Of a stretch of 59,696 bases of DNA, positions 1 through 59,696 are shown one piece after another. Numbering within the stretch: position 1 is the first letter of the stretch; every line of letters starts with the position of its first letter. The position numbers were made by a program, and so were the translations under genes. Below the pieces are notes generated by a model that was not told the DNA's origin, searched no databases, and saw only the letters and a program-made list of their open reading frames with translations. Source of the stretch: a bacterium. Its GTDB lineage: Bacteria > Patescibacteriota > Minisyncoccia > Phycocordibacterales > UBA1550. The stretch covers positions 1 to 59,696 of the forward strand of contig JAUSES010000058.1 in assembly GCA_030649835.1 (NCBI GenBank). The letters are read 5' to 3'.

Positions 1-234
1 AGACACCCCGCAGGTCATACAAGGCTTCCTTCTTATAAGAAATTTGTCAAAATATACTTTAAAAACAACGATTTTTAAATTTTAAGTAAATTAGCCATTA
101 AAAGCTGAGTTAAATCTTCCACACTAATTGTTGTAGAACCCCTTTTGGGGTTCTTGCTGCCAGAGTGGCTACACTGAGATCCTCAGGAATGGCAATAGCT
201 TGATTTCCGTCAGAATTTGATACACTGTAGAGGT

Positions 235-639
235 ATGGACAACGAACACCTTTATATTACTAAAAAAGAGGACAATCAGGTGGATTCTACGAAGACGTAT
301 TCCACAGTCCCGTTTCCTGAAATATCGTTTATTCCTCCCGAGCTTTTAAAAAACAAGGCAGACAGCCATGCTCTCGGTGTTCATGAAAAATGTGCACTCG
401 TGGGGGTGGCACTTGGTGTTCTTGCAGTTTTTTCGTGGGTGGTGCTTCTCTTTGGCGTGCTCTACTCTGCTGTCGGGATTATACTTTCAATAATTGGTCT
501 TAGGTCAACACGTAAAAAGTTGGCAAAGATAGGCCTCGCGCTCTCTATCCTCGGCCTCGTACTTTCAATTCTATATATTTTTGCAATCTCTCAGGGAATT
601 ATTAATTTTAATTATTTCACCAGCGAGTTTTGGGGATAA
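235..639 (+). CDS. small integral membrane protein, function unknown
   Basis: ORF track 217..639 starts at TTG. ATG at 235 follows GAGG. Two long hydrophobic helices in the C-terminal half. No family recognised. Confidence 0.5.
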   Translation: MDNEHLYITKKEDNQVDSTKTYSTVPFPEISFIPPELLKNKADSHALGVHEKCALVGVALGVLAVFSWVVLLFGVLYSAVGIILSIIGLRSTRKKLAKIGLALSILGLVLSILYIFAISQGIINFNYFTSEFWG

Positions 640-674
640 ATTGACCTAAATTTGAAGTGCCCTGGCTGTTCGAG

Positions 675-938
675 CTATAGGGATTGCTTGGAGAGCTTAT
701 GTTTAGTTGCAAGGACTATACAAACAATAATTACAATTACTCCGGAAACAAGAACGGGATGAAACCATGGGTGGTTATCTGAAAAACGATGAATAATCTC
801 TACTTTTTCGTAGTTGTTCCCAAAAATCTGTCGCTCAGCCTCCTCAATAGCGGGGGTACCTTCTAAGGGTGTTGATGGGGGGTTAGTTAGCTGCTTCTCG
901 TTGTTCATAATTTTATTTTGCTCAGTATAGTTATTCAT
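675..938 (-). CDS. hypothetical protein with C-terminal transmembrane anchor
   Basis: 87-aa ORF with a single hydrophobic helix (VLVSGVIVIIVCIVLA). No recognisable family. Confidence 0.4.
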   Translation of the reverse strand: MNNYTEQNKIMNNEKQLTNPPSTPLEGTPAIEEAERQIFGNNYEKVEIIHRFSDNHPWFHPVLVSGVIVIIVCIVLATKHKLSKQSL

Positions 939-970
939 ATTACAAATTATACTCTCTTTAAATTAAGGTA

Positions 971-1231
971 TTAACAAGTTTTCTCTTCTTCGGGGTGCTT
1001 TCCACATTCACATTCAATAGCACAAGTGTTGCCATGATGCGCCTTCTTTTTCTTTAGGAATAGAAAGATTGCGACAACTAAGGTAATGCCGGCTAGTACT
1101 ATAATTTCGAGTTTCTCTGTAAACAAGGAGAAACTAAATACTCCAGCTGTTGCAAAGAGCCATATTGGCACAGCACAACATGCAACACCTAATGTTCCTA
1201 CAATATATTTCCAAAAATTTGATTTGTTCAT
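971..1231 (-). CDS. MerF/MerE-like small two-helix cysteine-rich membrane protein (putative metal ion transporter)
   Basis: Vicinal Cys pair in TM1 (GVACCAVP), second TM helix, Cys/His-rich tail (HHGNTCAIECECGKHPEEEKTC). Divergent from a MerR-family gene. Confidence 0.45.
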   Translation of the reverse strand: MNKSNFWKYIVGTLGVACCAVPIWLFATAGVFSFSLFTEKLEIIVLAGITLVVAIFLFLKKKKAHHGNTCAIECECGKHPEEEKTC

Positions 1232-1265
1232 AAATTTATTTTTTTAGTTACTAATGGTCCTATGA

Positions 1266-1281
1266 TATACTGTAGAGTATA
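1266..1281. promoter_or_regulatory. dyad TATACT-GTAG-AGTATA in the divergent merR/merF-like promoter region (candidate MerR operator)
   Basis: 6-nt inverted arms with a 4-nt spacer, read directly from sequence. Centred in the 70-bp intergenic region 1232..1301. Confidence 0.35.
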
Positions 1282-1301
1282 CTCCATAGTCAAGTTCTCC
1301 T

Positions 1302-1700
1302 ATGTTAATCAGCAAACTATCAGAAAAAAGCGGTTTCAGCATCGATACGATTCGATTTTATGAAAAAATAGGTATTCTTGATGTTTCTCGTGTTGTGCGG
1401 AAAACTAATAATTATAAAAACTACAAGGATGTAGACTTAGAGCGCTTGCTCGCAGTTAGAGATTTAAAGGATCTCGGATTTACTTTGAAAGAAGTTCAAG
1501 TGACAATTTCGCGCTACCTCAAGGATCCGCTTGGTTGCTCTAAGAATGTTCCGATACTGCGCGCAAAACTTGGCGTCATTGATACAAAGATTGCTCACCT
1601 CATTGCCTTACGAAAGAAATTAAAAAAAACAGAAAGAGATTGTGAAAAGAATTGCAAGAATTGTTGTGAGTTGAACAGAACGCTTCAGAGAATAATTTAG
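1302..1700 (+). CDS. MerR-family transcriptional regulator
   Basis: N-terminal HTH signature LSEKSGFSIDTIRFYEKIGIL. Coiled-coil-like middle. Cys-rich C terminus (CEKNCKNCC). Confidence 0.8.
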   Translation: MLISKLSEKSGFSIDTIRFYEKIGILDVSRVVRKTNNYKNYKDVDLERLLAVRDLKDLGFTLKEVQVTISRYLKDPLGCSKNVPILRAKLGVIDTKIAHLIALRKKLKKTERDCEKNCKNCCELNRTLQRII

Positions 1701-1738
1701 TTTAGTAGCAATAAAAATACTGATACAAACGTTTTTGA

Positions 1739-2470
1739 CTAGACAACCAACGTTCCCACGTCTTCTCCTTTTGCAATGCGCTTGATGTTTCCGCGAGTCA
1801 AAAGGTCAAAGACGCGTATGGGGAGCTTGTTGTCCATCGCAAGCGAGATCGCCGCATTGTCCATCACAGAAATATTTTCGTCTTTGATATCATCGAGGTG
1901 TGAGATAGTGCCAAGCTTTACCGCATCCGCATGTTTGTGTGGGTCTTTTGAATAGACACCGTCAACTTTTGTAGCCTTGAGGACAATGTCGCAGTTGAGC
2001 TCAAGCGCAGTAGAAACCGCAGCGGTGTCGGTGGTTACAAATGGATTTCCCGTCCCACCACCAATCACCACCACGCGCCCTTTTTCGAGATGACGAATCG
2101 CACGCCTTCTGATAAATGGCTCAGCAACCGAGTCAATCCGAATACGTGTCTGGAGTCGTGCTGGCTGACCAAAGTGTTCAAGGATGTCGACGAGGGCCAT
2201 GCCGTTCATGACGGTCGCGAGCATTCCCATGTAGTCGGCCGTTGCTCGCTCGATCGACGCCTCGTTTTTTGGCAACATTTTCACTAGGGTCGCACCTCGG
2301 AGAAAGTTACCACCACCCACAACGATGACGATCTGCACTTTTGTTTCCGCTATCACCTCATGAAGTTCTTTTGCAAGTTCAAGAATAAAATCCGTATCAA
2401 TTCCAAAACTGTTTTTTCCCGCGAACTGCTCGCCAGAGAGTTTGAGAAGGATGCGGTGAGGAGAGGGCAT
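1739..2470 (-). CDS. pyrH: UMP kinase
   Basis: ILLKLSGE...VVGGGN...GGTGNPFVTTDTAAV motifs. The track ORF extends to 2656, but conserved sequence begins at MPSPHRILLKLSGE (ATG at 2470). Confidence 0.93.
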   Translation of the reverse strand: MPSPHRILLKLSGEQFAGKNSFGIDTDFILELAKELHEVIAETKVQIVIVVGGGNFLRGATLVKMLPKNEASIERATADYMGMLATVMNGMALVDILEHFGQPARLQTRIRIDSVAEPFIRRRAIRHLEKGRVVVIGGGTGNPFVTTDTAAVSTALELNCDIVLKATKVDGVYSKDPHKHADAVKLGTISHLDDIKDENISVMDNAAISLAMDNKLPIRVFDLLTRGNIKRIAKGEDVGTLVV

Positions 2471-2645
2471 TCCAGCTAGTATACCCCCACCGCAGTATTT
2501 TGTATAGATAAAAAGAGGAATAGAGAGATCAAAGAGACAAAGTTTCTCATACATATCAAACATTGCTTTCCTGCCGTTTTCGTGTAGTATTTGTGGTCGG
2601 CGGGGTTGTACAATTTTGTTAACTAAAAAGAGAGGACGGCAGAAG

Positions 2646-4055
2646 ATGAAGTACATATCGACACGTGGAAAAGGCGGGATATTGGGTTTTCCAGAGGTGG
2701 TACTTGCAGGACTCGCAAAGGATGGAGGCCTGTATGTTCCCGATCACTTTCCAAGGGTAACGAAAGACGAAATTGATCAATTTTGTAAATATGAGTACCA
2801 TCAAGTAGCATTTGCGATTATGAAAAAGTTTGCTCCTGATATGAATGCGAGCAAGCTTTGGACTGCGGTGCGCAATTCTTACAAACCGGAAATCTTTGGA
2901 AACGTCAATAACGGTGATAATGCTTTCGAAATCGTTCCAATCCATAAGCTTGACAACAATTTGTTTTTGGCACGACTGAGCAATGGACCAACCCTAGCGT
3001 TTAAAGATCTTGGGCTTCAGCCTCTCGGCCATTTGTTTGAAACGGTTTTGAGCGGCAAGAACCTCAATGTCCTCGGCGCAACTTCTGGAGACACTGGTTC
3101 AGCTGCAATACGAGCGATGCTTGGACGCAAGGGTATTAGTGTTTTTATGCTCTCACCTCGTGAGGGAATGAGCGCTTTTCAATCGGCTCAAATGTGGGGG
3201 GTTAACGATGAGGCGATACACAATATCGCAATCAGGGGTTCGTTTGACGACTGCCAAAACATTGTAAAGTTGATTAATGCTGATGCTGAGTTTAAGCAGA
3301 AGTATAGTCTGGGCGCTGTTAATTCGATTAACTGGGCCCGCATTGCCGCCCAGGTACCGTATTACTTTCGTGCGTATTCTCGGGCTTGTGGTGAAGCAGG
3401 GGGTCAGGTTGATTTTGCAATTCCTACAGGTAATTTCGGAAACATCTACGCAGCTTATGTCGCAAAGATGATGGGCTTGCCTATTCGCAATTTGATCCTT
3501 GCAACAAACGAAAACGATGTATTGCACGAGTTCTTCGTTACTGGCATTTATCAGCCACGCTCGAAGACTATCACTACATCGAGCCCTTCTATGGACATAA
3601 CCAGTGCATCGAACTTCGAGCGTTACATTTATCACCTCTTGGGTGGGGATGCGGTGCGAGTTGCAGGACTCTGGCGTGAACTGAAGGATACCGGCAGATT
3701 TGACTTATCACACCTGTTGAATGAAATTAACGCCACCGGCATTACGTCTCATTCTATCAGTGAGGCTGATTCATATGCTGTCATCCGCGAAACTTACAAT
3801 CAGTATGATGTAATTATTGATCCACATACTGCTATCGCGATGAGTGCGGGACGGAGAATGATAAATGACGGTGTTCCGATGATTGTTATGGAGACCGCAC
3901 AACCATGCAAGTTTGATGAGACTATATCAAAGGTTCTTGGCACAACTGCTCAAGTTCCATCTGGTATGAAAGGAGTAATTAATGCCGAGCAGTTCTTTAC
4001 GGTACTGGATCCTGATGCTGAACAGGTGATGGACTTCATTCGTCAACGGGCATAA
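2646..4055 (+). CDS. thrC: threonine synthase
   Basis: MKYISTRG...GLAKDGGLYVP N terminus and PLP-enzyme body (FKD, GDTGSA). Start moved to ATG at 2646. Confidence 0.92.
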   Translation: MKYISTRGKGGILGFPEVVLAGLAKDGGLYVPDHFPRVTKDEIDQFCKYEYHQVAFAIMKKFAPDMNASKLWTAVRNSYKPEIFGNVNNGDNAFEIVPIHKLDNNLFLARLSNGPTLAFKDLGLQPLGHLFETVLSGKNLNVLGATSGDTGSAAIRAMLGRKGISVFMLSPREGMSAFQSAQMWGVNDEAIHNIAIRGSFDDCQNIVKLINADAEFKQKYSLGAVNSINWARIAAQVPYYFRAYSRACGEAGGQVDFAIPTGNFGNIYAAYVAKMMGLPIRNLILATNENDVLHEFFVTGIYQPRSKTITTSSPSMDITSASNFERYIYHLLGGDAVRVAGLWRELKDTGRFDLSHLLNEINATGITSHSISEADSYAVIRETYNQYDVIIDPHTAIAMSAGRRMINDGVPMIVMETAQPCKFDETISKVLGTTAQVPSGMKGVINAEQFFTVLDPDAEQVMDFIRQRA

Positions 4056-4076
4056 ATTAATGCTGTAGAAATATCC

Positions 4077-4112
4077 GAGTCGCTCCTTGAAAGAGGCGCG
4101 ACTCGTTTTTTA
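4077..4112 (+). terminator. intrinsic terminator after thrC
   Basis: GAGTCGC...GCGACTC stem followed by a T6 run. Confidence 0.6.
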
Positions 4113-4121
4113 TTCTTTGTA

Positions 4122-4160
4122 GAGATGGGGGTCATCGGGCACGGATCACTAAGTATTTTG
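4122..4160 (+). repeat. 39-nt direct repeat copy A (begins with ssrA 3'-end decamer GAGATGGGGG)
   Basis: 37/39 identical to 4562..4600 by hand alignment. Confidence 0.85.
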
Positions 4161-4173
4161 GTATAATCGAAAC

Positions 4174-4527
4174 ATGTTTAAAATATATGTTGCAGGAAAG
4201 AACCTCAAACGAGCACAATCTGTAATGGAGATGCTTAAACAAAATGGGCATACTATTACTTTTGATTGGGTTACAGGTATAGAAAATGAAAAAGACGAGG
4301 ACCAACCGCAAAGAGCTATCGACGAACGAGCAGCTGTTCAGCAAGCTGACCTTCTTGTATATCTTTGGGAATCAGATCAAGAAAGCGCTAGGTATGAAGC
4401 AGGGATGGCTATGGGTCTAAATAAAAGAATTATTGTTTCAGGGTTCAAAAGTAAATTGTTTTTCTTGTCCCTTCCTGAAGTTACTTGTGTTGAAAGCGAT
4501 ATGGATATACTTTCGGCGTTATCTTAG
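4174..4527 (+). CDS. nucleoside 2-deoxyribosyltransferase-like small protein (weak call)
   Basis: 117 aa. IYVAG N terminus and ...ESARYEAGMAMGLNKRIIV resemble the DRTase-like fold pattern. Bracketed by 39-nt direct repeats. Confidence 0.35.
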   Translation: MFKIYVAGKNLKRAQSVMEMLKQNGHTITFDWVTGIENEKDEDQPQRAIDERAAVQQADLLVYLWESDQESARYEAGMAMGLNKRIIVSGFKSKLFFLSLPEVTCVESDMDILSALS

Positions 4528-4561
4528 GTTAGTAGAAAATTCCGCCTTTCGATTCCCCCAC

Positions 4562-4600
4562 GAGATGGGGGTCATCGGTCACGAATCACTAAGTATTTTG
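4562..4600 (+). repeat. 39-nt direct repeat copy B
   Basis: 37/39 identical to 4122..4160. Confidence 0.85.
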
Positions 4601-4676
4601 TTTCGATTACTTACAAAATACAAAGTGTTCGCTACCCCGACTCAGCGACCCACTTCGTGAGTGCCCGCTTCCGTCC

Positions 4677-4694
4677 TTCGATTCCCCCCATCTC
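4677..4694 (+). repeat. inverted 18-nt copy of the ssrA 3' end (TTCGATTCCCCCCATCTC)
   Basis: Perfect reverse complement of 4746..4763. Confidence 0.85.
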
Positions 4695-4707
4695 ACACAA
4701 TCGCAAA

Positions 4708-4734
4708 CCGCCCAACTCTTTCAGAGTTGGGCGG
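4708..4734 (-). terminator. 12-bp hairpin just downstream of ssrA
   Basis: CCGCCCAACTCT-TTC-AGAGTTGGGCGG. Only a short T stretch follows on the minus strand. Confidence 0.45.
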
Positions 4735-4743
4735 TGCGACTTG

Positions 4744-5150
4744 TGGAGATGGGGGGAATCGAACCCCCGTGCAGATGATGTTCTTCGTGGAATCTACTGT
4801 GCGTAGAATAATTATTTTGGGTTTAAGTAGTTTGTGTATAAATTATTCTAAATCACAAATTACCGATACTCTATGTTTTTTCACTTTGTAGAGTCATTCA
4901 AAGTGATGAGCCCTCTTTTTATATCACCCAGAATTCCCTAGAGGGCGTACTGAATCTGAGTGCTGTTTAGGCTACGAAAGCGTAAGCAGGAGCAAAGGCG
5001 TTAGCACCAAAATATGGTGATACGATAGCCTTTGCTTTTGCAACGAGGTTGTTTTTTGCAACTAGGTTGGGTTCGAGATTTAACGAGATCTCGAGCATTC
5101 TCGGCATAGCACCAAGAAGAGGGAATCGCCTGTCTAGGCCGATCATCCCC
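4744..5150 (-). ncRNA. ssrA: tmRNA (transfer-messenger RNA)
   Basis: 5' GGGGATG pairs with 3' CATCTCC, including a G3:U70 pair, with discriminator A. T arm is GGGGG-TTCGATT-CCCCC. Internal tag frame reads ...AKAKAIVSPYFGANAFAPAYAFVA-TAA. smpB is adjacent. CCA is not encoded. Confidence 0.9.
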
Positions 5151-5177
5151 CTAGAACAAATTTTCGAAGAAAATTTG

Positions 5178-5218
5178 TTCGGGCGAACAATTTGCGGTAG
5201 CAAATTGTTTTAGCCGTA
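5178..5218. repeat. hairpin unit 1 with conserved flanks TTCGGGCGA / TTTAGCCGTA
   Basis: Stem ACAATTTGC-GGTA-GCAAATTGT between the conserved flanks. Confidence 0.7.
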
Positions 5219-5239
5219 AAACATAATTTCCTCAAAATG

Positions 5240-5278
5240 TTCGGGCGACCGTTTTGAGTACAAAACGGTTTAGCCGTA
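5240..5278. repeat. hairpin unit 2 with the same flanks and an unrelated stem
   Basis: Stem ACCGTTTTG-AGTA-CAAAACGGT between TTCGGGCG and TTTAGCCGTA. Confidence 0.7.
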
Positions 5279-5284
5279 TACATT

Positions 5285-5554
5285 TCACGCATGCCCTATT
5301 TTGTTTATATAGTTTTGAAAAATTTTCTTTTTCTCTCGTGCTCCCCACAAACTTTTTAGGTAGCGTTCTCGGTTAAATGCTAAATTTTTGTCTGGAAATT
5401 TTTCTGTGTGTATAAGCACGAGAGGGCGCCTTTTGTATGTTGCAGGAACGAGACCATTATTATGTCTCTCTACTCGTTGCTCAATTTCATGTGTACACCC
5501 AACATAAAGGCGCCCATCTTTTTCGCTCATAAGGATATAAACAAAATAGGGCAT
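5285..5554 (-). CDS. GIY-YIG domain nuclease-family small protein
   Basis: YFVYIL...GRLYVGCT...RVERHNNG matches the GIY-YIG/URI pattern. 89 aa. Confidence 0.8.
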   Translation of the reverse strand: MPYFVYILMSEKDGRLYVGCTHEIEQRVERHNNGLVPATYKRRPLVLIHTEKFPDKNLAFNRERYLKSLWGAREKKKIFQNYINKIGHA

Positions 5555-5576
5555 GCGTTTTTAAATTTTCAAATAG

Positions 5577-6023
5577 CTACCTCGCGGACTTTATATCCCG
5601 CATCACATCTCTCTCGGCTTCACGTTTTTTTATCGTTTCTCGCTTGTCGTGAGCTTTTTTACCCCGCACAATTGCGATTTCCACCTTGAGTTTGTGATCT
5701 TTATTATACACCCCAATGGGCACTACTGTCAAGCCTTTCTTGGATTCCTGCGATCCAATTTCTGCGATTTCATCCTTGGTCAAAAGGAGTCTGCGGTTCC
5801 GCATTGCATCGTAGTTTTTAGGCATATTGCCTGTTTGGTAAGGCTGTATCGTGGCGCCGATGAGATACGCCTCACCTCCTCGCACGGTGACATGCGCTCC
5901 CTCAAGAGACCCTTGTCCTGCGCGTACAGCCTTTACTTCCACACCCAAAAGCTCCACGCCCGCCTCAAAGCGCTCCAGTATTTCGTAGTTGAAATGCACC
6001 TTTTTGTTTTGTATAAGCGCCAT
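5577..6023 (-). CDS. smpB: SsrA-binding protein SmpB
   Basis: NKKVHFNYEILERFEAGVELLGVEVK signature. Next to ssrA. Confidence 0.95.
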   Translation of the reverse strand: MALIQNKKVHFNYEILERFEAGVELLGVEVKAVRAGQGSLEGAHVTVRGGEAYLIGATIQPYQTGNMPKNYDAMRNRRLLLTKDEIAEIGSQESKKGLTVVPIGVYNKDHKLKVEIAIVRGKKAHDKRETIKKREAERDVMRDIKSAR

Positions 6024-6064
6024 GAGCGTATGATAGCAGGTGAATGTGACAATCCAAAGACTAA

Positions 6065-6091
6065 GGGCGAAATGTCAAAGACATTTCGCCC
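6065..6091. other. perfect 12-bp hairpin between divergent smpB and ftsH
   Basis: GGGCGAAATGTC-AAA-GACATTTCGCCC, followed by T-rich sequence on the plus strand. Confidence 0.6.
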
Positions 6092-6128
6092 TTGATTTGT
6101 TTTGGTGTATACTGGCGTTACGACAATC

Positions 6129-8096
6129 ATGGAAATTTTGAAAAACAACAAGAAAGATAACAAAAAGGCACCACCAACAAACGGAAACAAGGGTGGAAAA
6201 GGTAAAACACCTATTCCCGGGCTTTTTGGTGGCATGGGTTCGGGGGGGCAGTTTTTCTCAAACCTTCTAACGGCGGTGCTTGTGTTCCTTATTATTTCAA
6301 CACTCTATTCCAGCATTGCGGGAACCAAGAACAAAGTTGAGGAAGTTTCGGTATCAAAAATAGCGCAGGATATTTCTGGTGGACTCGTGAAAAAAATAGT
6401 TGTGGAAGGGGGGATGATAAACGCGGAATACACCGACGGCACAAAAAAGAAATCTAAAAAAGAAGTTGAGTCATCACTCTCGCAGACGCTGGTAAACTAC
6501 GGAGTGTCCGCAGAACAGCTTGCTAAAGTTGAGGTAGAAGTGAAAAATGAAAGCGGGTTTGGGTATTATGCGCTCAACATGTTGCCATTTCTTTTGCCGA
6601 TTTTGCTCATTGTCTTTGTTTTTTGGATGCTGTCTAAGCAGGTGAAGGGCGCGGGGATGCAAGCGTTTTCTTTTGGACAGTCAAAGGCGCGCATCATTGA
6701 CCCAAACGATGCAAGTCAAAAAGTCACCTTTAAAGATGTTGCCGGAGCAAAAGAAGCAAAAGAGGAATTGGTAGAGATTGTGGACTTTCTTCGTAACCCA
6801 AAAAAGTTTTTGGATATCGGCGCCCGCATTCCCAAAGGTGTGCTTCTCATGGGCGCACCCGGAACAGGAAAAACCTTGCTCGCCCGCGCGGTAGCAGGGG
6901 AGGCAGGAGTGCCATTTTTCCACCTCTCGGGATCAGAGTTTGTTGAAATGTTTGTGGGGGTAGGTGCATCACGTGTACGCGACCTTTTCAAAATGGCAAA
7001 AAAAGCAGCGCCCGCAATTATTTTTGTGGATGAGATAGATGCCGTGGGGCGCTCTCGTGGAGCTGGAATGGGTGGTGGCAACGATGAACGAGAACAAACA
7101 CTCAACCAAATCCTCGTGGAGATGGACGGCTTTGAACCGTCAGAAAAAGTGATTGTTATGGCGGCGACAAACAGGCCTGACGTGCTCGACACGGCGCTTC
7201 TTCGACCCGGCCGTTTTGATAGGCGGGTGACGCTCGATCTTCCGGATCGCGAGGGCCGTGAGGAGATTTTGCAAATTCATGCGCGCAAGAAACCACTTGC
7301 AGAGGATGTAAACTTGAAAGTGGTCGCAGAACGCACGCCGGGTTTTTCTGGCGCTGACCTCTCATCACTCATGAACGAGGGCGCTATTTTAGCTGCGCGT
7401 GAAGACCGAAAGACAGTCGCACAGTACGACCTCATTCGCTCTATTGAAAAAGTAATGATGGGACCCGAGCGCAAGAGCCATATTCTCTCAAAGGAAGAAA
7501 AGAAAATCACCGCATACCATGAAGCAGGGCACGCGCTCGTAGCATCAGTGCTTCCCAACGCAGACCCTGTGCATAAAATCTCTATCATCGCACGCGGAAG
7601 TGCGGGTGGATACACATTGAAGCTCCCCCTTGAGGAGACGCGTTTGCGTTCACGAAAGGATTTCCTTGATGACATTGCAATGTCGCTCGGTGGCTACGTT
7701 GCAGAGGAAATGGTATTTGGAGATATAACTACGGGGCCATCAAATGACCTGCAAGTAGCAACAGCGCTCGCACGCGACATGGTGACCAAGTACGGCATGT
7801 CCGAAAAGCTTGGGCCAGTAGCGCTTGAGGGAAGTGGTGGACGCGCGCTTTTTGGCGGACGGGGGGTGGACAGCAGAGACTACTCTGAAGATGTGTCAGC
7901 AAAAATTGATGGAGAAGTTTCTAAAATAATGAATGACGCATTTGCACGCGCGCGTGAGGCACTCACCACTCATCGTAAAGCACTCGATCTCATCGCTGAA
8001 GAACTTATTTCAAAGGAGTCTATTGAGCGTGATGATTTTGAAAAACTTCTCACCCTTAGTGGGATCAAGATTAAGACTAAAACAAAAATTGCATAA
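6129..8096 (+). CDS. ftsH: ATP-dependent zinc metalloprotease FtsH
   Basis: Walker [12 protein letters not shown] region, HEAGH zinc motif. ATG at 6129 preferred over the TTG at 6102. Confidence 0.97.
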
Positions 8097-8156
8097 ATTT
8101 TTGTTCGCCCGACATATAATGTTTAGGAAACTTAACAAGGAATTAATTATATAAAT

Positions 8157-8555
8157 ATGTATACGCATCTTATCATTTTTATTCTCGCACTTATTGGGAT
8201 TGGAGTATGTTTGTATCTCAACTACGAGCGCAAAAGAAAGCGCCCACCGGTGTGTGTGATAGGCAACAGTTGCGCAACTGTGTGGGAGAGTCCTTACAGT
8301 AAAATTTTTGGCGTATCAAATGAAATTTTAGGCATAATTTTCTATGCGACACTTGCAGTTGTGGAGTGGTCTATTATTTCCGGAAATATTTCCGAACAAA
8401 TAATTATTGGCGAAATAATGATTCTTGTGGGGGGTATTGCAATGTCTACATACTACCTTTTTGTACAGTGGCGTGTAATTCGCGCGTGGTGTTTCTGGTG
8501 CACTCTTTCGGCGATTATTGTGTTTTTGATGATTATTGTTCGACTTGTTATTTAG
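8157..8555 (+). CDS. vitamin K epoxide reductase (VKOR) family membrane protein
   Basis: Four TM helices, loop Cys pair (CVIGNSC), CFWC redox motif. Confidence 0.7.
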   Translation: MYTHLIIFILALIGIGVCLYLNYERKRKRPPVCVIGNSCATVWESPYSKIFGVSNEILGIIFYATLAVVEWSIISGNISEQIIIGEIMILVGGIAMSTYYLFVQWRVIRAWCFWCTLSAIIVFLMIIVRLVI

Positions 8556-8562
8556 ATCTAAA

Positions 8563-9771
8563 ATGTTTAAAACTATTTTTATTACACTGGGGGTGGTCGC
8601 ACTAGGATTTTTTGTTCTTGTCGTAACTAACGCAGTTGAAGTTTCTTTACCAATATCTCAGGAAAAAGATACAAGCGGAGCGAAGCAGGATCAATCAGAG
8701 CCGAATGAGGTGTTGCCAGTAATGGTTGATAGCACGGTAAAAAATAATACAACAGTAAAAGTTCCCATTTTGCCAAACCCAAACCCTGCATTGCAGGTAT
8801 CACCAAAAACACAAACAAGGAATCTCGCTTTTGCTCTTTTGTCCGCATCTAATCCGGAGAGTGCAAAGCAAGCACAGACACTTTTGGAAAACAAAAACAT
8901 TGATGGTGTTGCGCTTCAGATAGGATGGGCTAGTTTAGAAACAGGAGATGAGGTATTTAACTGGGCGACGCTTGATGCTATTTTAAAAATTGCTAAGGAA
9001 AAAAATAAAGGAGTGACCCTCCATATTTTTTCTGGTGCACCGACGGGCAGACCATTTTCTCCGTGGCTAAAAAGTGCAGGGGTAAAAACATACACCGTAA
9101 ACGACTTTAAAGGAAGGTCTCGCGAAGAGGCGCTTCCTTGGGACGTAACCCTTTTGTCACAGTACTCCCAGTTTTTAAAGTCACTCTCCGTGCATCTCAA
9201 AGGCACAGACTATCTTGATACTGTTGCGCGCATAAGTGTTGCGGTACCTGTTGCTGAAATGGATCTCATCGCATGTCGTAGTAATATGCTCGCAAATGCC
9301 TATCCATATGACCGCGCCACCTATCTTGCTTCATGGAAAGCCATGATAGATGCGCATGCTACGGCGTTTCCTGAACTCAAAAAGTTTGTCTCAATGCCTG
9401 TAGGTCTCATCTGCTTTCCAGAGCGTGATACAACTTTTTTCACAGATTTAATGAATTACGCCACACAAAAATATGGGAAAACATTTGTGCCTTTTGCCGC
9501 GGACCTTACGAGTACCGGGAGTGATCGTTCAAAAGCCTACACCGATACTATAAAAAATCTTGGAGTTGGGTATCAACCAATATGGTCATCCACGAGTGAC
9601 CCCTCAAACAGAATGAAGGGAACATTCCCTGACAATTTTCTACAAGCAGTTTGCACCGCAACGAAGAGCGGGGCTGATTATGTTGAGGTCTATAGCGTTG
9701 ACGTGCTCAATACTGATGCAACTATTCAAAAAGGAATACAAGCGGTACATGACAATACGCTTTGTCCCTAA
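8563..9771 (+). CDS. secreted hypothetical protein, possibly glycoside-hydrolase-like TIM barrel
   Basis: N-terminal signal/TM (MFKTIFITLGVVALGFFVLVV). The segment DGVALQIGWASLE...FNWATLDAILKIAKEKNKGVTLHI resembles GH-type barrels. Weak call. Confidence 0.35.
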   Translation: MFKTIFITLGVVALGFFVLVVTNAVEVSLPISQEKDTSGAKQDQSEPNEVLPVMVDSTVKNNTTVKVPILPNPNPALQVSPKTQTRNLAFALLSASNPESAKQAQTLLENKNIDGVALQIGWASLETGDEVFNWATLDAILKIAKEKNKGVTLHIFSGAPTGRPFSPWLKSAGVKTYTVNDFKGRSREEALPWDVTLLSQYSQFLKSLSVHLKGTDYLDTVARISVAVPVAEMDLIACRSNMLANAYPYDRATYLASWKAMIDAHATAFPELKKFVSMPVGLICFPERDTTFFTDLMNYATQKYGKTFVPFAADLTSTGSDRSKAYTDTIKNLGVGYQPIWSSTSDPSNRMKGTFPDNFLQAVCTATKSGADYVEVYSVDVLNTDATIQKGIQAVHDNTLCP

Positions 9772-9776
9772 CGATA

Positions 9777-10679
9777 CTACTGGTTGAAAATAGTAATAAG
9801 ATATTCGTTGATATCGCGCTGAGAAAGGTCGTAGAAGTTTTTGTTTTCATCGTGAAGCCTCTGTGCAAGTGCCTTACCTACAAATCTCCAGTGCCAAGGT
9901 TCGAATATGTAGTATGTGTTATTCTTTGGATACGATAATATAAAACCATATTTATATGCATTCTCCTTTAGCCACACAAATGCTGGTGTCTTTTCAAATG
10001 TAGCAAAGCTGGTTCCGAGTTTTGCGGTCGTAAAGTCAATAGTAGTGCCAAGCTGGTGCTCGGAGTACCCCTGATCTGCAGAAAATCTGTTTGCTCCTGA
10101 GCCGTAGGTTACCTTGTATGTTGTTTTGAGTGTGCTTTGTGTATCAAAAGAACGAAATGCTGATGCAATTTTTAAATCCACATTTGCCGTAGTTGCATCG
10201 TCTAAAAGTTTTTGTAGAAACGGCCACACGTCAACAGAGATCATTTTCTCTTTTAGAGGTTCTATCGTGTATGAGGAGGGGACGGTGACAGAACGAGCAG
10301 GGGAATAATTTTCATTCAAAAAATATGTTTTTGAATATTTCGCGAGTAGCTCACGGTCGGTCGTTGCGAGTTTTTGATAGAGACCCAAAGTGTTTGACAT
10401 CGCGTCCAATGCTTCCTGCTGTGCACGTGCGTTTTGCTCCGCATTTACCTTGTCATTTTGTGTAGCAACAAGAAGAGCTTTAAACGCTTCAATATCCGCC
10501 CCTAATTTTTCTGTCGTTGACGCAAAATCCTGTTTGGTATTCGTAAGTTCAATTTCAAGCGCAGTTTTCTCTTGTGTGAGTCGGTAGTTTTGATAGCCCA
10601 AATACCCCAGCCCAAGAAATAGGACAAGCACAAGAAGAGCTAGAAGAATGTTAATTTTACGTGGCGATTCGGGATTCAT
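9777..10679 (-). CDS. M15-family D-alanyl-D-alanine carboxypeptidase (VanY-like) with N-terminal membrane anchor and coiled coil
   Basis: SAFRSFDTQ, SEHQLGTTIDF and EPWHWRFVG motifs. Confidence 0.8.
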   Translation of the reverse strand: MNPESPRKINILLALLVLVLFLGLGYLGYQNYRLTQEKTALEIELTNTKQDFASTTEKLGADIEAFKALLVATQNDKVNAEQNARAQQEALDAMSNTLGLYQKLATTDRELLAKYSKTYFLNENYSPARSVTVPSSYTIEPLKEKMISVDVWPFLQKLLDDATTANVDLKIASAFRSFDTQSTLKTTYKVTYGSGANRFSADQGYSEHQLGTTIDFTTAKLGTSFATFEKTPAFVWLKENAYKYGFILSYPKNNTYYIFEPWHWRFVGKALAQRLHDENKNFYDLSQRDINEYLITIFNQ

Positions 10680-10973
10680 TTAGTTAGTATATCATGTTGT
10701 GTTAATGTCCCAATGGAAGGTTTCAGTTTTTCCTTTTTTGGTATACTATGGGAACTAATTCATATATGTTTGAATTTTTTGTCAGCACGTAGCCGAATTA
10801 GCAAATTCGCCCCGGGCCAGTTGGTGGTCAGCCCGTGCTTCACCCTAGTGGGTGAAGCACGGAGCTTATAATGACAAACGAGGAGCATGCAAGAAAGTAA
10901 CCATTCTTGCAATGTCCGAGTGCCGTCATTATATGTAATCATATAATTTCAAAGGAGGGATTAGTAAATAGTG

Positions 10974-11047
10974 TCCGCCCATCAGGACTCGAACCTGAGA
11001 CCGCGTAGATATAAGCTACGTGCTCTAACCAACTGAGCTATGGGCGG
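10974..11047 (-). tRNA. tRNA-Ile with genomically encoded UAU anticodon
   Basis: Hand-folded cloverleaf: acceptor CCGCCCA/TGGGCGG, D arm GCTC-AGTTGGTTA-GAGC, anticodon arm CGTAG-CTTATAT-CTACG, T arm TCAGG-TTCGAGT-CCTGA, discriminator A. 74 nt, no CCA encoded. Confidence 0.85.
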
Positions 11048-11105
11048 ATTAGACCTATCTTATACTAAAATAGGGGATTTTCAAATGCTCCTAAACAAGT
11101 GTATA

Positions 11106-11813
11106 ATGAGTATACAGATTAATGTTCTAAATATGTCACAAAAAGATTTAAAACAAAAAGCCATTCAGCTTCGAATGCAAGGCATGAGCTATTCTCAAAT
11201 AAAAGAAAACATAAAAATCAGCAAAGGGACATTGAGCCTTTGGCTAAGAGAGTACCCGCTTCCAGAGGAGAAAATAAAAGCTTTGCGGGGCAACAATCCT
11301 AAAAGAATTGAAAGGTTTAGAAATACGATGGCTGCAAAAAAAGAGGAGAGGCTTCGGATTTCTTACAAAAAGGTCGCTCAAGACATTGGCGTACTAAGTA
11401 ATAGAGATATGCTTATTGCAGGCTTCTTCCTTTATTGGGGAGAAGGGTCAAAGACTGCCGCCGCTACTACGGCACTCACTAATACAAACCCTACGATGCT
11501 AATATTCTTTATTAGGTGGCTAAAACTCCTGGGTGTAAAAAAGTCCGACATGAGAGTTAAATTGCATTTATACTCAGATATGGATATTGAAAAAACAAAA
11601 ACCTGGTGGTCTAAAAAGTTAGGTATTCCACTAGGACAATTTAGGAAGTCCTATATCAAAGAGACGTCTCAGTCTAGTGCTGTTTATAAGGGGTATTTTA
11701 GGTATGGCACATGCACAGTTATTTATGATAATGTAACATTACTAAATTATATTCTTATGGGGCTAAAATATTTAGGAGCAGAAGTTGAAGGCAGAAAAAA
11801 TACGAAGGATTAA
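11106..11813 (+). CDS. HTH-domain protein with possible LAGLIDADG-like endonuclease domain
   Basis: N-terminal HTH-like GMSYSQIKENIKISKGTLSLWL. LIAGFFLYWGEGSK resembles a LAGLIDADG motif. The track start at 11040 overlaps the tRNA, so a later ATG (11106 or 11133) is more likely. Confidence 0.35.
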   Translation: MSIQINVLNMSQKDLKQKAIQLRMQGMSYSQIKENIKISKGTLSLWLREYPLPEEKIKALRGNNPKRIERFRNTMAAKKEERLRISYKKVAQDIGVLSNRDMLIAGFFLYWGEGSKTAAATTALTNTNPTMLIFFIRWLKLLGVKKSDMRVKLHLYSDMDIEKTKTWWSKKLGIPLGQFRKSYIKETSQSSAVYKGYFRYGTCTVIYDNVTLLNYILMGLKYLGAEVEGRKNTKD

Positions 11814-11822
11814 TTGTAGTGC

Positions 11823-13997
11823 CTACTCCCAATGCGTGCCCCTATGATTTTTGTCTACACTGTCTCGAAGCAACGGATATTTTGAAAGTTCTGGATCCTC
11901 GGCAATGATTCGCGAAGCTTCCGTGCGGGCGGCTTCTACCATTTTTATATTTTTGATTGCCTCCATGCCGAGGTCGGAGATACCCCATTGTTTTCCTCCG
12001 CCGAGCTCGCCCGCGCCACGGAGGGTGAGATCAAGCTCAGCAAGTTCAAATCCGTTTTTTGCAGTCGCGAGTGCCTTGAGTCGTTTTTGAGAGACTTCAC
12101 TCGAGCTGTCCGTGAGGATGTAACAATATGCCTGGTGATTACTTCGAATAACTCGCCCGCGAAGCTGGTGAAGCTGTGCAAGTCCAAAACGCTCAGCGCC
12201 CTCTATCGCTATCATCGTTGCATTGGGGACGTTTACTCCAACCTCAATCACCGATGTTGCAACGAGGATGTGAATCGCACCTTTTTTAAATTCTTCCATC
12301 ACCCACTCTTTTTCATCTGGCTTCATTTTGCCGTGAAGAATCCCTACAGAAAATTCAGGAAAAATATCTTCCGCAATACGTTTCGCTTCTGCGGTGACTG
12401 ACTTTGCTTGGAGCGCTAGCTCTTTTTCCGGATCTGGCTCGTCAATTCGTGGGCAAATAACATACGCTTGCCGACCGCTTTTTATCTCCGCGCGCATATG
12501 TTCCTCCATTATTCTGCGATTACTTTTAGTGACTAGCTCTGTTTTTATAGGCAGACGCCCTGAAGGCATTTCATCAAGCAGTGTCAGGTCAAGGTTGCCA
12601 TAAATAGTAAGGGCAAGTGTGCGGGGGATGGGGGTCGCCGTCATGGAAAGCAAATGCGGAAGGGAAGCATCTTTTTTCACCAATTTTCCTCGTTGCATCG
12701 TTCCAAATCTATGTTGCTCATCCACGATAGCAAGGCCGAGATTTTTAAATTGCACACTTTTTTGAATGAGCGCATGGGTGCCAATAAGTATGGGGAGTTT
12801 CCCTTCTGAAACCCATTTCAAAAGTTGAGTCTTTGAGACCTTTGTAGCACCCCCGGGGTCTGTTTTGGATGGAAACTTTTTCGCTCCACTTCCGGTGAGA
12901 AGCCCTATCTCAATATTTGTACCGTGAAAATATTCTATAAAACTTTTGAAATGCTGTTCAGCGAGTATCTCCGTCGGTGCCATGTAGGCGACCTGCAGAT
13001 TGCCAAACTTATTATCACTCGGGGCACTCATTGCGGTTGCGTATGCAGAAACCGCTGCGACAAATGTTTTTCCAGAGCCTACATCACCCTCAAGGAGGCG
13101 CGCCATTGGTATTCCTTTTTTGAAATCAGAAAAGATTTCTAGAAGCGCGCGTGTTTGTGATGAAGTGGGCTTGAAAGGGAAGCGTGCAGTAAATTTTTCA
13201 AGCGCTGTTTGATCTGGCACAATTTTGAATCCACTGTGCTCTTTGGTAAGTGCGCGTTCACGCTGTCTCGCAAGCTGGATCATAAAAACTTCCTCAAATG
13301 CAAAACGTTTGCGTGCAGCCTGTGCATCCCACTCTTTTTCTGGAGCGTGAATCCATACCAATGCTGCACGGAGGGTAGGAAGGTGGTATCGCGAAAGTAT
13401 TTCTTCGGGGATAGGGTCAACAATATCTTCAAGCACTCCCTTGCTAAAAAGTTTCTGAATATGATGATAAATGAAGCGAGACGTGACACTTTTAGTCTCG
13501 GAATAAACAGGGTAGAAAACTGTTTCATTCTGATCCCTCTTAAATAGTGTTCCGCTCGTATCCAGAGGGAGCTCATTTGTACGCACGAGCTCTGGGTTTG
13601 CGAGGTAAAGAGCGCCATTTCGTTCCTCCACATGTCCGGAAAGTTTTACCATCATTTCTGGTACAAGCATTTTTGAAATATACGCTTGATGAAACCATAC
13701 ACACTTAATGCGCCCCGTGGCGTCCTCAATCACCGCCTCCGTCATGGGGATTTTTGAACGAAAACCTTTTGCAGTTTTTGAGGAAACAATATGACCATAG
13801 ATGGTGACAGTTTCTCCCTTCAGAAGGTTGGCAATATTTTTGATCTCCGCGATACTCGTGTAGCGGGTAGGGAAGTAGTGGAGGAGGTCATCAGCGGACG
13901 CGATGCCTAGTTTTGTAAGCCCTGCCTTTTGCAGTGGGGTGAGCCTAAAAATGTCAGAAAGTAGTGTTGCTGGTATAACTGCAAGAGCCTGTTTCAT
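11823..13997 (-). CDS. recG: ATP-dependent DNA helicase RecG
   Basis: Wedge domain N terminus, GDVGSGKT Walker A, DEQHRFG, helicase C motifs. Confidence 0.95.
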   Translation of the reverse strand: MKQALAVIPATLLSDIFRLTPLQKAGLTKLGIASADDLLHYFPTRYTSIAEIKNIANLLKGETVTIYGHIVSSKTAKGFRSKIPMTEAVIEDATGRIKCVWFHQAYISKMLVPEMMVKLSGHVEERNGALYLANPELVRTNELPLDTSGTLFKRDQNETVFYPVYSETKSVTSRFIYHHIQKLFSKGVLEDIVDPIPEEILSRYHLPTLRAALVWIHAPEKEWDAQAARKRFAFEEVFMIQLARQRERALTKEHSGFKIVPDQTALEKFTARFPFKPTSSQTRALLEIFSDFKKGIPMARLLEGDVGSGKTFVAAVSAYATAMSAPSDNKFGNLQVAYMAPTEILAEQHFKSFIEYFHGTNIEIGLLTGSGAKKFPSKTDPGGATKVSKTQLLKWVSEGKLPILIGTHALIQKSVQFKNLGLAIVDEQHRFGTMQRGKLVKKDASLPHLLSMTATPIPRTLALTIYGNLDLTLLDEMPSGRLPIKTELVTKSNRRIMEEHMRAEIKSGRQAYVICPRIDEPDPEKELALQAKSVTAEAKRIAEDIFPEFSVGILHGKMKPDEKEWVMEEFKKGAIHILVATSVIEVGVNVPNATMIAIEGAERFGLAQLHQLRGRVIRSNHQAYCYILTDSSSEVSQKRLKALATAKNGFELAELDLTLRGAGELGGGKQWGISDLGMEAIKNIKMVEAARTEASRIIAEDPELSKYPLLRDSVDKNHRGTHWE

Positions 13998-14083
13998 AAA
14001 GGTATTGTACCATGTTAAATTTTCTGGGCGATTTTGTGATATCCTAATAAAGGACAGTTCTCTAACTTTATAGGAGTAAAATC

Positions 14084-14935
14084 ATGGATCAATTATTAGA
14101 ATTCCTTACCGGAGTGTATCATTTGTCGTGGTGGGGGTATGTTGCAGTGACATTTGTGCTCACCCACATCACCATCGCGTCGGTGACCATTTATTTGCAC
14201 AGGCATCAGGCTCATCGCGCGATCGAGCTTCATCCCAAAGTAAGTCATTTTTTTCGTTTTTGGCTGTGGCTTACTACAGGGATAGTTACAAAAGAGTGGG
14301 TTGCTATTCACCGGAAACATCACGCAAAAGTTGAAACCGTGAATGATCCCCATAGCCCGCAAGTTTTAGGTTTTTGGAAAGTTTTTCTTTCTGGATCAGA
14401 GTTGTATAGAAAGGAAGCACTTAATACAACTACTCTTGAGAACTACGGTGAAAATACTCCCGTTGATTGGATTGAGAGAAATCTTTACTCACGACATTCT
14501 TATCTAGGGATTGGGATAATGTTAGTAATTGATTTTGCTCTGTTTGGCCCGATAGGAATTACCATGTGGGCTGTGCAGATGGCATGGATTCCTGTCACAG
14601 CAGCAGGTATTATAAACGGTGTTGGGCATTATTTGGGGTACCGAAACTCCGAAACAAAAGACACCTCACGAAATGTTCTTCCCTGGGGATTTTTTATTGG
14701 GGGTGAGGAGCTCCACAACAATCATCATCGTTTTTGGAACTCCGCAAAGCTCTCAATAAGGCGGTACGAGTTTGATGTTGGGTGGCTTTATATTCGTATC
14801 CTTGAAATTTTTGCCCTTGCACGTGTGAAATATTTACATGGCAGGAAAATTGTGGATTGGGTTCGAGTCAAGAAGTTGAGATATTTATATTTTCCCATTA
14901 TTGTGAAATATCAATTTGGGGTAGGCGGGTCTTAA
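14084..14935 (+). CDS. membrane fatty-acid (acyl-CoA/acyl-lipid) desaturase
   Basis: Three histidine boxes (HRHQAH, HRKHH, HNNHH) plus TM helices. Confidence 0.8.
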   Translation: MDQLLEFLTGVYHLSWWGYVAVTFVLTHITIASVTIYLHRHQAHRAIELHPKVSHFFRFWLWLTTGIVTKEWVAIHRKHHAKVETVNDPHSPQVLGFWKVFLSGSELYRKEALNTTTLENYGENTPVDWIERNLYSRHSYLGIGIMLVIDFALFGPIGITMWAVQMAWIPVTAAGIINGVGHYLGYRNSETKDTSRNVLPWGFFIGGEELHNNHHRFWNSAKLSIRRYEFDVGWLYIRILEIFALARVKYLHGRKIVDWVRVKKLRYLYFPIIVKYQFGVGGS

Positions 14936-14968
14936 TGTAATCTTCCCACATATTTTATGTAGGATAAA

Positions 14969-14996
14969 AGGCGAGTCTCGCAGCTCGCCTTTTTTA
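14969..14996 (+). terminator. intrinsic terminator after the desaturase gene
   Basis: AGGCGAG...CTCGCCT stem followed by T5. Confidence 0.6.
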
Positions 14997-15065
14997 TTTT
15001 ACCTCCTTGGCGCCCTAGTGGGGCGTCCGCGGTCCGAATTTGGGCTTTTTAAAAACCGAACTACG

Positions 15066-17078
15066 CTATGGTTTTAAAAACCCAAATTCGCCTATTTCCC
15101 TGAGAAACGCTTTGTTGTCTGGGGTGCGCCCAAGGAAGCCTTTTACGAGATTAATCTCTTCCTGACTACTTCCTTTTTCTAAAATCCATTTTTTGTAGTC
15201 TGCACCTGTTTTCTTATTCATAATGCCTTCTTTTTCAAAACGGGTAAACATATCTGCTGCGTACACATTTGACCAGAGGTACCCGTAGTAGCCTGCGTCG
15301 TAGCCTTCGAGATGACCAAACCCTGCGGGGAATATGGCATTTTTTGGAAGAGTTATTTCTATGTATTTTTTAATGAGATCACGGTAAAGTTTCGCAGGTT
15401 CAGGCGGCTTATTTTTGGTATGAATAGTGAGGTCAAGAGTCGCGAGAATAAGCTGACGAAGTATGCCGTAACGAAGTAAATGTTTCTTGCTTGCGAGAAG
15501 ATTTTTTAAGAGCGTTGGCGGGAGAGGTTTGCCTGTTTTGTAGTGAGCCGACAAAAGGGCAAGTGGTTTTTTATCCCATGCCCAGTGTTCAAGCATTTGT
15601 GATGGCGCTTCCACAAAGTCCCACGCAGTGTGGCACCCGGACTGGGAAGCAAATTTTGCGGTCGTGAGCGTGTGGTGAATCATGTGTCCAAACTCGTGCA
15701 AAAATGTTTCAACTTCACCGTGAGATAAGAGAGATGAATTTTTCGACGTTGGCTTTGGAAAATTGGTGAGCATCGCACCAAAAGGCGCAACGTAGTCATT
15801 CTTATTGAGCGATACTTTTCTCCCGTTCACGATGTCGCACACACACGCATGTCCGTACTTTCCTTCTCTCGGATAAAGGTCAAGCGCAAAGGTGGAAAGA
15901 AACTCACCTTTCGCGGAGGTAACCTCATAAAACAGAACATCAGGATGCCAAAGAATAAACCCTGAAAGTTTTTTAAATTTTACATCAAATAATGTGGAGT
16001 AAATTTTGAACGTGCCTTCGATTACACGTTCAAGAGGGAAGTACTCACGCACTTCCTCGCTATCCACCTTGAACTTTATTTTTTGTAGCTCATTCCCATA
16101 GTAGGCAATATCATAAAAATAGAGAACCGCCTTTTTGTCGCCCGTCATCTTGCGTTTGAGGTCGCGTAGTTCGTCAATGTCCTGTTTGCCCGCCTTTGCC
16201 ACTTTTTTCAAAAGGTCATTTACAAAAGCTACAGCATGGTCGCCCTTCTTTGCCATGCGTGGCTCAAGCTTGTAGTCCGCATGGGTTTTATAGCCCAGGA
16301 TATGTGAGCGTAAAATGCGAAGCTTAATCATTTCTCCAAGCACCTGCATATTTTTCCTACCGCCTTTTTGGAGGGATTTTTCAGCAAGCTCTTTGCGCTT
16401 CACTTCATTTGTTGCAAGCTCTATGAATGGATGGTAATCAGGGTAAGCGAGGGTCACTTTGTAGCGACCGTCTTTTGCGCGTTTGAGCCCTTCTTTATAA
16501 CGCTCCGAAAGCCCATCAAGTTCATCCTTTGTGACGAGGATGTGGTCTTCATACGCATTGATGTTTTGCCGAAATTCGTTGGAAACTTTTGCGAGGCGTT
16601 GAGAAAGCTCGCGTACCCGTTTTTGTTTTTGTGGGGAGAGGTCAAAACCCAGACGCTTGTAGCTTTGGAACATATCGAGGAAAAGTTTCTTGCTTTCAGG
16701 GTCGAGCGTTTCTTGCTCTTTTTTCCACGCACCCTGTTCGTAGTCCTTGAGCGCAGACCATATCCTTGGGTCGCGCTCAATTACAATCAGTTTGTTCTGA
16801 ATAGTATCAATAGTCTTTTTTGCCGTGTCACGAATGGTTTTCAGTGGGGAAACATTTTGCAGAAGGTCAATTTTGAGAATAGTGTCAGTGATACCGTAGT
16901 CAGAATCCTCAATCGCATAAACAGTGTTTTCAAAATTGCGCGCTACTTTAGGTACTTTTTTAATTACCGAAAGTCGTTCCTTTTTCTCCGCCAGTAATTT
17001 GGGAACAAGTGTTTTTATATCCTTTTGTGTCCATTTTGCCCAAGAAAAGTCTTTTGGTGTGTAAGGTGTTCGTTTCAT
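15066..17078 (-). CDS. M3-family zinc oligopeptidase (thimet oligopeptidase / oligopeptidase A-like)
   Basis: HEFGH zinc motif and M3-like length. Start moved to MKRTPYTPKDF (ATG at 17078). Confidence 0.85.
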   Translation of the reverse strand: MKRTPYTPKDFSWAKWTQKDIKTLVPKLLAEKKERLSVIKKVPKVARNFENTVYAIEDSDYGITDTILKIDLLQNVSPLKTIRDTAKKTIDTIQNKLIVIERDPRIWSALKDYEQGAWKKEQETLDPESKKLFLDMFQSYKRLGFDLSPQKQKRVRELSQRLAKVSNEFRQNINAYEDHILVTKDELDGLSERYKEGLKRAKDGRYKVTLAYPDYHPFIELATNEVKRKELAEKSLQKGGRKNMQVLGEMIKLRILRSHILGYKTHADYKLEPRMAKKGDHAVAFVNDLLKKVAKAGKQDIDELRDLKRKMTGDKKAVLYFYDIAYYGNELQKIKFKVDSEEVREYFPLERVIEGTFKIYSTLFDVKFKKLSGFILWHPDVLFYEVTSAKGEFLSTFALDLYPREGKYGHACVCDIVNGRKVSLNKNDYVAPFGAMLTNFPKPTSKNSSLLSHGEVETFLHEFGHMIHHTLTTAKFASQSGCHTAWDFVEAPSQMLEHWAWDKKPLALLSAHYKTGKPLPPTLLKNLLASKKHLLRYGILRQLILATLDLTIHTKNKPPEPAKLYRDLIKKYIEITLPKNAIFPAGFGHLEGYDAGYYGYLWSNVYAADMFTRFEKEGIMNKKTGADYKKWILEKGSSQEEINLVKGFLGRTPDNKAFLREIGEFGFLKP

Positions 17079-17121
17079 GTAAGTCACTATAACGAATTTT
17101 CTCAAAGAATAAAAGAATTCT

Positions 17122-17165
17122 ACTATACACGTATAATATACTATAGTATATTATACGTGTATAGT
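17122..17165. repeat. 44-nt AT-rich perfect palindrome with TATAAT boxes on both strands (family F3, compact copy)
   Basis: CTATACACGTATAATATACTA|TAGTATATTATACGTGTATAG checked base by base. Between divergent genes. Confidence 0.9.
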
Positions 17166-17201
17166 GACTCACCTGGGGGATATGTGCTAGCATTACTTCA
17201 C

Positions 17202-18581
17202 ATGAAAATTTTCAACAGACGGGAGCCTATCATCTTGTTTCTGGGGGATTTGATGGCCTTTTCTATCGCACTTTGGCTTGCGCTTTTGGTTCGCTACGGC
17301 GCTATTCCCTCAAGTGGTTTGCTTGCTCAGCACTGGGCGCCATTTTCGGTGCTTTTCTTGCTCTGGGTTTTTGTGTTTTTTGTTGCTGGGCTTTATGAAA
17401 AACACACCCTGGTTTTTAAGGGGAAACTTCCATCCTTAATTCTAAATACTCAGGTTGCAAACAGTCTTCTCGCAGTGGTTTTTTTCTACCTACTTCCGTC
17501 GTTTGGCATCACGCCTAAAATAGTTCTCGCGGTGTATCTTATCGTTTCTTTTCTTCTCGTCGTGACGTGGCGCGTGGTCGTCGTTCCTCGCTTTGGTTTT
17601 CGTAATCGTGAAAACGCGATACTCATCGGCTCCGGTCGCGCTCCAATCGACACTGCGCGACATGATTTTGCAAAATCAGAAATGGACGAGCTAAAAGAAG
17701 AAATGAACGGCAACGAGCGCTACAACCTCACCTTTGTTTCGTCAGTAGACTTGAATCAACTGGACGGCATCGCATTTCAAGAAGAGGTGGTGGAGAAAAT
17801 ATATAGTGAAGGAGTCACCTCAATTGTTATTGATTTGAAACACGAAAAGGCCGCAGAGATTTTGCCGTCGCTTTATAATCTCATTTTTTCAAACGTGCGT
17901 TTCCTCGATATGTACAAAGTATATGAAGAAGTTTTTGACCGCATCCCGCTTTCGCTCGTGGGGTACAATTGGTTTTTGGAAAATATTTCTTTTTCTCCGC
18001 ACACAATGTACGACACATTGAAGCGCATGATGGACGTGGCGATAGCAAGTGCGCTCGGTGTTATATCGCTCATTTTTTATCCATTTGTTATTGTCGCTAT
18101 TAAAATTGAGGACGGTGGCGATGTGTTTATCACCCAGACGCGCATCGGGAAAGGCAATCGCATTATTAATCTTTGGAAATTTCGCAGTATGAAGAAAAAT
18201 GACGGCGGAGTTTGGCCAACTGAAGGGGATAGCTCTATCACCCGTGTCGGAAGTTTCTTGCGCAAAACTCGTATTGATGAGTTCCCCCAACTTTGGAACA
18301 TTGTACGTGGAGATATGTCGCTCATTGGGCCACGGCCGGACATTATTGACCTCGGAAAAAAGCTCGCTCTAGAGATCCCTTACTACACAGTGCGCAATCT
18401 CATCAAGCCGGGGCTTTCAGGCTGGGCACAGATAAAGCAAGACATTGTCCCGCACTCCATAGAGGAAACACGCGAGCGCCTCGCCTACGATTTGTACTAC
18501 CTCAAAAACCGCTCATTCATCCTAGACCTCACCATCGCCCTCAAAACCATGAAAACCCTCCTTTCGCGCACCGGGAAGTAG
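17202..18581 (+). CDS. polyprenyl-phosphate glycosyl-1-phosphate transferase (bacterial sugar transferase, WbaP-like)
   Basis: C-terminal DEFPQLWNIVRGDMSLIGPRPD signature with N-terminal TM helices. Start at ATG 17202; the upstream part of the track ORF runs through the palindrome. Confidence 0.88.
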   Translation: MKIFNRREPIILFLGDLMAFSIALWLALLVRYGAIPSSGLLAQHWAPFSVLFLLWVFVFFVAGLYEKHTLVFKGKLPSLILNTQVANSLLAVVFFYLLPSFGITPKIVLAVYLIVSFLLVVTWRVVVVPRFGFRNRENAILIGSGRAPIDTARHDFAKSEMDELKEEMNGNERYNLTFVSSVDLNQLDGIAFQEEVVEKIYSEGVTSIVIDLKHEKAAEILPSLYNLIFSNVRFLDMYKVYEEVFDRIPLSLVGYNWFLENISFSPHTMYDTLKRMMDVAIASALGVISLIFYPFVIVAIKIEDGGDVFITQTRIGKGNRIINLWKFRSMKKNDGGVWPTEGDSSITRVGSFLRKTRIDEFPQLWNIVRGDMSLIGPRPDIIDLGKKLALEIPYYTVRNLIKPGLSGWAQIKQDIVPHSIEETRERLAYDLYYLKNRSFILDLTIALKTMKTLLSRTGK

Positions 18582-18692
18582 AATTTGACAAAAATACCAT
18601 ATTGTGCTACGATGGCTGAGTACAAGATTTCTCTTGTGCCTGATTCGGCAGGTTACCGAAATGTAGCACCTTAAAAATTGAAAGGAAATATC

Positions 18693-19355
18693 ATGAGCGC
18701 AAAAAGCGTATGTGATGCAATAGGAAAAACCCACGAGTTTATGCTTGCTCTCAAAAAGGCAGGGTTTGATGATGGGCTTTTCCAGCAAACAATCAATTCC
18801 AGAGGCAACAAACTTGCTAAGGCGATGTATTCTGCCGTTACTGGTGGAGCACAGGTGGATGATCGGTTTGAGTTGATCAACACTTTCAGCATTGTTGTTC
18901 CGAAAAACTATGACCATGCAACGCAGCTCTCTTCGTTTAATAAAAAATACCGCAAGGAGTTTTATTATTACAACGAGGCTATCACTGACAAGAACTATGC
19001 CAATGCCACGACAAAGCTCGAGCCAGGGCGTAGCCTCAAGGTGAAAGTTTTCCAAATCAAAAAGACGGTCACATCTGAAGACTGCTTGGAGTACTTGCGT
19101 TCGCAAAAAGCTATTTTTGTTGGTGCTCAGGGCGCAAGCCTCGCTTACGAGCAGGGTAAAGGAGAGCTTCCCATTGGTCGGTGGACGGCGTCCTTTGATG
19201 AAAAAAATGCACTCTGGGCCGACGGCGGCCACGGGGTGCCGCGCCTCGACCGCGACTCGGGTGGCGGTTTCGAGTTCTACCTCGGCTCCTTCGTGGACGG
19301 CTGGGGTGACGGCCGCTGCCTCCTTTGCTTCTGCGACGAGTCCTCAGACGCTTAG
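18693..19355 (+). CDS. DGR target (variable) protein
   Basis: The C-terminal 40 codons are the VR. ATG at 18693 follows GAAAGGA. No signal peptide or TM helix visible. Confidence 0.85.
   Translation: MSAKSVCDAIGKTHEFMLALKKAGFDDGLFQQTINSRGNKLAKAMYSAVTGGAQVDDRFELINTFSIVVPKNYDHATQLSSFNKKYRKEFYYYNEAITDKNYANATTKLEPGRSLKVKVFQIKKTVTSEDCLEYLRSQKAIFVGAQGASLAYEQGKGELPIGRWTASFDEKNALWADGGHGVPRLDRDSGGGFEFYLGSFVDGWGDGRCLLCFCDESSDA
19218..19337 (+). repeat. DGR variable repeat (VR)
   Basis: 120-nt alignment to TR at a fixed offset of +468. 21 internal mismatches, 20 at TR adenines. Confidence 0.9.
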
Positions 19356-19393
19356 TATCTTTGCTCGTGCTTGAAATCTTAGACTCTTAGTCC

Positions 19394-19428
19394 TTAGCCC
19401 TCCGATTTATCGGAGGGCTAAATTTTTG
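19394..19428 (+). terminator. hairpin/terminator downstream of VR
   Basis: TTAGCCCTCCG-ATTTA-TCGGAGGGCTAA followed by a T run. Confidence 0.65.
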
Positions 19429-19685
19429 TTAATTTTTTGATATACTTATACTCGGATAGTAGATGTGCATACGGCTACGGCTTTATGCAATCGAATTCTC
19501 GTGAAAGGATTTCTGCGAGTGGCTCATCGGGTACTTCTTTGTGAGTGAGAGCAACCTTTTATGAAAAAATAAATAAGTCGGTGCAGTACGCTGGTGAGTT
19601 TTTATACTCCAAATAAAATACAGAGAGTGACCGGTGTTGCTCTCGGTGGAATGGAAGGCGTATTGTACATTGCAAAGTAGGTCAC

Positions 19686-19805
19686 GCCGACGGCAACCAC
19701 AGGGTGCCGAACCTCTACCGCAACTCGGATGGCGATTTCAAGTTCAACCTCGGCAACTTCGAGAACGACTGGAATGACGACAACTGCCTCCTTTGCTTCT
19801 GCGAT
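19686..19805 (+). repeat. DGR template repeat (TR)
   Basis: Rich in AAC codons (frame reads ...NLYRNSDGDFKFNLGNFENDWNDDNCLLCFCD). The 3' 21 nt are identical to VR (IMH-like). Confidence 0.9.
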
Positions 19806-19822
19806 TCATTCAATTTCTTCCC

Positions 19823-20225
19823 CTATTTGTTAGGGGAAGTTTTGTCTCCGAGATTTTTCTTCCACCCACCGAGCATGCGGCCGACCTCATCAAGGTATAG
19901 AATAAGTGCTCCGTACTGCGTGTGATTGAGTATCTTTTGTTCCCACCCGAGTTGGAGGAAAAATTTTAATAGGTCAGTTTTTCCTATTGCTTGGGACACG
20001 AGAGAAAGTTTTTCAAATTTATCATAAGCAAAACATGCCCGAAATATCAACTCAAGAATTGAGAGGAACGTGTCATCAATTTTTATACCAATCGTATCAC
20101 GGTCGACACGTTTTAAGTTTGCTAGGTGAGTATGCCACGTTTGGTATGCTTCCTTTGCGCGTACCAGTACGAGCGGGGTCTGTACGGGGGGGGGGTAACT
20201 TTATAGTATTTTTATGTTCACTCAT
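19823..20225 (-). pseudogene. avd: DGR accessory variability determinant (Avd, four-helix-bundle family), reading frame interrupted in a C10 run
   Basis: The frame downstream of the run reads PLVLVRAKEAYQTWHTHLANLKRVDRDTIGIKIDDTFLSILELIFRA...YGALILYLDEVGRMLGGWKK. The only ATG (20225) is in the +1 frame upstream of the run. A 9-C run would give an intact 133-aa protein. Confidence 0.7.
20186..20195. repeat. G10/C10 homopolymer inside the avd 5' region, 18 nt upstream of the RT ATG
   Basis: Counted directly: 10 consecutive G on the plus strand. Confidence 0.95.
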
Positions 20226-21197
20226 AAATATCAAGATATCATATCTCTCGAAAATTTACTTGCGACATGGGATCGTTTTGTTCGTGGTAAGCGTCACAAA
20301 AAGGATGTCATTGCATTTCAATTAAATCTTGCAGATAATCTCATAGAACTTCACGGTTCGCTTAGAGATAGAACATATAAGCATGGTGGATATCACGCAT
20401 TTAATATCTCTGATCCAAAACCGAGGAATATTCACAAGGCTACTGTGCGAGACAGGGTGCTGCATCATTTAATATACAAAGAATTATACCGTTATTTTGA
20501 CTCCCGTTTTATCTACGATTCATTCTCTTGCAGAAAAGGTAAGGGCACCCACCGCGCACTCGATAGGTTTAAATATTTTGCAGGACAGGTATCGAAAAAT
20601 TACACACGCACCTGCTATGTACTGAAGGGGGATATTAAAAAGTTCTTTGCAAGCATCGACCACGTGGTGCTGATGAAAATACTTGAGCGACATATTGAGG
20701 ATGGGGAATTGCGTGCTCTTTTGCGTGAAATAGTCTCGAGTTTCCATTCAGCTATTCCTACTATTGGCTTACCTCTTGGTAATCTTACCTCACAACTTCT
20801 GGTGAATATTTATATGCATGAGTTTGACATGTACGTGAAGCAAGAACTCAGAGTAAAATATTATATTCGGTACGCTGATGACTTTGCGGTTCTATCGAGT
20901 GATAAAAAGTATTTAGAGGAGTTATTACCGGAATTTCATTATTTTTTGAACAACAAATTACACCTTTCCTTACATGAAAATAAAGTCTACATCAAGACGT
21001 ACGGATCGGGGGTAGATTTTTTGGGATGGGTACACTTTCCTTACCATCGGCAGATTAGAACTGCTACCAAGAAAAAGATAATAAAGAAACTGAGGGGGTA
21101 TCCGAAACCCCAAACAATAAACTCATATCGTGGGGTGCTGGGTCATGGGAATACGCATAAGGTTCAAGAGAGAGTAGGGGTTTTCCGTTTTTTTTAA
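20214..21197 (+). CDS. DGR-type reverse transcriptase
   Basis: N terminus ISLENLLATWDRFVRGKR, LPLGNLTSQLLVNIYM motif, YADD catalytic box (IRYADDFAV). Confidence 0.93.
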   Translation: MFTHKYQDIISLENLLATWDRFVRGKRHKKDVIAFQLNLADNLIELHGSLRDRTYKHGGYHAFNISDPKPRNIHKATVRDRVLHHLIYKELYRYFDSRFIYDSFSCRKGKGTHRALDRFKYFAGQVSKNYTRTCYVLKGDIKKFFASIDHVVLMKILERHIEDGELRALLREIVSSFHSAIPTIGLPLGNLTSQLLVNIYMHEFDMYVKQELRVKYYIRYADDFAVLSSDKKYLEELLPEFHYFLNNKLHLSLHENKVYIKTYGSGVDFLGWVHFPYHRQIRTATKKKIIKKLRGYPKPQTINSYRGVLGHGNTHKVQERVGVFRFF

Positions 21198-21308
21198 TAA
21201 TTATGCTAAAGTAGTAGGACTATGGAAAAAGGATTAGCACTATTCATTACGGTGGAAGCGGGAATGCCCGCCAACCACCTTAAATCTATAAGTCTCACTA
21301 AATAAAAT

Positions 21309-22382
21309 ATGACCACAGACGTAAAAACAGGACTCGTACTTTTTGTCACTGGTGGGGCGGGGTACGTGGGCGCGATGCTCGCGGAGCAGTTTGCAAAGCG
21401 ACCCGATGTAAAGGAAATTATTTGCTTGGACAAAGAGCCAGAGCCGGAGATTTTTGTTTCCAATCCAAAAATCACGTGGGTGTCTGCAAACACCTCCGAC
21501 GCCACATGGCAAGAAGAAGTGTGCGCGAAAAATCCCGATATCGTGGTACATACCGCATGGCAGATTCGCGAAATGTACGGCAATAAAAAGAAACAATGGC
21601 ATTGGAACGTGGAAGGGTCGCAGGCAATTTTTGATTTTGCATTTGAAACACAGTCAGTAAAAAAACTTATATACTTTTCTACGGTGGCCTCATATGGTTC
21701 GTATCCTGAAAATACCGTCGAACATTTTTTCACTGAAGTAGAGCCATTTAGAAAGACGGATTATTTGTATGCCGAGGAAAAGCGCATCGTAGAGGAAAAT
21801 CTCGCAAAGAAATATAAGGAAAGTAAAAAAGATAAACAAGTATTCATTATACGCCCTGCAGCGATCACGGGGCCACGTGGGCGCTACGCACGGATTCGTT
21901 TTGGGCTACAGTCAGCGCTCTCCGGCACACTCAAGGGGCAAAAGTCTTTTGTGTATGATCTAATTTCGCTCATGGTCTCGTGGGTGCCGGTCACGCCAAA
22001 GTGGCTTCGCCAGTATGTGCACGAGGACGACATTACGGACATTGTTGCGTTCTTTTCGTTCAACAATCTCGAAGGGGAATACGAAGTTTTTAATGCAGCG
22101 CCACATGGAAAAGCGGTGCTTGGCCCCGATATGGCAAAAGCAGTAGGGAAGAAGGTTCTTCCAATACAGCCGTGGATGGCACGCGTCGCGTTCTTTTTCT
22201 TCTGGCACATCACCCGCGGGCGCATTCCCACATCAAGGGGAAGCTGGAAGGGGTATTCGTATCCTATTGCAGTAGATGGATCAAAAATCACCAAGCAGTA
22301 CGGCTATAATTACAAATATGAATCTGGGGAAGCGTTTGTGAAAAACACCGGTCGCTATGAAGCGGATGCGAAGAAAGCTTAG
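21309..22382 (+). CDS. NAD-dependent epimerase/dehydratase family (extended SDR) protein
   Basis: VTGGAGYVG Rossmann motif, YxxxK region. Confidence 0.8.
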   Translation: MTTDVKTGLVLFVTGGAGYVGAMLAEQFAKRPDVKEIICLDKEPEPEIFVSNPKITWVSANTSDATWQEEVCAKNPDIVVHTAWQIREMYGNKKKQWHWNVEGSQAIFDFAFETQSVKKLIYFSTVASYGSYPENTVEHFFTEVEPFRKTDYLYAEEKRIVEENLAKKYKESKKDKQVFIIRPAAITGPRGRYARIRFGLQSALSGTLKGQKSFVYDLISLMVSWVPVTPKWLRQYVHEDDITDIVAFFSFNNLEGEYEVFNAAPHGKAVLGPDMAKAVGKKVLPIQPWMARVAFFFFWHITRGRIPTSRGSWKGYSYPIAVDGSKITKQYGYNYKYESGEAFVKNTGRYEADAKKA

Positions 22383-22400
22383 CGCATGCGACACCTCACT

Positions 22401-22505
22401 CTGTCTTTGCGAGGCACGAAGCAATCCAGAGTAGTGATACGGAATCCTAAATTGCTTCTGAATCAGCAGATTCACGTCTTGGACGCAAGTCACTCGCAAA
22501 GACAG
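22401..22505 (+). repeat. family F2 composite palindromic element (outer arms CTGTCTTTGCGAG / CTCGCAAAGACAG)
   Basis: Nested inverted repeats GAAGCAAT/ATTGCTTC and core GAATCAGCAGATTC-ACGTCTTGGACG at 22460..22485. Confidence 0.8.
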
Positions 22506-22521
22506 GACAATATAATAATTC

Positions 22522-23064
22522 ATGAACTCAATCAACGAAACAATCTTCAATTATTTTTACGGCTTTGCACACAGGAATGCATTTCTTGATGCATTGATTG
22601 GTTTTACCGCTGAGTGGTACGGGCTCGTCATTCTCGGTGCACTTTTTATTTATCTTTTTAAACACCGAGACAATCCAAGCAAGGGTGTGCGCGACCTCTT
22701 TGTCGTGGGGGCAACCGCAGTTTTTGCGTATGCTGTTGCATACGCGTTCAAGGATTTTTTTCACACGCTTCGCCCGTTTGACGCAGTATCATCTGTGAGT
22801 CCAGTCATAGTAGAGTCAGGATACGCTTTTCCCTCAGGTCATGCGACATTTTTTATGGCCCTCGCATCGTCACTTTGGTTTTATCATAAAAATCTCTCAA
22901 TATTTTTTGGGGTCTCTGCCATGCTCATCGGTCTCGCGCGCATCACTGCCGGCATTCATTGGCCCATAGACATCCTCGGCGGGCTTCTCCTTGGCTACGC
23001 AGTAGGCATAACCCTCCACAGCCTCATTTCTTCAATGTTTGATAAAATTTCAAAACCACAATAG
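22522..23064 (+). CDS. PAP2-family phosphatase (undecaprenyl-diphosphatase-like)
   Basis: PSGHA and RITAGIHWPIDILGG motifs, multiple TM helices. Confidence 0.8.
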   Translation: MNSINETIFNYFYGFAHRNAFLDALIGFTAEWYGLVILGALFIYLFKHRDNPSKGVRDLFVVGATAVFAYAVAYAFKDFFHTLRPFDAVSSVSPVIVESGYAFPSGHATFFMALASSLWFYHKNLSIFFGVSAMLIGLARITAGIHWPIDILGGLLLGYAVGITLHSLISSMFDKISKPQ

Positions 23065-23126
23065 AGCACATTTTTAGTAGGCAGGCCTATTGCAAAAGTC
23101 TTCAAAATCCGTAGAATATACCCATT

Positions 23127-24554
23127 ATGTGGAAAACACGAATTGGGGCATTACTTCTTTTGATTGTCGGCGCTGGCATCGGTTATTTTATTTATGCTTC
23201 GGAACCAAAGCTCCACGAGGGTAGAACAGTCCGCGCGCAGGCTTTTGCAGAAAAATTCCCTTTTAAACTCGGCCTTGACCTCTCGGGCGGAGTTCAACTT
23301 GTTTACAAAGCGGATATTTCGTCGGTAAAGCCCGCTGATGTAAAAAACGCGATGGATTCACTCCGTGATGTTATTGAACGTCGCGTAAACGCATTCGGAG
23401 TTTCGGAGCCAATTGTGCAGATTGAACAAAAAGGTGGAATCACTGGTCCTGTGGAACAGCGACTCCTCGTCGAGCTTCCTGGTGTTACTGATGTAAAGCG
23501 CGCAGTAGAGATGATTGGTCAGACCCCAAAGCTTGAGTTCATGAAAGAGCGCCCAAAGGCAGAGCTTGAGGCATACAACAAAGCAGTTGAGAAATTCAAA
23601 GCAGACCAAGCTAAAGGGATGCCCTTGAGCATTCCCGCAGAGCTTCTTGCGGGACCATACGTACCGACCGAGCTCAATGGGCGTTTCCTCGAACGCGCAG
23701 TTCTAGAATTTGACCAAACTACGCGTGAGCCTATCGTATCTATCGTTTTCAACAAACAAGGTGCGGACTTGTTTGCACAATTAACAAAAGACAATATAGG
23801 AAAGACAATTGCGATTTACCTTGACCGCGAATTGGGAAATCCAAACCCAATTTCTGCGCCCGTAGTCCGCGAGTCAATCCTTGGAGGCAAAGCGCAGATC
23901 AGCGGCAGCTTCACTGCCCTTGAAGCAAAGACGCTTGTTGGTCGCCTCAACTCCGGCGCGCTTCCTGTCGACAAGCTTGAGCTCCTTTCTACGCAGACTA
24001 TTTCCGCACCACTTGGCGCACAGGCCTTGATGGCAGGCGTGTGGGCAGGCGTGTGGGGTCTCGTGATTGTCGCAGGCTTTCTCATTCTTTGGTACCGTCT
24101 TCCCGGACTGGTTGCCGTGGTTGCCTTGGCGATTTACGTGGTCATTATGCTCGCACTCTTTAAGTTTTTGGGGGTCACCCTCACCGCAGCGGGTATCGCA
24201 GGACTCATCCTTTCAATGGGCATGGCAGTTGATGCGAACATTCTTATTTTTGAACGTACCAAGGAGGAGCTACGCAAAGGGCACGGCGTGCATGAGGCAC
24301 TCCGCGAAGGGTTTGCACGCGCGTGGACGTCTATTCGCGACTCAAACATTTCAAGTATCATCACTGCGATTATTCTCTTTTGGTTTGGTACGAGCTTGAT
24401 CAAAGGCTTCGCACTCACGTTTGGGCTTGGGGTTATCATTTCAATGTTTACCGCGATCTCTATTTCCCGCACGCTTCTTTTTGCACTTCCATTTAGTGGG
24501 CATGGTTCGTTTGTGAGAGTTTTGTTTGGAAGTGGTTTTTTCAAGTTAAAATAG
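23127..24554 (+). CDS. secD: protein translocase subunit SecD
   Basis: LGLDLSGG, periplasmic domain, C-terminal six-TM SecDF signature. Confidence 0.93.
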   Translation: MWKTRIGALLLLIVGAGIGYFIYASEPKLHEGRTVRAQAFAEKFPFKLGLDLSGGVQLVYKADISSVKPADVKNAMDSLRDVIERRVNAFGVSEPIVQIEQKGGITGPVEQRLLVELPGVTDVKRAVEMIGQTPKLEFMKERPKAELEAYNKAVEKFKADQAKGMPLSIPAELLAGPYVPTELNGRFLERAVLEFDQTTREPIVSIVFNKQGADLFAQLTKDNIGKTIAIYLDRELGNPNPISAPVVRESILGGKAQISGSFTALEAKTLVGRLNSGALPVDKLELLSTQTISAPLGAQALMAGVWAGVWGLVIVAGFLILWYRLPGLVAVVALAIYVVIMLALFKFLGVTLTAAGIAGLILSMGMAVDANILIFERTKEELRKGHGVHEALREGFARAWTSIRDSNISSIITAIILFWFGTSLIKGFALTFGLGVIISMFTAISISRTLLFALPFSGHGSFVRVLFGSGFFKLK

Positions 24555-24581
24555 GGAGTGAAGCGACCATATTTTACTTGA

Positions 24582-24722
24582 CCCAGTTAAATGATTTCAA
24601 ATTAAAAACAAAAATAAAATCTTATGATAAAATCACATAACAGCAATAAAAAATTCTCAGTTAGTAGAACAGAGAATTTGAAATCAAGATTTGTGGGCGC
24701 CCACAAATCTTATTTAACCGGG
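24582..24722 (+). repeat. family F1 structured element, copy 1
   Basis: CCCAGTTAAATGATTTCAAAT...ATTTGAAATC-[26-nt perfect palindrome]-ATTTAACCGGG. Homologous to 49716..49848. Confidence 0.8.
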
Positions 24723-24746
24723 TATAGTTTTACTAACCTCGCTTTT

Positions 24747-24772
24747 GAATTAGCAAATTCACGTCTTGGACG
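24747..24772 (+). repeat. family F2 core motif copy (GAATTAGCAAATTC-ACGTCTTGGACG)
   Basis: Direct sequence match to the other cores. Confidence 0.75.
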
Positions 24773-24789
24773 TAACAACAAATAATAAT

Positions 24790-25668
24790 ATGTTCATAGT
24801 AAAATATCGAAAAATTTTCTTCACCATTTCAATCATCACGATTGTGCTTTCTTTTTATGCAATGGCGACAAAGGGGTTCAATGCAGGCATAGACTTTAAA
24901 GGTGGCTCAATTATTGAAGTGTCATACGACAAACGTCCTGACGTAGAGACTTTAACCAAGGTACTTCACGAGGCAGGTTTTGAAGGCGCGCGCATCCAGA
25001 TGGCAGGGGAGAGTGACGTAATCATCAAGACACAGGCACTTTCTGAAACAGATCGTCAAAAGCTCACGAGTACAATATCATTAAGCGGACTAAAAATGGA
25101 GGAGAAAAAATTTAGCTCCATCGGGCCGACCATTGGCGCAGAGCTCCGCACCAAGGCGTGGTACGCAATTATTCTCGTTATTCTCGGTATTGTGCTTTTC
25201 ATTGCGTATGTGTTTCGCAAAGTTTCCGAGCCGGTTTCCTCATGGAAGTACGGTATGGTTACGACCCTCACCCTCCTTCACGACATCATTGTTCCAGCAG
25301 GCGTGTTTGTGTGGCTTGGCAAGGAAGTGGACACACTCTTTATTGTGGCACTGCTCTCTATTATGGGCGTTTCAGTACACGATACCATCGTGGTGTTTGA
25401 CCGTATCCGCGAAAACTTGAAGCTCCGCGTTTCAAACGATTTTGCAACGACTGTCGGCACATCACTCCGCCAGACATTTACGCGTTCTATAAACACATCG
25501 CTCACCGTGATGATCGTCCTCGCAACACTCTTCTTCTTCGGTCCTGCATCCACAAAAGACTTCTCGCTCATCCTCTGGATCGGTATCGGTATCGGCACCT
25601 ATTCCTCCGTATTCATCGCATCACCACTCCTCGTCGTGCTTGAGAAATGGCAGAATAGGGGGCAATAG
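24790..25668 (+). CDS. secF: protein translocase subunit SecF
   Basis: GIDFKGG motif and SecF TM bundle. ATG at 24790; the track TTG at 24766 lies inside the repeat motif. Confidence 0.92.
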   Translation: MFIVKYRKIFFTISIITIVLSFYAMATKGFNAGIDFKGGSIIEVSYDKRPDVETLTKVLHEAGFEGARIQMAGESDVIIKTQALSETDRQKLTSTISLSGLKMEEKKFSSIGPTIGAELRTKAWYAIILVILGIVLFIAYVFRKVSEPVSSWKYGMVTTLTLLHDIIVPAGVFVWLGKEVDTLFIVALLSIMGVSVHDTIVVFDRIRENLKLRVSNDFATTVGTSLRQTFTRSINTSLTVMIVLATLFFFGPASTKDFSLILWIGIGIGTYSSVFIASPLLVVLEKWQNRGQ

Positions 25669-25908
25669 AATTGCGGGGAAAAAGGGGTCAGGCACCTTAA
25701 CTGAGCCCGAGCTTCTTTTCTTGAAGTTCCGATGCAGTAAATCCTTGGTTTTTTGACTAAAATACGGTATGGTACACCTACGTTAGATTTTAGTTATTAG
25801 GTTTTAGGTTACAGGTTTGAGGTTTTAGGAGATACGTCTCCCTAACACCTACAACTAAAATCTGACACCCGCGCCTATGAGCCCCCTAACACCTACCAAC
25901 TATTCTAT

Positions 25909-27381
25909 ATGGCCCAAGGCGAAGTTATCGTACGATTTGAGAATGTCTCGTTTGAATACGGGCACAATAAACCCATCATTGAGGATGTGTCTTTTGCTGT
26001 GCGTCGCGGAGCAAAGCTCACTCTCATGGGGCAAAATGGTGCCGGCAAGTCCACGATCTTTGGGCTTATCACAGGCGCACTCAAGCCAGAGGACGGAGAT
26101 ATTCACATCGGCAAGGGAGTCTCCATCGCTATTTCAAAACAGGTTATTCCGCGTAGCGACCTCGACCTCACGGTGCGCGCATTTTTTGAAAAGTGTTTTA
26201 CAAAAAAGATGTATGACATTGATCCCAAAATAGACGAGGTACTTGAGGTTGTAAACTTGAAAGGACACGAGAAAATGCACGAGCGTATCATCAAGTCTTT
26301 TTCTGGTGGTCAGCAGGCGCGCCTTCTTCTCGCTTCTGCGCTCATTCAAGACCCCGATGTGCTCCTTCTCGATGAGCCAACAAACAACCTAGACAAAGCA
26401 GGCATCGCGCACCTCACTGACTTTCTCAAGAAATATGAAAAGACCTGTATCGTTATTTCCCACGATGCGGATTTTCTCAACTCATTTACCGAGGGAGTCA
26501 TCTATTTAAATATTTACACACGTAAGCTAGAAAACTATGTTGGCGACTATTTTGCTGTGGTTAAACAAATCACCGCACAGATAGAGAAAGAAAATATGAA
26601 GAATGCGCAACTTGCAAAAGAGATTCAGGCAAACAAAGACAAGGCAAACTTTTTTGCGATGAAAGGAGGTCAGATGCGTATGGTTGCAAAGCGTATGCGT
26701 GAAAAAGCAGAGGAGATGGAAGAAGCAAAAGTGGATATTCGCAAGGAAGACAAAACTATTCGCACGTTTGCCATCCCCTCACAGCTCGAACTCACGGGGG
26801 AGCTTCTTCACATTTCATCATTCTCCGTTTTGAAGGATCACAAACCAGTTGAGAAAAAGATAAAACTTTCGCTCAAGAAAAAGTTTCATTTGCTTCTCGC
26901 GGGACCAAATGGAATCGGAAAGTCCACACTACTTGAGTCTATCGCCACAGGCAATGCAAAAGGCGCAAAAATTGCAGAGGGTGTACGGGTTGGATATTAT
27001 CGTCAGGATTTTTCTACGCTTGATTTCAATGACACGGTGTATCAGTCGCTCGCACGCGCAGCACAGGCGGTGGACGGCAAGCTAGATGAAGAGCGCATGC
27101 GTGCTACCGCGGCAAGCTTCCTCATTACATCCGATGTCATTTATACAAAAATCGGCAGTCTCTCCGAGGGGCAGAAAGGTCTCGTGGCATTTGCTCAGCT
27201 CGTACTTGAGAAACCAGGCCTCCTTATTTTGGACGAACCCACCAACCACATCAACTTCCGTCATTTGCCCGTAATCGCAAAAGCTCTCGACCAATACGAA
27301 GGCGCAATGATCCTCGTCTCCCACGTCCCCGAATTCGTAAAACAAATTCGCATTGACGAGGTGCTGGATTTGGATAAGTAG
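25909..27381 (+). CDS. ABC-F family ATPase (two tandem ABC domains, no TMD)
   Basis: Two Walker A sites (GQNGAGKST, GPNGIGKST), two LSGGQ-type signatures, charged linker. Confidence 0.9.
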   Translation: MAQGEVIVRFENVSFEYGHNKPIIEDVSFAVRRGAKLTLMGQNGAGKSTIFGLITGALKPEDGDIHIGKGVSIAISKQVIPRSDLDLTVRAFFEKCFTKKMYDIDPKIDEVLEVVNLKGHEKMHERIIKSFSGGQQARLLLASALIQDPDVLLLDEPTNNLDKAGIAHLTDFLKKYEKTCIVISHDADFLNSFTEGVIYLNIYTRKLENYVGDYFAVVKQITAQIEKENMKNAQLAKEIQANKDKANFFAMKGGQMRMVAKRMREKAEEMEEAKVDIRKEDKTIRTFAIPSQLELTGELLHISSFSVLKDHKPVEKKIKLSLKKKFHLLLAGPNGIGKSTLLESIATGNAKGAKIAEGVRVGYYRQDFSTLDFNDTVYQSLARAAQAVDGKLDEERMRATAASFLITSDVIYTKIGSLSEGQKGLVAFAQLVLEKPGLLILDEPTNHINFRHLPVIAKALDQYEGAMILVSHVPEFVKQIRIDEVLDLDK

Positions 27382-27399
27382 GTTATTACGAAGTGCGTG

Positions 27400-27519
27400 C
27401 TATACACGTATAATATACTATATAACTGGGTACAATATAGTCTGCGTTCGCTCGGAAATGCAAACCCCGTGTTTGTATTTCTCTCACTCACTTAAATATA
27501 GTATATTATACGTGTATAG
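27400..27519. repeat. family F3 palindrome, split copy (23-nt arms identical to the 17122 copy, about 70-74 nt insert)
   Basis: Arms at 27400..27422 and 27497..27519 are identical to the two halves of the compact palindrome. TATA at both junctions. Confidence 0.85.
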
Positions 27520-27596
27520 TACGCTTGCATCTCCACCTGCTTTTAGGTAGTCTGAATTTTAGGGTTTTTGTCAAAAATTTACAGGAGGGATTGATC

Positions 27597-28187
27597 ATGT
27601 ACTTACTCATTAATGTTGATGATATTGCTATTCTTGAAAAAGTTCGCAAGTTTCTTGGAAGGCTTGGATTATGGCTTAAGGAATTCAATGACCCAGAATA
27701 CAGGGTTGATGTGAGCGCGGAAGAAAGATCACAAGTGATTCATAGTCGTGGGTGTCGCGGAGATTTGAATCCTTCGCGCGCATGGGAAACCTGCAACTCT
27801 TTTGTCCAAGCATGGGATTTTGATAACCTAGGTCGTATTTGGCCTAAGGATAAAGCAGATATAGAAAGAACGGGAGACTCTGCACCAGAAGGCAAGGGTT
27901 GGGTAGTCGAGGATGGTAAAAAAATACGGGTCGCAGGAGAGTGTGCGGCCCCAAGAAAACTCAGTGATATTTCTTGCCCTAAATGGTGCACAAAGTACGA
28001 ACCTATGAGTGTCCCCGCCGTGATATTTGTTGCACAGCAGGTTATACAAGAGCACGAACGTCGCATTCAGGTGCTACGCAGGCAAGTTGAGTATTTGAAA
28101 ACTACAGACCTATTGTATCAGGAGGCAATCAAAACAGGGGGCGTATTTGAGTATAAGGATGGCAAATTTACCATTTCTCCTCCTTGA
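27597..28187 (+). CDS. hypothetical protein (196 aa), no recognisable family
   Basis: Strong SD (CAGGAGGG) 7 nt before ATG 27597. Followed by a hairpin terminator. Confidence 0.6.
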   Translation: MYLLINVDDIAILEKVRKFLGRLGLWLKEFNDPEYRVDVSAEERSQVIHSRGCRGDLNPSRAWETCNSFVQAWDFDNLGRIWPKDKADIERTGDSAPEGKGWVVEDGKKIRVAGECAAPRKLSDISCPKWCTKYEPMSVPAVIFVAQQVIQEHERRIQVLRRQVEYLKTTDLLYQEAIKTGGVFEYKDGKFTISPP

Positions 28188-28250
28188 ATGAATAACGACT
28201 AATATTTGAACCACGCGCGAAGTATTTTTCGCTCGTGGTTTTTCGTTTGA

Positions 28251-28368
28251 CCCCGTTAGAGGTCGCGGGTGTTTAAGTGGTGTATTGAACATTGGTATTT
28301 AAAAACAGACTTTTGTAGAATTTATTATTTAGGGAGTTTTTGGGCGGAACGCCCTACCTCTAACGGGG
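28251..28368. repeat. family F4 inverted-repeat element (CCCCGTTAGAGG ... CCTCTAACGGGG), 118-nt copy
   Basis: 12-nt perfect terminal inverted repeats. Confidence 0.8.
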
Positions 28369-28585
28369 TTTGACAGAAAAGCATAAATAGTATATACTCT
28401 CAGCATAACTTCATCTCATAGAGTTTTTGTCCCAAAAGGTTGATCTAATCTTCATCGCGTTCAAGGGCTTTCCGAGAAATTCAATTAGGAATAAGGAGGT
28501 TAGAATCTAGTCTATAAAGTCTAAAAGTCAAAAGTTTCAAAGCAGAAATGCATTTTTTGTTGCATAAGTTTTGACTTTCGACTTC

Positions 28586-28612
28586 GAATCAGCTGATTCG
28601 TGTCTTGGACAT
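28586..28612 (+). repeat. family F2 core motif copy (GAATCAGCTGATTC-GTGTCTTGGACAT)
   Basis: 27/27 identical to the reverse complement of 36417..36443. Confidence 0.85.
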
Positions 28613-28640
28613 AAACACTTTCGACTTTTAACTTAATCAT

Positions 28641-29972
28641 ATGGAACCAAAAAAAACATTTAGTAGAAGTGGGCATTCGCCACGACCAGCACGCACCGCA
28701 TCAGCTTCTCGACCACGCACCGGCTCGTATTCGTCATCGAAACCAAGAACTTCATCACACTCGGGATCATCACCACGATCTTTTTCAGCGCGTCCACCAC
28801 TCGGGCGCTCATTCAATGCATCACGTGGGGGCTCAAGTAAGGGGGGAGGAAAGCGTGGGGCACGAAAGGGTCAGCACATAGACATTTCAAAATTTATCAA
28901 CAAAACAGTCATCACTGAAGAAGCCGTAGTATTTACTCCTGAGCACATGTTCAAGGATTTTATTATTGACGAGCGCTTGAAGGCAAACATTTTGGCAAAG
29001 GGATACAATCTCCCTACTCCTATTCAAGACCGCGTGATTCCACACATTTTGCACGGACACGACCTCGTGGGTATTGCAAACACAGGTACTGGAAAAACAG
29101 CTGCGTTTCTTGTCCCCCTTATCGACAAGATAATGAAAAATCCAAAAGAAAAAGTGATTGTAATGGCACCAACACGCGAGCTTGCTCAGCAGATTGAAAT
29201 GGAGCTCAAGGGCTTTGTGAAGGGCTTCAAGATTTTTTCTGTGTGTTGCGTAGGCGGGGTGGGCATTGGTCGCCAGATTTCTGATCTTCGCTACCAGCAC
29301 AATTTCGTTATTGGCACTCCAGGGCGTATCAAGGATTTGATAGAGCGAAAGTGCATCAACCTCGCTGACTTTAAGTCAGTGGTACTCGACGAAGCAGACA
29401 GAATGCTCGACATGGGATTTATCCACGACATGCGCTACATGCTCGCACTCATGCCAAAGGAACGTCACACACTCTTTTTCTCAGCGACTCTCTCGCCAGA
29501 AATTGCAGCGCTCATCAAGGACTTCCTCAAGGAGCCAGTAATGGTTTCTGTAAAGACACAAGACACCGCAAAGAACGTGGAGCAGGATGTGGTGCGTCTC
29601 AAGGCAGGGGAGGACAAGCTCGAGGTGCTTCACGATCTTTTGATTGATCCTGAATTTAAGAAGGTAATTATTTTCGGTCGCACCAAGCACGGCGTAGAAA
29701 AGCTCACTGTAGCGCTTAGTAAAAAAGGCTTCAAGGCACAGTCTATTCACGGTGACAAAAATCAAGGACAGCGTCAGCGTGCACTTGATACATTCAAAAA
29801 AGGGATGGCACAGATTCTTGTAGCAACAGACGTTGCTGCACGTGGTTTGGACATCTCTGGTGTATCGCACGTGATCAACTACGACATCCCTGAAACCTAC
29901 GACGACTACGTACACCGCATTGGTCGTACCGGCCGCGCAGGTCAGAAGGGCAAGGCATTGACGTTTATCTAA
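28641..29972 (+). CDS. DEAD-box ATP-dependent RNA helicase with Ser/Arg/Pro-rich N-terminal extension
   Basis: Q motif, AxTGTGKT, DEAD, SAT, HRIGRTGR motifs. Confidence 0.93.
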   Translation: MEPKKTFSRSGHSPRPARTASASRPRTGSYSSSKPRTSSHSGSSPRSFSARPPLGRSFNASRGGSSKGGGKRGARKGQHIDISKFINKTVITEEAVVFTPEHMFKDFIIDERLKANILAKGYNLPTPIQDRVIPHILHGHDLVGIANTGTGKTAAFLVPLIDKIMKNPKEKVIVMAPTRELAQQIEMELKGFVKGFKIFSVCCVGGVGIGRQISDLRYQHNFVIGTPGRIKDLIERKCINLADFKSVVLDEADRMLDMGFIHDMRYMLALMPKERHTLFFSATLSPEIAALIKDFLKEPVMVSVKTQDTAKNVEQDVVRLKAGEDKLEVLHDLLIDPEFKKVIIFGRTKHGVEKLTVALSKKGFKAQSIHGDKNQGQRQRALDTFKKGMAQILVATDVAARGLDISGVSHVINYDIPETYDDYVHRIGRTGRAGQKGKALTFI

Positions 29973-29987
29973 CAAAAAGTATTAAAA

Positions 29988-30025
29988 ATGCCCAGCCTCA
30001 CCTTTGGTGAGGCTGGGCATTTTTG
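29988..30025 (+). terminator. intrinsic terminator after the helicase gene
   Basis: 15-bp stem ATGCCCAGCCTCACC/GGTGAGGCTGGGCAT followed by a T run. Confidence 0.75.
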
Positions 30026-30079
30026 TGCTACTATTCTTTGTAAGAACGCCCATTAAGGGGCGTCCTCACCAATGTAGGC

Positions 30080-30598
30080 ATGAAAATAAGTGTTATTGAA
30101 CAAGAATTTACTAAGGCGTATGACCAGTTTGCCGATGCGATCTTTCGGCACTGCGTTTTCCGCGTGTCAGATCGCGAGAAGGCAAAGGATATAACGCAGG
30201 TAAGTTTTGTCAGGCTCTACGACTATATGTCACAAGGGAAAGAAATTGAGAACCTCCGCGCGTTTTTATACCGTATCGCAAACAACCTTATCATTGACGA
30301 GTATCGCAAAAAGAAGACAGACTCGCTTGACCGTATGCGTGATGAAGAAGGGTTTGATATCGGCACGGAGTCAATGAAGGACATTGAAACAAAAGACGAA
30401 CATGGGCGCGCTGTCGCCTTACTCGAATGCCTTCCTGAAAAATATCGTGAAGCGCTCGTAATGCGACACATTGATGGACTCTCCGTAAAAGATATTGCGC
30501 ACCTCACACACGAAACAGAAAATGTCATATCGGTACGCATACACCGAGCAATAGAAAAACTCCAGAGACTTAATGTTCAAACTCCCCAACATGGATAA
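30080..30598 (+). CDS. ECF-type RNA polymerase sigma-70 family factor
   Basis: Region 2 (YRIANNLIIDEYRKKK) and region 4 HTH (LSVKDIAHLTHETENVISVRIHRAIEKL). Confidence 0.88.
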   Translation: MKISVIEQEFTKAYDQFADAIFRHCVFRVSDREKAKDITQVSFVRLYDYMSQGKEIENLRAFLYRIANNLIIDEYRKKKTDSLDRMRDEEGFDIGTESMKDIETKDEHGRAVALLECLPEKYREALVMRHIDGLSVKDIAHLTHETENVISVRIHRAIEKLQRLNVQTPQHG

Positions 30599-31577
30599 TA
30601 TTATTAAACAATTAAAAAACGGCGCAAAGCACACACGACTTTCATTTTCTGAAAAATCAGAAATGAAAAATGTGCTTCTTCAGCATGTGAGGATTCACCC
30701 CGTTAGAGGTCGCGAGGGTTCGCAGCGTGCTTCCACCTCTAATGGGGATAATCCAGCAAACACCTCAGTGTTCCAAAAGAAATCTATCCCATCACCTTTT
30801 TCAATACAGAGTTTTAGAAATACAAAAACATTACCGATTTTAGTTATCGTAGGGCTTTTGATGGGTGGCTCAGTTTCGTTTGCGGCAGAACAGACAGTTC
30901 CCGGAGATGTACTTTTTCCAGTGAAAGTTCATGTGAATGAAAGAGCCCGAGGGGCAGTAGCGATAACACCCAAGGCAAAAGCCGAGTGGGACGTGCGCCT
31001 CGTTGAACGCCGTCTTTTAGAGGTTGAAAAACTTGCTGCGGACACGAGTGCCCCATCCGAGACAAAAGCAATCGCAGAGAAAAATTTCAAAGATTATTCC
31101 GAGCGTGTGAAAAACCGCATTTCAAAATTTGAAAAGGATGATGACTCCCATGACGCCATTGAAACCGCCGGTAAGTTTTCCGAGATGCTTCGCAAACACG
31201 AGGGCAAGTTTGAAAAAAGTGATGATCCCGCAAGCCGAATTTTAAAAGAAGAAAATTTAATAGTACAAAATAGTACCACGACAGTAGATGCTTCAGATCC
31301 AGCTTTGTTGGCACCGATGTCCTTTGATGAAGATGAACAACTTAAAGAGGTGCATGAAAAGGTTCGTGAAATGAGAAATGAAACAGAAAAGAAGCAGAAG
31401 GAATTAAAAGAAAAGTATCGTAAGGAAGAAGTACAAAATATCGTTATAGAAACCTTACAGAGTAAGGAGGTGAAGCGAGCACTGAAAGAAAATACTCGTA
31501 GAGAAGAGATTCGCTCAATTTTTGAGAAAAACACAGAGAACAATAGCAAAAAATCAGACAAAACCGATGATAATTAG
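30591..31577 (+). CDS. putative anti-sigma factor / membrane-anchored charged coiled-coil protein
   Basis: Overlaps the sigma gene by 8 nt. Single TM helix (LPILVIVGLLMGG). Extracytoplasmic helical, Lys/Glu-rich region. Confidence 0.55.
   Translation: MDNIIKQLKNGAKHTRLSFSEKSEMKNVLLQHVRIHPVRGREGSQRASTSNGDNPANTSVFQKKSIPSPFSIQSFRNTKTLPILVIVGLLMGGSVSFAAEQTVPGDVLFPVKVHVNERARGAVAITPKAKAEWDVRLVERRLLEVEKLAADTSAPSETKAIAEKNFKDYSERVKNRISKFEKDDDSHDAIETAGKFSEMLRKHEGKFEKSDDPASRILKEENLIVQNSTTTVDASDPALLAPMSFDEDEQLKEVHEKVREMRNETEKKQKELKEKYRKEEVQNIVIETLQSKEVKRALKENTRREEIRSIFEKNTENNSKKSDKTDDN
30698..30747. repeat. family F4 element, 50-nt copy embedded in-frame in a CDS
   Basis: CCCCGTTAGAGG...CCTCTAATGGGG. 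Shares CCCCGTTAGAGGTCGCG with the 28251 copy. Confidence 0.75.
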
Positions 31578-31718
31578 TCCTGAAAGTTGTACACAGGGGG
31601 GTGTTTCAAAGATAATTTTATGGGAGTACAATAGTAGTAACAGGATCGTTTAATCCTGCGTTACAGTTTTTGTTAATAATAGTACAAGGTCGACGATAAT
31701 AGTAATTTTAAATTATAT

Positions 31719-31940
31719 ATGAAAGCATTACATATGATTGCGTTCATTCTTCTCATCGTGGGAGGTTTGAACTGGGGACTTGTAGGAATCAGCGCAGATT
31801 ACAACGTAGTGAATATGTTGCTCGGAGCATGGCCAGTAGTAGAGCAAGTGGTATATATCCTTGTTGGACTTTCCGCTATTTACCTTGCTGTATCACACAA
31901 GGGGGACTGCAAGGCGTGTTCCGCAGAAGGAACAATGTAG
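31719..31940 (+). CDS. DUF378-family small membrane protein
   Basis: LLIVGGLNWGLVG...VYILVGLSAIY pattern. Confidence 0.7.
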   Translation: MKALHMIAFILLIVGGLNWGLVGISADYNVVNMLLGAWPVVEQVVYILVGLSAIYLAVSHKGDCKACSAEGTM

Positions 31941-32010
31941 TTTTTGCGAAGTCTATAAAAAATACCCACAACTTTTTGTGGGTATTTTTTGTTCGTGTTA
32001 AAGTAGATAG

Positions 32011-33006
32011 ATGAAAAAGCTTCTCGTAATTTTTTTGCTATGTATTGGAGGGCACACAGTGGCCTTCGCAGAGGAGGCTCCGATAAAAAATGCTGGCTTC
32101 GTGCCAGCGAACATTTGGTACTCAAAGGATCCATTTTTTGCAGGGGAGAAAATTCGTATTTATACGATTATTTTTAATGGTAGTAGTTATGACCTAGAGG
32201 GGACGGTTGAATTTTTAGATAATGGGTCACTTGTGGGGAAGAGCAGTTTCTCTCTTTCCGGTGGTGGGCGTGTGCGCGATGTGTGGGTGGACTGGAAAGC
32301 AAAAGAGGGGAAACATACGATGACCGCACGCATCACGGGTGCTACGGCATCTGTCTCGGGTGGTGTGAAGCGTGCTATAACTCTCGATAATACTGAGACA
32401 GGAAAGAGCGAAAGAGATGTTGACCTTGATATCGATGGCGACGGTGTGGGTAACAAAGAAGACCTTGATGACGATAATGACAGCGTACCTGATGTGGAAG
32501 AACTTCAAAATAGCACTAATCCCCTCAAAAAGGACAGCGACGGTAACGGCATTTCTGACGGTAAGGAGCTTGAGATTGCATTAAAGCAAAAGGTTGAAGC
32601 GGAGAAAATTTTAGCAACCGAAAAAACTGATCCAAAAACTATTTTGGGCACTATAAAAAAAGTTGAGGATAGTATTCCTGCCCCAGTGAAAGCAGGCGCT
32701 TTCGCAGGTGCAAATGTGCTCGAGCGCTTGAGATTGAGCGAGGGATACCAAGTGAGACTCGCAAAAGAAGAGAAAGCGCGAGAAATTGAGGCGATGAAGT
32801 CAGCGGTGCCGATAGCTCAAAAAGAAAATGGAAGCGTGCTCGGCACAGTCACCAACACCGCAGAGAAACCATTTGCGTACATAGTTCTCTGGGTGCTCAC
32901 GCTCATTCAATATTTTTTCGAATGGCAAATCGTCTTTTATGGGGTACTATTGTATGTTTTGTATAGGATAATCAGATGGGCCGCGAGAAGAATACGAGAC
33001 AGGTAG
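32011..33006 (+). CDS. secreted protein with thrombospondin-type-3-like Asp-rich calcium-binding repeats and C-terminal TM helices
   Basis: Signal peptide. DIDGDGVGNKEDLDDDNDSVPD and DSDGNGISDGKE repeats. Confidence 0.55.
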   Translation: MKKLLVIFLLCIGGHTVAFAEEAPIKNAGFVPANIWYSKDPFFAGEKIRIYTIIFNGSSYDLEGTVEFLDNGSLVGKSSFSLSGGGRVRDVWVDWKAKEGKHTMTARITGATASVSGGVKRAITLDNTETGKSERDVDLDIDGDGVGNKEDLDDDNDSVPDVEELQNSTNPLKKDSDGNGISDGKELEIALKQKVEAEKILATEKTDPKTILGTIKKVEDSIPAPVKAGAFAGANVLERLRLSEGYQVRLAKEEKAREIEAMKSAVPIAQKENGSVLGTVTNTAEKPFAYIVLWVLTLIQYFFEWQIVFYGVLLYVLYRIIRWAARRIRDR

Positions 33007-33013
33007 GGAGATT

Positions 33014-33148
33014 GGGAACGGAGGTGCACAAGGGGAACAGGAGCGCACAAAAAAACAAGAAACGCACAGTCGCGTAGCGACTGTGCGTTTCTTCGTGCAT
33101 TTTTCGTTATTCCCGTCCCGTGTGTTCCCCTTGTGCATTTTCGTTCCC
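33014..33148. repeat. family F5 long palindromic element between convergent genes, copy 1
   Basis: Central hairpin AACGCACAGTCGC-GTA-GCGACTGTGCGTT flanked by inverted TGCACAAGGGGAACA (33025..33039 / 33123..33137). Confidence 0.85.
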
Positions 33149-33151
33149 CCC

Positions 33152-34249
33152 TTACTTCTTCTCTGAATACGAGAGCGTCATCTTTTGATCCTTTGCGTCA
33201 AAGAGAGAAATGACGAACGAATAGGTTTTTCCAAGCTCAAGCTTTTTCTTGAGTGCGTCTTCGGTACCAAACTCAGACACATGCACAAGCCCCGCAATCC
33301 CTTCTTCAAGAGAAACAAGCGCGCCGTATGTGTTGAACTTGATAACGATACCAGTTACCGTATCACCTTTTTTGTAGCGCTTCTCCGCATCCTTCCAAGG
33401 GTTTTCCTTGAGTGCCTTGAGTGAGAGCGAAACTTTGCCATCTTTCACCTCGATAACCTTTACACGTACCTTCTCACCAAGCTTAAACATTTTGCGTGGA
33501 TCATCCACAAGACCCCAGCCAATTTCTGAAATATGCACAAGCCCTTCAATGCCATCCTCGAGCTTCACAAATACACCGAAGTCTACGATGCCTGAAATAG
33601 AACCATCGAGCTCATCGCTGGTAGAGTACTTTCCAGAAATTTCACGCTTCTCACGTACACCCTGCTCTTTTTCTGAGAAAATAAGCTTACCTTCTTTTGG
33701 TGATGCGCCGATGATGGTCACCGCGATGCGCTTGCCAATGAGCTTGCGTAGCTCACCTAAAATCTTGTCCTTGTCGCCGTCTTCAATACGAGGATAGTGC
33801 TCGCTTTTGAGCTGTGATGCAGGAAGGAATCCTTGGATCCCTTGCCACTCAATAATGAGCCCACCTTTGTTTGCATCCTTCACTGGAAGCTCAAGAGCCT
33901 TCTTTGACTTGATGGCCTCTTCTGCTTCAGTCCAAATAATTGCCTGACGCGCTTCTTTGAGAGAGAGCTCAATGTAGCCGTCTTCGTTGTTAGTGTCCAC
34001 TACCTTTGCGGTAATGGTGTCGCCAATGTTGAGCTTCTTGATAACATCACGTGCGCTCAAAAATTCACGTCCATAAATGATACCAGTACCGATGGGTCCT
34101 AGGTTCACATACACACATGACTTTGCGACACTAATAACCGGACCCTCAACGAGAGAGTCGTTTTCTGGCAATGTTTTTACATCTGCCATGAGGGTCGCCA
34201 TAAATGACAATGGCGCTGCAACTGCTGTTTCTTCGATTTCTTTTTTCAT
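33152..34249 (-). CDS. rpsA: 30S ribosomal protein S1 (four S1 domains)
   Basis: Repeated S1 OB-fold motifs (G.V..V...GAFV.L..G..GL.H.SE). Start at MKKEIEE (ATG at 34249). Confidence 0.9.
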   Translation of the reverse strand: MKKEIEETAVAAPLSFMATLMADVKTLPENDSLVEGPVISVAKSCVYVNLGPIGTGIIYGREFLSARDVIKKLNIGDTITAKVVDTNNEDGYIELSLKEARQAIIWTEAEEAIKSKKALELPVKDANKGGLIIEWQGIQGFLPASQLKSEHYPRIEDGDKDKILGELRKLIGKRIAVTIIGASPKEGKLIFSEKEQGVREKREISGKYSTSDELDGSISGIVDFGVFVKLEDGIEGLVHISEIGWGLVDDPRKMFKLGEKVRVKVIEVKDGKVSLSLKALKENPWKDAEKRYKKGDTVTGIVIKFNTYGALVSLEEGIAGLVHVSEFGTEDALKKKLELGKTYSFVISLFDAKDQKMTLSYSEKK

Positions 34250-34471
34250 ATAATAAATTAAAATCCCACTTGCCCGTGCACGTAAGTGCTTTGGGTCAAA
34301 CCTACGTAACTGTAGGCACAAGCGGGATGTGTGAACTTCGGGTCTCTGCGTATCGGTCGGGTCGGGGTCGCGGAGGGTTACCTCTATTCGGCTTGTTATT
34401 AACTACTTCAATATATAGGAAAACACCTAAAAAAGCAAATTTTACATAGGGTAACCCATATGTAAAAATAG

Positions 34472-34503
34472 TTATAAAAACAGGGGCTCACTTGGAGCCC
34501 CTG
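34472..34503 (-). terminator. intrinsic terminator after the micro-ORF pair
   Basis: CAGGGGCTC-loop-GAGCCCCTG followed by TTTTTAT on the minus strand. Confidence 0.7.
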
Positions 34504-34525
34504 GGTTTGTTGTTAAACTGGGAAA

Positions 34526-34588
34526 TTATCCGTCCCAGCCCTTCGAGTTGAAACTAAAAAAGTGAGGACCATCACGTGCATTGTTCAT
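34526..34588 (-). CDS. micro-ORF, 20 aa (MNNARDGPHFFSFNSKGWDG)
   Basis: AGGAGA 5 nt upstream of the ATG. Translated codon by codon. Terminator follows. Confidence 0.35.
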   Translation of the reverse strand: MNNARDGPHFFSFNSKGWDG

Positions 34589-34617
34589 GCAGGTCTCCTA
34601 GTTGGCATATTTCCGGT

Positions 34618-34737
34618 TTAGCCCATCTGGAAATGGGGGTTCTTGACTTCCGCATCGGTGCTTTTGCGGATTGCATTTACCAGCATGTTCGGGCTGGCAG
34701 TAGCGGTGGGACGAAGGTAACGCAAACTTTTTGTCAT
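34618..34737 (-). CDS. micro-ORF, 39 aa (MTKSLRYLRPTATASPNMLVNAIRKSTDAEVKNPHFQMG)
   Basis: AAGGAG 5 nt upstream of the ATG. Translated codon by codon. Confidence 0.4.
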   Translation of the reverse strand: MTKSLRYLRPTATASPNMLVNAIRKSTDAEVKNPHFQMG

Positions 34738-34930
34738 GGCATCTCCTTATCGTAAGTAGAGGTTTTGGTACAAAAAATGCTCATCCGGTGAACAGGTAAA
34801 TTCCAACGACCTGTCTTACGGCAACAAAGTCCAAGAGAGTTTCCTCAAGGACAAAACTAGTGTAACAGATTATGAGAAAAAAAGAAGTGTAGCCCTGTGG
34901 ATAACCCAATAGGTTGAACCTATTGGGAGA

Positions 34931-34963
34931 TAAAAAAATAATGGAGCCCCGAAGAGCTCCATT
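34931..34963 (-). terminator. intrinsic terminator after the 42-aa micro-ORF
   Basis: AATGGAGC-TCTTCGGG-GCTCCATT followed by a T7 run on the minus strand. A second hairpin lies at 34905..34927. Confidence 0.75.
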
Positions 34964-34984
34964 TGTTGCGGTTGCTGTGATTGG

Positions 34985-35113
34985 TTAAACAGTGGATGGT
35001 TCGCATGTGATTCCGTCTTGTGTCCCACCTTGTTGATAGATGTCTTTCCAATCTCCGTTTTGTCGGGAAATTCCGTTTCGTGACCCACCATTGATGATTT
35101 TGTCGTTGCCCAT
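34985..35113 (-). CDS. micro-ORF, 42 aa, Gly/Asn/Gln-rich with internal duplication (MGNDKIINGGSRNGISRQNGDWKDIYQQGGTQDGITCEPSTV)
   Basis: AGGAGG 5 nt upstream of the ATG. Clean terminator 22 nt after the stop. Below the length cutoff of the ORF track. Confidence 0.5.
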   Translation of the reverse strand: MGNDKIINGGSRNGISRQNGDWKDIYQQGGTQDGITCEPSTV

Positions 35114-35141
35114 AACATCCTCCTAAAAAAAGATTTAAAAA

Positions 35142-35183
35142 TCAGCAACCATTTGGTTCGTTCGTGACACTATCGCCGTCCAT
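35142..35183 (-). CDS. micro-ORF, 13 aa (MDGDSVTNEPNGC), possible leader or co-transcribed peptide
   Basis: AGGAGA upstream. Ends 28 nt before the 42-aa ORF start. Confidence 0.2.
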   Translation of the reverse strand: MDGDSVTNEPNGC

Positions 35184-35336
35184 CGCCTTCTCCTAAAAAA
35201 TGTACTGCGGTTGAAAAAAAGTTTCTCCTCAAGGTCATCTACACGACGGCTTGAGATTGGAGCAATCATCACCCCCTTTCAAGTTGTCCTAAAGCAAGTG
35301 TAGCAAATCTCTTAAAAATTTGCTATAGTATCGCGT

Positions 35337-35966
35337 ATGATTGTCACCTACTACGGAAAGCAGTTTTTTAAGGTTCAGCTCGGGGAGAGGACTATTGCCT
35401 ACAACCCCATCGGCAAGGACTCAAAAGAGAAGGGTTCTCGCTTTGGCGCGGACATTGTACTTTCGTCTGTTCGACATCCCGATTTTAATGGTGCCGACCA
35501 ATGCGCGTACGGAGAACGTCAGCCATTTGTAATTTCGGGCCCCGGGGAATACGAAGTGGGGGGGATTTTCATCAAAGGTTTTGGTACGGACACTGTGTAC
35601 GACAAAGAGAAGAAGGTGAACACCGTGTTTTCGGTAATGTTTGAGGGAATCAATCTTTGTTTCTTGGGCTCACTTGCTTCTGCTGATGCCCTCTCGCGTG
35701 AAGTGAAAGAGGGACTCGGTGAGATTGACGTGCTCTTTGCGCCTATTAGTGGGGCGGACATGCTCTCGGCTTCGGAAGCATATAAGCTCACCCTCGCCCT
35801 TGAAACAAAGGTTGTCGTACCGATGGACTACGAACACACAAAAGGCGCTCTTGAAACATTTATAAAAGAAGGAGGAGTAGAGGCAGAGACGATGGAGAAG
35901 TTTACATTTAAGAAAAAAGATTTGGATGGAAAGGAGGGTGCGGTAATAGTAGTCAAGAGCTCATAA
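35337..35966 (+). CDS. MBL-fold metal-dependent hydrolase-like protein
   Basis: Size and pattern of short beta-lactamase-fold hydrolases (YYGKQFFKV..., HPDFNG, VVPMDY). Confidence 0.55.
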   Translation: MIVTYYGKQFFKVQLGERTIAYNPIGKDSKEKGSRFGADIVLSSVRHPDFNGADQCAYGERQPFVISGPGEYEVGGIFIKGFGTDTVYDKEKKVNTVFSVMFEGINLCFLGSLASADALSREVKEGLGEIDVLFAPISGADMLSASEAYKLTLALETKVVVPMDYEHTKGALETFIKEGGVEAETMEKFTFKKKDLDGKEGAVIVVKSS

Positions 35967-35988
35967 TACAAATTTTTAATAACTTCAG

Positions 35989-36324
35989 ATGCTTGAAACA
36001 CTACGCGCGAAACCAAATCATGTGAAGCAAGTAATCTCTATCGTCGTTACGCTAGTTATTTTTTCCGCTATTTTGTTTGTGTGGGTTTCTTCGCGTGATG
36101 CACGCTCACGAGAAATGGAGGTAAAAGGCAAGACTGTCTCACCCTTAGGCGGGGTAACTTCGATGTTTGACGGACTCTGGGCTGATTTTAAGGGTAAGGT
36201 TTCCGATGCGCCCTCTTTAGAGAATATGAATACATTCGTGGCGACTTCAACAGAGAAGGAAAGTTTTGATCTTTCTCGGGTGGTGGTGATCGATGCATCA
36301 GCCACAACTACCGTGGCGCGATAA
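35989..36324 (+). CDS. hypothetical single-pass membrane protein
   Basis: N-terminal TM helix (VISIVVTLVIFSAILFVWV). Confidence 0.45.
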   Translation: MLETLRAKPNHVKQVISIVVTLVIFSAILFVWVSSRDARSREMEVKGKTVSPLGGVTSMFDGLWADFKGKVSDAPSLENMNTFVATSTEKESFDLSRVVVIDASATTTVAR

Positions 36325-36364
36325 CTACTTGGGTGTTTAATTCCGCAAGTAATTCCTTGGGATC

Positions 36365-36505
36365 GTCTTTGCAAACAGGTACTCCTTGCGCCCAAGACGT
36401 GAGCCTGCTGATGTTTATGTCCAAGACACGAATCAGCTGATTCGGAAGCAATCCAGAGATCTGCTAGCTAAGCTTGGATTGCTTCGCTGTCGCTCGCAAA
36501 GACGG
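36365..36505 (-). repeat. family F2 composite element, inverted orientation with an internally duplicated core
   Basis: Colinear with the reverse complement of 22401..22505. Cores at 36392..36402 (degenerate) and 36417..36443. Inner stems GAAGCAATCCA/TGGATTGCTTC. Confidence 0.8.
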
Positions 36506-36587
36506 AGCCTAAATCTGTGTGGGGGTGTGAGAAGTCGCTTAAAAAGCGCTTCCACAGACGTTAATTTTATGCTAATATTAAGTAATC

Positions 36588-39056
36588 ATGGCGCGTAAAA
36601 AAGAAGAAGAAACAGTATCCGAACTCGCTCCTCCAGAGCGAGTAAATGTTATAGCTCAAGATATTTCACAAGAAATGCGCAAGAGCTTTATTGACTACGC
36701 GATGTCGGTTATTACCGACCGTGCGCTTCCGGATGTGCGTGATGGCTTGAAGCCGGTGCATCGTCGTATTCTTTTTGCAATGGGGGAGATGGGGCTCACC
36801 TCAAACTCAAAGTTTCGCAAGTCAGCAACAGTAGTCGGCGATGTGATGGGAAAGTATCACCCGCACGGAGACTCATCTATCTACGAGGCGATGGTAAAAA
36901 TGGCGCAGGATTTTTCATTTCGTTACCCACTCGTGATTGGACAGGGAAACTTTGGTTCCATTGACGGCGATGCAGCAGCGGCGATGCGCTACACCGAAGC
37001 AAAAATGTCGCGCATTACGGGAGAGCTTTTGAATGATATTGACCGCGAGACGGTGGACTTTAAACCAAACTACGACGGCACAAAAAAAGAGCCTATGGTG
37101 CTTCCCGCCGCTCTTCCCAACCTTCTTTTAAATGGTACGCTCGGTATCGCGGTGGGTATGGCGACCAACTTTCCTCCGCACAATTTGGGAGAGCTTGTGG
37201 ATGCCTCGACACACCTTTGTGATGAACCTGATGCGACCGCAGACGAACTTTTGAAATTTGTAAAAGGCCCCGACTTTCCTATGGGGGGCGTGGTGTTTGG
37301 TGAAAAAGATATCAAGCATGCATATGCGACGGGCCGTGGCGGGGTGGTGTGTCGTGGAGAGGCTGAAATTATTGAGGAGAAAAATCTCAATCAGATTATT
37401 ATTACGTCGCTTCCATTTCGGGTGAACAAAGCAAATCTTATTGTAAAGATTGCAGACTTAGTGCGTGAGAAAAAGCTTGAGGGGATCAAGGGTCTCCGCG
37501 ATGAGTCCACGCGCGACATTCGTGTAGTGATTGACCTCAAAAACGGCGCATACCCACAAGTAGTTTTAAATTATTTATACAAACATACTGAGCTTGAGAG
37601 CACCTTCCACTACAACATGGTGGCGCTGGTGGATGGCGTACCGCAAACACTCTCGCTCAAAGGTGTACTTTCAAATTTTATTGGGCACCGACAGGTTGTT
37701 GTCCGTCGTCGCACCGAGTACGACCTCCGCAAGGCAGAGGAGCGTGAGCACATTTTGCTCGGTCTCAAAAAAGCGCTCGACCATATTGATAAAGTCATTT
37801 CGCTTATTCGCGCATCAAAGGACACGGCGACCGCACACGCAAACTTGATGAAGGAGTTTAAGTTTTCTGATCTACAAGCAACAGCTATTTTGGAAATGAA
37901 GCTTCAGAAGCTCGCCGGCCTTGAGCGCAAAAACGTGGAGCTCGAGCTCAAAGAAAAGCAGGATTTTATAAAAGCATGCAAAGAGCTTCTCGCAAGTCCA
38001 AAGAAAATTTTGGCAGTGGTGAAAAAAGAGCTTGGAGAAATGAAGGAAAAGTACGGCGATGCGCGCAGGACAAAAGTGGTCAAGCACGCTGCGGGGTCTA
38101 TTTCCCTTGAGGACATGATTCCTGACGAGGAGTCGATGCTCGTCTATACCAAAGGCGGATACATCAAGCGCACAAACCCCGGAGACTATCGCCAGCAAAA
38201 TCGTGGAGGTGTGGGAGTTGTGGACTTGGACACAAAGGAGGAGGACTTCATCACGCTTTTTATGTCTGCGACAACACACAGCGACATGCTCTTTTTCTCT
38301 GACAAAGGTAAGGCATATCAGATAAAGATGTACGACATTCCCGAGGGCAAGCGCGCAACAAGAGGGAAGTCTATTATGAACTTCATATCGCTTTCGGGTG
38401 AGGAAAAAGTTACGTCCATTCTTTCGATGCCAAAGTCCGCAAAGGATTCGAACCTCGCGCTCTTTATGGCGACAAAACAAGGTACTATAAAAAAATGTTC
38501 CGCAGAGAGTTTTAAGGATGTACGCAAAACGGGCATCATTGCTATTAAGCTTGAGAAAGACGACGAGCTTTTGGCAGCGCTCTTTACCGAAAAAGGTGAT
38601 GATATTATTTTGACCACTGCAAAGGGGCAGGCTATTCGTTTCAAGGAGTCTGACGCGCGCGAGATGGGGCGCACTGCAGGTGGGGTGCGTGGTATGAAGC
38701 TTGGCAAAGGAGATTTTATTGTTGGTGCTGATGTTGTTAAAAAAGATGGAGAGAAGCCAGAGCTTTTGGTCATGAGTGAAAATGGTTACGGCAAGAAAAC
38801 TGCCATCAAGGAATACAAAGTGCAGAAGCGCGGTGGCTCGGGTATCAAGACCGCAAAGGTGACTGCGAAAATCGGTCAACTCATGGTTGCAAAGGTAGTC
38901 ACACCAGTATTTACAGAGCTTGTAGCTATTTCAAAAAAGAGTCAGGTGATCCGCATTACCATGCAAGACGTTCCCACACTTGGCCGCGACACCCAGGGAG
39001 TACGTATCATGAAGCTACGAGAAGGGGATAGTATCGCATCACTGAGCTGTCTCTAG
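36588..39056 (+). CDS. gyrA: DNA gyrase subunit A
   Basis: DGLKPVHRR, active-site AAMRYTE region, C-terminal beta-pinwheel repeats. Confidence 0.97.
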
Positions 39057-39180
39057 AGACACCACCATCATAGATAGTGAGTAAACAATACTTTTAAAGT
39101 ACTAGAAAACATAGATTACCCTTATAAATTATGAAGTGTAGCCCCTATTTTGTGTCCCTTTTTTGTGCTAAAGTATAGAA

Positions 39181-41643
39181 ATGTCATTTCTTAAAAGCCT
39201 TTTTGGGGCAGGTGGTGTAACAAGCAAATATTCACCCTTGGTGAAAAAAATAAACAGTTTTGAGCCCGAACTACAGGCGCTTTCGGACGATTTGTTGCGT
39301 GGAAAAACAGAGGAGTTTCGCGCTCGACTCAGAAAAGGGGAGCTTTTAGACAGTATTTTGCCAGAGGCCTTTGCGGTAGTCCGTGAGGCATCGCGCCGAA
39401 CACTTGGTCAGCGTCACTACGACGTCCAGCTTTTGGGTGGTATCGCACTCCACGAGGGCAAGATTGCTGAGATGATGACAGGAGAGGGAAAGACACTCGT
39501 AGCAACCCTTCCTGCTTATTTAAACGCGCTCCCCGAAAAAGGTGTGCACGTTGTCACCGTGAATGACTACCTATCGCGTCGCGACGCCACATGGATGGGG
39601 CAGATTTATTCTTTCCTCGGTATGTCTGTGGGTGTGCTCAACCACAGCGCATCGTACCTCTACGACCCAGCTCATCAAGAGCTTGACCAAGAGCGCGATG
39701 AGCTCGGCTCGTTTAAAGTGATCAGTGAATTTATGCGTCCATGCAACAAACAGGAGGCGTATCGCGCAGACATTACCTATGGAACCAACAACGAGTTTGG
39801 TTTTGATTATTTGCGCGACAATGTTGCGTATAGCAAAAATGACCTTTCACAGCGGGACTACCACTATGCAATTGTCGACGAGATTGACTCTATTTTAATA
39901 GACGAGGCGCGCACCCCACTCATTATTTCTGCGCCGTCAGGAGACGCAGAAAGTTTATATACGCAGTTTGCAGGGATTGCATCAAAATTAGATTCCCCCG
40001 AGCACTACACGATAGACGAAAAACTCAAGGCTATTCAGCTCACTGAGGAGGGGATCAACAAGGCTGAGGAGCTTTTGGGCGTGGAAAATATTTATACAGA
40101 ACGTGGGGTAAAGTATGTGCACCATCTCGAAACCGCTGTTCGTGCGCAGGCACTTTTTATTCGCGACAAAGAATACGTGGTAAAAGGAGACGAGGTTATT
40201 ATTGTAGACGAGTTTACGGGCCGTCTTCAGCCGGGCCGCCGCTGGTCTGAGGGGCTCCATCAGGCCGTTGAGGCAAAAGAGGGAGTGAAAATACAGCAGG
40301 AATCGCGCACGTTTGCGTCTATCACCTTCCAAAACTATTTCCGCCTCTATGGCAAGCTCGCGGGTATGGCAGGAACAGCTGCGACCTCAAGTGAGGAATT
40401 TTACAAGGTGTACGGCCTTGAGGTTTCGTCTATACCAACCAATCAGCCTGTTACTCGTATTGACCGCACCGACCTCATTTTTCAAACAGAGAATGGCAAA
40501 TTTAAAGCGATTGCGCGCAAAGTAAAAGAATTGAACGCAAAAGGTCAGCCCGTGCTCATTGGAACAGTCTCTATTGAAAAAAACGAGCTTCTTTCAGAGT
40601 ACTTGAAACGTGAAGGGGTGCCCCATGAAGTGTTGAATGCAAAAAACCATGAGCGCGAGGGGGAAATAATTGCGCAGGCAGGCAAAAAGGGAAGTGTGGT
40701 TATCGCGACAAACATGGCTGGGCGCGGAGTGGACATAAAGCTTGGCGGTGACCCCGCAACAAAAGAATCCTATGAAGAGATTAAATCCCTCGGCGGACTT
40801 TTTGTGCTTGGCACCGAGCGTCATGAAGCGCGCCGTATTGATAACCAGCTTCGTGGACGCGCAGGTCGCCAAGGAGATCCCGGCGAGACGCAGTTTTTTG
40901 TATCAATGGAAGACAGTCTCATGCGTGTCTTTGCATCTGACGTGGTTAAAAACATGATGGGAAAGCTTGGCATTCCCGAGGATGAGGCTATTCAAAACAA
41001 AATGATTTCGCGCTCACTTGAAACAGCGCAAGAAAAAATAGAAGGGTTTCATTTTGACTCGCGCAAGCACGTGCTTTCCTACGATGACGTTATGACCAAG
41101 CAACGCGCCTATGTGTACGGTATGCGAAGGGGGATTCTCATGGGTGAGGTCGATGAGGTAAAAAATTATCTCACCGAAATTGTTGCGGGAGATCCTGACC
41201 TCACGAGGACAATTGAGGACAAGGTTTCAGCGCTCGGCGAAGAAGAATTTTATCACGCTGTGAAGCGTCTCATTTTGCAGGTGGTGGACATGATGTGGAT
41301 GGAGCATCTGGACTCCATGGAGTATTTGAAGTCGTCCGTAAACCTCCGCGCGTACGGTCAGCGTGACCCGCTTGTGGAATACAAAAAAGAGGGCCTACGA
41401 CATTTCCGTGAAATGAAGGAGTCGGTGCAAGGAGAAATCCTCCGCCTTGTTCCTGCAATCGGCGCAGGCGCATTTGTAAAAGAAGAAGAAAAAGCCCGTG
41501 AGGTGGTAAAACACGCTGTTGAGATCGGTGGTGGAGAAAGCGAAGCGAAAGCACCCGAACCCATTCACTCCGACAAAACGGGTCGCAACGACCTCTGTCC
41601 CTGTGGCTCCGGCAAGAAATTTAAAAAATGCCACGGGAAATAA
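39181..41643 (+). CDS. secA: preprotein translocase ATPase SecA
   Basis: MxTGEGKT Walker A, DEVDSILIDEARTPLIIS, C-terminal zinc motif CPCGSGKKFKKCHG. Confidence 0.97.
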   Translation: MSFLKSLFGAGGVTSKYSPLVKKINSFEPELQALSDDLLRGKTEEFRARLRKGELLDSILPEAFAVVREASRRTLGQRHYDVQLLGGIALHEGKIAEMMTGEGKTLVATLPAYLNALPEKGVHVVTVNDYLSRRDATWMGQIYSFLGMSVGVLNHSASYLYDPAHQELDQERDELGSFKVISEFMRPCNKQEAYRADITYGTNNEFGFDYLRDNVAYSKNDLSQRDYHYAIVDEIDSILIDEARTPLIISAPSGDAESLYTQFAGIASKLDSPEHYTIDEKLKAIQLTEEGINKAEELLGVENIYTERGVKYVHHLETAVRAQALFIRDKEYVVKGDEVIIVDEFTGRLQPGRRWSEGLHQAVEAKEGVKIQQESRTFASITFQNYFRLYGKLAGMAGTAATSSEEFYKVYGLEVSSIPTNQPVTRIDRTDLIFQTENGKFKAIARKVKELNAKGQPVLIGTVSIEKNELLSEYLKREGVPHEVLNAKNHEREGEIIAQAGKKGSVVIATNMAGRGVDIKLGGDPATKESYEEIKSLGGLFVLGTERHEARRIDNQLRGRAGRQGDPGETQFFVSMEDSLMRVFASDVVKNMMGKLGIPEDEAIQNKMISRSLETAQEKIEGFHFDSRKHVLSYDDVMTKQRAYVYGMRRGILMGEVDEVKNYLTEIVAGDPDLTRTIEDKVSALGEEEFYHAVKRLILQVVDMMWMEHLDSMEYLKSSVNLRAYGQRDPLVEYKKEGLRHFREMKESVQGEILRLVPAIGAGAFVKEEEKAREVVKHAVEIGGGESEAKAPEPIHSDKTGRNDLCPCGSGKKFKKCHGK

Positions 41644-41656
41644 ATTTTGAATAACT

Positions 41657-42208
41657 ATGATTATCATCGGACTTACAGGGCACCCATCATCGGGAAAAGA
41701 TACCGTAGCTCGCCACCTAGAAACAAAGGGCTTTGCACATATTTCAACGAGCGATATTTTACGCTCAGAAATGAGGAAGGAGGGAATTCCTCTTGACCGA
41801 CCGCACATGCATAACTTTGTGAACGAAAAGCGTGCCGTGCGTGGCCCTGGATATTTAATTGAGGAGGCGTGGAAGGTTGTTTCTGGAGATACCATTATTT
41901 CAGGGCTTCGCAGTGTGGGCGAAATAAATATGCTCAAGGAAAAATTTGGATCGTCGTACACACTTTTTGCTATTGAAGCGCCGATAGAAACAAGGTTCAG
42001 CTGGGCACAGGGTAGAGGTCGCGATGCAGATGGACTCACGTTTGAGCAATTTAAAGCACAGGAAGAAGCGGAACGTCATGGAAATGCTAATGCTCAACAA
42101 GTGGATGACGTAATTGTGCTCGCAGATCACGTGATTCAAAACACAGGCACAAAAGCAGAGCTCAAAGAAAAAGTAGATAAATTACTTTTGGAATTAAGAA
42201 ATCAATAA
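41657..42208 (+). CDS. P-loop nucleotide/nucleoside kinase-like protein
   Basis: GLTGHPSSGKDT P-loop. Size and layout resemble small NMP/dephospho-CoA kinase-like proteins. Confidence 0.55.
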   Translation: MIIIGLTGHPSSGKDTVARHLETKGFAHISTSDILRSEMRKEGIPLDRPHMHNFVNEKRAVRGPGYLIEEAWKVVSGDTIISGLRSVGEINMLKEKFGSSYTLFAIEAPIETRFSWAQGRGRDADGLTFEQFKAQEEAERHGNANAQQVDDVIVLADHVIQNTGTKAELKEKVDKLLLELRNQ

Positions 42209-42220
42209 ACATATAAAGCC

Positions 42221-42775
42221 ATGCGAGAAATAGAAATAAAACTACGAGTTAAAAATTTTGATGGATTGAGAGAGATGCTCAATGCGAAAAATATTGTACT
42301 CTCAAAGAATACAAGTCAGCGTGATATTATATATTTGAAAGGTGAGAATCATTCTGACTGGCGTAAGGCAAAAAAAGAGGGGACACCTGTACGAATAAGG
42401 TATGCCAAAGGCACGGTGGTGTTTAATCTCAAACAAGAACGCACCGGAGAGACGGATAATATTGAATATGAAACTGAAGTAAAGGATGGTGAGGCAATAC
42501 ATAACATCCTTTCTGTTATGGGCTATCTGCCACAAGTGGAAATCAAGAAATCTCGTCAAAAAGGAAAATTTGGAGATTGCGAGCTTTGCATTGACGAGGT
42601 TGAAGGCTTAGGAAGCTTCGTTGAGATCGAAAAAATGGTCCACGATGATACGGATCCAGAGAAAGTCAGAGAAGAATTATTCACGATGGCGGAATCACTG
42701 GGTCTCTCTCGAGATGATGAAGAGAAAAGCGGCTACGACACGCAGATATTTGAACTTAGGAACAAAATTATATGA
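42221..42775 (+). CDS. CYTH-domain protein (class IV adenylate cyclase / triphosphatase family)
   Basis: N-terminal EIEIKLRV signature. 184 aa. Confidence 0.75.
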   Translation: MREIEIKLRVKNFDGLREMLNAKNIVLSKNTSQRDIIYLKGENHSDWRKAKKEGTPVRIRYAKGTVVFNLKQERTGETDNIEYETEVKDGEAIHNILSVMGYLPQVEIKKSRQKGKFGDCELCIDEVEGLGSFVEIEKMVHDDTDPEKVREELFTMAESLGLSRDDEEKSGYDTQIFELRNKII

Positions 42776-43203
42776 CGAAAAAAGTTTTAACGCTCTGTCA
42801 TCTTCACACAGATACGCATGTGCTTTTGGGAAAGAAAAAACGCGGATTTGGCGCAGGGCAGTGGAATGGATTTGGAGGGAACGTAGAAAAAGGGAAACGA
42901 TAGAGGAGGGGCACGTCGCGAGTTTCGTGAGGAGGCGGGATTGAGATCCCGACCCTTGAGAAAGTGGGGCTCATGGATTTTGAGTTTGAGGGAAATCCCG
43001 AGATTCTCGAAGTCCACATTTTTCGTGCAAAAGAGTATGTCGGCGAGCCGACGGAGAGCGAGGAAATGATCCCAAAGTGGTTTCATCGCGACGAAATCCC
43101 ATTTTCTAAGAGCCTATCCACTATCTCGTGGTACCCAGTCTATAAACCCTTATTTTTAGGTGAGAAACAAGTCGGAGCATTAGACATAATGAATTATGTC
43201 TAA
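42772..43203 (+). pseudogene. MutT/MTH1-like Nudix hydrolase gene with three -1 frameshifts across the Nudix box
   Basis: Frame 1 reads VLLGKKKRGFGAGQWNGFGGNVEKG and stops at TAG 42901. ETIEEG, (A)RREFREEAGL and EIPTLEKVGLMDFEFEG... follow in successively shifted frames. Each shift is at a G run. Confidence 0.7.
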
Positions 43204-43742
43204 TGCGAGACGAAGTTTTGTAGCCAAAAATAAGGGTATAAAGACAGGGGGAAGATAGTGGATAAGCTCTAAGATGTGGCCTGACGATCCGCACTGGATG
43301 CCCCTCTTTTTTTCTGGAAAAAAGTTCCAAGGGAGGGTCCTTTTTGGGGAAGGGAACCGTATTTTGGATATTGAGATAAAAGAGATATAAAGGTCACCAA
43401 GAGAGGCGACGTTTCGCGCGCAAGGGGTAAAATAACGAAAAAACAGGTTTGACAGGAAGTAAAGGCTATTGTTTAAAAAACGTTGGCAGATAAGGATATT
43501 TTGGTGATTCTCCACTAAAAATACTGTATAAACCGATGAAAAACCATTGACTTTTTAGACTGGATATGATACGCTTGTGTTATCTTCAGTCAGGCTCAAA
43601 TGCACCCTTTGATAGGGTGCATTTTGCTTGAATTGAAATTATACAGGTTGGCGGAGGCCACGATAAATCTAGGGCACTGCGATTTTCAACCAATCGCTTC
43701 GCTCTTGGGAAAATCGGGAGCACACACCGCTATCTTATTCTT

Positions 43743-44270
43743 ATGAAAAAACAAACAATACAATTCGTGCGTGGCTTGATGCTTATTCCATTTTTGACGA
43801 CCGGCAGCCCACTCGCGATGTTCAATACCAATTTTGCCTTTAAAAACATGGCACAGGTAGAAATCTCTGTTCCAGATGAACAAGCTATACGTGCTCAAAA
43901 GATTGATGCTTACTTTGCAAAGCGCAACATGCCCCTTCAGGGCTATGGAGCAAAACTTGTGAAGGTTGCGGAGGAAAACAATCTTGACTGGCGCCTTTTG
44001 CCCGCGATTGGGATTAAGGAATCAACAGGAGGAAAGTTCGCTTGTTACAACAACCCATTTGGTTGGGGCTCATGTAAGATAAAGTTCAAGGACTTTGATA
44101 CTGCTATTGAGACCGTCGCATATAATCTTGGGGGAAACAATCCGAACACGGAGCGTTACTACAAAGATGCGACAACTACCGAAATTCTCCATCACTACAA
44201 CAACTCGGTTGTTCCCACATACACAAAAGAAATATTTGCGTTTATGGAATTGATTGAGAAGGGAGCGTAG
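43743..44270 (+). CDS. secreted lysozyme-like / glucosaminidase-family cell-wall hydrolase (weak)
   Basis: Signal-like N terminus. LLPAIGIKESTGGK...NNPFGWG resembles muramidase/glucosaminidase catalytic regions. Confidence 0.4.
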   Translation: MKKQTIQFVRGLMLIPFLTTGSPLAMFNTNFAFKNMAQVEISVPDEQAIRAQKIDAYFAKRNMPLQGYGAKLVKVAEENNLDWRLLPAIGIKESTGGKFACYNNPFGWGSCKIKFKDFDTAIETVAYNLGGNNPNTERYYKDATTTEILHHYNNSVVPTYTKEIFAFMELIEKGA

Positions 44271-44433
44271 GGGCAAGGGGAGCACAAGGGGAACATTTGG
44301 GACGAGAAGAACGGGGAGAACAAAAAAACAAGGAACGCCCAGTCGCGTAGCGACTGGGCGTTCCTTGTGCGTACTCGCTGTTCCCCCTGTGCATCCCTGT
44401 TCTTTTTGTTCCCCCTGTCCCAAATGTTCCCAT
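44270..44433. repeat. family F5 long palindromic element between convergent genes, copy 2
   Basis: Central hairpin ACAAGGAACGCCCAGTCGC-GTA-GCGACTGGGCGTTCCTTGT. Perfect 15-nt inverted pair at 44289..44303 / 44417..44431. Confidence 0.85.
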
Positions 44434-44436
44434 TGG

Positions 44437-45144
44437 TTATTTCCGTGTGCTTGTCGCTACTTTCAGTGCCTCAGCTCGCTCACGTTCAGCGCGAATACGT
44501 TTCAGCTGAGGGATTATTTTCTCAATATCCTCAGCAGATTTAAAGCCGTAGTAGTTTTCCTCCCAAATATTTAAGGCGGGGAGCGTATTCCTTACGCCGT
44601 AAATTGACTTCATTGTTTTTACGACAGAGATATCAAGGTTATAGTCAAAAGAGTACACGCGAAGCTCAGGGAACTCGGTGCGAAGCTTCGTAAGCACAAA
44701 CCCCTCTCGCGCACACTCCACGCAATCGTCTTTGTTTGAATAGAAATAAATAATAGTAATTGGCTTTGCACCACACTTCTCCTTTACCTGTTTAACGAGC
44801 AAATAGTCTTTCACCTGAAGAATGGAATAGTACTTTTTAAGACTAATCACTTCTGGATTATCAATGCCAAGGTTGTCCTCCATGTATGAAAGTTTTTGAG
44901 AAAGAGTATTGAGCTCGTCAGAGAATGCGGTTGAGTGATCAATTGCTTTACAAGAGGAATCCTTGAGAAGCGCGAACTGCGTTTCTGATGCAAGAATGTC
45001 CATAGAGATATTGTTCTCAATAGCTTTAATCTCAGCCACACGTTGCGCGGAAAGCTTGTTGCTTACGAGAAGCGCCCCAAAAAATACGATTATGGTTATC
45101 GCACAAGCAAGAAGATATTTTTTTGATTCAATTGTTTTTCGCAT
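44437..45144 (-). CDS. membrane-anchored thioredoxin-fold-like protein with CxxC (weak)
   Basis: N-terminal TM helix. IIYFYSNKDDCVECAREG resembles a Trx-like redox motif. Confidence 0.4.
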   Translation of the reverse strand: MRKTIESKKYLLACAITIIVFFGALLVSNKLSAQRVAEIKAIENNISMDILASETQFALLKDSSCKAIDHSTAFSDELNTLSQKLSYMEDNLGIDNPEVISLKKYYSILQVKDYLLVKQVKEKCGAKPITIIYFYSNKDDCVECAREGFVLTKLRTEFPELRVYSFDYNLDISVVKTMKSIYGVRNTLPALNIWEENYYGFKSAEDIEKIIPQLKRIRAERERAEALKVATSTRK

Positions 45145-45165
45145 AGTTGGTGTAGTTAGTAGTGG

Positions 45166-45525
45166 CTAGGGTTTAGCGACTAGAACAGAAATTAACTTGT
45201 TAAGCATCTTCATTATTTCTTCAAGAAGTTTGTTGGTTTTTTCAATACGATGCATATCAGTAAAACCTAGATTTGCCGCAATAATTAAATGTGTTTCAAG
45301 CTCGGCACCTGAAGCAAAAGCAATTCTCAAAAATTGCACATACTCTGCTTTGTGTTTGCGCGTGTACCCCTCTGCTATGTTTGCGGGAATAGAAACAGCC
45401 GCACGACGCATTTGACTAGTGAGACCAAAAACTTCGGTTTTAGGGAACTTTTCTGTAATGTGATAAATATCTGTGACTAAGCTTATGCTTTTTTGCCAGA
45501 CAAGCAGATCTTTATAGGATTGCAT
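45166..45525 (-). CDS. four-helix-bundle protein (23S rRNA intervening-sequence protein / Avd family)
   Basis: YKDLLVWQKS...MRRAAVSIPANIAEGY...F.RIA.GS..E signature. Confidence 0.85.
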   Translation of the reverse strand: MQSYKDLLVWQKSISLVTDIYHITEKFPKTEVFGLTSQMRRAAVSIPANIAEGYTRKHKAEYVQFLRIAFASGAELETHLIIAANLGFTDMHRIEKTNKLLEEIMKMLNKLISVLVAKP

Positions 45526-45575
45526 TTTGTATTTACTAGTGGCTATACCCTAATGGCTAGTAGCTACCATCTATA

Positions 45576-46838
45576 TTAGCGCCATTTTGTCCCTTTGGAA
45601 AGGGCGACATTGAAAACTGCGCGCATAAACCAAAATGGTGCAATAAATCCATAAAGAACAAGAAAATAAAAAATGCTCATTGACGGGCGAAAGCGCCCTT
45701 CGGCGAGCTTGATGCCGTTCCAAATAATCACCAGCCCAATACCAAAAAGTATATACGCGAGAAGCGCCATAAAATCGGTGTTGAGATAAAAAGTATCAAA
45801 ACGCGGAATAAGTGCCGAGAGTCCAGCCACCGAGACCTCTACACTTTTTGCGATACCTGCTTGCACTGTATAGAACAAAATAAATCCAAAGTTGTAGAGA
45901 AAAACAAACACGCCAAAAAATGAAAGGGGGAGAGCGATCATGCCGAGGAGGCCATACTCGCGCGCAAAGAGCATGAAGCGATAATCAAGCGTGTTCTTCA
46001 TAATGCCATATGCCCAGCGGAGGCGCTGGCGATAGAGTTTGTAAACAGTGTCTGGGGTGGTGGTGTGTACCTGTGCGGTGTGTACGTTTCTAATGCGCAT
46101 GTGGTGCTTCTGCATGCGAAGCGCAAATTCCATGTCCTCGGTATTGTGCGCCTCTTTGTAAAGCCCGATTTTTTCAAACACGGTGCGACGGAAAATAGAA
46201 AACGGCCCTGGCGTAACGTAGATTGCATCAAGAGGGGAGAGTAGGCGTTTTAAGAATGCGCCCGCATGATATTCTGTCTGCTGCATTTTTTGAAGAACAT
46301 TTTTTGGTTGGTGCACGACAAGCATCGGCGTTGCAGCCATCATGGCACTGTCTTCGTTGAAGGCTCGCGCTATTTCAAGGAGTGCATCTTTCTCGACAAA
46401 TGAATCCGCATCGAGGCACCCCACGAGCTCAGAGGTGGACTCCTCAATGCCGAGATTGACCGCAGTGTGCTTTCCACCATTTTCTTTTTTGATAAGCGAC
46501 ACCTGCGGAGTATTTATAAATTTTTGAATTACGTGCCATGTGTTGTCGGTGGACCCGTCGTCAACGATAAGAATGTTTAATTTGTTTTGAGGGTAGTTGA
46601 GCGCGAGCAATGAATCAATCGTCCCTGAAACTGTCTTCTCCTCGTTCCAACAGGGGACGATGATCGTTGCAGAAGGGTAGTGGGAAAGTTTGTTCGTGGG
46701 CTTAACGACACTCATCTTTTCGCGCTCCTCAAAAAAAGTAATAAGAAAAAACACCTCAAGATAAAGTGAAAAAAAGAGAAACACATAGAGAATACTGCTA
46801 AAAAAAGTTTCGACCATTTTGGAAAAAATAACCCGCAT
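45576..46838 (-). CDS. family 2 glycosyltransferase, processive membrane-integrated type
   Basis: GT2 DxD region (VDDGSTD, DADS), QRLRW motif, flanking TM helices. Confidence 0.85.
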   Translation of the reverse strand: MRVIFSKMVETFFSSILYVFLFFSLYLEVFFLITFFEEREKMSVVKPTNKLSHYPSATIIVPCWNEEKTVSGTIDSLLALNYPQNKLNILIVDDGSTDNTWHVIQKFINTPQVSLIKKENGGKHTAVNLGIEESTSELVGCLDADSFVEKDALLEIARAFNEDSAMMAATPMLVVHQPKNVLQKMQQTEYHAGAFLKRLLSPLDAIYVTPGPFSIFRRTVFEKIGLYKEAHNTEDMEFALRMQKHHMRIRNVHTAQVHTTTPDTVYKLYRQRLRWAYGIMKNTLDYRFMLFAREYGLLGMIALPLSFFGVFVFLYNFGFILFYTVQAGIAKSVEVSVAGLSALIPRFDTFYLNTDFMALLAYILFGIGLVIIWNGIKLAEGRFRPSMSIFYFLVLYGFIAPFWFMRAVFNVALSKGTKWR

Positions 46839-46944
46839 CTGGCGGGCTCTTGATTCTCAAACCATACCAATTTTTTTATGAAAGCGCAAGAAATTACCCG
46901 CTGGCCGGCTTAATGCCAAACAGCGGGTAATGAAGAGGGCTTAA

Positions 46945-48069
46945 TCAGCGGATCTGAGCAAGAGCTCTATTCGAAAAATTCTTATCATCAGTCACTTCGT
47001 CTCCAATGTAAAGAAATGGAGGTAATGATACCTCTTGATCTCGGGCAAGCAACTCGATCTCAAGAATAGATAACCCTTTGTTTGTTCCATCAAACACATC
47101 CAGCTCAAAGTATTGATTTTTGTAAACAAAACAGAGACGATTTTTTGTTATGAATACTGTAGATGGGTTTTTGTAAGCCTTACTCCACTCATATTCATCT
47201 GGAGAAACTTCACTTTCGATCTCGATATTAGTGCCCGACTCTATATGCTCCTTTTGAGTTTTCCAATATATGCTTGAGCCATATTGCGTGCGCTTTCTGA
47301 AACGGACCACTACATCCTTTTTCTCGTCGGGTGGAGGGATAATGTAGAATTGTTCTATTTCCACCTCCGAAACATTAATACCCACCAAGGCGAACTGTGA
47401 TCGGTTGAAATTATTAACGAGAAACTTGCGCTCGATTTCGAGTGGAGAGGGAACTCCAAGAACTGCACAAACTCCTCCAAACAATCGGCGGAGCTTTCCA
47501 CTGAAGTCTGTTGAATTATCAATAATAGATAGGTGTGAGTGGCCGATCCACGCCTCAAGGGTACGTTCATCGAGCAAACGAGCTTCTTCAAGAGTCTCGA
47601 CTCGCGCATGATTATTTATCTGGGTGTAGAAGTCTTCTGCACCCAGTGCCGCAGTACGAAGATGAAAAATCGCAGTATAGGATTTATCACGCATATCCAC
47701 AGTATCAATACCGTATTGTTCCTGTAGGGCTTCAAACGCAGTGTTATCCACATATGCTTTTATATCCATAAGACCACGGTCATAAATAACAACAGGTTTC
47801 TTATGTGCAGCGTGATGTAGGGCGCTCTGGACGAGTTGCTCAAAAGCAAGCATTTGCTCAATAACGAGCTTTTCGAATGAAAGCATGTTAAAGATTCCAC
47901 CGTTTGGGTTTATCCCACATTGATTAAGCAGCGTAGCTGCTTCAGGAACCATAATCGGATAGTATCCAATGTCGAGTAACGCTTCCCTTAAGTAATTAAG
48001 TGCCGTTGTCTTGCCAGCACAAGGACCGCCAGTGAGGACAATGCGAGGTGTAGAATTTAGTTGGCCCAT
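46945..48069 (-). CDS. fusion of a P-loop ATPase/kinase-like domain and a CYTH domain
   Basis: GGPCAGKTT Walker A at the N terminus. LEIERKFLV CYTH signature at mid-protein. Confidence 0.7.
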   Translation of the reverse strand: MGQLNSTPRIVLTGGPCAGKTTALNYLREALLDIGYYPIMVPEAATLLNQCGINPNGGIFNMLSFEKLVIEQMLAFEQLVQSALHHAAHKKPVVIYDRGLMDIKAYVDNTAFEALQEQYGIDTVDMRDKSYTAIFHLRTAALGAEDFYTQINNHARVETLEEARLLDERTLEAWIGHSHLSIIDNSTDFSGKLRRLFGGVCAVLGVPSPLEIERKFLVNNFNRSQFALVGINVSEVEIEQFYIIPPPDEKKDVVVRFRKRTQYGSSIYWKTQKEHIESGTNIEIESEVSPDEYEWSKAYKNPSTVFITKNRLCFVYKNQYFELDVFDGTNKGLSILEIELLARDQEVSLPPFLYIGDEVTDDKNFSNRALAQIR

Positions 48070-48215
48070 CGATCTTTCTCCTTTTTATGTAAGTTGTGCA
48101 AAGAAAACCCATCTCAACAGTATCATACGTAGCAGTTGGTGGCAAAGTTTTAAAAAAATAGAGAGCCCCATTTATGACTGTTTTATTTTTAATGCTGTGC
48201 TATTATGGTATCAAT

Positions 48216-49190
48216 ATGACCAAACAAATTTTTATGACGAGGCGGATTACGAGTCGTGCGGAGGAGATGCTCAGAGCTGCGGGGTATGAGGTGACGGTGA
48301 GTAAAAAAAATGGCGTGCTCACGCGTGATGAATTGAAAACTGCACTCGCGGAGCAATCTTATGATGCAGTGGTTTCACTTCTGACCGACACTATTGATGC
48401 GGATGTTATTTCAGTGATGCCTGGTTCGGTAAAAATAATTGCAAATTACGCTGTAGGTTTCAATAATATTGATGTTTCTGCTGCGCATACGCGGGGCATG
48501 GTTGTCACCAATACACCTGAGGTGCTCACGTCTACCGTTGCAGAGCACACCGTGGCGCTCATCCTCACGCTCGCTTCCCGCATTGCAGAAGGGGACCGTT
48601 ACATTCGCGAAGGAAAGTTTGTGGGTTGGGACCCCCTGCTACTCCTAGGCACCGACATAAAAGGAAAAACACTGGGGCTTGTGGGTGCGGGGCGCATAGG
48701 CTCTGAAGTGGCGGGTATTCTCCATCGTGGTTTTGGTATGAATGTTATTTACTGTGATGTGAACAAAAATGAAGCTCTGGAGGCAGTTTGCGACGCAAAG
48801 TATTATGCAACGCACGAACAGGTGCTCCGGGAAGCAGATGTGGTGAGTATTCATGTGCCACTACTTCCTACCACACATCACCTTATCAATGCAGGGCGAC
48901 TTTCTATGATGAAAAAAAGTGCAATACTGGTAAACACTTCTCGTGGGTCAGTGGTGGACGAGGCGGCGCTCGTGAATGCCCTTGCAGAAAAAACAATCCG
49001 CGGAGCAGCACTTGATGTGTTTGAGTTCGAGCCGAAAGTTAATGAAGCGCTTCTGGAGATTCCAAATGTAGTAGTTAATCCACATCTCGCATCTGCAACT
49101 GAGGAAACGCGCACAAAAATGGCAGAAATGGTCGCAACAAATATTATTGAGACACTCGAGGGGCGCAATGCGCCGAACGCGGTTGCATAA
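48216..49190 (+). CDS. D-isomer-specific 2-hydroxyacid dehydrogenase (glyoxylate/hydroxypyruvate reductase-like)
   Basis: GLVGAGRIG NAD motif and catalytic R/E/H pattern. Start moved to ATG 48216. Confidence 0.88.
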   Translation: MTKQIFMTRRITSRAEEMLRAAGYEVTVSKKNGVLTRDELKTALAEQSYDAVVSLLTDTIDADVISVMPGSVKIIANYAVGFNNIDVSAAHTRGMVVTNTPEVLTSTVAEHTVALILTLASRIAEGDRYIREGKFVGWDPLLLLGTDIKGKTLGLVGAGRIGSEVAGILHRGFGMNVIYCDVNKNEALEAVCDAKYYATHEQVLREADVVSIHVPLLPTTHHLINAGRLSMMKKSAILVNTSRGSVVDEAALVNALAEKTIRGAALDVFEFEPKVNEALLEIPNVVVNPHLASATEETRTKMAEMVATNIIETLEGRNAPNAVA

Positions 49191-49324
49191 TAACTCACCA
49201 CACATCCTCGCCTACTTCGTTCCGAGCATCTAGCTTCCTTTTGCCGTAGCAAGAGTATGCCTCAAAAAAACTAAATGCTTGCACCTTGTATCCGAGGCGT
49301 GTGATGGGTTACAATTAAAATATT

Positions 49325-49672
49325 ATGAAACTCATTGCAAAATTAATCCTCGTTTCGTTGGTGATTTTGGCGCTCCCACAGTTTGTGCCGGGTATTTCTA
49401 TTGAGCAATCTGCTTTTGGTACAGCACTCATGGTCGCTGTGTTTTTTGGCATTCTAAATACCGTAGTAAGGCCACTAATTTTGCTCATTGCGTTTCCGAT
49501 AACTTTAATTACCTTCGGACTCTTTTCTTTTGTTGTAAACGCACTACTTTTTTGGTGGGTTGGATCATTTGTGAAAGGGTTTGAGGTTGCTGGGTTTATT
49601 CCCGCCCTCTGGGGATCACTTGTCGTTACCGCGATTAGTTACGTTTTGAACATAATTCTTTCAGAGAAATAA
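49325..49672 (+). CDS. DUF360 / holin-superfamily-IV-like small membrane protein
   Basis: Four TM helices and the ILNTVVRPLILLIAFPITLITFGLF pattern. Confidence 0.65.
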   Translation: MKLIAKLILVSLVILALPQFVPGISIEQSAFGTALMVAVFFGILNTVVRPLILLIAFPITLITFGLFSFVVNALLFWWVGSFVKGFEVAGFIPALWGSLVVTAISYVLNIILSEK

Positions 49673-49715
49673 TTTTCCAAAAAATAATGAGCAAGGCGAA
49701 TATATTTTTTGAGAA

Positions 49716-49848
49716 CCCAGTTAAATGATTTCAAATTAGCAATATGACACACTTTATGTTAAAATCACAAAATATTGTTAGCCAGGCACTTACTGAGTTT
49801 TTAAGAGGGAATTTGAAATCGCGATTTGAAAAATCGCATTTAACCGGG
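49716..49848 (+). repeat. family F1 structured element, copy 2
   Basis: Same termini and internal blocks as 24582..24722. The inserted hairpin has a different sequence (GCGATTT-GAA-AAATCGC). Confidence 0.8.
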
Positions 49849-49892
49849 TGGAGATTTTCAAAATCTCGCTACGCTCGCTAAGAAAATCAACC

Positions 49893-50252
49893 ATGAAACA
49901 CCATAAATCAATTCGAAAATTTGGACGCGATCACGCTGGACGCCTTGCGCTCCTCCGTTCACTCGCACTCTCACTCATTGACCTTGAGCATATTGAGACT
50001 ACAGAAGCGCGCGCAAAAGAGCTTCGTCCATTTGTAGAGAAATTGGTGACAAAAGGTGTAAAAGCAGATCTTTCATCACGTCGCCTCATCATTTCTCGTC
50101 TTGGCGGTGTGTCAGGAGAGACTGGCGCAAAGAAGCTCATTGATGATATTGCTCCTCGTTATAAAGAGCGCGCAGGGGGATACACACGTATCATGAAGCT
50201 TCCACGTCGTGGTGGAGATGCAGCAAAAATGGCTGTAATTGAGTTCGTTTAA
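49893..50252 (+). CDS. rplQ: 50S ribosomal protein L17
   Basis: MKHHKSIRKFGRDHAGRLALLRSL signature. Start at ATG 49893. Confidence 0.93.
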   Translation: MKHHKSIRKFGRDHAGRLALLRSLALSLIDLEHIETTEARAKELRPFVEKLVTKGVKADLSSRRLIISRLGGVSGETGAKKLIDDIAPRYKERAGGYTRIMKLPRRGGDAAKMAVIEFV

Positions 50253-50260
50253 TTATTATT

Positions 50261-50611
50261 ATGACCATGACATACAAAATTGACGCAAAAGGAAAATCCG
50301 TAGGACGCGTTGCCACTGAGGCAGCGAGTGTTCTTATGGGTAAAAATTCTGTAGCATTTCAGAAGCATTTAGCTGCAGAGGTTGAAGTTGTGGTTGAGAA
50401 CGCTTCAAAGGCAACAATCGCTCCTGCGAAAATGGGACAAGTGCACTCAAAGACATACTCTGGTTACCCAGGTGGACTCCGTGAGCGCACGGTTGGTTAC
50501 ACTATTGAGAAAAAAGGTTACGCAGAAGTTTTCCTCCGCGCTATTTCACGTATGATTCCTCGCAATCGTTTGCATAAAGTTAGAATGAAGAATTTAAAAA
50601 TTACCGAATAA
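50261..50611 (+). CDS. rplM: 50S ribosomal protein L13
   Basis: GRVATEAASVLMGK and L13 core. Followed by rpsI. Confidence 0.9.
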   Translation: MTMTYKIDAKGKSVGRVATEAASVLMGKNSVAFQKHLAAEVEVVVENASKATIAPAKMGQVHSKTYSGYPGGLRERTVGYTIEKKGYAEVFLRAISRMIPRNRLHKVRMKNLKITE

Positions 50612-50612
50612 T

Positions 50613-51125
50613 ATGACCACCAAAGATACTACCGTAGAAAAAGCTATTAAACCTACAGCCGTAAAAAAGCCAGCGGTAAAGAAAGCACCTGCAAAATCAT
50701 CAGATGAAAAAGCTGTTGTAGCAAAGGCAACTTCAGGCAAATACATTGAGGCTGTTGGTCGTCGTAAGACTTCTACTGCCCGTGTACGCATCACCGAGTC
50801 TTCAAAGGAGTCTATTTCTATAAACGACAAGGAGGTTCCAGTGTATTTTCCTACAGCAGATATGCAAAATATTATTGCCGAGGCAATAGAAAAGTCAAAG
50901 GTAGCGGGTAAATTTATCATTACCGCAAAGGTAGTAGGTGGAGGTATCCACTCACAGGCAGAGGCTGTGCGTCATGGACTTTCACGCGCTATTGTGAAGT
51001 TTGACGAAGAAACTCGCAAGCGCCTCAAAAAACTCGGTTTCCTCAAGCGTGACCCAGGAATGAAAGAACGTCGTAAGTTTGGACTCAAGAAAGCACGTAA
51101 GGCCCCACAATGGTCAAAGCGCTAA
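50613..51125 (+). CDS. rpsI: 30S ribosomal protein S9 with a Lys/Ala-rich N-terminal extension of about 40 aa
   Basis: GRRKTSTARV ... C-terminal ...KKARKAPQWSKR. Confidence 0.92.
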   Translation: MTTKDTTVEKAIKPTAVKKPAVKKAPAKSSDEKAVVAKATSGKYIEAVGRRKTSTARVRITESSKESISINDKEVPVYFPTADMQNIIAEAIEKSKVAGKFIITAKVVGGGIHSQAEAVRHGLSRAIVKFDEETRKRLKKLGFLKRDPGMKERRKFGLKKARKAPQWSKR

Positions 51126-51229
51126 AAACATTCAAATATTGAGCGATTGCTTCGTAGCGATGCAGGAAATCTCAGTCAACATACTCCATGTATGTCTCCG
51201 TCGATTTCCTTTTCGCGCCTCGCATTTTA

Positions 51230-51279
51230 CCCCGTTAGAGACCCCCGAGATTCGCATGGGGCTCCTGTCTCTAACGGGG
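51230..51279. repeat. family F4 element, 50-nt copy
   Basis: CCCCGTTAGAGA...TCTCTAACGGGG with an internal CCCC...GGGG stem. Confidence 0.8.
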
Positions 51280-51398
51280 CCATCTCAACATTTAAACGTT
51301 CTGGGTAGAGTGAAATATTTTACAAACAGAAAAAGCAGGATTGCCTTCAGTAATCCCGCTTTTTCTTTTAACGATGATTTTTAACTAGTATTAGTCGA

Positions 51399-51416
51399 GG
51401 GGGGGGGTGATATAAT
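51399..51416 (+). promoter_or_regulatory. G9 homopolymer abutting an extended -10 element (TGATATAAT)
   Basis: Nine G at 51399..51407, then TG-A-TATAAT at 51408..51416, 39 nt before ATG 51455. Confidence 0.45.
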
Positions 51417-51454
51417 AGAAACATCTTTACAAATTAGGCAATCACAAAATTTTA

Positions 51455-52093
51455 ATGAAAAAAATTATTCTTATCGTAATCGGAATTCTCCTCGTTGCTC
51501 TTTTGGGAAGATTAGGATGGGCGTATTATCAAATAAAAACAGATTTAGGTTTTTATTCTGTCGACATTGATATTGGTGGAGGGGTCGAAAATCCTGCTAA
51601 GTTTTCTGTCAATGGAGTAGATGCACAGAAAATCACCGTAACGGCTTTTTCTGTTCCAGCAAATGTTATCGCGAATCCCGTCACCAGCCAAGTCAAATCA
51701 GAAATGGATAAATATGGCGTTGATCTCTACACACTTAAGCAAGGAGTAACAAAGATGGTAAAAAATATAGATGGAATAAGCCGCATCATAGTGTATACAA
51801 GAAGTATGAATAGTATAGAAAGAGAGGTGAATTCCTCTCGTCCTGATGGATCTAGTACTCAATTAACCGCCACGATAGATTTAGACGCAAAAGATAAATT
51901 ACCGCTAGCCATAAAAGATATGGAAGACAAATTTGCTGTAGACTGCAAAAATAGTTCAACCAAAGAATGTTTGGGGTCTAAAATGATACTAGATTACATA
52001 AAGACAAACTGTGTGGTGATTCAAAGTAATGAAGAAATAAGTGCCTGTATGGTTGCTGGCGTAATGAAGGCTTGGGCAAACCAAGCTCGGTAA
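51455..52093 (+). CDS. hypothetical membrane-anchored protein
   Basis: N-terminal TM helix (IILIVIGILLVALLG). No family recognised. Confidence 0.5.
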   Translation: MKKIILIVIGILLVALLGRLGWAYYQIKTDLGFYSVDIDIGGGVENPAKFSVNGVDAQKITVTAFSVPANVIANPVTSQVKSEMDKYGVDLYTLKQGVTKMVKNIDGISRIIVYTRSMNSIEREVNSSRPDGSSTQLTATIDLDAKDKLPLAIKDMEDKFAVDCKNSSTKECLGSKMILDYIKTNCVVIQSNEEISACMVAGVMKAWANQAR

Positions 52094-52115
52094 CGAATTT
52101 AACACTGTACTAACC

Positions 52116-52898
52116 TTGTCCTACAAGATTATAAAACCAGAAATTACGGATGTTTGGGGCTCCGTTCGCAAGCAAGCTAAAAATAGCTGGTGGTTTTGGG
52201 GGTTTGTTGTTGGCGCTATAGTTGAACTTTTTATTTTCGGAAATTTTTGGATACTTTTTGGTGCTATGTTCTATATAATGTCGGCGACCAATAAAGCCAG
52301 AGACTCCTTTTGGAAGCAAGTTGCTGAGAAGAATTGCTGGCAATACAAGGGAGAGCTAGATGAATTCACAGAAAGAGGAATAATGTTTCAACAAGGGAAA
52401 GGTAGACGCATCTACCACCTTATAGAGGGAGATGTTGACGGTAGTGAATTTAGAATGTTCCATTACCAATTTAGTGTAGGTGAAGGGAAAAGTGAGACAA
52501 CATACTGGTACACTGTTTTTGCATTCAAGTTTGACGGCTCCTTCCCTCATATTTATTTAAACAATAGACATAATTCCTATAACATAAGTATTGGAGAAAA
52601 TCTCCCTATGCCTTCAGAATTCGAAAAGCAGTTCCTCTTGTCAACTCCCAGAAAATATGAAACTGAAGCGTTGGAGATTTTTACTCCAGACATACTCACA
52701 AAGTTGCTAGATGGTAGTTTTACACACGATGTTGAGTTTGTTGACCACGAGTTGATGATGTTTGTGGAGGGGAGTACCGATGATTTTAAAAAATTGGAGG
52801 AAGAATTTAACAAGGCAATGGAATTAAAAGATTTATTGGATGAAAAACTAGACAAGTTTAAATTTGAGAAGATTGGTGATTTGCCGTCAATTTTGTAA
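52116..52898 (+). CDS. hypothetical membrane protein
   Basis: Two N-terminal TM helices and a soluble C-terminal domain. TTG start is uncertain. Confidence 0.45.
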   Translation: MSYKIIKPEITDVWGSVRKQAKNSWWFWGFVVGAIVELFIFGNFWILFGAMFYIMSATNKARDSFWKQVAEKNCWQYKGELDEFTERGIMFQQGKGRRIYHLIEGDVDGSEFRMFHYQFSVGEGKSETTYWYTVFAFKFDGSFPHIYLNNRHNSYNISIGENLPMPSEFEKQFLLSTPRKYETEALEIFTPDILTKLLDGSFTHDVEFVDHELMMFVEGSTDDFKKLEEEFNKAMELKDLLDEKLDKFKFEKIGDLPSIL

Positions 52899-52991
52899 CG
52901 AGTTCTGTGGTAGGTACTCTTTTCTAAAATTCTAAAAACTGAAGAATAAAATCAGAATTAAAAATTTTGATGAAGTTGGGTCTGTGATAGA

Positions 52992-53210
52992 ATGAAATAC
53001 ATGAAAAAGGAAAATAGTAAAACTCCAAAGGAAAAAGTTCTACCTAATATTGTTTTGAAATATTATCATTCGCCACAGAAACGTAGTTGGGATAAGTTGT
53101 CGGGGATTACGTGCGCTATTTGTCTTGAGAAAAATATAGTAAATATAGGGGGAGGTTTCCATGACAAAGATGGGAGACCACATCAGATCTGCGAAAAATG
53201 TGCAGTGTGA
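52992..53210 (+). CDS. small zinc-ribbon-like protein
   Basis: CAIC ... CEKC cysteine pairs. 72 aa. Confidence 0.4.
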   Translation: MKYMKKENSKTPKEKVLPNIVLKYYHSPQKRSWDKLSGITCAICLEKNIVNIGGGFHDKDGRPHQICEKCAV

Positions 53211-53300
53211 CGATATAAGGACGATTATGGGTTTCGCACACTAGTAGCAGCAAAGGCAAGGCGGAGAAGGTTGTTTGATGTTGGGTATTTGTTTAATGAG

Positions 53301-53536
53301 ATGGTTATTGATAAGTATATGGAGATAAAAAAATTAAGAACTATGATGAGGTACCTGTTGGGGTTGCTGACGATATTTTTATAGATGCTGGCAATCTCTA
53401 TAATTACCTTTTTAGTAAGGAAGACAAAATTAGAATAGAAGAGATCGAGAAACAGCCAGATATTGAGGATGAATTGAGAAAGAGAATTGGAATTATTGAT
53501 TTTAAGAAATATTTTTCTGAAAAAGGTCTTTTGTGA
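53301..53536 (+). CDS. possible 77-aa acidic protein requiring a -1 shift at A7 (53327..53333)
   Basis: Frame 0 is open 53211..53384 with ATG 53301. The -1 frame is open 53315..53536 without any start codon. Junction is the heptamer A-AAA-AAA. Ends 27 nt before the zeta-like gene. Confidence 0.3.
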
Positions 53537-53563
53537 TGAGCATATGGTAAAATATAAAACAAT

Positions 53564-54286
53564 ATGACTGATGAAGAAATAGAAACAAAGCAACGAGCCG
53601 AAGAATTTGCTCGACTAAATAAAAAACGAATAACGGCAGAGCTTACAGATGTATCAAAGTACATACCAGACGAAACGCCCGTATCTATTTTTATGGCAGG
53701 TTCACCAGGGGCAGGAAAGACCGAGTATTCAGAAAATCTCCTTGAGATTTTAGAAAAGAATAAAAAGCACAGAGTTATTCGTATTGACGGAGATGAATTA
53801 CGTGGGTATCTCCCTGGCTACACTGGCGCCAATTCATATCTTTTCCAGGGTGCCATATCTGCGATAATAAATAGTACACATGATGTAGCTCTCAAACAAA
53901 AACAAACATTTCTTCTTGATGGAACATTTTCAAACTATGAAAGAGCGGCGGGAAACATTAATCGTTCGTTATCAAGGGGTAGAGCAGTGTTCATCTTTTA
54001 TGTTTACCAAAAACCTGAAGTCGCGTGGAAATTTACTCAAGCTCGGGAAATAGTAGAAGGTCGTAATATCCCAAAGGACGCGTTCATAGAGCGTTTCATT
54101 GATGCGAGAGAAACTGTAAGTGAAGTGCGAAGAAATTTTGACGAGAGAGTCGCAATCTTTTTAGTAAAAAAGAATTTTGAGACACATGAGGTAGAAGATA
54201 TTATTGAAATCAAAGCAGGCAGTAAGCAAATTGACGATTATCTCAAACAAAGGTATACTAAAGAGGAATTAGAAAAGATACTATGA
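53564..54286 (+). CDS. zeta-toxin-family P-loop kinase-like protein
   Basis: MAGSPGAGKTEYSE Walker A. Overall zeta/AAA_33-like layout (RIDGDELR, LLDGTF). Confidence 0.7.
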   Translation: MTDEEIETKQRAEEFARLNKKRITAELTDVSKYIPDETPVSIFMAGSPGAGKTEYSENLLEILEKNKKHRVIRIDGDELRGYLPGYTGANSYLFQGAISAIINSTHDVALKQKQTFLLDGTFSNYERAAGNINRSLSRGRAVFIFYVYQKPEVAWKFTQAREIVEGRNIPKDAFIERFIDARETVSEVRRNFDERVAIFLVKKNFETHEVEDIIEIKAGSKQIDDYLKQRYTKEELEKIL

Positions 54287-54468
54287 TTAGAACAATTACA
54301 CGCCTTTTTAGACTAAAACGTGCCCCAGAATACGCTGGGTTGTCTGACTTTTTGTTGCGTGCTTCGTCTGACGAAAAGAAGAAAATAATCACTGAGGCGG
54401 CTCGCAGGGCAAACGAGGATCAGTATAAAGTATTTACCAAGGCACAGCTTAAGGTTGGGACGAACTAG
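54283..54468 (+). CDS. small hypothetical protein translationally coupled (ATGA) to the zeta-like gene
   Basis: 61 aa. ATG overlaps the upstream TGA. Confidence 0.45.
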   Translation: MIRTITRLFRLKRAPEYAGLSDFLLRASSDEKKKIITEAARRANEDQYKVFTKAQLKVGTN

Positions 54469-54590
54469 TTGTTTTGGAAATAGTGCTGGTAGTGAACGGC
54501 TCAAATGGGCGGAAATGAGCCGTTAGGGCGGTTTTCCTTTCGCGAATTTTACCCCTTCTCATTAATGTGATAAGATGAGGGTTCAATACT

Positions 54591-55217
54591 ATGATACACA
54601 GAGAAAACGAAGAAAATGAGGAGAAAATAGTGGATATGGGTGCACGCGATGAGTCACTTGACACAAAGGACGAAGCTTCGTATATTGACCCCGTGTCATT
54701 TGAGAGTGAGGAGGATTTGGAGAGCCCAGCGCTTGCCTTAAAGAAACTCCGCGAGAAACTCAAGGTCTGCGAGAAGGACAAAAAGGAGTATTTGGACGGA
54801 TGGCAGAGGATGCGCGCGGATTTTGCAAATGTACGCAAGGAAGAGGAAACGCGAAGAGGGGAGATGATAAAGTTTGCTTCCGAAGGGCTCGTAGAGGATA
54901 TGCTTCCTGTTTTAGATAGTTTTGCAATGGCGTTTGGAAACAAGGAAGCGTGGGAAAAGGTGGATGCAAACTGGAGGAAAGGTGTTGAATATATTTATGC
55001 ACAAATGTATTCTGTTTTAGAATCACGCGGACTTACAGAAATAGGAAAAGTAGGAGAACTAATTGACCCACGAAACCATGTTGCAATAGAGGAAGTGGTA
55101 CCACCATCAGAAAAGGAGGCAGGCACGGTTTCAGAAGTCATTCAAAAAGGGTATCGTCTGCACAGCAAAGTGATTCGTCCCGCGAAAGTGAAAGCGTTTG
55201 GGCACAGCGTGGAATAA
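54591..55217 (+). CDS. grpE: nucleotide exchange factor GrpE
   Basis: Acidic N terminus, coiled coil, GWQRMRADFANVRK and C-terminal beta domain. Confidence 0.92.
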   Translation: MIHRENEENEEKIVDMGARDESLDTKDEASYIDPVSFESEEDLESPALALKKLREKLKVCEKDKKEYLDGWQRMRADFANVRKEEETRRGEMIKFASEGLVEDMLPVLDSFAMAFGNKEAWEKVDANWRKGVEYIYAQMYSVLESRGLTEIGKVGELIDPRNHVAIEEVVPPSEKEAGTVSEVIQKGYRLHSKVIRPAKVKAFGHSVE

Positions 55218-55267
55218 TCAATAATTAATATCAAAATATTAAAGTTGAAAATTGTTCAGTTTAAACC

Positions 55268-55306
55268 ATTTAACTATTAACTATTTATTATTTAACTATT
55301 AACTAT
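55268..55306 (+). repeat. two copies of ATTTAACTATTAACTAT (four TTAACTAT-like units) just upstream of dnaK
   Basis: 17-nt identical copies at 55268..55284 and 55290..55306. Ends 7 nt before the dnaK ATG. Confidence 0.85.
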
Positions 55307-55313
55307 CAAAAAT

Positions 55314-57215
55314 ATGGCAAAAATTTTAGGAATTGACTTGGGTACAACAAATAGTGCAGTTGCTATCATTGAAGGTGGCGAGCCTCGCATTGTCGAGAAC
55401 ATTGAAGGAGCACGTACAACTCCATCTATTGTCGCAGTCTCAAAAAGTGGTGAACGCTTGGTGGGACTCTTGGCAAAAAGACAGGCAGTGACAAACCCAC
55501 AGAATACACTTTTTGGTATTAAGCGTATGATCGGGCACACCTTTGAGGACGAGGGTGTTCAGCGCGACAAAAAAACAGCTCCCTTTGGTATTGAAAAGTC
55601 ACCAACTGGGGGAGTTCTCGTAAAAATGGGTGACCGCCAATATCGCCCCGAGGAAATTTCGGCGATGGTTTTGCAGAAGCTCAAGACAGATGCAGAGGCA
55701 AAGCTTGGTGAAAAAATAACCGAGGTCGTTATCACGGTTCCTGCATACTTCAACGACTCACAGCGTCAAGCAACAAAAGATGCGGGGCAGATTGCCGGTT
55801 TTGATGTAAAGCGCATCATCAATGAGCCTACCGCAGCTGCACTCGCGTATGGTTTTAATAAAAAGAAGGATGAGAAGATTGTCGTGTACGACTTCGGAGG
55901 CGGTACATTTGATGTGTCGGTGCTTGAAGTGGGTGGAGATGTGATTGAGGTAAAGTCCACAGACGGCGACGTGCACATGGGAGGAGAAGACATCGATCAA
56001 AAAATCATCAAGCATATAGCGAGCGAGTTTAAAAAAGAGTCAGGGATTGATGTTTCTACCGATGTGATGGCGCTCCAGCGTTTGAAGGAGGCTGCAGAGA
56101 AGGCAAAGCATGAGCTTTCTACAACTACAGAGGCTGAGATAAATATTCCATTTATCACCTCAGGTGCCGATGGCCCAAAGCATCTTTTGCTCAAACTTTC
56201 TCGTGCTACATTGGATGACCTTGCTCGTGAGTACATTGAGAAATCAATTGAGATCACCAAGCGCGCACTTGCTGCATCGCCTTTTAAGAAGGAGGACATC
56301 AATGAAATTATTATGGTGGGTGGACAGACACGTATGCCTGCTATTGTGAATGCGGTGAAGGAGCTTTTTGGAAAGGAGCCGAACCGCTCAATCAACCCAG
56401 ACGAAGTGGTTGCTATTGGTGCAGCTATTCAGGCGGGCATTCTGCAAGGCGACGTAAAGGACGTGCTTCTCCTTGATGTTATTCCACTTTCTCTTGGTAT
56501 CGAAACCTTTGGTAATGTGGCAACAAAACTCATTGAAAAAAACACAACTATTCCAGCGTCTCGATCACAAATTTTCTCCACCGCATCAGACAATCAAACC
56601 TCAGTGGAGATTCACGTGGTGCAAGGAGAGCGCCCAATGGCACCAGACAACAAGTCTCTCGGACGCTTTATTTTGGATGGGATCCCACCCGCACATCGTG
56701 GTGTGCCACAAGTAGAAGTCTCATTTGATGTGGATGCAAACGGCATCCTTCAGGTAAAAGCTAAGGAAAAGACTACCGGTAAGGAGCAGTCCATTCGTAT
56801 CGAGGCAAGCTCAGGACTTTCAAAGGATGACATTGCGCGCATGACCAAAGAGGCAGAGATGAATGCCGAGGAGGATGCAAAGAAGCGCGACAGTGCTGAG
56901 ACAAAAAATATTCTTGAGCAAATGGTGTACACGGCAGAGAAGTCACTCCGTGACAGTGGCGACAAAGTATCACCTGAAACGAAAACAGCCGTCGAGGAGA
57001 AACTTGCCACCGCAAAAACAGCAAGTGCTGGAACAGATGTTGAGGCAATGAAAAAGGCATCAACGGATTTGTCTGAGGCGCTTTCTAAAATTGGGGAGGA
57101 GATGATGAAAAACGCAGAGGCTACAAAGGCGCCAGAAGGAGGTGAGGGAGAAGCAGGCGCTACTACAGACGAAAAAGTGCATGATGCAGAGTATAAAGAG
57201 GGAGAAAACAAATAG
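55314..57215 (+). CDS. dnaK: molecular chaperone DnaK (Hsp70)
   Basis: [17 protein letters not shown] and the full Hsp70 architecture. Confidence 0.98.
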
Positions 57216-57235
57216 GATATTAGATTAATAAAAAA

Positions 57236-57661
57236 ATGAACAAGGGACTAATCGTACATACTGTCATTTTTAATGATAAAAATGAAGTGCTTATTACAAG
57301 AAGAGCCAGTACGGACGATTTCCTTCCTGAACATTGGGATATACCCGGAGGAACGCTGGAGGACGGCGAAGATCCTCAGATTGGGGCTATCCGAGAAGCG
57401 AAGGAAGAAACTAATCTTGATGTTCAAGAGCCATGTCTTTTTTTCCAAAAATCAAACATTGATACAGGAAAGAACAAGCAATTTGTTACTCTGGTATTTC
57501 TTGCAAAATATTCTGGCGGTGAGATAGTGCTTGACCAAAGGAGTCACGATGAATACAAGTGGATAAATATTTCTGATTTAGCAAAGTACAAAACAGTAGA
57601 TTTTCTTGCAGATTGCTTAAATTCCCTCGCTTCAAGGAAGCACCCACTTCTTAGTTATTAG
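57236..57661 (+). CDS. Nudix hydrolase
   Basis: Intact Nudix box GGTLEDGEDPQIGAIREAKEETNL. Confidence 0.85.
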   Translation: MNKGLIVHTVIFNDKNEVLITRRASTDDFLPEHWDIPGGTLEDGEDPQIGAIREAKEETNLDVQEPCLFFQKSNIDTGKNKQFVTLVFLAKYSGGEIVLDQRSHDEYKWINISDLAKYKTVDFLADCLNSLASRKHPLLSY

Positions 57662-57747
57662 TTTATAACACACCTTAGAGAAGAGAGGTAATCAATGGTG
57701 TACACGAACTCGTACACATTCAAAATTCAAAATTCCATATTCCACCC

Positions 57748-58812
57748 ATGAAAGACTACTACAAAACACTCGGCGTTGAAAAAAATGCCTCGCAGGACGA
57801 AATAAAAAAGGCGTTTCGTACACTCGCTCACAAACATCATCCCGATAAAGGAGGGGATGAGAAAAAGTTTAAAGAGGCGAGTGAAGCGTATCAAATACTT
57901 TCTGATGAAAAGAAGCGCTCAGAGTACGATACCTACGGCTCTGCTGGTCCGGGGCAGGGTTTTGGTGGTGGTCAAGGAGGAGGAGGCTTTGGTGGGTTTC
58001 AGGGAGGATTTAGCTCGCAAGGTTTTGATGGCGTGGACCTGAACGACATCTTCGGCGACTTTTTTGGAGGTGGGCGCAGAGAACAAGCACGTCGGGGCAG
58101 AGACATAGCCGTAGACCTCGAGATCTCTTTTTCAGAGGCGGTGTTTGGTGTGGAGCACAAGGTGAGGATTACTAAAACATCCGCATGTGATACGTGTAGT
58201 GGCACAGGCGCTAAGCCCGGGGCAAAAATGAAGGAGTGTGCGCAGTGTAAGGGCAAGGGACGTACGCAAGAAAATGTGAGGACAATCCTCGGCACATTCG
58301 CACAGGAGCGCGAGTGTACAACGTGCCACGGCGCAGGGAAAATTCCTGAAGAGAAATGCGCTACTTGTAAGGGCGGTGGCGTTCTTCGCAAAGAGGAAGC
58401 GATAACCATACGTGTGCCATCTGGTATTCAAAACGGCGAGCAGGTACGTCTCGCAGGCGCAGGTGAGGCGGTTTTAAACGGTAAGGCAGGGGATTTGTAC
58501 GTGCGCATCCATGTGGGACAACATAAGCTTTTCAAACGTGAAGGTGCAAACCTCATTATGGGTCTGCAGGTAAAGCTTACCGACGCCCTCCTTGGTGCAG
58601 AGTACCCGATACAGACCCTAGACGGTGAAATAAAACTAAAAATCCCTAAGGGCGTTTCTTCAGGTGAAGTTTTGCGAGTTCGAGAGAAAGGCGTGCCCTT
58701 TAGTGGCAAGCATCGCGGTGATCTCCTCATTAAGCTCGAAGTAAAAACCCCCGCAAAACTCTCCCGCACCGCCGAAAAACTCATTGAAGATTTGCGAAAA
58801 GAAGGGATTTAG
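57748..58812 (+). CDS. dnaJ: molecular chaperone DnaJ
   Basis: J domain with HPD, Gly-rich linker, four CxxCxGxG zinc motifs. Confidence 0.97.
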
Positions 58813-58828
58813 TGGTATAATTAAACGT

Positions 58829-59029
58829 ATGAGCACAACAGCAGTAGAATTTAAAATTAGCAAAAAACCGAAAACAATTTTGGTGGAGTTTAATTCTGCA
58901 CAATTTGAGAAGGTTGCAGGAATTTTTGGTATGTTTAATCCAGATTTTTTAAAGAGCCTTGCGCGCTCAGAAGCGCAATTTCGTAAGGGGCAAGTAAGAA
59001 AAATAAAGTCTCTTGCGGAATTAATGTAA
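58829..59029 (+). CDS. putative type II antitoxin
   Basis: 66-aa ORF ending 8 nt before a RelE/ParE-like gene. Start at ATG 58829. Confidence 0.5.
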   Translation: MSTTAVEFKISKKPKTILVEFNSAQFEKVAGIFGMFNPDFLKSLARSEAQFRKGQVRKIKSLAELM

Positions 59030-59037
59030 CTATATTT

Positions 59038-59307
59038 ATGGAGATTATCACCACTCCTGAATTTGAAGCCCTCTTTAGTGATTTGCCCAAAATAATCAAA
59101 AAGAAGGCAATAAAACAAACAAAATTATTTTGTGGGAATCCATTTTATAATTCACTTAATACGGAAAAAATTGAACCTAGAAATAAACAAGTATGGAGTT
59201 TCCGTGTAGATAAAAATTACCGTATCATTTTTAAATTTTTAGAAAATAAGAGGGTCGTTTTTCTCGCAATGGGTCCTCACAAATGGATTTATCGATTAGA
59301 TTTTTGA
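59038..59307 (+). CDS. RelE/ParE-superfamily type II toxin
   Basis: 89 aa. ...WSFRVDKNYRIIFKF...VFLAMGPH pattern is typical of RelE/ParE toxins. Confidence 0.7.
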   Translation: MEIITTPEFEALFSDLPKIIKKKAIKQTKLFCGNPFYNSLNTEKIEPRNKQVWSFRVDKNYRIIFKFLENKRVVFLAMGPHKWIYRLDF

Positions 59308-59317
59308 TTGTATGAAT

Positions 59318-59696
59318 CCCGTTAGAGATCCCCTGCCCACTTTCGCCAGAACACAAAGTTGAGCTCAAGTGATGGCGGGCGGGCTCAGTTATGTACTACA
59401 CATATATAATTCAGAACGACAAAGGTACATGCTATACTGGAAGTACAGGAGACTTACGGAAACGCTTGAGGGAACACAACCAAGGGAGATCAACGTGGAC
59501 AAAAGGTCAGGGAGTGTGGAAGATTATTTATTATGAAGCGTGTCTTGTTGAACAAGATGCTCGGTCGAGAGAAATATATTTAAAATCGGGAATGGGTAAG
59601 CGCTATCTAAAAAGTAGACTCAAGCGTTTCCTCCTGCCCGCCACTGCCTAATCGTCCTTTTGGACAGTCAGGCGATGGCAGGCGGGGTCTCTAACG
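59318..59696 (+). mobile_element. family F4 long copy: GIY-YIG gene enclosed by F4-type imperfect terminal inverted repeats (truncated by window end)
   Basis: Left end CCCGTTAGAGATCCCCTGCCCAC... and right end ...GATGGCAGGCGGGGTCTCTAACG. Inner inverted GC-rich motifs at 59371..59383 and 59633..59644. Confidence 0.4.
59391..59651 (+). CDS. GIY-YIG domain nuclease-family small protein
   Basis: YYTYIIQN...CYTGSTGDLRKRLREHNQG pattern. 86 aa. Confidence 0.8.
   Translation: MYYTYIIQNDKGTCYTGSTGDLRKRLREHNQGRSTWTKGQGVWKIIYYEACLVEQDARSREIYLKSGMGKRYLKSRLKRFLLPATA

Follow-up and report, generated by a model that had tools for sequence, protein, structure and literature searches.

Do a short unannotated gene, two direct repeats and a reverse transcriptase gene, lying side by side on a contig of a Patescibacteria (CPR) bacterium, form a genuine diversity-generating retroelement (DGR), and how would such an element express its avd gene, which has no ordinary start codon? 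In the analysis described here, in which the window denotes the whole stretch of 59,696 nt, the claim of a preliminary description that this locus is a DGR was borne out: as judged from its sequence, it is a genuine DGR of a CPR bacterium, with an A-specific TR/VR pair, a reverse transcriptase (RT) nearest to bRT, an Avd homolog and a C-terminal VR. We hold with high confidence the explanation as a whole, i.e., a chromosomal CPR DGR of the B3 layout, with the RNA and RT-Avd mechanism proposed below and an avd gene without an ordinary start.

Components of the cassette and evidence for adenine-specific mutagenesis

The principal parts of the cassette are as follows.

18693..19355, + strand: target (variable protein) gene, ORF of 220 aa with the VR at its 3' end
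19218..19336, + strand: VR, 119 nt, last 40 codons of the target
19686..19804, + strand: TR, 119 nt, with 29 adenines, 7 AAC codons and 19 variable codons
19823..20197, - strand: avd, an open frame of 124 codons plus the stop TAG (19825-19823), Avd-like end to end
20214..21197, + strand: DGR reverse transcriptase, ORF of 327 aa

All of the DGR parts named in the preliminary description are present where it had placed them. Thus, the VR that it assigned to the C-terminus of the target gene is in phase with the 3' end of that ORF, the cognate TR that it reported 468 nt downstream is a direct repeat of the VR (119 nt each, spacing 468 nt), and the LPLGNLTSQ and YADD motifs that it ascribed to the RT are located at residues 186 and 220 of the 327-aa ORF.

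The comparison of the two repeats yielded 21 mismatches, of which 20 fall at TR adenines (14 A>G, 3 A>C and 3 A>T) and a single one, T>G at 19248, does not (hypergeometric p = 7.8e-15 for at least 20 of 21 mismatches on 29 adenines). The adenines of the TR occupy the first (10) and second (19) codon positions and never the third, and approximately 2.6e16 protein variants are possible from this template. The final 21 nt of the VR (19316-19336, CTGCCTCCTTTGCTTCTGCGA) are the same as in the TR; in both repeats this block occupies the 3' end, past the last variable adenine, and the flanks diverge beyond it; the block, being IMH-like, may mark the boundary of mutagenesis in the manner of IMH / IMH*. 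No further VR-like copies or remote VRs were found in the window on either strand. The same footprint is observed between loci: relative to two relatives (L084 and L085), the TR of the window differs at 9 positions and the VR at 23-24, and the excess of VR over TR differences amounts to 13-15 at shared TR adenines and to at most one elsewhere.

The RT is matched by Pfam RVT_1 (E = 4e-22), and its best PDB match is bRT, the Bordetella-phage DGR RT (8ub7, E = 4.3e-37), followed by weaker matches to a group II intron RT (E = 8.8e-18) and a retron-type RT (E = 1e-16). By these comparisons the enzyme is of the DGR kind, the RTs of group II introns and retrons being more distant from it than bRT. 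Its homologs number more than 8000, the closest sharing 70-86% identity, and those with names come from CPR bacteria. An alternative that assigns the RT to a group II intron or a retron, and explains the repeat as a duplication arising by chance or by recombination, could draw on the top NCBIfam match of the RT, a group II intron RT/maturase model with E = 1.6e-39, which is however far under its 300-bit cutoff. Against this reading, bRT matches the RT far better than any group II RT does, the mismatch pattern is A-specific (rounded p = 8e-15), an Avd homolog adjoins the RT, Rfam shows no intron RNA family, and a cassette with its own A-biased TR/VR pair is present in 65 of the 65 relatives with upstream sequence. 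We consider this alternative vanishingly improbable and effectively refuted by the mismatch pattern, the 65 relatives and the PDB comparison taken together.

Gene order and chromosomal setting

The cassette is ordered target(VR) - TR - avd(-) - RT in window coordinates, with the TR and RT on the same strand and avd convergent with the TR RNA and divergent from RT. The preliminary description had regarded this order as atypical, which did not hold up. [quoted passage not shown] (2017), as cited in PMC5758913. The window conforms to it, having a TR upstream of a reverse-strand avd, then an RT on the TR strand, and the same layout is shared by about 76 of the 80 related loci that were fetched, the same geometry being seen in 65/65 relatives with enough upstream sequence. 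A comparison with the CPR-type B3 DGRs described in PMC5758913 revealed the same order, the same strands, a Patescibacteria host, a short unannotated target protein and a chromosomal location, and no difference in layout. Three features discussed below, namely a structured RNA domain 5' of the TR, a repeat tract at the start of avd and a CTTNG array, were not found in PMC5758913 or in the other literature searched.

The gene order around the element (Bac_transf - target - avd - RT - epimerase - PAP2 - SecD) is syntenic with that of L084 and L085, and the element is therefore chromosomal and vertically inherited. The clade was encountered on only 3 viral contigs vs. at least 599 genome matches. 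Strain-level relatives were sought in metagenome contigs with a tract-spanning pattern and with an A-wildcarded VR/TR pattern, each of which returned 0 matches.

The BPP-1 DGR (mtd-avd-TR-brt; bRT-Avd-RNA structure, PDB 8ub7) resembles the locus in its A-specific footprint, AAC-rich TR and C-terminal VR, as well as in its RT (bRT homology at 4e-37), its Avd homolog and the 9-bp stem-loop that immediately follows the TR. The two systems differ in the placement of avd (upstream of the TR and on the same strand in BPP-1, downstream and on the other strand in the window) and in their setting, a phage tail-fibre locus vs. a chromosome. They differ also in the disposition of structured RNA: in BPP-1 a large structured RNA (the 140-nt Sp) follows the TR, whereas in the window a domain of ~200 nt precedes the TR, and a stem-loop with a U-tail follows it.

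Considered simply as a DGR, the locus is ordinary, since nearly identical cassettes are found by the hundred in CPR genomes and their layout has been on record since 2018. Its value lies in the features revealed by comparing more than 80 relatives, which merit follow-up across the clade. The non-coding parts, i.e., the structured RNA 5' of the TR, the stem-loop after the TR and the CTTNG array after the VR, were absent from the preliminary description.

The target protein and the region downstream of the VR

The target ORF, whose ATG at 18693 is preceded by AAGGA, belongs to an unannotated family: profile searches against Pfam and NCBIfam gave no match, and every one of its 261 homologs is hypothetical. 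An AF2 model (pLDDT 85.7) had C-type lectin domains as its top Foldseek matches in both PDB and BFVD; these matches are weak (best E = 0.03, prob 0.9, TM ~0.3-0.45), and on the basis of the model the C-terminal part of the protein probably adopts a C-type-lectin-like fold.

Two elements adjoin the 3' end of this gene.

19351..19397, + strand: array of CTTNG pentamers starting at 19351, 19359, 19378, 19386 and 19393, mostly 8 nt apart
19394..19428, + strand: intrinsic-terminator-like hairpin of the target gene, a 12-bp stem TTAGCCCTCCGA/TCGGAGGGCTAA followed by ATTTTTG

The pentamer is strongly enriched in the 75 nt after the VR (224 observed vs. 23 expected across 67 loci), with a spacing of 8 nt in 78 of 157 intervals, and occurs only 16 times in the same span after the TR, the array being confined to the VR side. 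The array could be the long-unknown signal by which the site that receives the homing cDNA is marked. The hairpin (folding z = -4.3) has an equivalent with a T-run some 50-60 nt after the VR in most relatives, and it could double as a post-IMH inverted repeat.

A structured RNA domain upstream of the TR

The interval between the target gene and avd holds several further elements, all on the + strand, including a domain of seven helices (P1-P7) directly upstream of the TR.

19438..19446, + strand: extended -10-like box TGATATACT; TATAAT/TATACT is conserved here in alignments
19467..19668, + strand: structured 5' domain of the TR (DGR) RNA, seven helices
19467-76/19479-88, + strand: P1
19500-08/19555-63, + strand: P2
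19514-16/19551-53, + strand: P3
19522-32/19535-46, + strand: P4
19581-92/19657-68, + strand: P5
19595-99/19606-10, + strand: P6
19623-31/19636-44, + strand: P7
19817..19846, + strand: post-TR 9-bp stem-loop CTTCCCCTA-TTTGT-TAGGGGAAG with a UUUUGU tail, conserved and partly compensatory

By covariation, the 5' domain is a seven-helix structure, and it is new with respect to Rfam. RNAalifold returned 55 pairs, 44 of them compensatory; the fraction of paired cells is 95.9%, compared to 37-48% with slid partners, double-change cells number 417 vs. 47-87, and none of 500 shuffles reached the observed values of pairing and covariation. A covariance model (a sub-model of 114 positions) matches once per locus in 44 held-out loci, and the domain of the window attains the highest score among all loci, 119 bits. 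Three single-stranded blocks of the domain are invariant (AUGAAAAAA at 19561-69, AGUCGGUG at 19576-83 and AAUAAAAUACA at 19612-22). An Rfam search over 19340-20230 produced no family at or near its gathering score, and the only Rfam families in the whole window are tmRNA and tRNA.

Upstream of this domain, the box TGATATACT is likely the promoter of the TR RNA, as suggested by its consensus. Because a sigma-70 scan found promoter-like sites no more often than in shuffles, promoter assignments in this region are drawn from conserved -10-like boxes alone. On the other side of the TR, the stem-loop overlaps the avd stop codon on the opposite strand; its general form, CTCCCnnnn/nnnnGGGAG followed by TTTTnTCTTG, is kept in about 60 of 65 loci, and 4 of the 6 alignable pairs of the stem are compensatory. 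In the Bordetella phage system, Avd-binding stem-loops of 9 bp have been reported immediately 3' of the TR (Handa et al., bioRxiv 10.1101/2023.10.23.563531), and by analogy the stem-loop of the window is a candidate Avd-binding element and/or TR RNA terminator. Terminator roles at this locus are, likewise, predictions made at the level of consensus.

The priming site and the division of roles among the RNA elements would be as envisaged from the Bordetella system, in which it is the opposite flank of the TR that carries the structured RNA. No homolog of the BPP-1 priming site or of its cPRT-stop duplex was identified in the window. Pairing of either AUGAAAAAA (19561-69) or AAUAAAAU (19612-19) with the post-TR U-tail, as an analog of the cPRT-stop duplex, was considered and set aside, both sides being invariant, and a systematic search for a covarying long-range helix yielded none.

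These elements can be assembled into the following scheme. A discrete RNA of ~400 nt would be transcribed from a promoter just past the target-gene terminator and would comprise the seven-helix 5' domain, whose helices covary, the 119-nt TR and the 9-bp stem-loop with its U-tail. By homology to the Bordetella phage system, RT and Avd would reverse-transcribe the TR, misincorporating opposite adenines, and the resulting cDNA would replace the VR at the 3' end of the 220-aa target gene, a process whose footprint is visible in the repeats. Such a replacement would recode up to 19 codons of a ligand-binding domain, probably C-type-lectin-like. Expression of avd, which is full length and conserved, would proceed via slippage at a C10 tract at its 5' end or from a non-canonical start. 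The 5' domain offers a concrete and testable model of ribonucleoprotein assembly in the most abundant environmental type of DGR.

An intact avd frame without an ordinary start

The preliminary description had reported an Avd-family gene within a complete DGR. Both statements stand in part: a full Avd-like frame is present on the minus strand and no part of the cassette is missing, but the ORF with a canonical start (20050-19823) encodes merely 75 aa, the C-terminal half of Avd alone, and the avd gene as a whole lacks a canonical start, the only upstream ATG being put out of frame by the C10 tract. The Avd-like frame (20197-19826) has no ATG, GTG or TTG start, none occurring before codon 50, and its sole near-cognate start is a CTG at 20167-20165; in the NCBI annotation of the contig avd appears as a 58-aa fragment. 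The frame is matched over nearly the full length of two Avd models, NF033474 (positions 4-104 of 104, E = 2.6e-13, 50 bits vs. a cutoff of 80) and PF22296 (positions 11-106 of 107, 39.5 bits vs. a cutoff of 40), both scores being under the curated cutoffs, and a sequence search of Avd against PDB gave no meaningful match. It is under strong purifying selection (dN/dS 0.023-0.034); relative to L084, 46 of its differences are synonymous and 8 non-synonymous (dN/dS 0.023).

In the nine nearest relatives, GTG is found at one of two Val codons downstream of the tract (9/9), where gene callers accept it as the start in all nine, with products of 113 or 115 aa, whereas the window has GTA at both codons, including the one (20164-20162) that corresponds to the relatives' GTG start. 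Within the nearest sub-clade a GTG start is possible. As a universal avd start, the second-Val GTG of PLVLVR was rejected: just 22-28 of 85 loci carry GTG, and the preceding Pro-Leu codons vary synonymously. The GTA codons raise the alternative that the sub-clade's true start is the GTG at the second Val and that the DGR of the window, lacking it, makes no Avd and has recently been disabled, with decay beginning; the 58-aa NCBI annotation and the one non-A mismatch between TR and VR would agree with this. We judge it improbable given that the avd frame stays open through all 124 codons, at a dN/dS of 0.023 vs. L084, that the RT ORF is intact, that the RNA domain of the window scores top of all loci (119 bits) and that GTG is not conserved clade-wide.

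A rescue of avd by an alternative genetic code was also rejected, the upstream in-frame stop being TAA and the long ORFs reading normally in code 11. TGA is rare as a stop in the window (3/39), which has no bearing on avd.

A simple-sequence tract at the 5' end of avd

In the absence of an ordinary start, expression of avd must use either a non-canonical start or slippage at the simple-sequence tract that separates the frame from its only upstream ATG.

20186..20195, G10 on the + strand, C10 on the avd strand: simple-sequence tract, 18 nt upstream of the RT ATG
20223..20225, - strand: sole upstream ATG for avd, the reverse complement of RT codon His4

This ATG (20225-20223) is one base out of frame with Avd and would come into frame with C9, with C12 or by a +1 ribosomal shift; an avd started there would overlap the RT start head-to-head by 12 nt. 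The tract is the longest G/C run in the window (0.04 expected by chance) and is kept clade-wide, with 71 poly-C loci of 7-14 nt (mode 10; length 9 is second commonest, in 16 of the 71). In three loci (AC)n or (TC)n stands in place of poly-C, and it is therefore the repetitiveness, not the coding, that is conserved. An in-frame upstream start is found in 19 of the 71 poly-C loci (27%) and in 9 of the 10 tract-less loci; the contrast between all repeat-bearing loci (21/74 in frame) and the tract-less ones has a Fisher p of 3e-4. Every poly-C locus could be brought into frame by changing 1 or 2 nt. Synonymous variation is seen in the Pro-Leu codons that separate the tract from VLVR, and these codons are, for this reason, taken to be translated.

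These observations suggest an extension of the favored explanation, compatible with it, in which avd starts at the ATG at 20225-20223 and translation must cross a hypermutable C-run, so that Avd is gated by DNA slippage (phase variation), by transcriptional slippage or by a +1 ribosomal shift on CCC-C. Avd would be made only after slippage or a shift, and DGR mutagenesis would therefore be stochastically switched or throttled. We put this extension forward as a tentative one, somewhat short of an even chance. It gains from the conserved position of the tract and its substitution by dinucleotide repeats, from the deficit of in-frame starts and their proximity to restoration by 1-2 nt, from the synonymous variation of the Pro-Leu codons, from the scarcity of GTG at the Val codons (22-28/85) and from the constraint on the window's avd (dN/dS 0.02-0.03) despite its missing GTG. 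It is weakened by the GTG start that lies downstream of the tract in all nine nearest relatives, by the possibility that the tract serves the RT promoter or a + strand RNA instead, and by the need of different loci for +1 or -1 correction, which speaks against one programmed frameshift. Furthermore, tract length differs between species-level relatives, but no length variation was detected among near-identical copies: five contigs with identical RT are all G7, a short tract in few copies.

Long G/C homopolymers are error-prone in short-read MAGs, which makes individual ON/OFF calls unreliable. It could accordingly be proposed that the frameshift is itself an assembly error, the true tract being C9 or C12 and avd an ordinary gene of 133-134 aa read from the ATG at 20225, as might be suggested by locus L045, with Ns and a scrambled poly-C precisely at the tract, and by length 9 being second commonest (16/71). 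We find this unlikely, as the three nearest relatives, from independent assemblies (ENA, Logan, NCBI), have C11, C11 and C10, all out of frame with that ATG, and sporadic error would not account for as many as 52 out-of-frame loci among the 71.

Tracts of this kind are familiar from contingency loci, such as the poly-G/C tracts in genes of Neisseria, Haemophilus and Campylobacter and the poly-C in Bordetella fim promoters. The tract of the window's clade resembles them in being a homopolymer (7-14 nt) placed where an ORF begins and inside a short, divergent promoter region; it varies in length among relatives, gives way to dinucleotide repeats in some, and leaves about one third of copies in frame. 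Unlike them, in that contingency loci gate surface antigens, the tract of the window would gate a component of the mutagenesis machine; the host phylum is not known for phase variation. That the tract is a clade-wide slippage switch, Avd and hence hypermutation being available only in those cells or transcripts in which slippage restores the frame, is an idea that we rate as rather doubtful, raised by an avd that is out of frame in ~70% of assemblies: hypermutation itself could be stochastically switched. If true, it would represent a contingency locus controlling a diversity generator and, along with the 5' structured RNA domain, would make the CPR-type DGR mechanistically distinct in both ribonucleoprotein and regulation.

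A hairpin beside the tract was considered as a frameshift stimulator and set aside, being strong in some loci (e.g., L002) and not conserved in the nearest relatives. Separately, the 4-nt offset observed among the identical-RT contigs corresponds to a TGAG deletion inside avd of L091.

Identification and Classification of the DGR

Search for direct repeats between 16 and 24 kb of the window yielded a single long pair, 19218-19336 and 19686-19804 (119 nt, 82% identity, 468 nt apart), assigned as the variable repeat (VR) and template repeat (TR) of a diversity-generating retroelement (DGR). Base-by-base reading revealed 21 mismatches, of which 20 affect adenines of the downstream repeat (14 A>G, 3 A>C and 3 A>T from TR to VR) and one at a non-adenine (T>G at 19248), an outcome with p = 7.8e-15 for at least 20 of 21 mismatches falling by chance on the 29 adenines per 119 nt of TR. 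No further VR or TR copy was detected in the window on either strand, also with adenines treated as wildcards. The VR constitutes the final 40 codons of the target ORF (18693-19355) in matching phase, all 29 TR adenines occupy codon positions 1 or 2, and the 7 AAC codons and 19 variable codons of TR allow for ~2.6e16 protein variants. The 21-nt block 3' of the last variable adenine is identical in both repeats and divergence begins beyond it, as would be expected, on sequence grounds, for IMH and IMH*. These observations confirm the TR/VR pair of the preliminary description, including the location of VR at the 3' end of the target gene.

The protein components are encoded on opposite strands:

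20214-21197, reverse transcriptase (RT), 327 aa (RVT_1, 4e-22; LPLGNLTSQ and YADD motifs)
20197-19826, minus strand, full open frame of the accessory gene avd, 124 codons, Avd-like end to end

A possible group II intron or retron affinity of the RT was checked against solved structures, where the best match by far is the Bordetella-phage DGR RT (PDB 8ub7, E = 4.3e-37), ahead of the best group II intron RT (E = 8.8e-18), in support of the proposed DGR type. None of the NCBIfam models passes for this RT, the top match being a group II RT model far under its cutoff. Over 8000 homologs were found at E < 1e-20 (the closest with 70–86% identity), and the few named ones are all from Nomurabacteria, Paceibacterota and Minisyncoccota MAGs.

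The gene order, initially considered atypical, is instead the norm for this clade. An Avd homolog lies directly upstream of RT on the opposite strand in ~76 of 80 related loci (by tblastn), and all 65 loci with enough upstream sequence possess their own A-biased VR/TR pair in the same geometry, with VR ~1 kb and TR ~530 nt upstream of RT, and about 15–75 nt (mostly ~20) between the TR end and the convergent avd stop codon. This order is already catalogued as architecture B3, "TR-(avd)-RT" (parentheses denoting the reverse strand), which was defined by Wu et al. (2018; PMC5758913), who report it for 90% of their CPR set. Thus, based on A-specific repeats, RT and Avd homology and conserved layout, the element is a genuine DGR, another representative of the described CPR B3 type. 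The interest of the locus rests on three clade-wide features that we have not found described: an RNA domain 5' of TR, a homopolymer tract in avd, and a CTTNG array.

Footprint of Diversification and Target Protein

Compared with its nearest relatives (L084 and L085), the window differs at 9 TR positions and at 23–24 VR positions, of which 9 match the TR differences, 13–15 fall on shared TR adenines, and at most one lies elsewhere. Own VR vs. own TR comparisons in relatives gave 19/2, 14/0 and 15/1 adenine/non-adenine differences. Since VR differences concentrate on TR adenines in each relative, each lineage has diversified its VR independently, a past footprint as judged by sequence comparison.

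Directly observed elements of the mechanism include A-specific substitutions, RT/Avd homology, structured RNA with a stem-loop, and layout conservation. By inference from the Bordetella system, RT-Avd would bind TR RNA via its flanking structures and copy it with misincorporation at adenines, and the cDNA would replace VR.

The target protein has no match in Pfam or NCBIfam, and all 261 of its homologs are hypothetical. Its AlphaFold model (52 homologs as input; pLDDT 85.7) gave no significant Foldseek match in PDB or a viral library; the non-significant top matches in both are nearly all C-type lectin domains, which is suggestive, not proof, of a C-type lectin-like fold in the modeled protein.

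Reading Frame of avd and Its Homopolymer Tract

The preliminary description of the DGR as complete holds for the Avd frame, which is full-length and conserved, but not for its initiation, as avd has no ordinary start codon. The 124-codon frame covers positions 4–104 of 104 in NF033474 (E = 2.6e-13) and 11–106 of 107 in PF22296, whereas the ORF with a canonical start (TTG at 20050) has only 75 aa and matches the C-terminal half of Avd models alone; NCBI annotates a 58-aa fragment. ATG, GTG and TTG are all missing from the first 49 codons of the frame, which is closely preceded by a TAA. Just one ATG lies upstream (20225-20223, reverse complement of RT codon His4); a C10 run (20186-20195) places it one base out of the Avd frame, so that joining the two needs C9, C12 or a +1 ribosomal shift. 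The RT protein begins with MFxHKY, in which His4 is conserved.

Decay of avd into a pseudogene was considered and rejected, given 46 synonymous vs. 8 non-synonymous differences from L084 and dN/dS values of 0.023–0.034 (as low as for RT) against the three nearest relatives. Automated calls for the nine nearest relatives place the avd start at a GTG in P-L-V-L-V-R, for products of 113 or 115 aa; in the window, both of these Val codons read GTA. Among 85 loci, GTG is poorly kept at these codons (28 and 22 loci), and the upstream Pro and Leu codons vary synonymously; translation therefore appears, from these codon patterns, to enter upstream of PLVLV. For Avd supply, four options were weighed: expression dependent on slippage, initiation at a weak non-canonical codon, loss in the recent past, or an error in the assembly.

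A G-run on the RT strand, 7–15 nt by eye and 9–57 nt upstream of the RT start, is present in nearly all loci, with replacement by (GT)n in L026 and L031 and by (GA)n in L079. Systematic counting of poly-C on the avd strand (at least 7 nt) yielded 71 loci, with lengths of 7, 8, 9, 10, 11, 12, 13 and 14 nt in 4, 7, 16, 27, 13, 2, 1 and 1 loci, respectively. A canonical start that is in frame and precedes the tract was found in only 19 of these 71 (27%), a share indistinguishable from the 1/3 of random phase. Any of the 71 poly-C loci can be brought into frame by altering 1–2 nt. A clean in-frame start is found in 9 of 10 tract-less loci vs. 21 of 74 repeat-bearing loci (Fisher p = 3e-4). In the window, G10 is the longest G/C run (chance expectation 0.04). 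Tract length did not vary among five near-identical contigs, the sole such set available (G7 throughout), and in the literature searched no paper connects the avd of DGRs with homopolymers, frameshifting or phase variation.

In loci where the His4-complement ATG is in frame (e.g., L001, L013, L024), avd and RT overlap head-to-head by 12 nt, leaving no intergenic room for two divergent promoters. The assembly of L045 breaks exactly at the tract (Ns and scrambled poly-C, ~3900-4000), and in several relatives gene callers lengthen the RT ORF by 50–70 codons upstream, across tract and avd, leaving avd uncalled (RT clusters with junction trouble: P0029, P0055, P0071, P0075). Automated annotation is unreliable at the avd/RT junction of this clade. 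A 4-nt TGAG deletion occurs within avd of L091. The second-longest G/C homopolymer of the window, an intergenic G9 (51399-51407), is immediately adjacent to an extended -10-like box, TGATATAAT. Beginning 39 nt downstream, the gene 51455-52093 encodes a small protein with a hydrophobic helix at its N-terminus; the G9 site is a possible second promoter of this genome prone to slippage.

Structured RNA and Other Non-coding Elements

Non-coding features around TR include:

19394-19428, terminator-like hairpin of the target gene (12-bp stem and T-run), with an equivalent in most relatives
19438-19446, putative promoter box TGATATACT, a conserved TATAAT/TATACT next after the hairpin
19817-19846, stem-loop with U-tail (9 bp) directly after TR

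The ~230 nt of non-coding sequence before TR are highly conserved. RNAalifold analysis of 40 loci predicted 55 pairs in seven helices, with compensatory changes in 44 pairs. Paired cells amount to 95.9% (vs. 37–48% with partners slid by 1–3 columns) and double-change cells to 417 (vs. 47–87), and none of 500 shuffles attained any observed measure. A covariance model built on the P5-P7 half of the domain gave exactly one match in each of the 44 held-out loci that have upstream sequence, among them relatives with 58–61% RT identity and all three viral contigs; the match lies on the RT strand, immediately 5' of TR. In the window the model matches 19557-19669 only (119 bits). Rfam 15 has no family for the region 5' of TR. 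Helix P5, ~17 nt upstream of TR, is well placed as a stop for cDNA synthesis; no priming site or distal duplex was identified. The large RNA domain lies 5' of TR here, in contrast to 3' in Bordetella phage, which is the chief structural departure from that system. Paired compensatory substitutions occur in helix P6 of L090.

The post-TR stem-loop is conserved as CTCCCnnnn/nnnnGGGAG plus UUUU; its inner pairs show compensatory changes, and it extends over the final codons and stop of avd. It looks like an intrinsic terminator and also fits, by analogy, as a candidate Avd-binding stem-loop, in agreement with the putative 9-bp elements described just downstream of TR in 207 of 278 DGRs, CPR included (Handa et al., bioRxiv 10.1101/2023.10.23.563531). 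In the 75 nt after VR, 67 loci contain 224 CTTNG pentamers vs. 23 expected from background (ten-fold), mostly spaced by 8 nt, compared with 16 in the matching window after TR.

Genomic Setting and Distribution

A one-genome-per-species scan yielded at least 599 matches to the clade; all 80 loci kept from it are CPR-type MAGs, and viral contigs with the clade number only three. The DGR is flanked by genes for M3 peptidase, sugar transferase, epimerase, PAP2 phosphatase and SecD. Since the whole neighborhood is syntenic with the window in L084 and L085, the cassette is, on this comparative evidence, chromosomal and vertically inherited. In L086 (GCA_034680565.1, JAXOUH010013585.1, 1474-3981), it lies between secY and adk, within the cluster of ribosomal-protein and secY-adk-map genes; the cassette has thus moved from one chromosomal location to another in the course of evolution. 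In five near-identical copies, on JGI metagenome contigs (L088-L092), the neighbors are a resolvase and a ParB/methyltransferase/recombinase gene, suggestive of a mobile-element setting.

Elsewhere in the window, the following were noted:

4743-5150, tmRNA
10973-11047, tRNA-Ile (anticodon TAT)

Among 39 long ORFs, TGA stops are rare (3, vs. 19 TAG and 17 TAA). The divergently oriented genes for M3 peptidase and sugar transferase have between them a perfect 44-nt palindrome without spacer (ACTATACACGTATAATATACTA / TAGTATATTATACGTGTATAGT, 17122-17165), possibly serving as an operator or as a bidirectional promoter element.

Follow-up and report, generated by a model that had tools for sequence, protein, structure and literature searches.

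Both the reverse transcriptase (RT) and the accessory protein Avd are required for cDNA synthesis and homing of the DGR in the Bordetella model, and to our knowledge little has been established about how DGR activity is controlled. Mutating a functional ligand-binding protein without restraint should carry a cost. Mutator switching is documented in mutL of Salmonella, where tandem repeats undergo indels, and in mismatch-repair genes, where homopolymers shift in length. Frameshifting and slippage are known from the A AAA AAG motif and hairpin of dnaX, the A/T runs with a stem-loop of IS elements, the +1 shift of prfB, the rescue of poly(A) runs in endosymbionts and the +1 slips at CCC-C. The CPR architecture 'TR-(avd)-RT' is one with which Paul et al. 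2017 is reportedly associated.

Simple-sequence contingency loci with poly-G/C tracts, the basis of translational phase variation, are described from Campylobacter jejuni, Neisseria and Haemophilus, and a G-tract switches a pilus of Bifidobacterium breve (PMC4965091, PMC5084427, PMC9187656). An avd gene inverted between TR and RT characterises architecture B3, 'TR-(avd)-RT', which Wu et al. 2018 (PMC5758913) report in 90% of the DGRs of CPR bacteria. We analysed a DGR in a 59,696-nt stretch of DNA, hereafter the window, whose avd lies on the opposite strand between TR and RT. The inverted avd noted in the preliminary description of this DNA is no peculiarity: the locus resembles B3 in order, orientation, adenine-specific mismatches and chromosomal Patescibacteria setting. 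The inversion is already known and what is new comes from comparison, a conserved repeat in avd that probably gates its reading frame. The avd repeat, the broken frames, the 12-nt start overlap and the hairpin after the TR go unmentioned in the CPR B3 descriptions that we compared (including PMC5758913, with Paul et al. 2017 outside the comparison), and our literature search found no paper linking DGR or Avd to such a repeat or to frame gating, although a mention in Paul et al. 2017 (PMC5436926) may exist. Based on comparison with related loci, we think that the avd tract is probably a conserved slipped-strand on/off switch, or a dimmer, gating Avd and so DGR activity.

Anatomy of the element

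The window holds a chromosomal DGR of a Patescibacteria-type host, otherwise intact and in the usual CPR order of target gene with VR, TR, inverted avd and RT. Its features are as follows.

18678..19355, plus strand: target gene, an ORF of 225 aa with the VR at its C-terminal end
19218..19336, plus strand: VR, a 119-nt direct repeat of the TR with 82% identity
19394..19421, plus strand: terminator-like 12-bp hairpin and T-run after the target gene
19686..19804, plus strand: TR, with 29 adenines of which 20 are substituted in the VR
19817..19849, plus strand (TR/RT sense): terminator-like hairpin (CTTCCCCTA...TAGGGGAAG) and T-run, overlapping the avd stop codon
19823..20185, minus strand: avd body, 120 translated codons and a stop in the Avd frame, without a start codon of its own
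20097..20225, minus strand: out-of-frame product of ordinary decoding at C10, 42 aa, ending at the stop 20099-20097
20186..20195, minus strand: C10 (G10 on the plus strand), the repeat between avd leader and avd body, one nt too many for the ATG frame
20196..20225, minus strand: avd leader, ATG 20225-20223 and nine codons (MSEHKNTIKL), reading into the tract
20214..21197, plus strand: DGR reverse transcriptase, an ORF of 327 aa (Pfam RVT_1, E 4e-22)

The TR and VR show the adenine-specific pattern of a DGR, as 20 of their 21 mismatches fall at TR adenines and the VR sits at the 3' end of the target ORF; the last 21 nt of the two repeats are identical, and all 29 TR adenines correspond to codon positions 1 or 2 of the target frame. 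No family was found for the 225-aa target protein in Pfam or NCBIfam, and the Rfam search returned sub-threshold chance matches only, at the target-gene terminator. The RT is of the DGR type, its motif IGLPLGNLTSQLL, read from the translation, fitting [LIV]GxxxSQ. It has no exact match in the public gene index, and its 160 relatives at 52-89% identity all lie beside avd and TR-like DNA.

The assignment of Avd rests on family models and on position. The window Avd matches Pfam bAvd-like PF22296 with E 8e-10 to 1e-9 at 39.2-39.6 bits, slightly under the curated cutoff of 40, and the fused Avd matches NCBIfam NF033474 (DivGenRetAVD) with E 3e-13 at 49.9 bits, where the curated cutoff is 80. PF22296 was matched by all 28 relatives sampled (best E 6e-17), and public homologues carry it as a precomputed match under the name 'four helix bundle protein'. 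A single-sequence AlphaFold model is all-helical at low confidence (pLDDT 52), and searches of the PDB by sequence and by profile gave nothing significant for Avd. The gene stands between TR and RT and faces RT head to head, both in the window and in each of the 138 relatives in which Avd was matched.

The broken frame of avd

Re-reading the sequence bore out the coordinates of the preliminary description for the tract, the Avd frame, the ATG, the RT start and the overlap. The plus strand carries a run of exactly ten G (20186-20195), which ends 18 nt before the RT start. This is the longest homopolymer in the window, in which runs of at least 10 G or C are expected by chance about 0.03 times given the base composition, and besides it only one G/C run exceeds 7 nt, a G9 at 51399-51407. 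The Avd frame stays open, beginning just upstream of the tract ('SYPPPVQTPLVLVRAKEAYQTWH...'), as far as the stop codon 19825-19823 and, in agreement with the ORF translations, has no ATG; the sole ATG, at 20225, is one base out of frame, and its reading opens 'MSEHKNTIKLPPP' and meets the C10 30 nt after the ATG. The ORF coordinates of avd and RT overlap head to head by 12 nt (20214-20225), the avd ATG being the complement of the RT His-4 codon CAT, and the same overlap is found in 81 of 106 relatives.

Deleting one C in silico gives the 133-aa Avd that had been predicted for a tract of nine, with family-model matches spanning residue ~20 to the end. A natural counterpart exists in the relative L176, which has C9, is in frame and encodes an intact Avd of 132 aa ('MSEHKETLKPPPAQAPLVLVR...').

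Starts other than the ATG were considered and rejected. An internal start 3' of the tract finds no ATG, GTG or TTG in the Avd frame of the window until a TTG at 20050, at codon ~59, and the internal GTG used by gene callers in relatives lies downstream of the conserved residues P-L-V-L-V. A GTG inside ATGAGTGAACAT, read as a +1-frame start, is closed by TAA in the window and its frame is open in only 6 of 81 relatives; it works in one Nomurabacteria lineage (L165-L174, 'VNICLKIAPPPQAQAPLVLVR').

The repeat across related loci

The comparison with homologous DGRs covered 122 distinct related loci, with RTs 52-89% identical, from many independent MAG and metagenome projects. A simple repeat occupies the same place in the avd leader in 106 of them, a poly-C of 7-17 in 97 loci and (CT)n, (TC)n or (CA)n in 9, and two further contigs have a repeat unit of 7 nt, read from the avd ATG. 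The units found are thus 1, 2 and 7 nt long, none of them divisible by 3, and they stand inside the frame after the start codon, as at contingency loci. The flanking DNA, 693 kb in all, has a single further G/C run of at least 9 away from the avd site. The repeat ends 28-31 nt from a conserved Avd codon in 73 of 106 loci, whereas its distance to the RT ATG ranges from 4 to 66 nt and is variable in nearly all loci.

The frame of the avd ATG is open up to the repeat in 79 of 81 loci, compared to 6 and 15 of 81 for the other two frames, and judged by this conserved open frame the avd leader is translated up to the repeat. Relative to the Avd body, the ATG of these 81 loci is in frame in 16, in the +1 phase in 43 and in the +2 phase in 22. 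In-frame alleles are rarer than chance (binomial p = 0.009) and the +1 phase is over-represented (chi-square p = 6e-4), the modal configuration being C10 in the +1 state (26 loci). Among the 106 repeat-bearing loci, 75 (71%) have no ATG, GTG or TTG in the Avd frame upstream of the repeat, whereas 9 of 10 repeat-less relatives are in frame (Fisher p = 2e-5). As poly-proline is absent from the repeat-less relatives, it is evidently not needed by the Avd protein. The residues P-L-V-L-V-R directly 3' of the tract are conserved while their synonymous codons vary, so that translation must be in the Avd frame by the time it leaves the tract.

Length polymorphism and selection on avd

The tract differs in length between sequences that are otherwise nearly or fully identical: C11 in L032 and C15 in L112 and L113, with flanks 100% identical over 500 nt, C10 in L133 and C9 in L137 at 99.8% identity, and C11 in L056 and C10 in L061 at 96.8%. 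The clade of the window has C10 in the window itself, C11 in L141, L161 and L162, C13 in L164, C8 in L163 and C9 in L176, and of the 6 closest relatives that were examined 5 have the avd frame broken, at tract lengths of 8, 11, 11, 11 and 13. Such polymorphism with in- and out-of-frame alleles holds for the family, the window organism being represented by one sequence. On the other hand, several groups of sequences that are identical between samples share one out-of-frame length (L102, L103 and L104; L139, L140 and L143; the nine C10 contigs L165-L171, L173 and L174), and these shared lengths imply either that switching is too slow to randomise consensus states or that some of the sequences represent one population. 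Differences in protein length within 90% clusters were tried as a proxy for ON and OFF states and rejected, as in the best case (cluster 4, 132 versus 115 aa) the DNA was identical and the gene call differed.

Between the window (OFF+1) and its closest relative L141 (OFF+2) the tract is the sole indel in the whole avd, and the dN/dS of the avd body is 0.07 over a dS of 0.83. Other closely related pairs gave 0.03-0.14 and the distant pair L133/L067 gave 0.36, and out-of-frame relatives keep a body of normal length (median 119-120 aa). By these estimates the avd body is under strong purifying selection even between out-of-frame alleles.

A proposed switch

We propose that translation of avd would start at the ATG at 20225, pass through the C-tract and continue into the predicted four-helix-bundle body of Avd, so that the length of a conserved hypermutable repeat would set the reading frame. 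With 10 C, ordinary decoding would yield a 42-aa dead-end peptide and no Avd, and with 9 or 12 C full-length Avd would be made. Slipped-strand mispairing in replication would flip the tract and provide a heritable, reversible on/off control of targeted hypermutation, the genome of the window being in the OFF state and one contraction short of ON. Since Avd is required together with RT in Bordetella, DGR activity should follow Avd and the tract would act as a switch of targeted hypermutation. Among the three readings of the tract offered in the preliminary description, the slipped-strand switch came last and is the one that we favour; the C9 of L176 is what its prediction of a restored Avd calls for. 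That an unstable mono-, di- or heptanucleotide repeat, often paired with a hairpin, makes hypermutation phase-variable across a large clade of Patescibacteria DGRs is a wider proposition, for and against which we find the case evenly balanced.

Switching would presumably have to be frequent within populations, and out-of-frame alleles would have to lack Avd. In a global survey, Patescibacteria DGRs (clade 2) had lower-than-average activity, which counts for the switch, and 50-75% of DGRs of every group had been recently active (PMC8144416). The latter is hard to fit with 70-80% of alleles being fully OFF, barring a minority of ON cells or leaky expression; leaky rescue by slippage of RNA polymerase or the ribosome on the same tract may operate alongside the switch. 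The rarity of in-frame alleles and the excess of +1 alleles could reflect selection for OFF or, equally, a preferred route of recoding.

Alternative explanations

The main rival is that the tract is slippery and is bypassed in the RNA or on the ribosome, with constitutive production of Avd at a low, tuned level irrespective of the length in the DNA, and we regard it as possible though rather unlikely. The bypass could consist of transcriptional slippage on runs of at least 9, of ribosomal +1 or -2 shifts on CCC-C/Pro-Pro-Pro or of -1 shifts on C CCC CCC; in many relatives a hairpin just downstream would assist, and length drift in the DNA would be a by-product. Such a bypass is compatible with a switch. 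CCC-C and poly-proline are prone to +1 shifts, and a homopolymer followed by a hairpin gives multi-frame shifting. A hairpin directly 3' of the repeat has an MFE no higher than -8 kcal/mol in 51% of loci (mean -8.4 versus -4.9 in control windows of the same gene), is associated with the repeat (repeat-bearing versus repeat-less loci, p = 0.0014) and, when one named structure was scored against shuffled and slid controls, had more two-sided changes than either. The excess of the +1 phase with C10 as its modal form, the stability of out-of-frame lengths across independent samples and the strong purifying selection on the bodies of out-of-frame alleles are likewise in keeping with recoding.

Known programmed frameshift sites have a fixed frame relation and a conserved slippery motif, whereas here all three phases are present (16/43/22) and the tract runs from 7 to 17. 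Repeats of (CT)n, (CA)n and 7 nt suit slippage of DNA and are poor substrates for slippage of the ribosome or RNA polymerase, and no stop or rare codon is placed for ribosome stalling. About half of the relatives have a structure beside the repeat; in the window it is weak or missing, RNA folding around the tract there being not significant (z = -0.1). Hairpins of out-of-frame alleles were not significantly different in strength from those of in-frame alleles (p = 0.19).

The hairpin 3' of the repeat is superfluous for plain phase variation in DNA and resembles the stimulators of frameshifting, and to that extent it counts against the switch.

Another explanation is that the repeat serves mainly the RT strand, as a rheostat of promoter or 5' spacer length or as part of an RT-sense RNA structure, its effect on the avd frame being collateral. 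The RT ATG follows the tract after 18 nt that include TATAGT, and the G9 at 51399-51407 stands 3 nt before TGATATAAT, also upstream of a gene. The terminator-like hairpin directly after the TR (19817-19849) has an equivalent in 96 of 116 related loci and in 29 of 483 control windows (6%). It makes doubtful the earlier suggestion that a TR-to-RT transcript runs antisense to the whole of avd, and if the TR RNA ends there RT needs a promoter of its own, in the tract-containing 5' region of avd. However, a promoter scan of the window found no plus-strand site and a site count not above chance, and a tract-anchored promoter motif was rejected, since position-wise profiles hold no -35/-10 motif and conserve the adjacent base alone (81% A, avd strand). 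The repeat keeps a fixed distance to the Avd body and a variable one to the RT ATG, and this reading would leave unexplained the open leader ORF (79 of 81), the lack of units divisible by 3 and the in-frame state of repeat-less loci. We consider a main role on the RT strand improbable.

We give equally little credence to an error of sequencing or assembly confined to this contig, the true count being 9 (or 12) C and avd being ordinary and intact. Short-read chemistry copes badly with long G/C homopolymers, public contigs begin or stop exactly at the repeat in at least 13 cases, several of them with long artefactual poly-C/G or N runs, and the C9 relative is intact; the tract length of the window contig could still be mis-assembled. 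However, about half of the window homopolymers of 7-8 nt lie inside long, intact ORFs, giving no sign of systematic homopolymer indel error in the assembly. The preliminary description had raised this reading, and the conserved repeat site, together with the lack of an in-frame start in 71% of repeat-bearing relatives and the broken frame in 5 of the 6 closest, makes it unlikely. The same out-of-frame lengths recur in independent assemblies, and even a real error in this contig would leave the conclusion for the family unchanged. A pseudogenising mutation that left avd, and so the DGR, dead in this genome, as had also been suggested, is strongly disfavoured: the frame is broken with no alternative start codon and the close relative L163 also has a fragmented RT, but RT, TR, VR and target ORF are intact in the window, the avd body keeps a dN/dS of 0.07 against a relative in another phase with the tract as sole indel, and the same break recurs family-wide alongside full-length bodies.

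Relation to known systems

The avd repeat is like those of contingency loci in that its unit is not a multiple of 3 and lies just after the start codon, in- and out-of-frame alleles coexist in an otherwise intact gene, the repeat is the sole polymorphic site between near-identical sequences and its lengths of 7-17 are within the range listed for such loci. Unlike them, avd encodes an accessory factor of hypermutation rather than a surface structure or a restriction-modification enzyme, so that mutability itself would be gated rather than a phenotype directly; the host is an uncultured Patescibacteria lineage and no host-adapted pathogen; the region from which the partner RT gene starts divergently contains the repeat as well; and many copies have an adjacent hairpin. 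Programmed frameshifting shares with avd a homopolymer between a short ORF and the main body, with a stem-loop next to it in about half of the relatives, and differs in that the frame relation and run length of avd are unconserved, with three phases and di- and heptanucleotide substitutes, no stall codon, and no structure at the copy in the window. As in mutL switching, an unstable repeat would toggle a gene that sets a mutation rate, a second-order and reversible control of evolvability; unlike mutL, which affects the rate of the whole genome, the avd tract would affect a ~120-bp variable region of one target gene, via a retroelement.

If the proposed switch is true, most cells would keep a frozen receptor variant while a minority would diversify it, a form of second-order bet-hedging, which would account for the many CPR DGRs that look inactive and for shortened public annotations of Avd. 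Contingency loci would then be known not just from host-adapted pathogens but also from ultra-small bacteria that are free-living or episymbiotic, and not just in phenotype genes but also in a gene that sets the rate of variation. The conserved avd repeat is a concrete candidate control point of DGRs that can be tested and can be read from sequence data. As the tract and the VR are less than 1 kb apart, long or paired reads of existing groundwater and lake metagenomes can phase tract length against VR diversity. Gene callers mask the frame break, and surveys that count 'Avd present' consequently overstate the number of competent elements: in relatives avd was started at an internal GTG (113-115 aa) or split, and the public record of the window contig has a 58-aa piece.

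Reading frame of avd in the window

The window holds a complete DGR. Of the 21 mismatches between its variable repeat (VR) and template repeat (TR), 20 are at adenines of TR. TR has 29 adenines, every one at the first or second codon position of the target frame, a 225-aa ORF without a family match in Pfam or NCBIfam. The reverse transcriptase (RT) is intact (RVT_1, E 4e-22, with the IGLPLGNLTSQLL motif). The gene order, target/VR, TR, inverted avd and RT, is architecture B3, 'TR-(avd)-RT', and as this layout accounts for 90% of CPR DGRs (Wu et al., PMC5758913), the inversion of avd is ordinary; avd lies on the strand opposite RT in 138/138 related loci with an Avd match. Two related loci of the same RT clade (L126 and L127, nt ~1380-1500) have a different architecture, with TR-like sequence directly upstream of RT and no avd between.

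Features of the element
19218-19336, + strand: VR, compared with TR
19686-19804, + strand: TR, compared with VR
19817-19849, + strand (TR strand): terminator-like hairpin and T-run right after TR, overlapping the avd stop codon
19825-19823, minus strand: stop of the Avd-like frame 'SYPPPVQTPLVLVRAKEAYQTWH...GGWKKNLGDKTSPNK*', whose open stretch begins two codons ahead of the tract
20225-20223, minus strand: avd ATG, opening 'MSEHKNTIKLPPP', one nucleotide in excess, ending after 42 codons

In the assembled sequence the tract is exactly ten G on the + strand (20186-20195) and is the longest homopolymer of the window, where the chance expectation for G/C runs of at least 10 is ~0.03. Of the other runs of 7-8 nt, about half fall within intact long ORFs, so the assembly shows no general homopolymer problem. 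On the minus strand of the window the Avd frame has no ATG, GTG or TTG ahead of a TTG at 20050, and a start at that codon would lose the first helix. With one C deleted, the frame encodes a 133-aa protein; from residue ~20 onwards, up to its C-terminus, this protein matches the families NCBIfam DivGenRetAVD (E 3e-13) and Pfam bAvd-like (E 1e-9). RT begins at 20214, 18 nt past the tract, and its ORF overlaps the avd start by 12 nt; the His-4 codon of RT is complementary to the ATG of avd. These readings agree with the preliminary description, which had reported a ten-C run separating an off-frame ATG at 20225 from an Avd frame lacking its own ATG, had predicted a 133-aa Avd from nine C, and had noted the head-to-head overlap of the two starts beside the tract. 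Many public Avd homologues are 113-115-aa products from an internal GTG, or fragments, as which out-of-frame avd alleles are annotated (protein records P0001, P0003-P0005, P0031, P0033, P0121 and others), and the public record of the 59,696-nt contig carries a 58-aa avd fragment; such gene calls hide the frame break in database entries.

A site-specific repeat among related loci

Scans with the RT protein gave 80 loci in GTDB species genomes and another 80 in metagenome contigs, almost all of them from Patescibacteria/Paceibacteria MAGs, with RT identity of 52-89%; 122 loci retained avd after duplicate removal. At the tract position 97 of these carry poly-C of 7-17 (mode 10) and nine carry (CT)n, (TC)n or (CA)n. 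In two further contigs (L062 and L150, nt 1-55) a (GTCTGAT)n repeat of at least seven copies takes the place of the homopolymer, close before the start of RT; followed from the ATG of avd it reads (ATCAGAC)n. Both contigs end inside the repeat, with the avd body beyond reach. As 693 kb of flanks hold one single other G/C run of at least 9 away from this position, the repeat is site-specific. The distance from repeat end to a conserved Avd codon is 28-31 nt in 73 of 106 repeat-bearing loci, whereas the RT ATG is, in nearly all loci, anywhere between 4 and 66 nt away, indicating that the repeat is anchored to avd and not to RT. Beyond the adjoining base (A in 81%), the repeat flanks of related loci have no conserved motif.

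Contigs of L007, L047, L048, L062, L068, L086, L098, L114, L119, L136, L149 and L154 start or end exactly at the repeat, as expected of a heterogeneous or hard-to-sequence tract. Among these and L034, L066, L084, L109 and L175, several have N gaps at this point or artefactual poly-C/G runs 27-51 nt long.

The avd ATG is the exact complement of a conserved RT His codon in 81 of the 106 repeat-bearing loci. In 79/81 the frame set by this ATG stays open as far as the repeat, compared with 6/81 and 15/81 for the other two frames, and the leader thus appears to be translated into the repeat. The residues encoded right behind the repeat, P-L-V-L-V-R, are conserved despite many synonymous codon choices, so the Avd frame must be entered at or before the repeat; an Avd-frame start upstream of it (any ATG, GTG or TTG) is absent in 75/106. 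The tract is not needed by the protein, since repeat-less relatives lack any poly-proline (e.g. MSEHKETTKPAMTQTPLVLV, MIKHALVLVK).

Frame of the conserved avd ATG relative to the Avd body, assigned by tblastn anchors; ON (in frame) and OFF presume standard initiation and decoding
Repeat-bearing loci (n = 81): in frame 16; +1 (as in the window) 43; +2 22
Repeat-less loci (n = 10): in frame 9; +1 1 (L025); +2 0

With the caveat that kinship among loci inflates some of the statistics, the three phases are unequal among the 81 repeat-bearing loci (chi-square p = 6e-4), fewer than one third of alleles are in frame (p = 0.009), and frame state differs between repeat-bearing and repeat-less loci (Fisher p = 2e-5). 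By these assignments the frame appears scrambled only where a repeat exists. The repeat-less exception (L025/L106, PFOY01000007.1) has an interrupted remnant tract, CCCACCCCCACCCAC, and may be a copy locked OFF after repeat purity was lost.

Tract length in related loci, with flank identity over 500 nt
L032 vs L112/L113: C11 vs C15, 100%
L133 vs L137: C10 vs C9, 99.8%
L056 vs L061: C11 vs C10, 96.8%
L064 vs L158: C12 vs C9, both in frame, 91.2%

Within the window's own clade (Avd 86-89% identical) the window has C10, L141, L161 and L162 have C11, L164 has C13 and L163 has C8. A further member, L176, has C9 and encodes in frame a 132-aa 'MSEHKETLKPPPAQAPLVLVR...', a natural relative in exactly the form predicted from nine C in the preliminary description.

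A candidate gate on DGR activity

The arrangement of start codon, short leader, repeat of a unit that is not a multiple of three and gene body bears the signature of a simple-sequence contingency locus, judging from the conservation of the repeat, the interchange of repeat types, the length polymorphism, the coexistence of in- and out-of-frame alleles and the loss of scrambling where the repeat is missing. In the Bordetella model, cDNA synthesis and homing need Avd as well as RT, and by this analogy a gate on DGR activity is the most likely function. We propose that the tract would act as a heritable, reversible gate, of which the window copy would be one contraction short of ON. The below-average activity of the Patescibacteria DGR clade in a global survey (PMC8144416) fits this reading, while the 50-75% of DGRs active in all groups of the same survey argues for a minority of ON cells or leaky expression. 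A full-text search, which did not cover Paul et al. 2017, found no literature linking DGRs or Avd to phase variation, homopolymers, slippage, frameshifting or contingency, and the large surveys PMC5758913 and PMC8144416 do not mention an avd repeat. What appears new is the combination of a DGR with a probable contingency locus, both being of known kinds by themselves.

Recoding and other explanations

The main rival, or a co-mechanism, is recoding on the C run, by RNA-polymerase slippage or by +1, -2 or -1 ribosomal slippage. On the avd strand of about half of the relatives a strong hairpin of 8-12 bp abuts the repeat on its 3' side, within 0-35 nt (e.g. L001, L030, L044, L056, L073, L079), an arrangement like that of frameshift stimulators. 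The mean MFE 3' of the repeat is -8.4 kcal/mol versus -4.9 for control windows, stem pair counts exceed shuffled and slid controls (two-sided changes 25 vs 8.6 expected) and the hairpin is tied to repeat presence (p = 0.0014 versus repeat-less loci), with stems that differ by subfamily, e.g. GCACAAGCAC/GTGCTTGTGC, GAGAATTACC/GGTAATTCTC and CACTTTTGCC/GGCAAAAGTG. Candidate roles are a frameshift stimulator, a slippage promoter or an operator-like palindrome. Recoding would also suit the excess of the +1 state (43/81) and the persistence of out-of-frame lengths from sample to sample; nine Nomurabacteria contigs from different samples (L165-L174; Rifle and other groundwater) are 100% identical over 1 kb and all C10. 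In these contigs a GTG within ATGAGTGAACAT shares an open frame with the Avd body, so that an apparent +1 'OFF' allele could be rescued there by an alternative start; in the window such rescue is impossible, as a TAA closes that frame. Against recoding, however, the frame relation is not fixed among relatives, the di- and heptanucleotide repeats lend themselves poorly to slippage of this kind, and the hairpin is weak or absent beside the window's own tract, where structure is not significant.

Tract length could plausibly affect RT transcription as well, but this is unsupported. The terminator-like element after TR is conserved in 96/116 loci at the equivalent site (L001-L160) compared with 29/483 (6%) control windows, which makes the TR RNA look like a discrete transcript of small size; the hairpin at its 3' end could have a part in priming. 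In that case RT would probably be served by a separate promoter within the 5' region of avd, which contains the G-tract, yet no motif is anchored to the tract and its spacing to RT is variable.

The pseudogenising mutation suggested in the preliminary description is not borne out, since the tract is the sole indel across the whole avd between the window and L141, and the bodies of these two alleles, out of frame in different phases, have dN/dS 0.07 at dS 0.83, which excludes long-term pseudogenisation. Other closely related pairs give 0.03-0.14 and the distant pair L133/L067 0.36. The repeat appears to be the unstable site, in a gene that is not decaying. In L163 (Ga0172380_10000158, nt 203-1156, Avd 86% identical) the RT gene is broken up into three ORFs (69, 71 and 179 aa), reflecting either a decaying element or further indel errors.

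A second G run in the window

The only other G/C run above 7 in the window is an intergenic G9 at 51399-51407, with TGATATAAT 3 nt further on and an ATG (51455) 48 nt downstream. The gene starting there follows closely on rpsI and a terminator-like hairpin; its 212-aa product has a membrane helix at the N-terminus and matches no Pfam family. The G9 may be a second, promoter-type phase-variable locus.

Follow-up and report, generated by a model that had tools for sequence, protein, structure and literature searches.

Contig C17 of a 1.06-Mb bacterial genome (G000, here the source genome; 43% G+C, 77 contigs, 98%-complete) ends in a small GIY-YIG nuclease gene enclosed by inverted repeats. This locus raises the question of whether the gene and its repeats together form a mobile element and, if they do, whether the nuclease is what moves it. 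The window analysed here, that is the whole stretch of 59,696 nucleotides, is the entire contig, and it was compared with the rest of the source genome and with 41 related genomes (Patescibacteria/CPR MAGs). We find that the sequence from 59317 to the contig end, together with 3 nt of a second contig (C67), is one full-length copy of an element family of the Patescibacteria, which we call F4, and that it is placed exactly at the start codon of the cell-division gene ftsW. The original prediction for this locus had described a candidate autonomous element with a GIY-YIG gene between terminal inverted repeats (TIRs), and the end sequences it quoted are present where it placed them. The copy and its immediate surroundings have the following parts.

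59038-59307, plus strand: HigB/RelE-like toxin ORF of 89 aa, the upstream neighbour (from the ORF list; Pfam PF05015, E=8.8e-8)
59312-59316, plus strand: left target copy ATGAA, the former ftsW start codon, with the target duplication TGAA at 59313-59316 (from the sequence and the target-duplication statistics)
59317-59328, plus strand: left TIR TCCCGTTAGAGA, an outer T plus CCCGTTAGAGA (from the sequence; the outer pair is T..A in most copies)
59333-59383, plus strand: nested GC-rich hairpin module A, CCTGCCCAC...GTGATGGCGGGCGGG, about 51 nt, with an uncertainty of 2 nt at each boundary
59391-59651, plus strand: GIY-YIG nuclease ORF of 86 aa with an internal ATG start (Pfam PF01541, E=1.9e-15)
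59458-59470, plus strand: left arm of the internal stem, GGAAACGCTTGAG, within the LRKRLRE codons and 13/13 complementary to 59619-59631
59619-59631, plus strand: right arm of the internal stem, CTCAAGCGTTTCC, within the RLKRF codons (from complementarity)
59633-59686, plus strand: nested GC-rich hairpin module B, CCTGCCCGCCACTGCC...GGCGATGGCAGGCGGG, 54 nt
59687-59696, plus strand: right TIR, truncated by the contig end (GTCTCTAACG) and continued on C67, across a 134-nt overlap, by GGA and, past the junction, TGAAAAAG

The last 134 nt of C17 are exactly the first 134 nt of C67. Because this overlap includes a 54-nt insert that is unique to the window copy, we take the join to be real, which is itself an inference. 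C67 completes the right end of the element as ...GGGGTCTCTAACGGG / ATGAAAAAG, where the slash marks the junction with the start of ftsW (in a wider view, ...GGCAGGCGGGGTCTCTAACGGG / ATGAAAAAGACA), and this mirrors the left end, ATGAAT / CCCGTTAGAGA, as the original prediction required of a complete right end. The ATG at the C67 side of the junction opens a 364-aa FtsW/RodA-like ORF and is rebuilt from the terminal A of the element plus the target duplication, while the ATGAA at the left now starts a 16-codon uORF encoding MNPVRDPLPTFARTQS (59312-59362). The toxin ORF stops 4 nt before the left target copy; it is the second gene of a two-gene module between dnaJ and the element (58784-59307), in which the first gene is an 81-aa ORF that matches DUF2683 weakly. 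In 20 of the 27 loci from genus relatives, an apparent ORF end lies directly upstream of ftsW, which we assigned to mraY by eye from the C-terminal translation, without a search.

The window copy measures 381 nt, compared to 275-278 nt for the canonical form in relatives (CCCG to CGGG), because two GC-rich hairpin modules are nested inside it, and without them it matches the canonical form of about 277 bp. Module A has 8 copies in the genome, all within F4 units and at the identical position, including the genome's second nuclease copy (C43:8253-8579; 94% amino-acid identity, same termini); it is missing from canonical copies, and two relatives (G009 and G022) lack it in their orthologous copies, which lie at the same argS-like gene. 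In the window copy, module A leaves the frame that opens at the host ATG only 16 codons long, so that the nuclease has to be translated from the internal ATG at 59391. Module B corresponds exactly to the 54-nt gap in the comparison with the C43 copy and alters the C-terminus of the nuclease from ..FLSLTG-stop to ..FLLPATA-stop, a new tail that is disordered in the AF2 model. The window copy probably descends from a variant that already held module A; it would have inserted at the ftsW start codon in this lineage and gained module B later, near its 3' end. The two modules also account for the GC-rich motif that had been reported to occur four times, a count that we confirm, and for the apparent 30-nt TIR. 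Here the inverted ends stand and their length does not: the supposed repeat of about 30 nt is a 12-nt terminus plus the outer arms of modules A and B (nested at ~59333-59383 and 59633-59686), with arms 59320-59332 and 59684-59696 being 92% complementary. The nested-module origin of the TIR and motifs, the 4-bp target duplication and the position at a start codon had all been overlooked. Hairpins of the 54-nt module B type also stand alone outside F4 units (C14 ~3460-3512, C66 ~34370-34421 and C74 ~36200-36252), which, as far as sequence can tell, points to a further small family of mobile hairpins.

Family-wide, the true inverted terminus of F4 is 12 nt (TCCCGTTAGAGA / TCTCTAACGGGA). The pair CCCGTTAGAG..CTCTAACGGG occurs 17 times in the 1.06-Mb genome and is present in 19 of the 41 relatives, and the reversed control pattern has no match in any genome. 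Beyond CCCG and CGGG, the outermost base pair is T..A or, less often, C..G. We observe a target duplication directly: of 71 copies, 35 have matching flanks of 4 bp, 7 of 5 bp and 6 of 3 bp, and 4-bp flanks are identical in 39 of 82 full-length units of other CPR genomes (units from among the matches listed). TGAA is the commonest duplicated word, with TGGA, TGAG and TGTA also found. TTGA is duplicated in one genome whose copies lie at promoter-like boxes. In G027, from another family of the order (loci L001-L018), gene-less copies duplicate TTGA or TGATA and lie at -35-like (GTTGAC) and extended -10-like (TGATATAAT) boxes, not at start codons. The matching flanks define the layout A-TGAA-(T CCCG...CGGG A)-TGAA-A, in which the last A of the element and the duplicated TG rebuild the start codon. 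About 17 copies in the source genome have their right end directly against the ATG of an ORF of 83-917 aa, always in one orientation, and the host genes downstream of F4 copies encode, for instance, FtsW-, GlyA-, pyruvate-kinase- and MurC-like proteins. At the S17 gene (rpsQ), a GTG has been rebuilt in place of ATG.

The canonical form is about 277 bp long and consists almost wholly of the GIY-YIG ORF, with an internal stem of 13-16 bp. In relatives, canonical copies are coding throughout (MNPVRD..., the GIY-YIG domain, ...RLKRFLSLTG-stop), such that translation of the nuclease can begin at the ATG of the host gene itself and stop at a TGA that is formed at the right junction and overlaps the host ATG. 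The source genome also has about 20 gene-less copies, and these gene-less F4 repeats are 110-190 bp long. They are collinear with the full element except for one deletion of about 155 nt between the stem arms, which is exactly the loop of the internal stem. Judged by this collinearity, the gene-less copies are loop-deleted derivatives of the full element, a MITE-like non-autonomous form, and this part of the earlier proposal of a repeat family with gene-less copies holds. Selection on the stem, which lies within coding sequence, is evident, as its pairing is retained by compensatory changes in 12 full-length copies. Single-strand folds are much more stable than those of shuffled sequences, with z = -4.4 for the window copy and -5.9 and -6.8 for gene-less copies. 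Three short F4 sequences lie elsewhere in the window.

28251-28368, plus strand: gene-less F4 copy, 116 nt between CCCG and CGGG, intergenic, with flanking direct repeat TTTGA
30698-30747 (30699-30746), plus strand: mini F4 hairpin, 48 nt, in frame within a 334-aa ORF (30573-31577), to which it adds 16 residues, PVRGREGSQRASTSNG
51230-51279, plus strand: mini F4 hairpin, 48 nt

An integron attC site was ruled out, as the GTT...AAC order is opposite to that of attC. We also rejected uORF coupling as a general route of expression behind a structured insert of 120-380 nt, given that most uORFs opening at the left ATG stop well within the gene-less copies.

Comparison of orthologous loci reveals insertion polymorphism directly, and the empty sites that the original prediction had suggested looking for do exist. 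At ftsW, 27/27 orthologues from the genus are empty sites (no F4 termini within 600 nt upstream) and read ... / ATGAAAAA.. at the junction; also empty are 4/4 orthologues of glyA and 17/21 of murC, where the 4 occupied sites hold different subfamilies. F4 copies are also found nested in one another, and these nested copies, together with the empty and occupied orthologous sites, support mobility at the DNA level well. Some full-length copies are decaying, one in G020 through an in-frame TGA and one in G022 through a frameshift. The family therefore has what is expected of an insertion sequence or MITE, namely shared terminal inverted repeats, a duplication of fixed length (4-bp mode), and orthologous sites that are occupied and empty. 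It lacks what is expected of a homing endonuclease: there are many unrelated insertion sites with duplications, and the protein is a bare catalytic domain of 86 aa. No recognised transposase (DDE, HUH, serine or tyrosine recombinase) is found in the element, whose sole ORF is the GIY-YIG domain. Based on this evidence, we are highly confident that F4 is a mobile element whose only gene is a GIY-YIG nuclease. There is no sign of very recent activity, since the gene-less copies of the source genome are at most 78% identical internally and its two nuclease copies differ by a dS of 0.20; for the same reason, a recent burst in this genome is unsupported.

The nuclease itself has features of a working enzyme. 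The 86-aa protein matches PF01541 at 57.3 bits against a cut-off of 22.6, and Y5, Y15, G17, R25, H29 and E49 are invariant in 31 sequences. Pairwise dN/dS is 0.07-0.33 (0.13 between the two copies of the source genome), and we observe selection on the protein as on the stem; on these ratios, the ORF is under purifying selection. The AF2 model (pLDDT 89.1; elements E-E-H-E-H-H) has the GIY-YIG fold, and the nearest solved structures found by Foldseek are UPF0213 1zg2 and the Slx1 nuclease domain (7cq3/6seh), with TM ~0.6. Slx1 is a structure-specific enzyme. From dN/dS, the invariant catalytic residues and the confident model, and with no activity assay, the protein looks functional.

The link between this nuclease and the F4 termini is exclusive in the genomes compared. 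In the 41 relatives, all ten homologues with at least 59% identity lie between F4 termini, as does the C43 copy, compared to none of about 20 more distant GIY-YIG paralogues, so that the suggestion that other small GIY-YIG genes of this type would carry the same ends is borne out for close homologues. In a tree of 36 paralogues, the F4-associated proteins form one group, separate from the Ssn-like paralogues of the source genome. The co-occurrence statistic for the nuclease and F4 is partly circular and ignores phylogeny, and one relative, G033, has 11 gene-less copies and no close intact nuclease, which counts against the nuclease as the mover. In the 98%-complete source genome, we found neither a larger F4-bounded unit nor an F4 unit with another gene.

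Beyond these relatives, a scan of species-representative CPR genomes yielded at least 120 stretches with F4 units of 274-283 nt that end at an ATG. Among the matches listed, carriers include Saccharibacteria, Kaiser-, Yanofsky-, Nomura- and Doudnabacteria and many others, with a patchy spread over the CPR classes. We read 82 units of 274-283 nt from among the matches listed: 74 have the GIY-YIG motif, an ORF of at least 60 aa follows in the same orientation in 77, and 27 have a frame that stays open from the start codon of the host gene. Some MAGs that are labelled Zetaproteobacteria, Gammaproteobacteria and Bdellovibrionales likewise have contigs with full-length units (L109, L113, L138, L150, L176, L178), which could reflect mislabelling, binning error or real spread beyond the CPR.

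Other GIY-YIG genes of the source genome lie in repeats of different kinds. The window has one more such gene.

5306-5551, minus strand: other GIY-YIG gene of the window, near the tmRNA (4741-5150)

This gene had been said to lack the flanks of the element, and we agree that it has no F4 termini; yet it is enclosed by a 32-nt inverted repeat of its own (5287-5318 / 5527-5558, 91% complementary), whose left arm holds the start codon of the gene. Five other GIY-YIG paralogues that we examined all lie within private inverted repeats of 24-34 nt. For instance, one cassette is located within the 16S rRNA gene, close to the 5' end of that gene (C14:16112-16375; L100 213-476), with 28-nt inverted arms and an Rfam SSU match that spans it. 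In a second example, a cassette with F4-like arms, CCCCGTGAGATA / TATCTCACGGGG (C34:33520-33797; L099 321-597), abuts the RNase P RNA gene, and its right arm overlaps the first ~22 nt of the RNaseP_bact_a match from Rfam. A second palindromic family, GTCTTTGCGAG..AAGCAATCCAG..CTGGATTGC..CTCGCAAAGAC, flanks Ssn-like GIY-YIG paralogues of the source genome (C74:71007-71204, C48:5010-5219, C22:28941-29138, the end of C63 and the start of C8), and one of its copies interrupts an F4 unit at a contig break.

Start codons in the source genome have a particular context. A Shine-Dalgarno-like tetramer precedes 13% of first-ATG starts of long ORFs, versus 7.6% in a control window, and -10-like hexamers are most frequent where they end 6-10 nt ahead of the ATG, which suggests that many genes are probably leaderless. 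With 28% of genes starting in ATGAA, TGAA is frequent at start codons, which, speculatively, may also be melted and offer a single-stranded target.

The closest published system is that of the Ssn nucleases with their NTS/SRM hairpin repeats. Ssn proteins, assigned to CDD cd10448 (GIY-YIG_unchar_3), are single-domain GIY-YIG nucleases that cut ssDNA beside hairpin repeats flanking their own genes, and the IS-like layout of small GIY-YIG (Ssn) genes with such repeats has been pointed out (Chenal et al., Nat Commun 2025, PMC11893778). No account of a GIY-YIG element that is bounded by TIRs or inserts at start codons turned up in the literature searched, and the original prediction was not aware of small GIY-YIG genes described as drivers of TIR-bounded elements; a related idea has, however, been in print since 2025. 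Both systems have a small single-domain GIY-YIG gene with hairpin repeats on both sides and repeats amplified genome-wide. The F4 protein is on a different branch from the Ssn-like paralogues of the source genome, however, and 12-nt inverted termini, a 4-bp duplication, insertion at start codons and gene-less copies derived by deletion are unreported for Ssn/NTS. The published pattern for Ssn repeats, HGTCWYN(0-2)YYVSBRHN(0-5)WNVSBRGN(0-2)RNCYNB (PMC11893778), has no match in the element and 2 in the genome, against 2-5 in shuffles, and we therefore rejected an SRM/NTS identity of the F4 termini. The second palindromic family does not match this pattern either.

Other repeat systems are alike in part. 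F4 resembles the Correia elements of Neisseria in its 100-200-bp units, terminal inverted repeats, short target duplications, many copies and co-transcription with neighbours. Correia elements are MITEs in transcribed leaders with no known coding parent and duplicate TA, whereas F4 has a nuclease-encoding parent of 277 bp and sits exactly on start codons, which it rebuilds. The RAYT (TnpA-REP) enzymes of REP/BIME repeats and those of IS200/IS605 are HUH/Y1 transposases that form covalent intermediates and are not known to make a target duplication. With these systems F4 shares a nuclease gene flanked by putative substrate hairpin repeats, many gene-less repeats and, by inference for F4, a single-stranded hairpin as the recognised substrate, but F4 has a GIY-YIG hydrolase, true inverted-repeat ends and a 4-bp duplication. 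Rickettsia palindromic elements, for which no element-encoded enzyme is known, are likewise tolerated in coding regions, as is the F4 hairpin at 30699-30746. REP/BIME with RAYT and IS200/IS605 are also cited in the discussion of the Ssn report (PMC11893778). Lastly, F4 has its catalytic domain and a selfish lifestyle in common with homing endonucleases of the GIY-YIG type, free-standing or intron-borne (I-TevI, T4 Seg), and with GIY-YIG ORFs that lie in insertions of CPR rRNA genes other than introns (Tsurumaki et al. 2024, PMC11270868); homing enzymes differ in having a separate DNA-binding domain, one cognate site and repair-based spread, while F4 is found in many unrelated genes with target duplications.

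How might the element move? We propose that the nuclease would recognise the folded termini (hairpin or cruciform, and probably single-stranded) and the subterminal stem, as Ssn and Slx1 recognise structured DNA, that its cuts would start excision or copying and insertion, and that host repair or ligation would complete the process, with insertion duplicating 4 bp, usually TGAA as the last four bases of ATGAA. Recognition and cutting of the folded termini, cleavage of ssDNA included, is inferred by analogy to these enzymes. That the nuclease is what moves the element, as the original prediction had it, remains an inference without biochemical or genetic data, and we put it only slightly above an even chance. 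We know of no biochemical or genetic evidence that a GIY-YIG hydrolase carries out the joining half of transposition and of no joining activity for this fold, and to our knowledge a 4-bp duplication is not left by known GIY-YIG enzymes. The explanation as a whole, comprising the anatomy, insertion at start codons, the history of the window copy, gene-less derivatives and movement initiated by the nuclease, is the one that we favour, with moderate confidence. More tentatively, and at somewhat less than even odds, the unit of about 277 bp may be an autonomous transposon of an unrecognised class, in which a bare GIY-YIG domain of 85-95 residues would be the sole mobility enzyme, acting on its own folded termini and maybe aimed at melted ATGs. 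Such a unit would be several times smaller than any insertion sequence known to us. The aiming at start codons is speculative and rests on the leaderless genomes, in which the ATG would lie within promoter DNA melted by RNA polymerase and offer a single-stranded target to an Ssn-like enzyme.

The nuclease could instead be a passenger, with F4 units being ordinary MITEs moved in trans by an unrelated transposase and the GIY-YIG gene a homing-type gene nested in some of them. At least one DDE-type transposase fragment is present in the source genome (C57), genomes like G033 are rich in gene-less copies without a close nuclease, and GIY-YIG genes are classic homing endonuclease genes, and the other paralogues of the source genome include one within the 16S rRNA gene and one bordering the RNase P RNA gene, both enclosed by inverted repeats of their own. 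However, the F4 ORF fills the canonical element from host ATG to junction TGA, so that the termini themselves code. Similarly, the gene-less copies retain a degenerate 5' coding part and both stem arms of the coding sequence and are therefore derived from the gene-bearing form, not the reverse. Given also that no other F4-bounded coding unit was found in the source genome and that the link of the nuclease clade to the termini is 10/10, we consider a passenger role unlikely.

If not a passenger, the nuclease might belong to a domesticated host system of the Ssn/NTS type, one that restricts incoming ssDNA, shapes recombination or provides RNA structures in 5' leaders, with repeats that the nuclease no longer mobilises or never did. 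Ssn/NTS modulates transformation in Neisseria (PMC11893778), although the published SRM motif is not met by F4. Purifying selection on the nuclease, the shared orientation of all start-codon copies, and termini that are intact while interiors have drifted to ~70% identity, which suggests selection in place, would all fit such a role; yet presence varies at orthologous start codons within one genus, with different subfamilies at the same site, copies are nested in one another, some full-length copies are decaying (G020, G022) and the distribution across CPR classes is patchy. Selfish spread fits this variation, nesting, decay and patchiness better than a conserved host function does, and we think domestication improbable. 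A third possibility is that the ends pair in the mRNA leader and that the resulting stem is excised, for example by RNase III in the way that rRNA intervening sequences are; the inverted repeats would then be there to serve this excision. The idea draws on the pairing of the ends, which brings the old and new ATG together, on the probable leaderlessness of many mRNAs (rare Shine-Dalgarno sites, and -10 boxes ending 6-10 nt before ATGs) and on GIY-YIG cassettes that lie within rRNA genes and are not introns (PMC11270868, and the 16S case in the source genome). This would account for tolerance of the element but not for its origin, leaving the target duplications, empty sites, nesting and nuclease gene unexplained, and an Rfam search of the window returned only the tmRNA and one tRNA, with no family matching the element. 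We judge an element acting at the RNA level to be very unlikely.

F4 has practical consequences and, potentially, biological ones. F4 repeats break assemblies, as at the end of C17, and gene callers will misplace start codons at dozens of genes per genome. The structured inserts before the essential genes ftsW, murC, glyA and rpsQ are a natural experiment on translation initiation in organisms that apparently make little use of Shine-Dalgarno sites. Should the nuclease prove to be the mover, F4 would add a new type of enzyme to those that transpose DNA and, among the self-sufficient mobile elements known in cells, would be the smallest. The many small GIY-YIG genes of CPR genomes that lack an explanation would then have a function, and the Ssn story would widen from a host nuclease and its repeats to an active selfish element.
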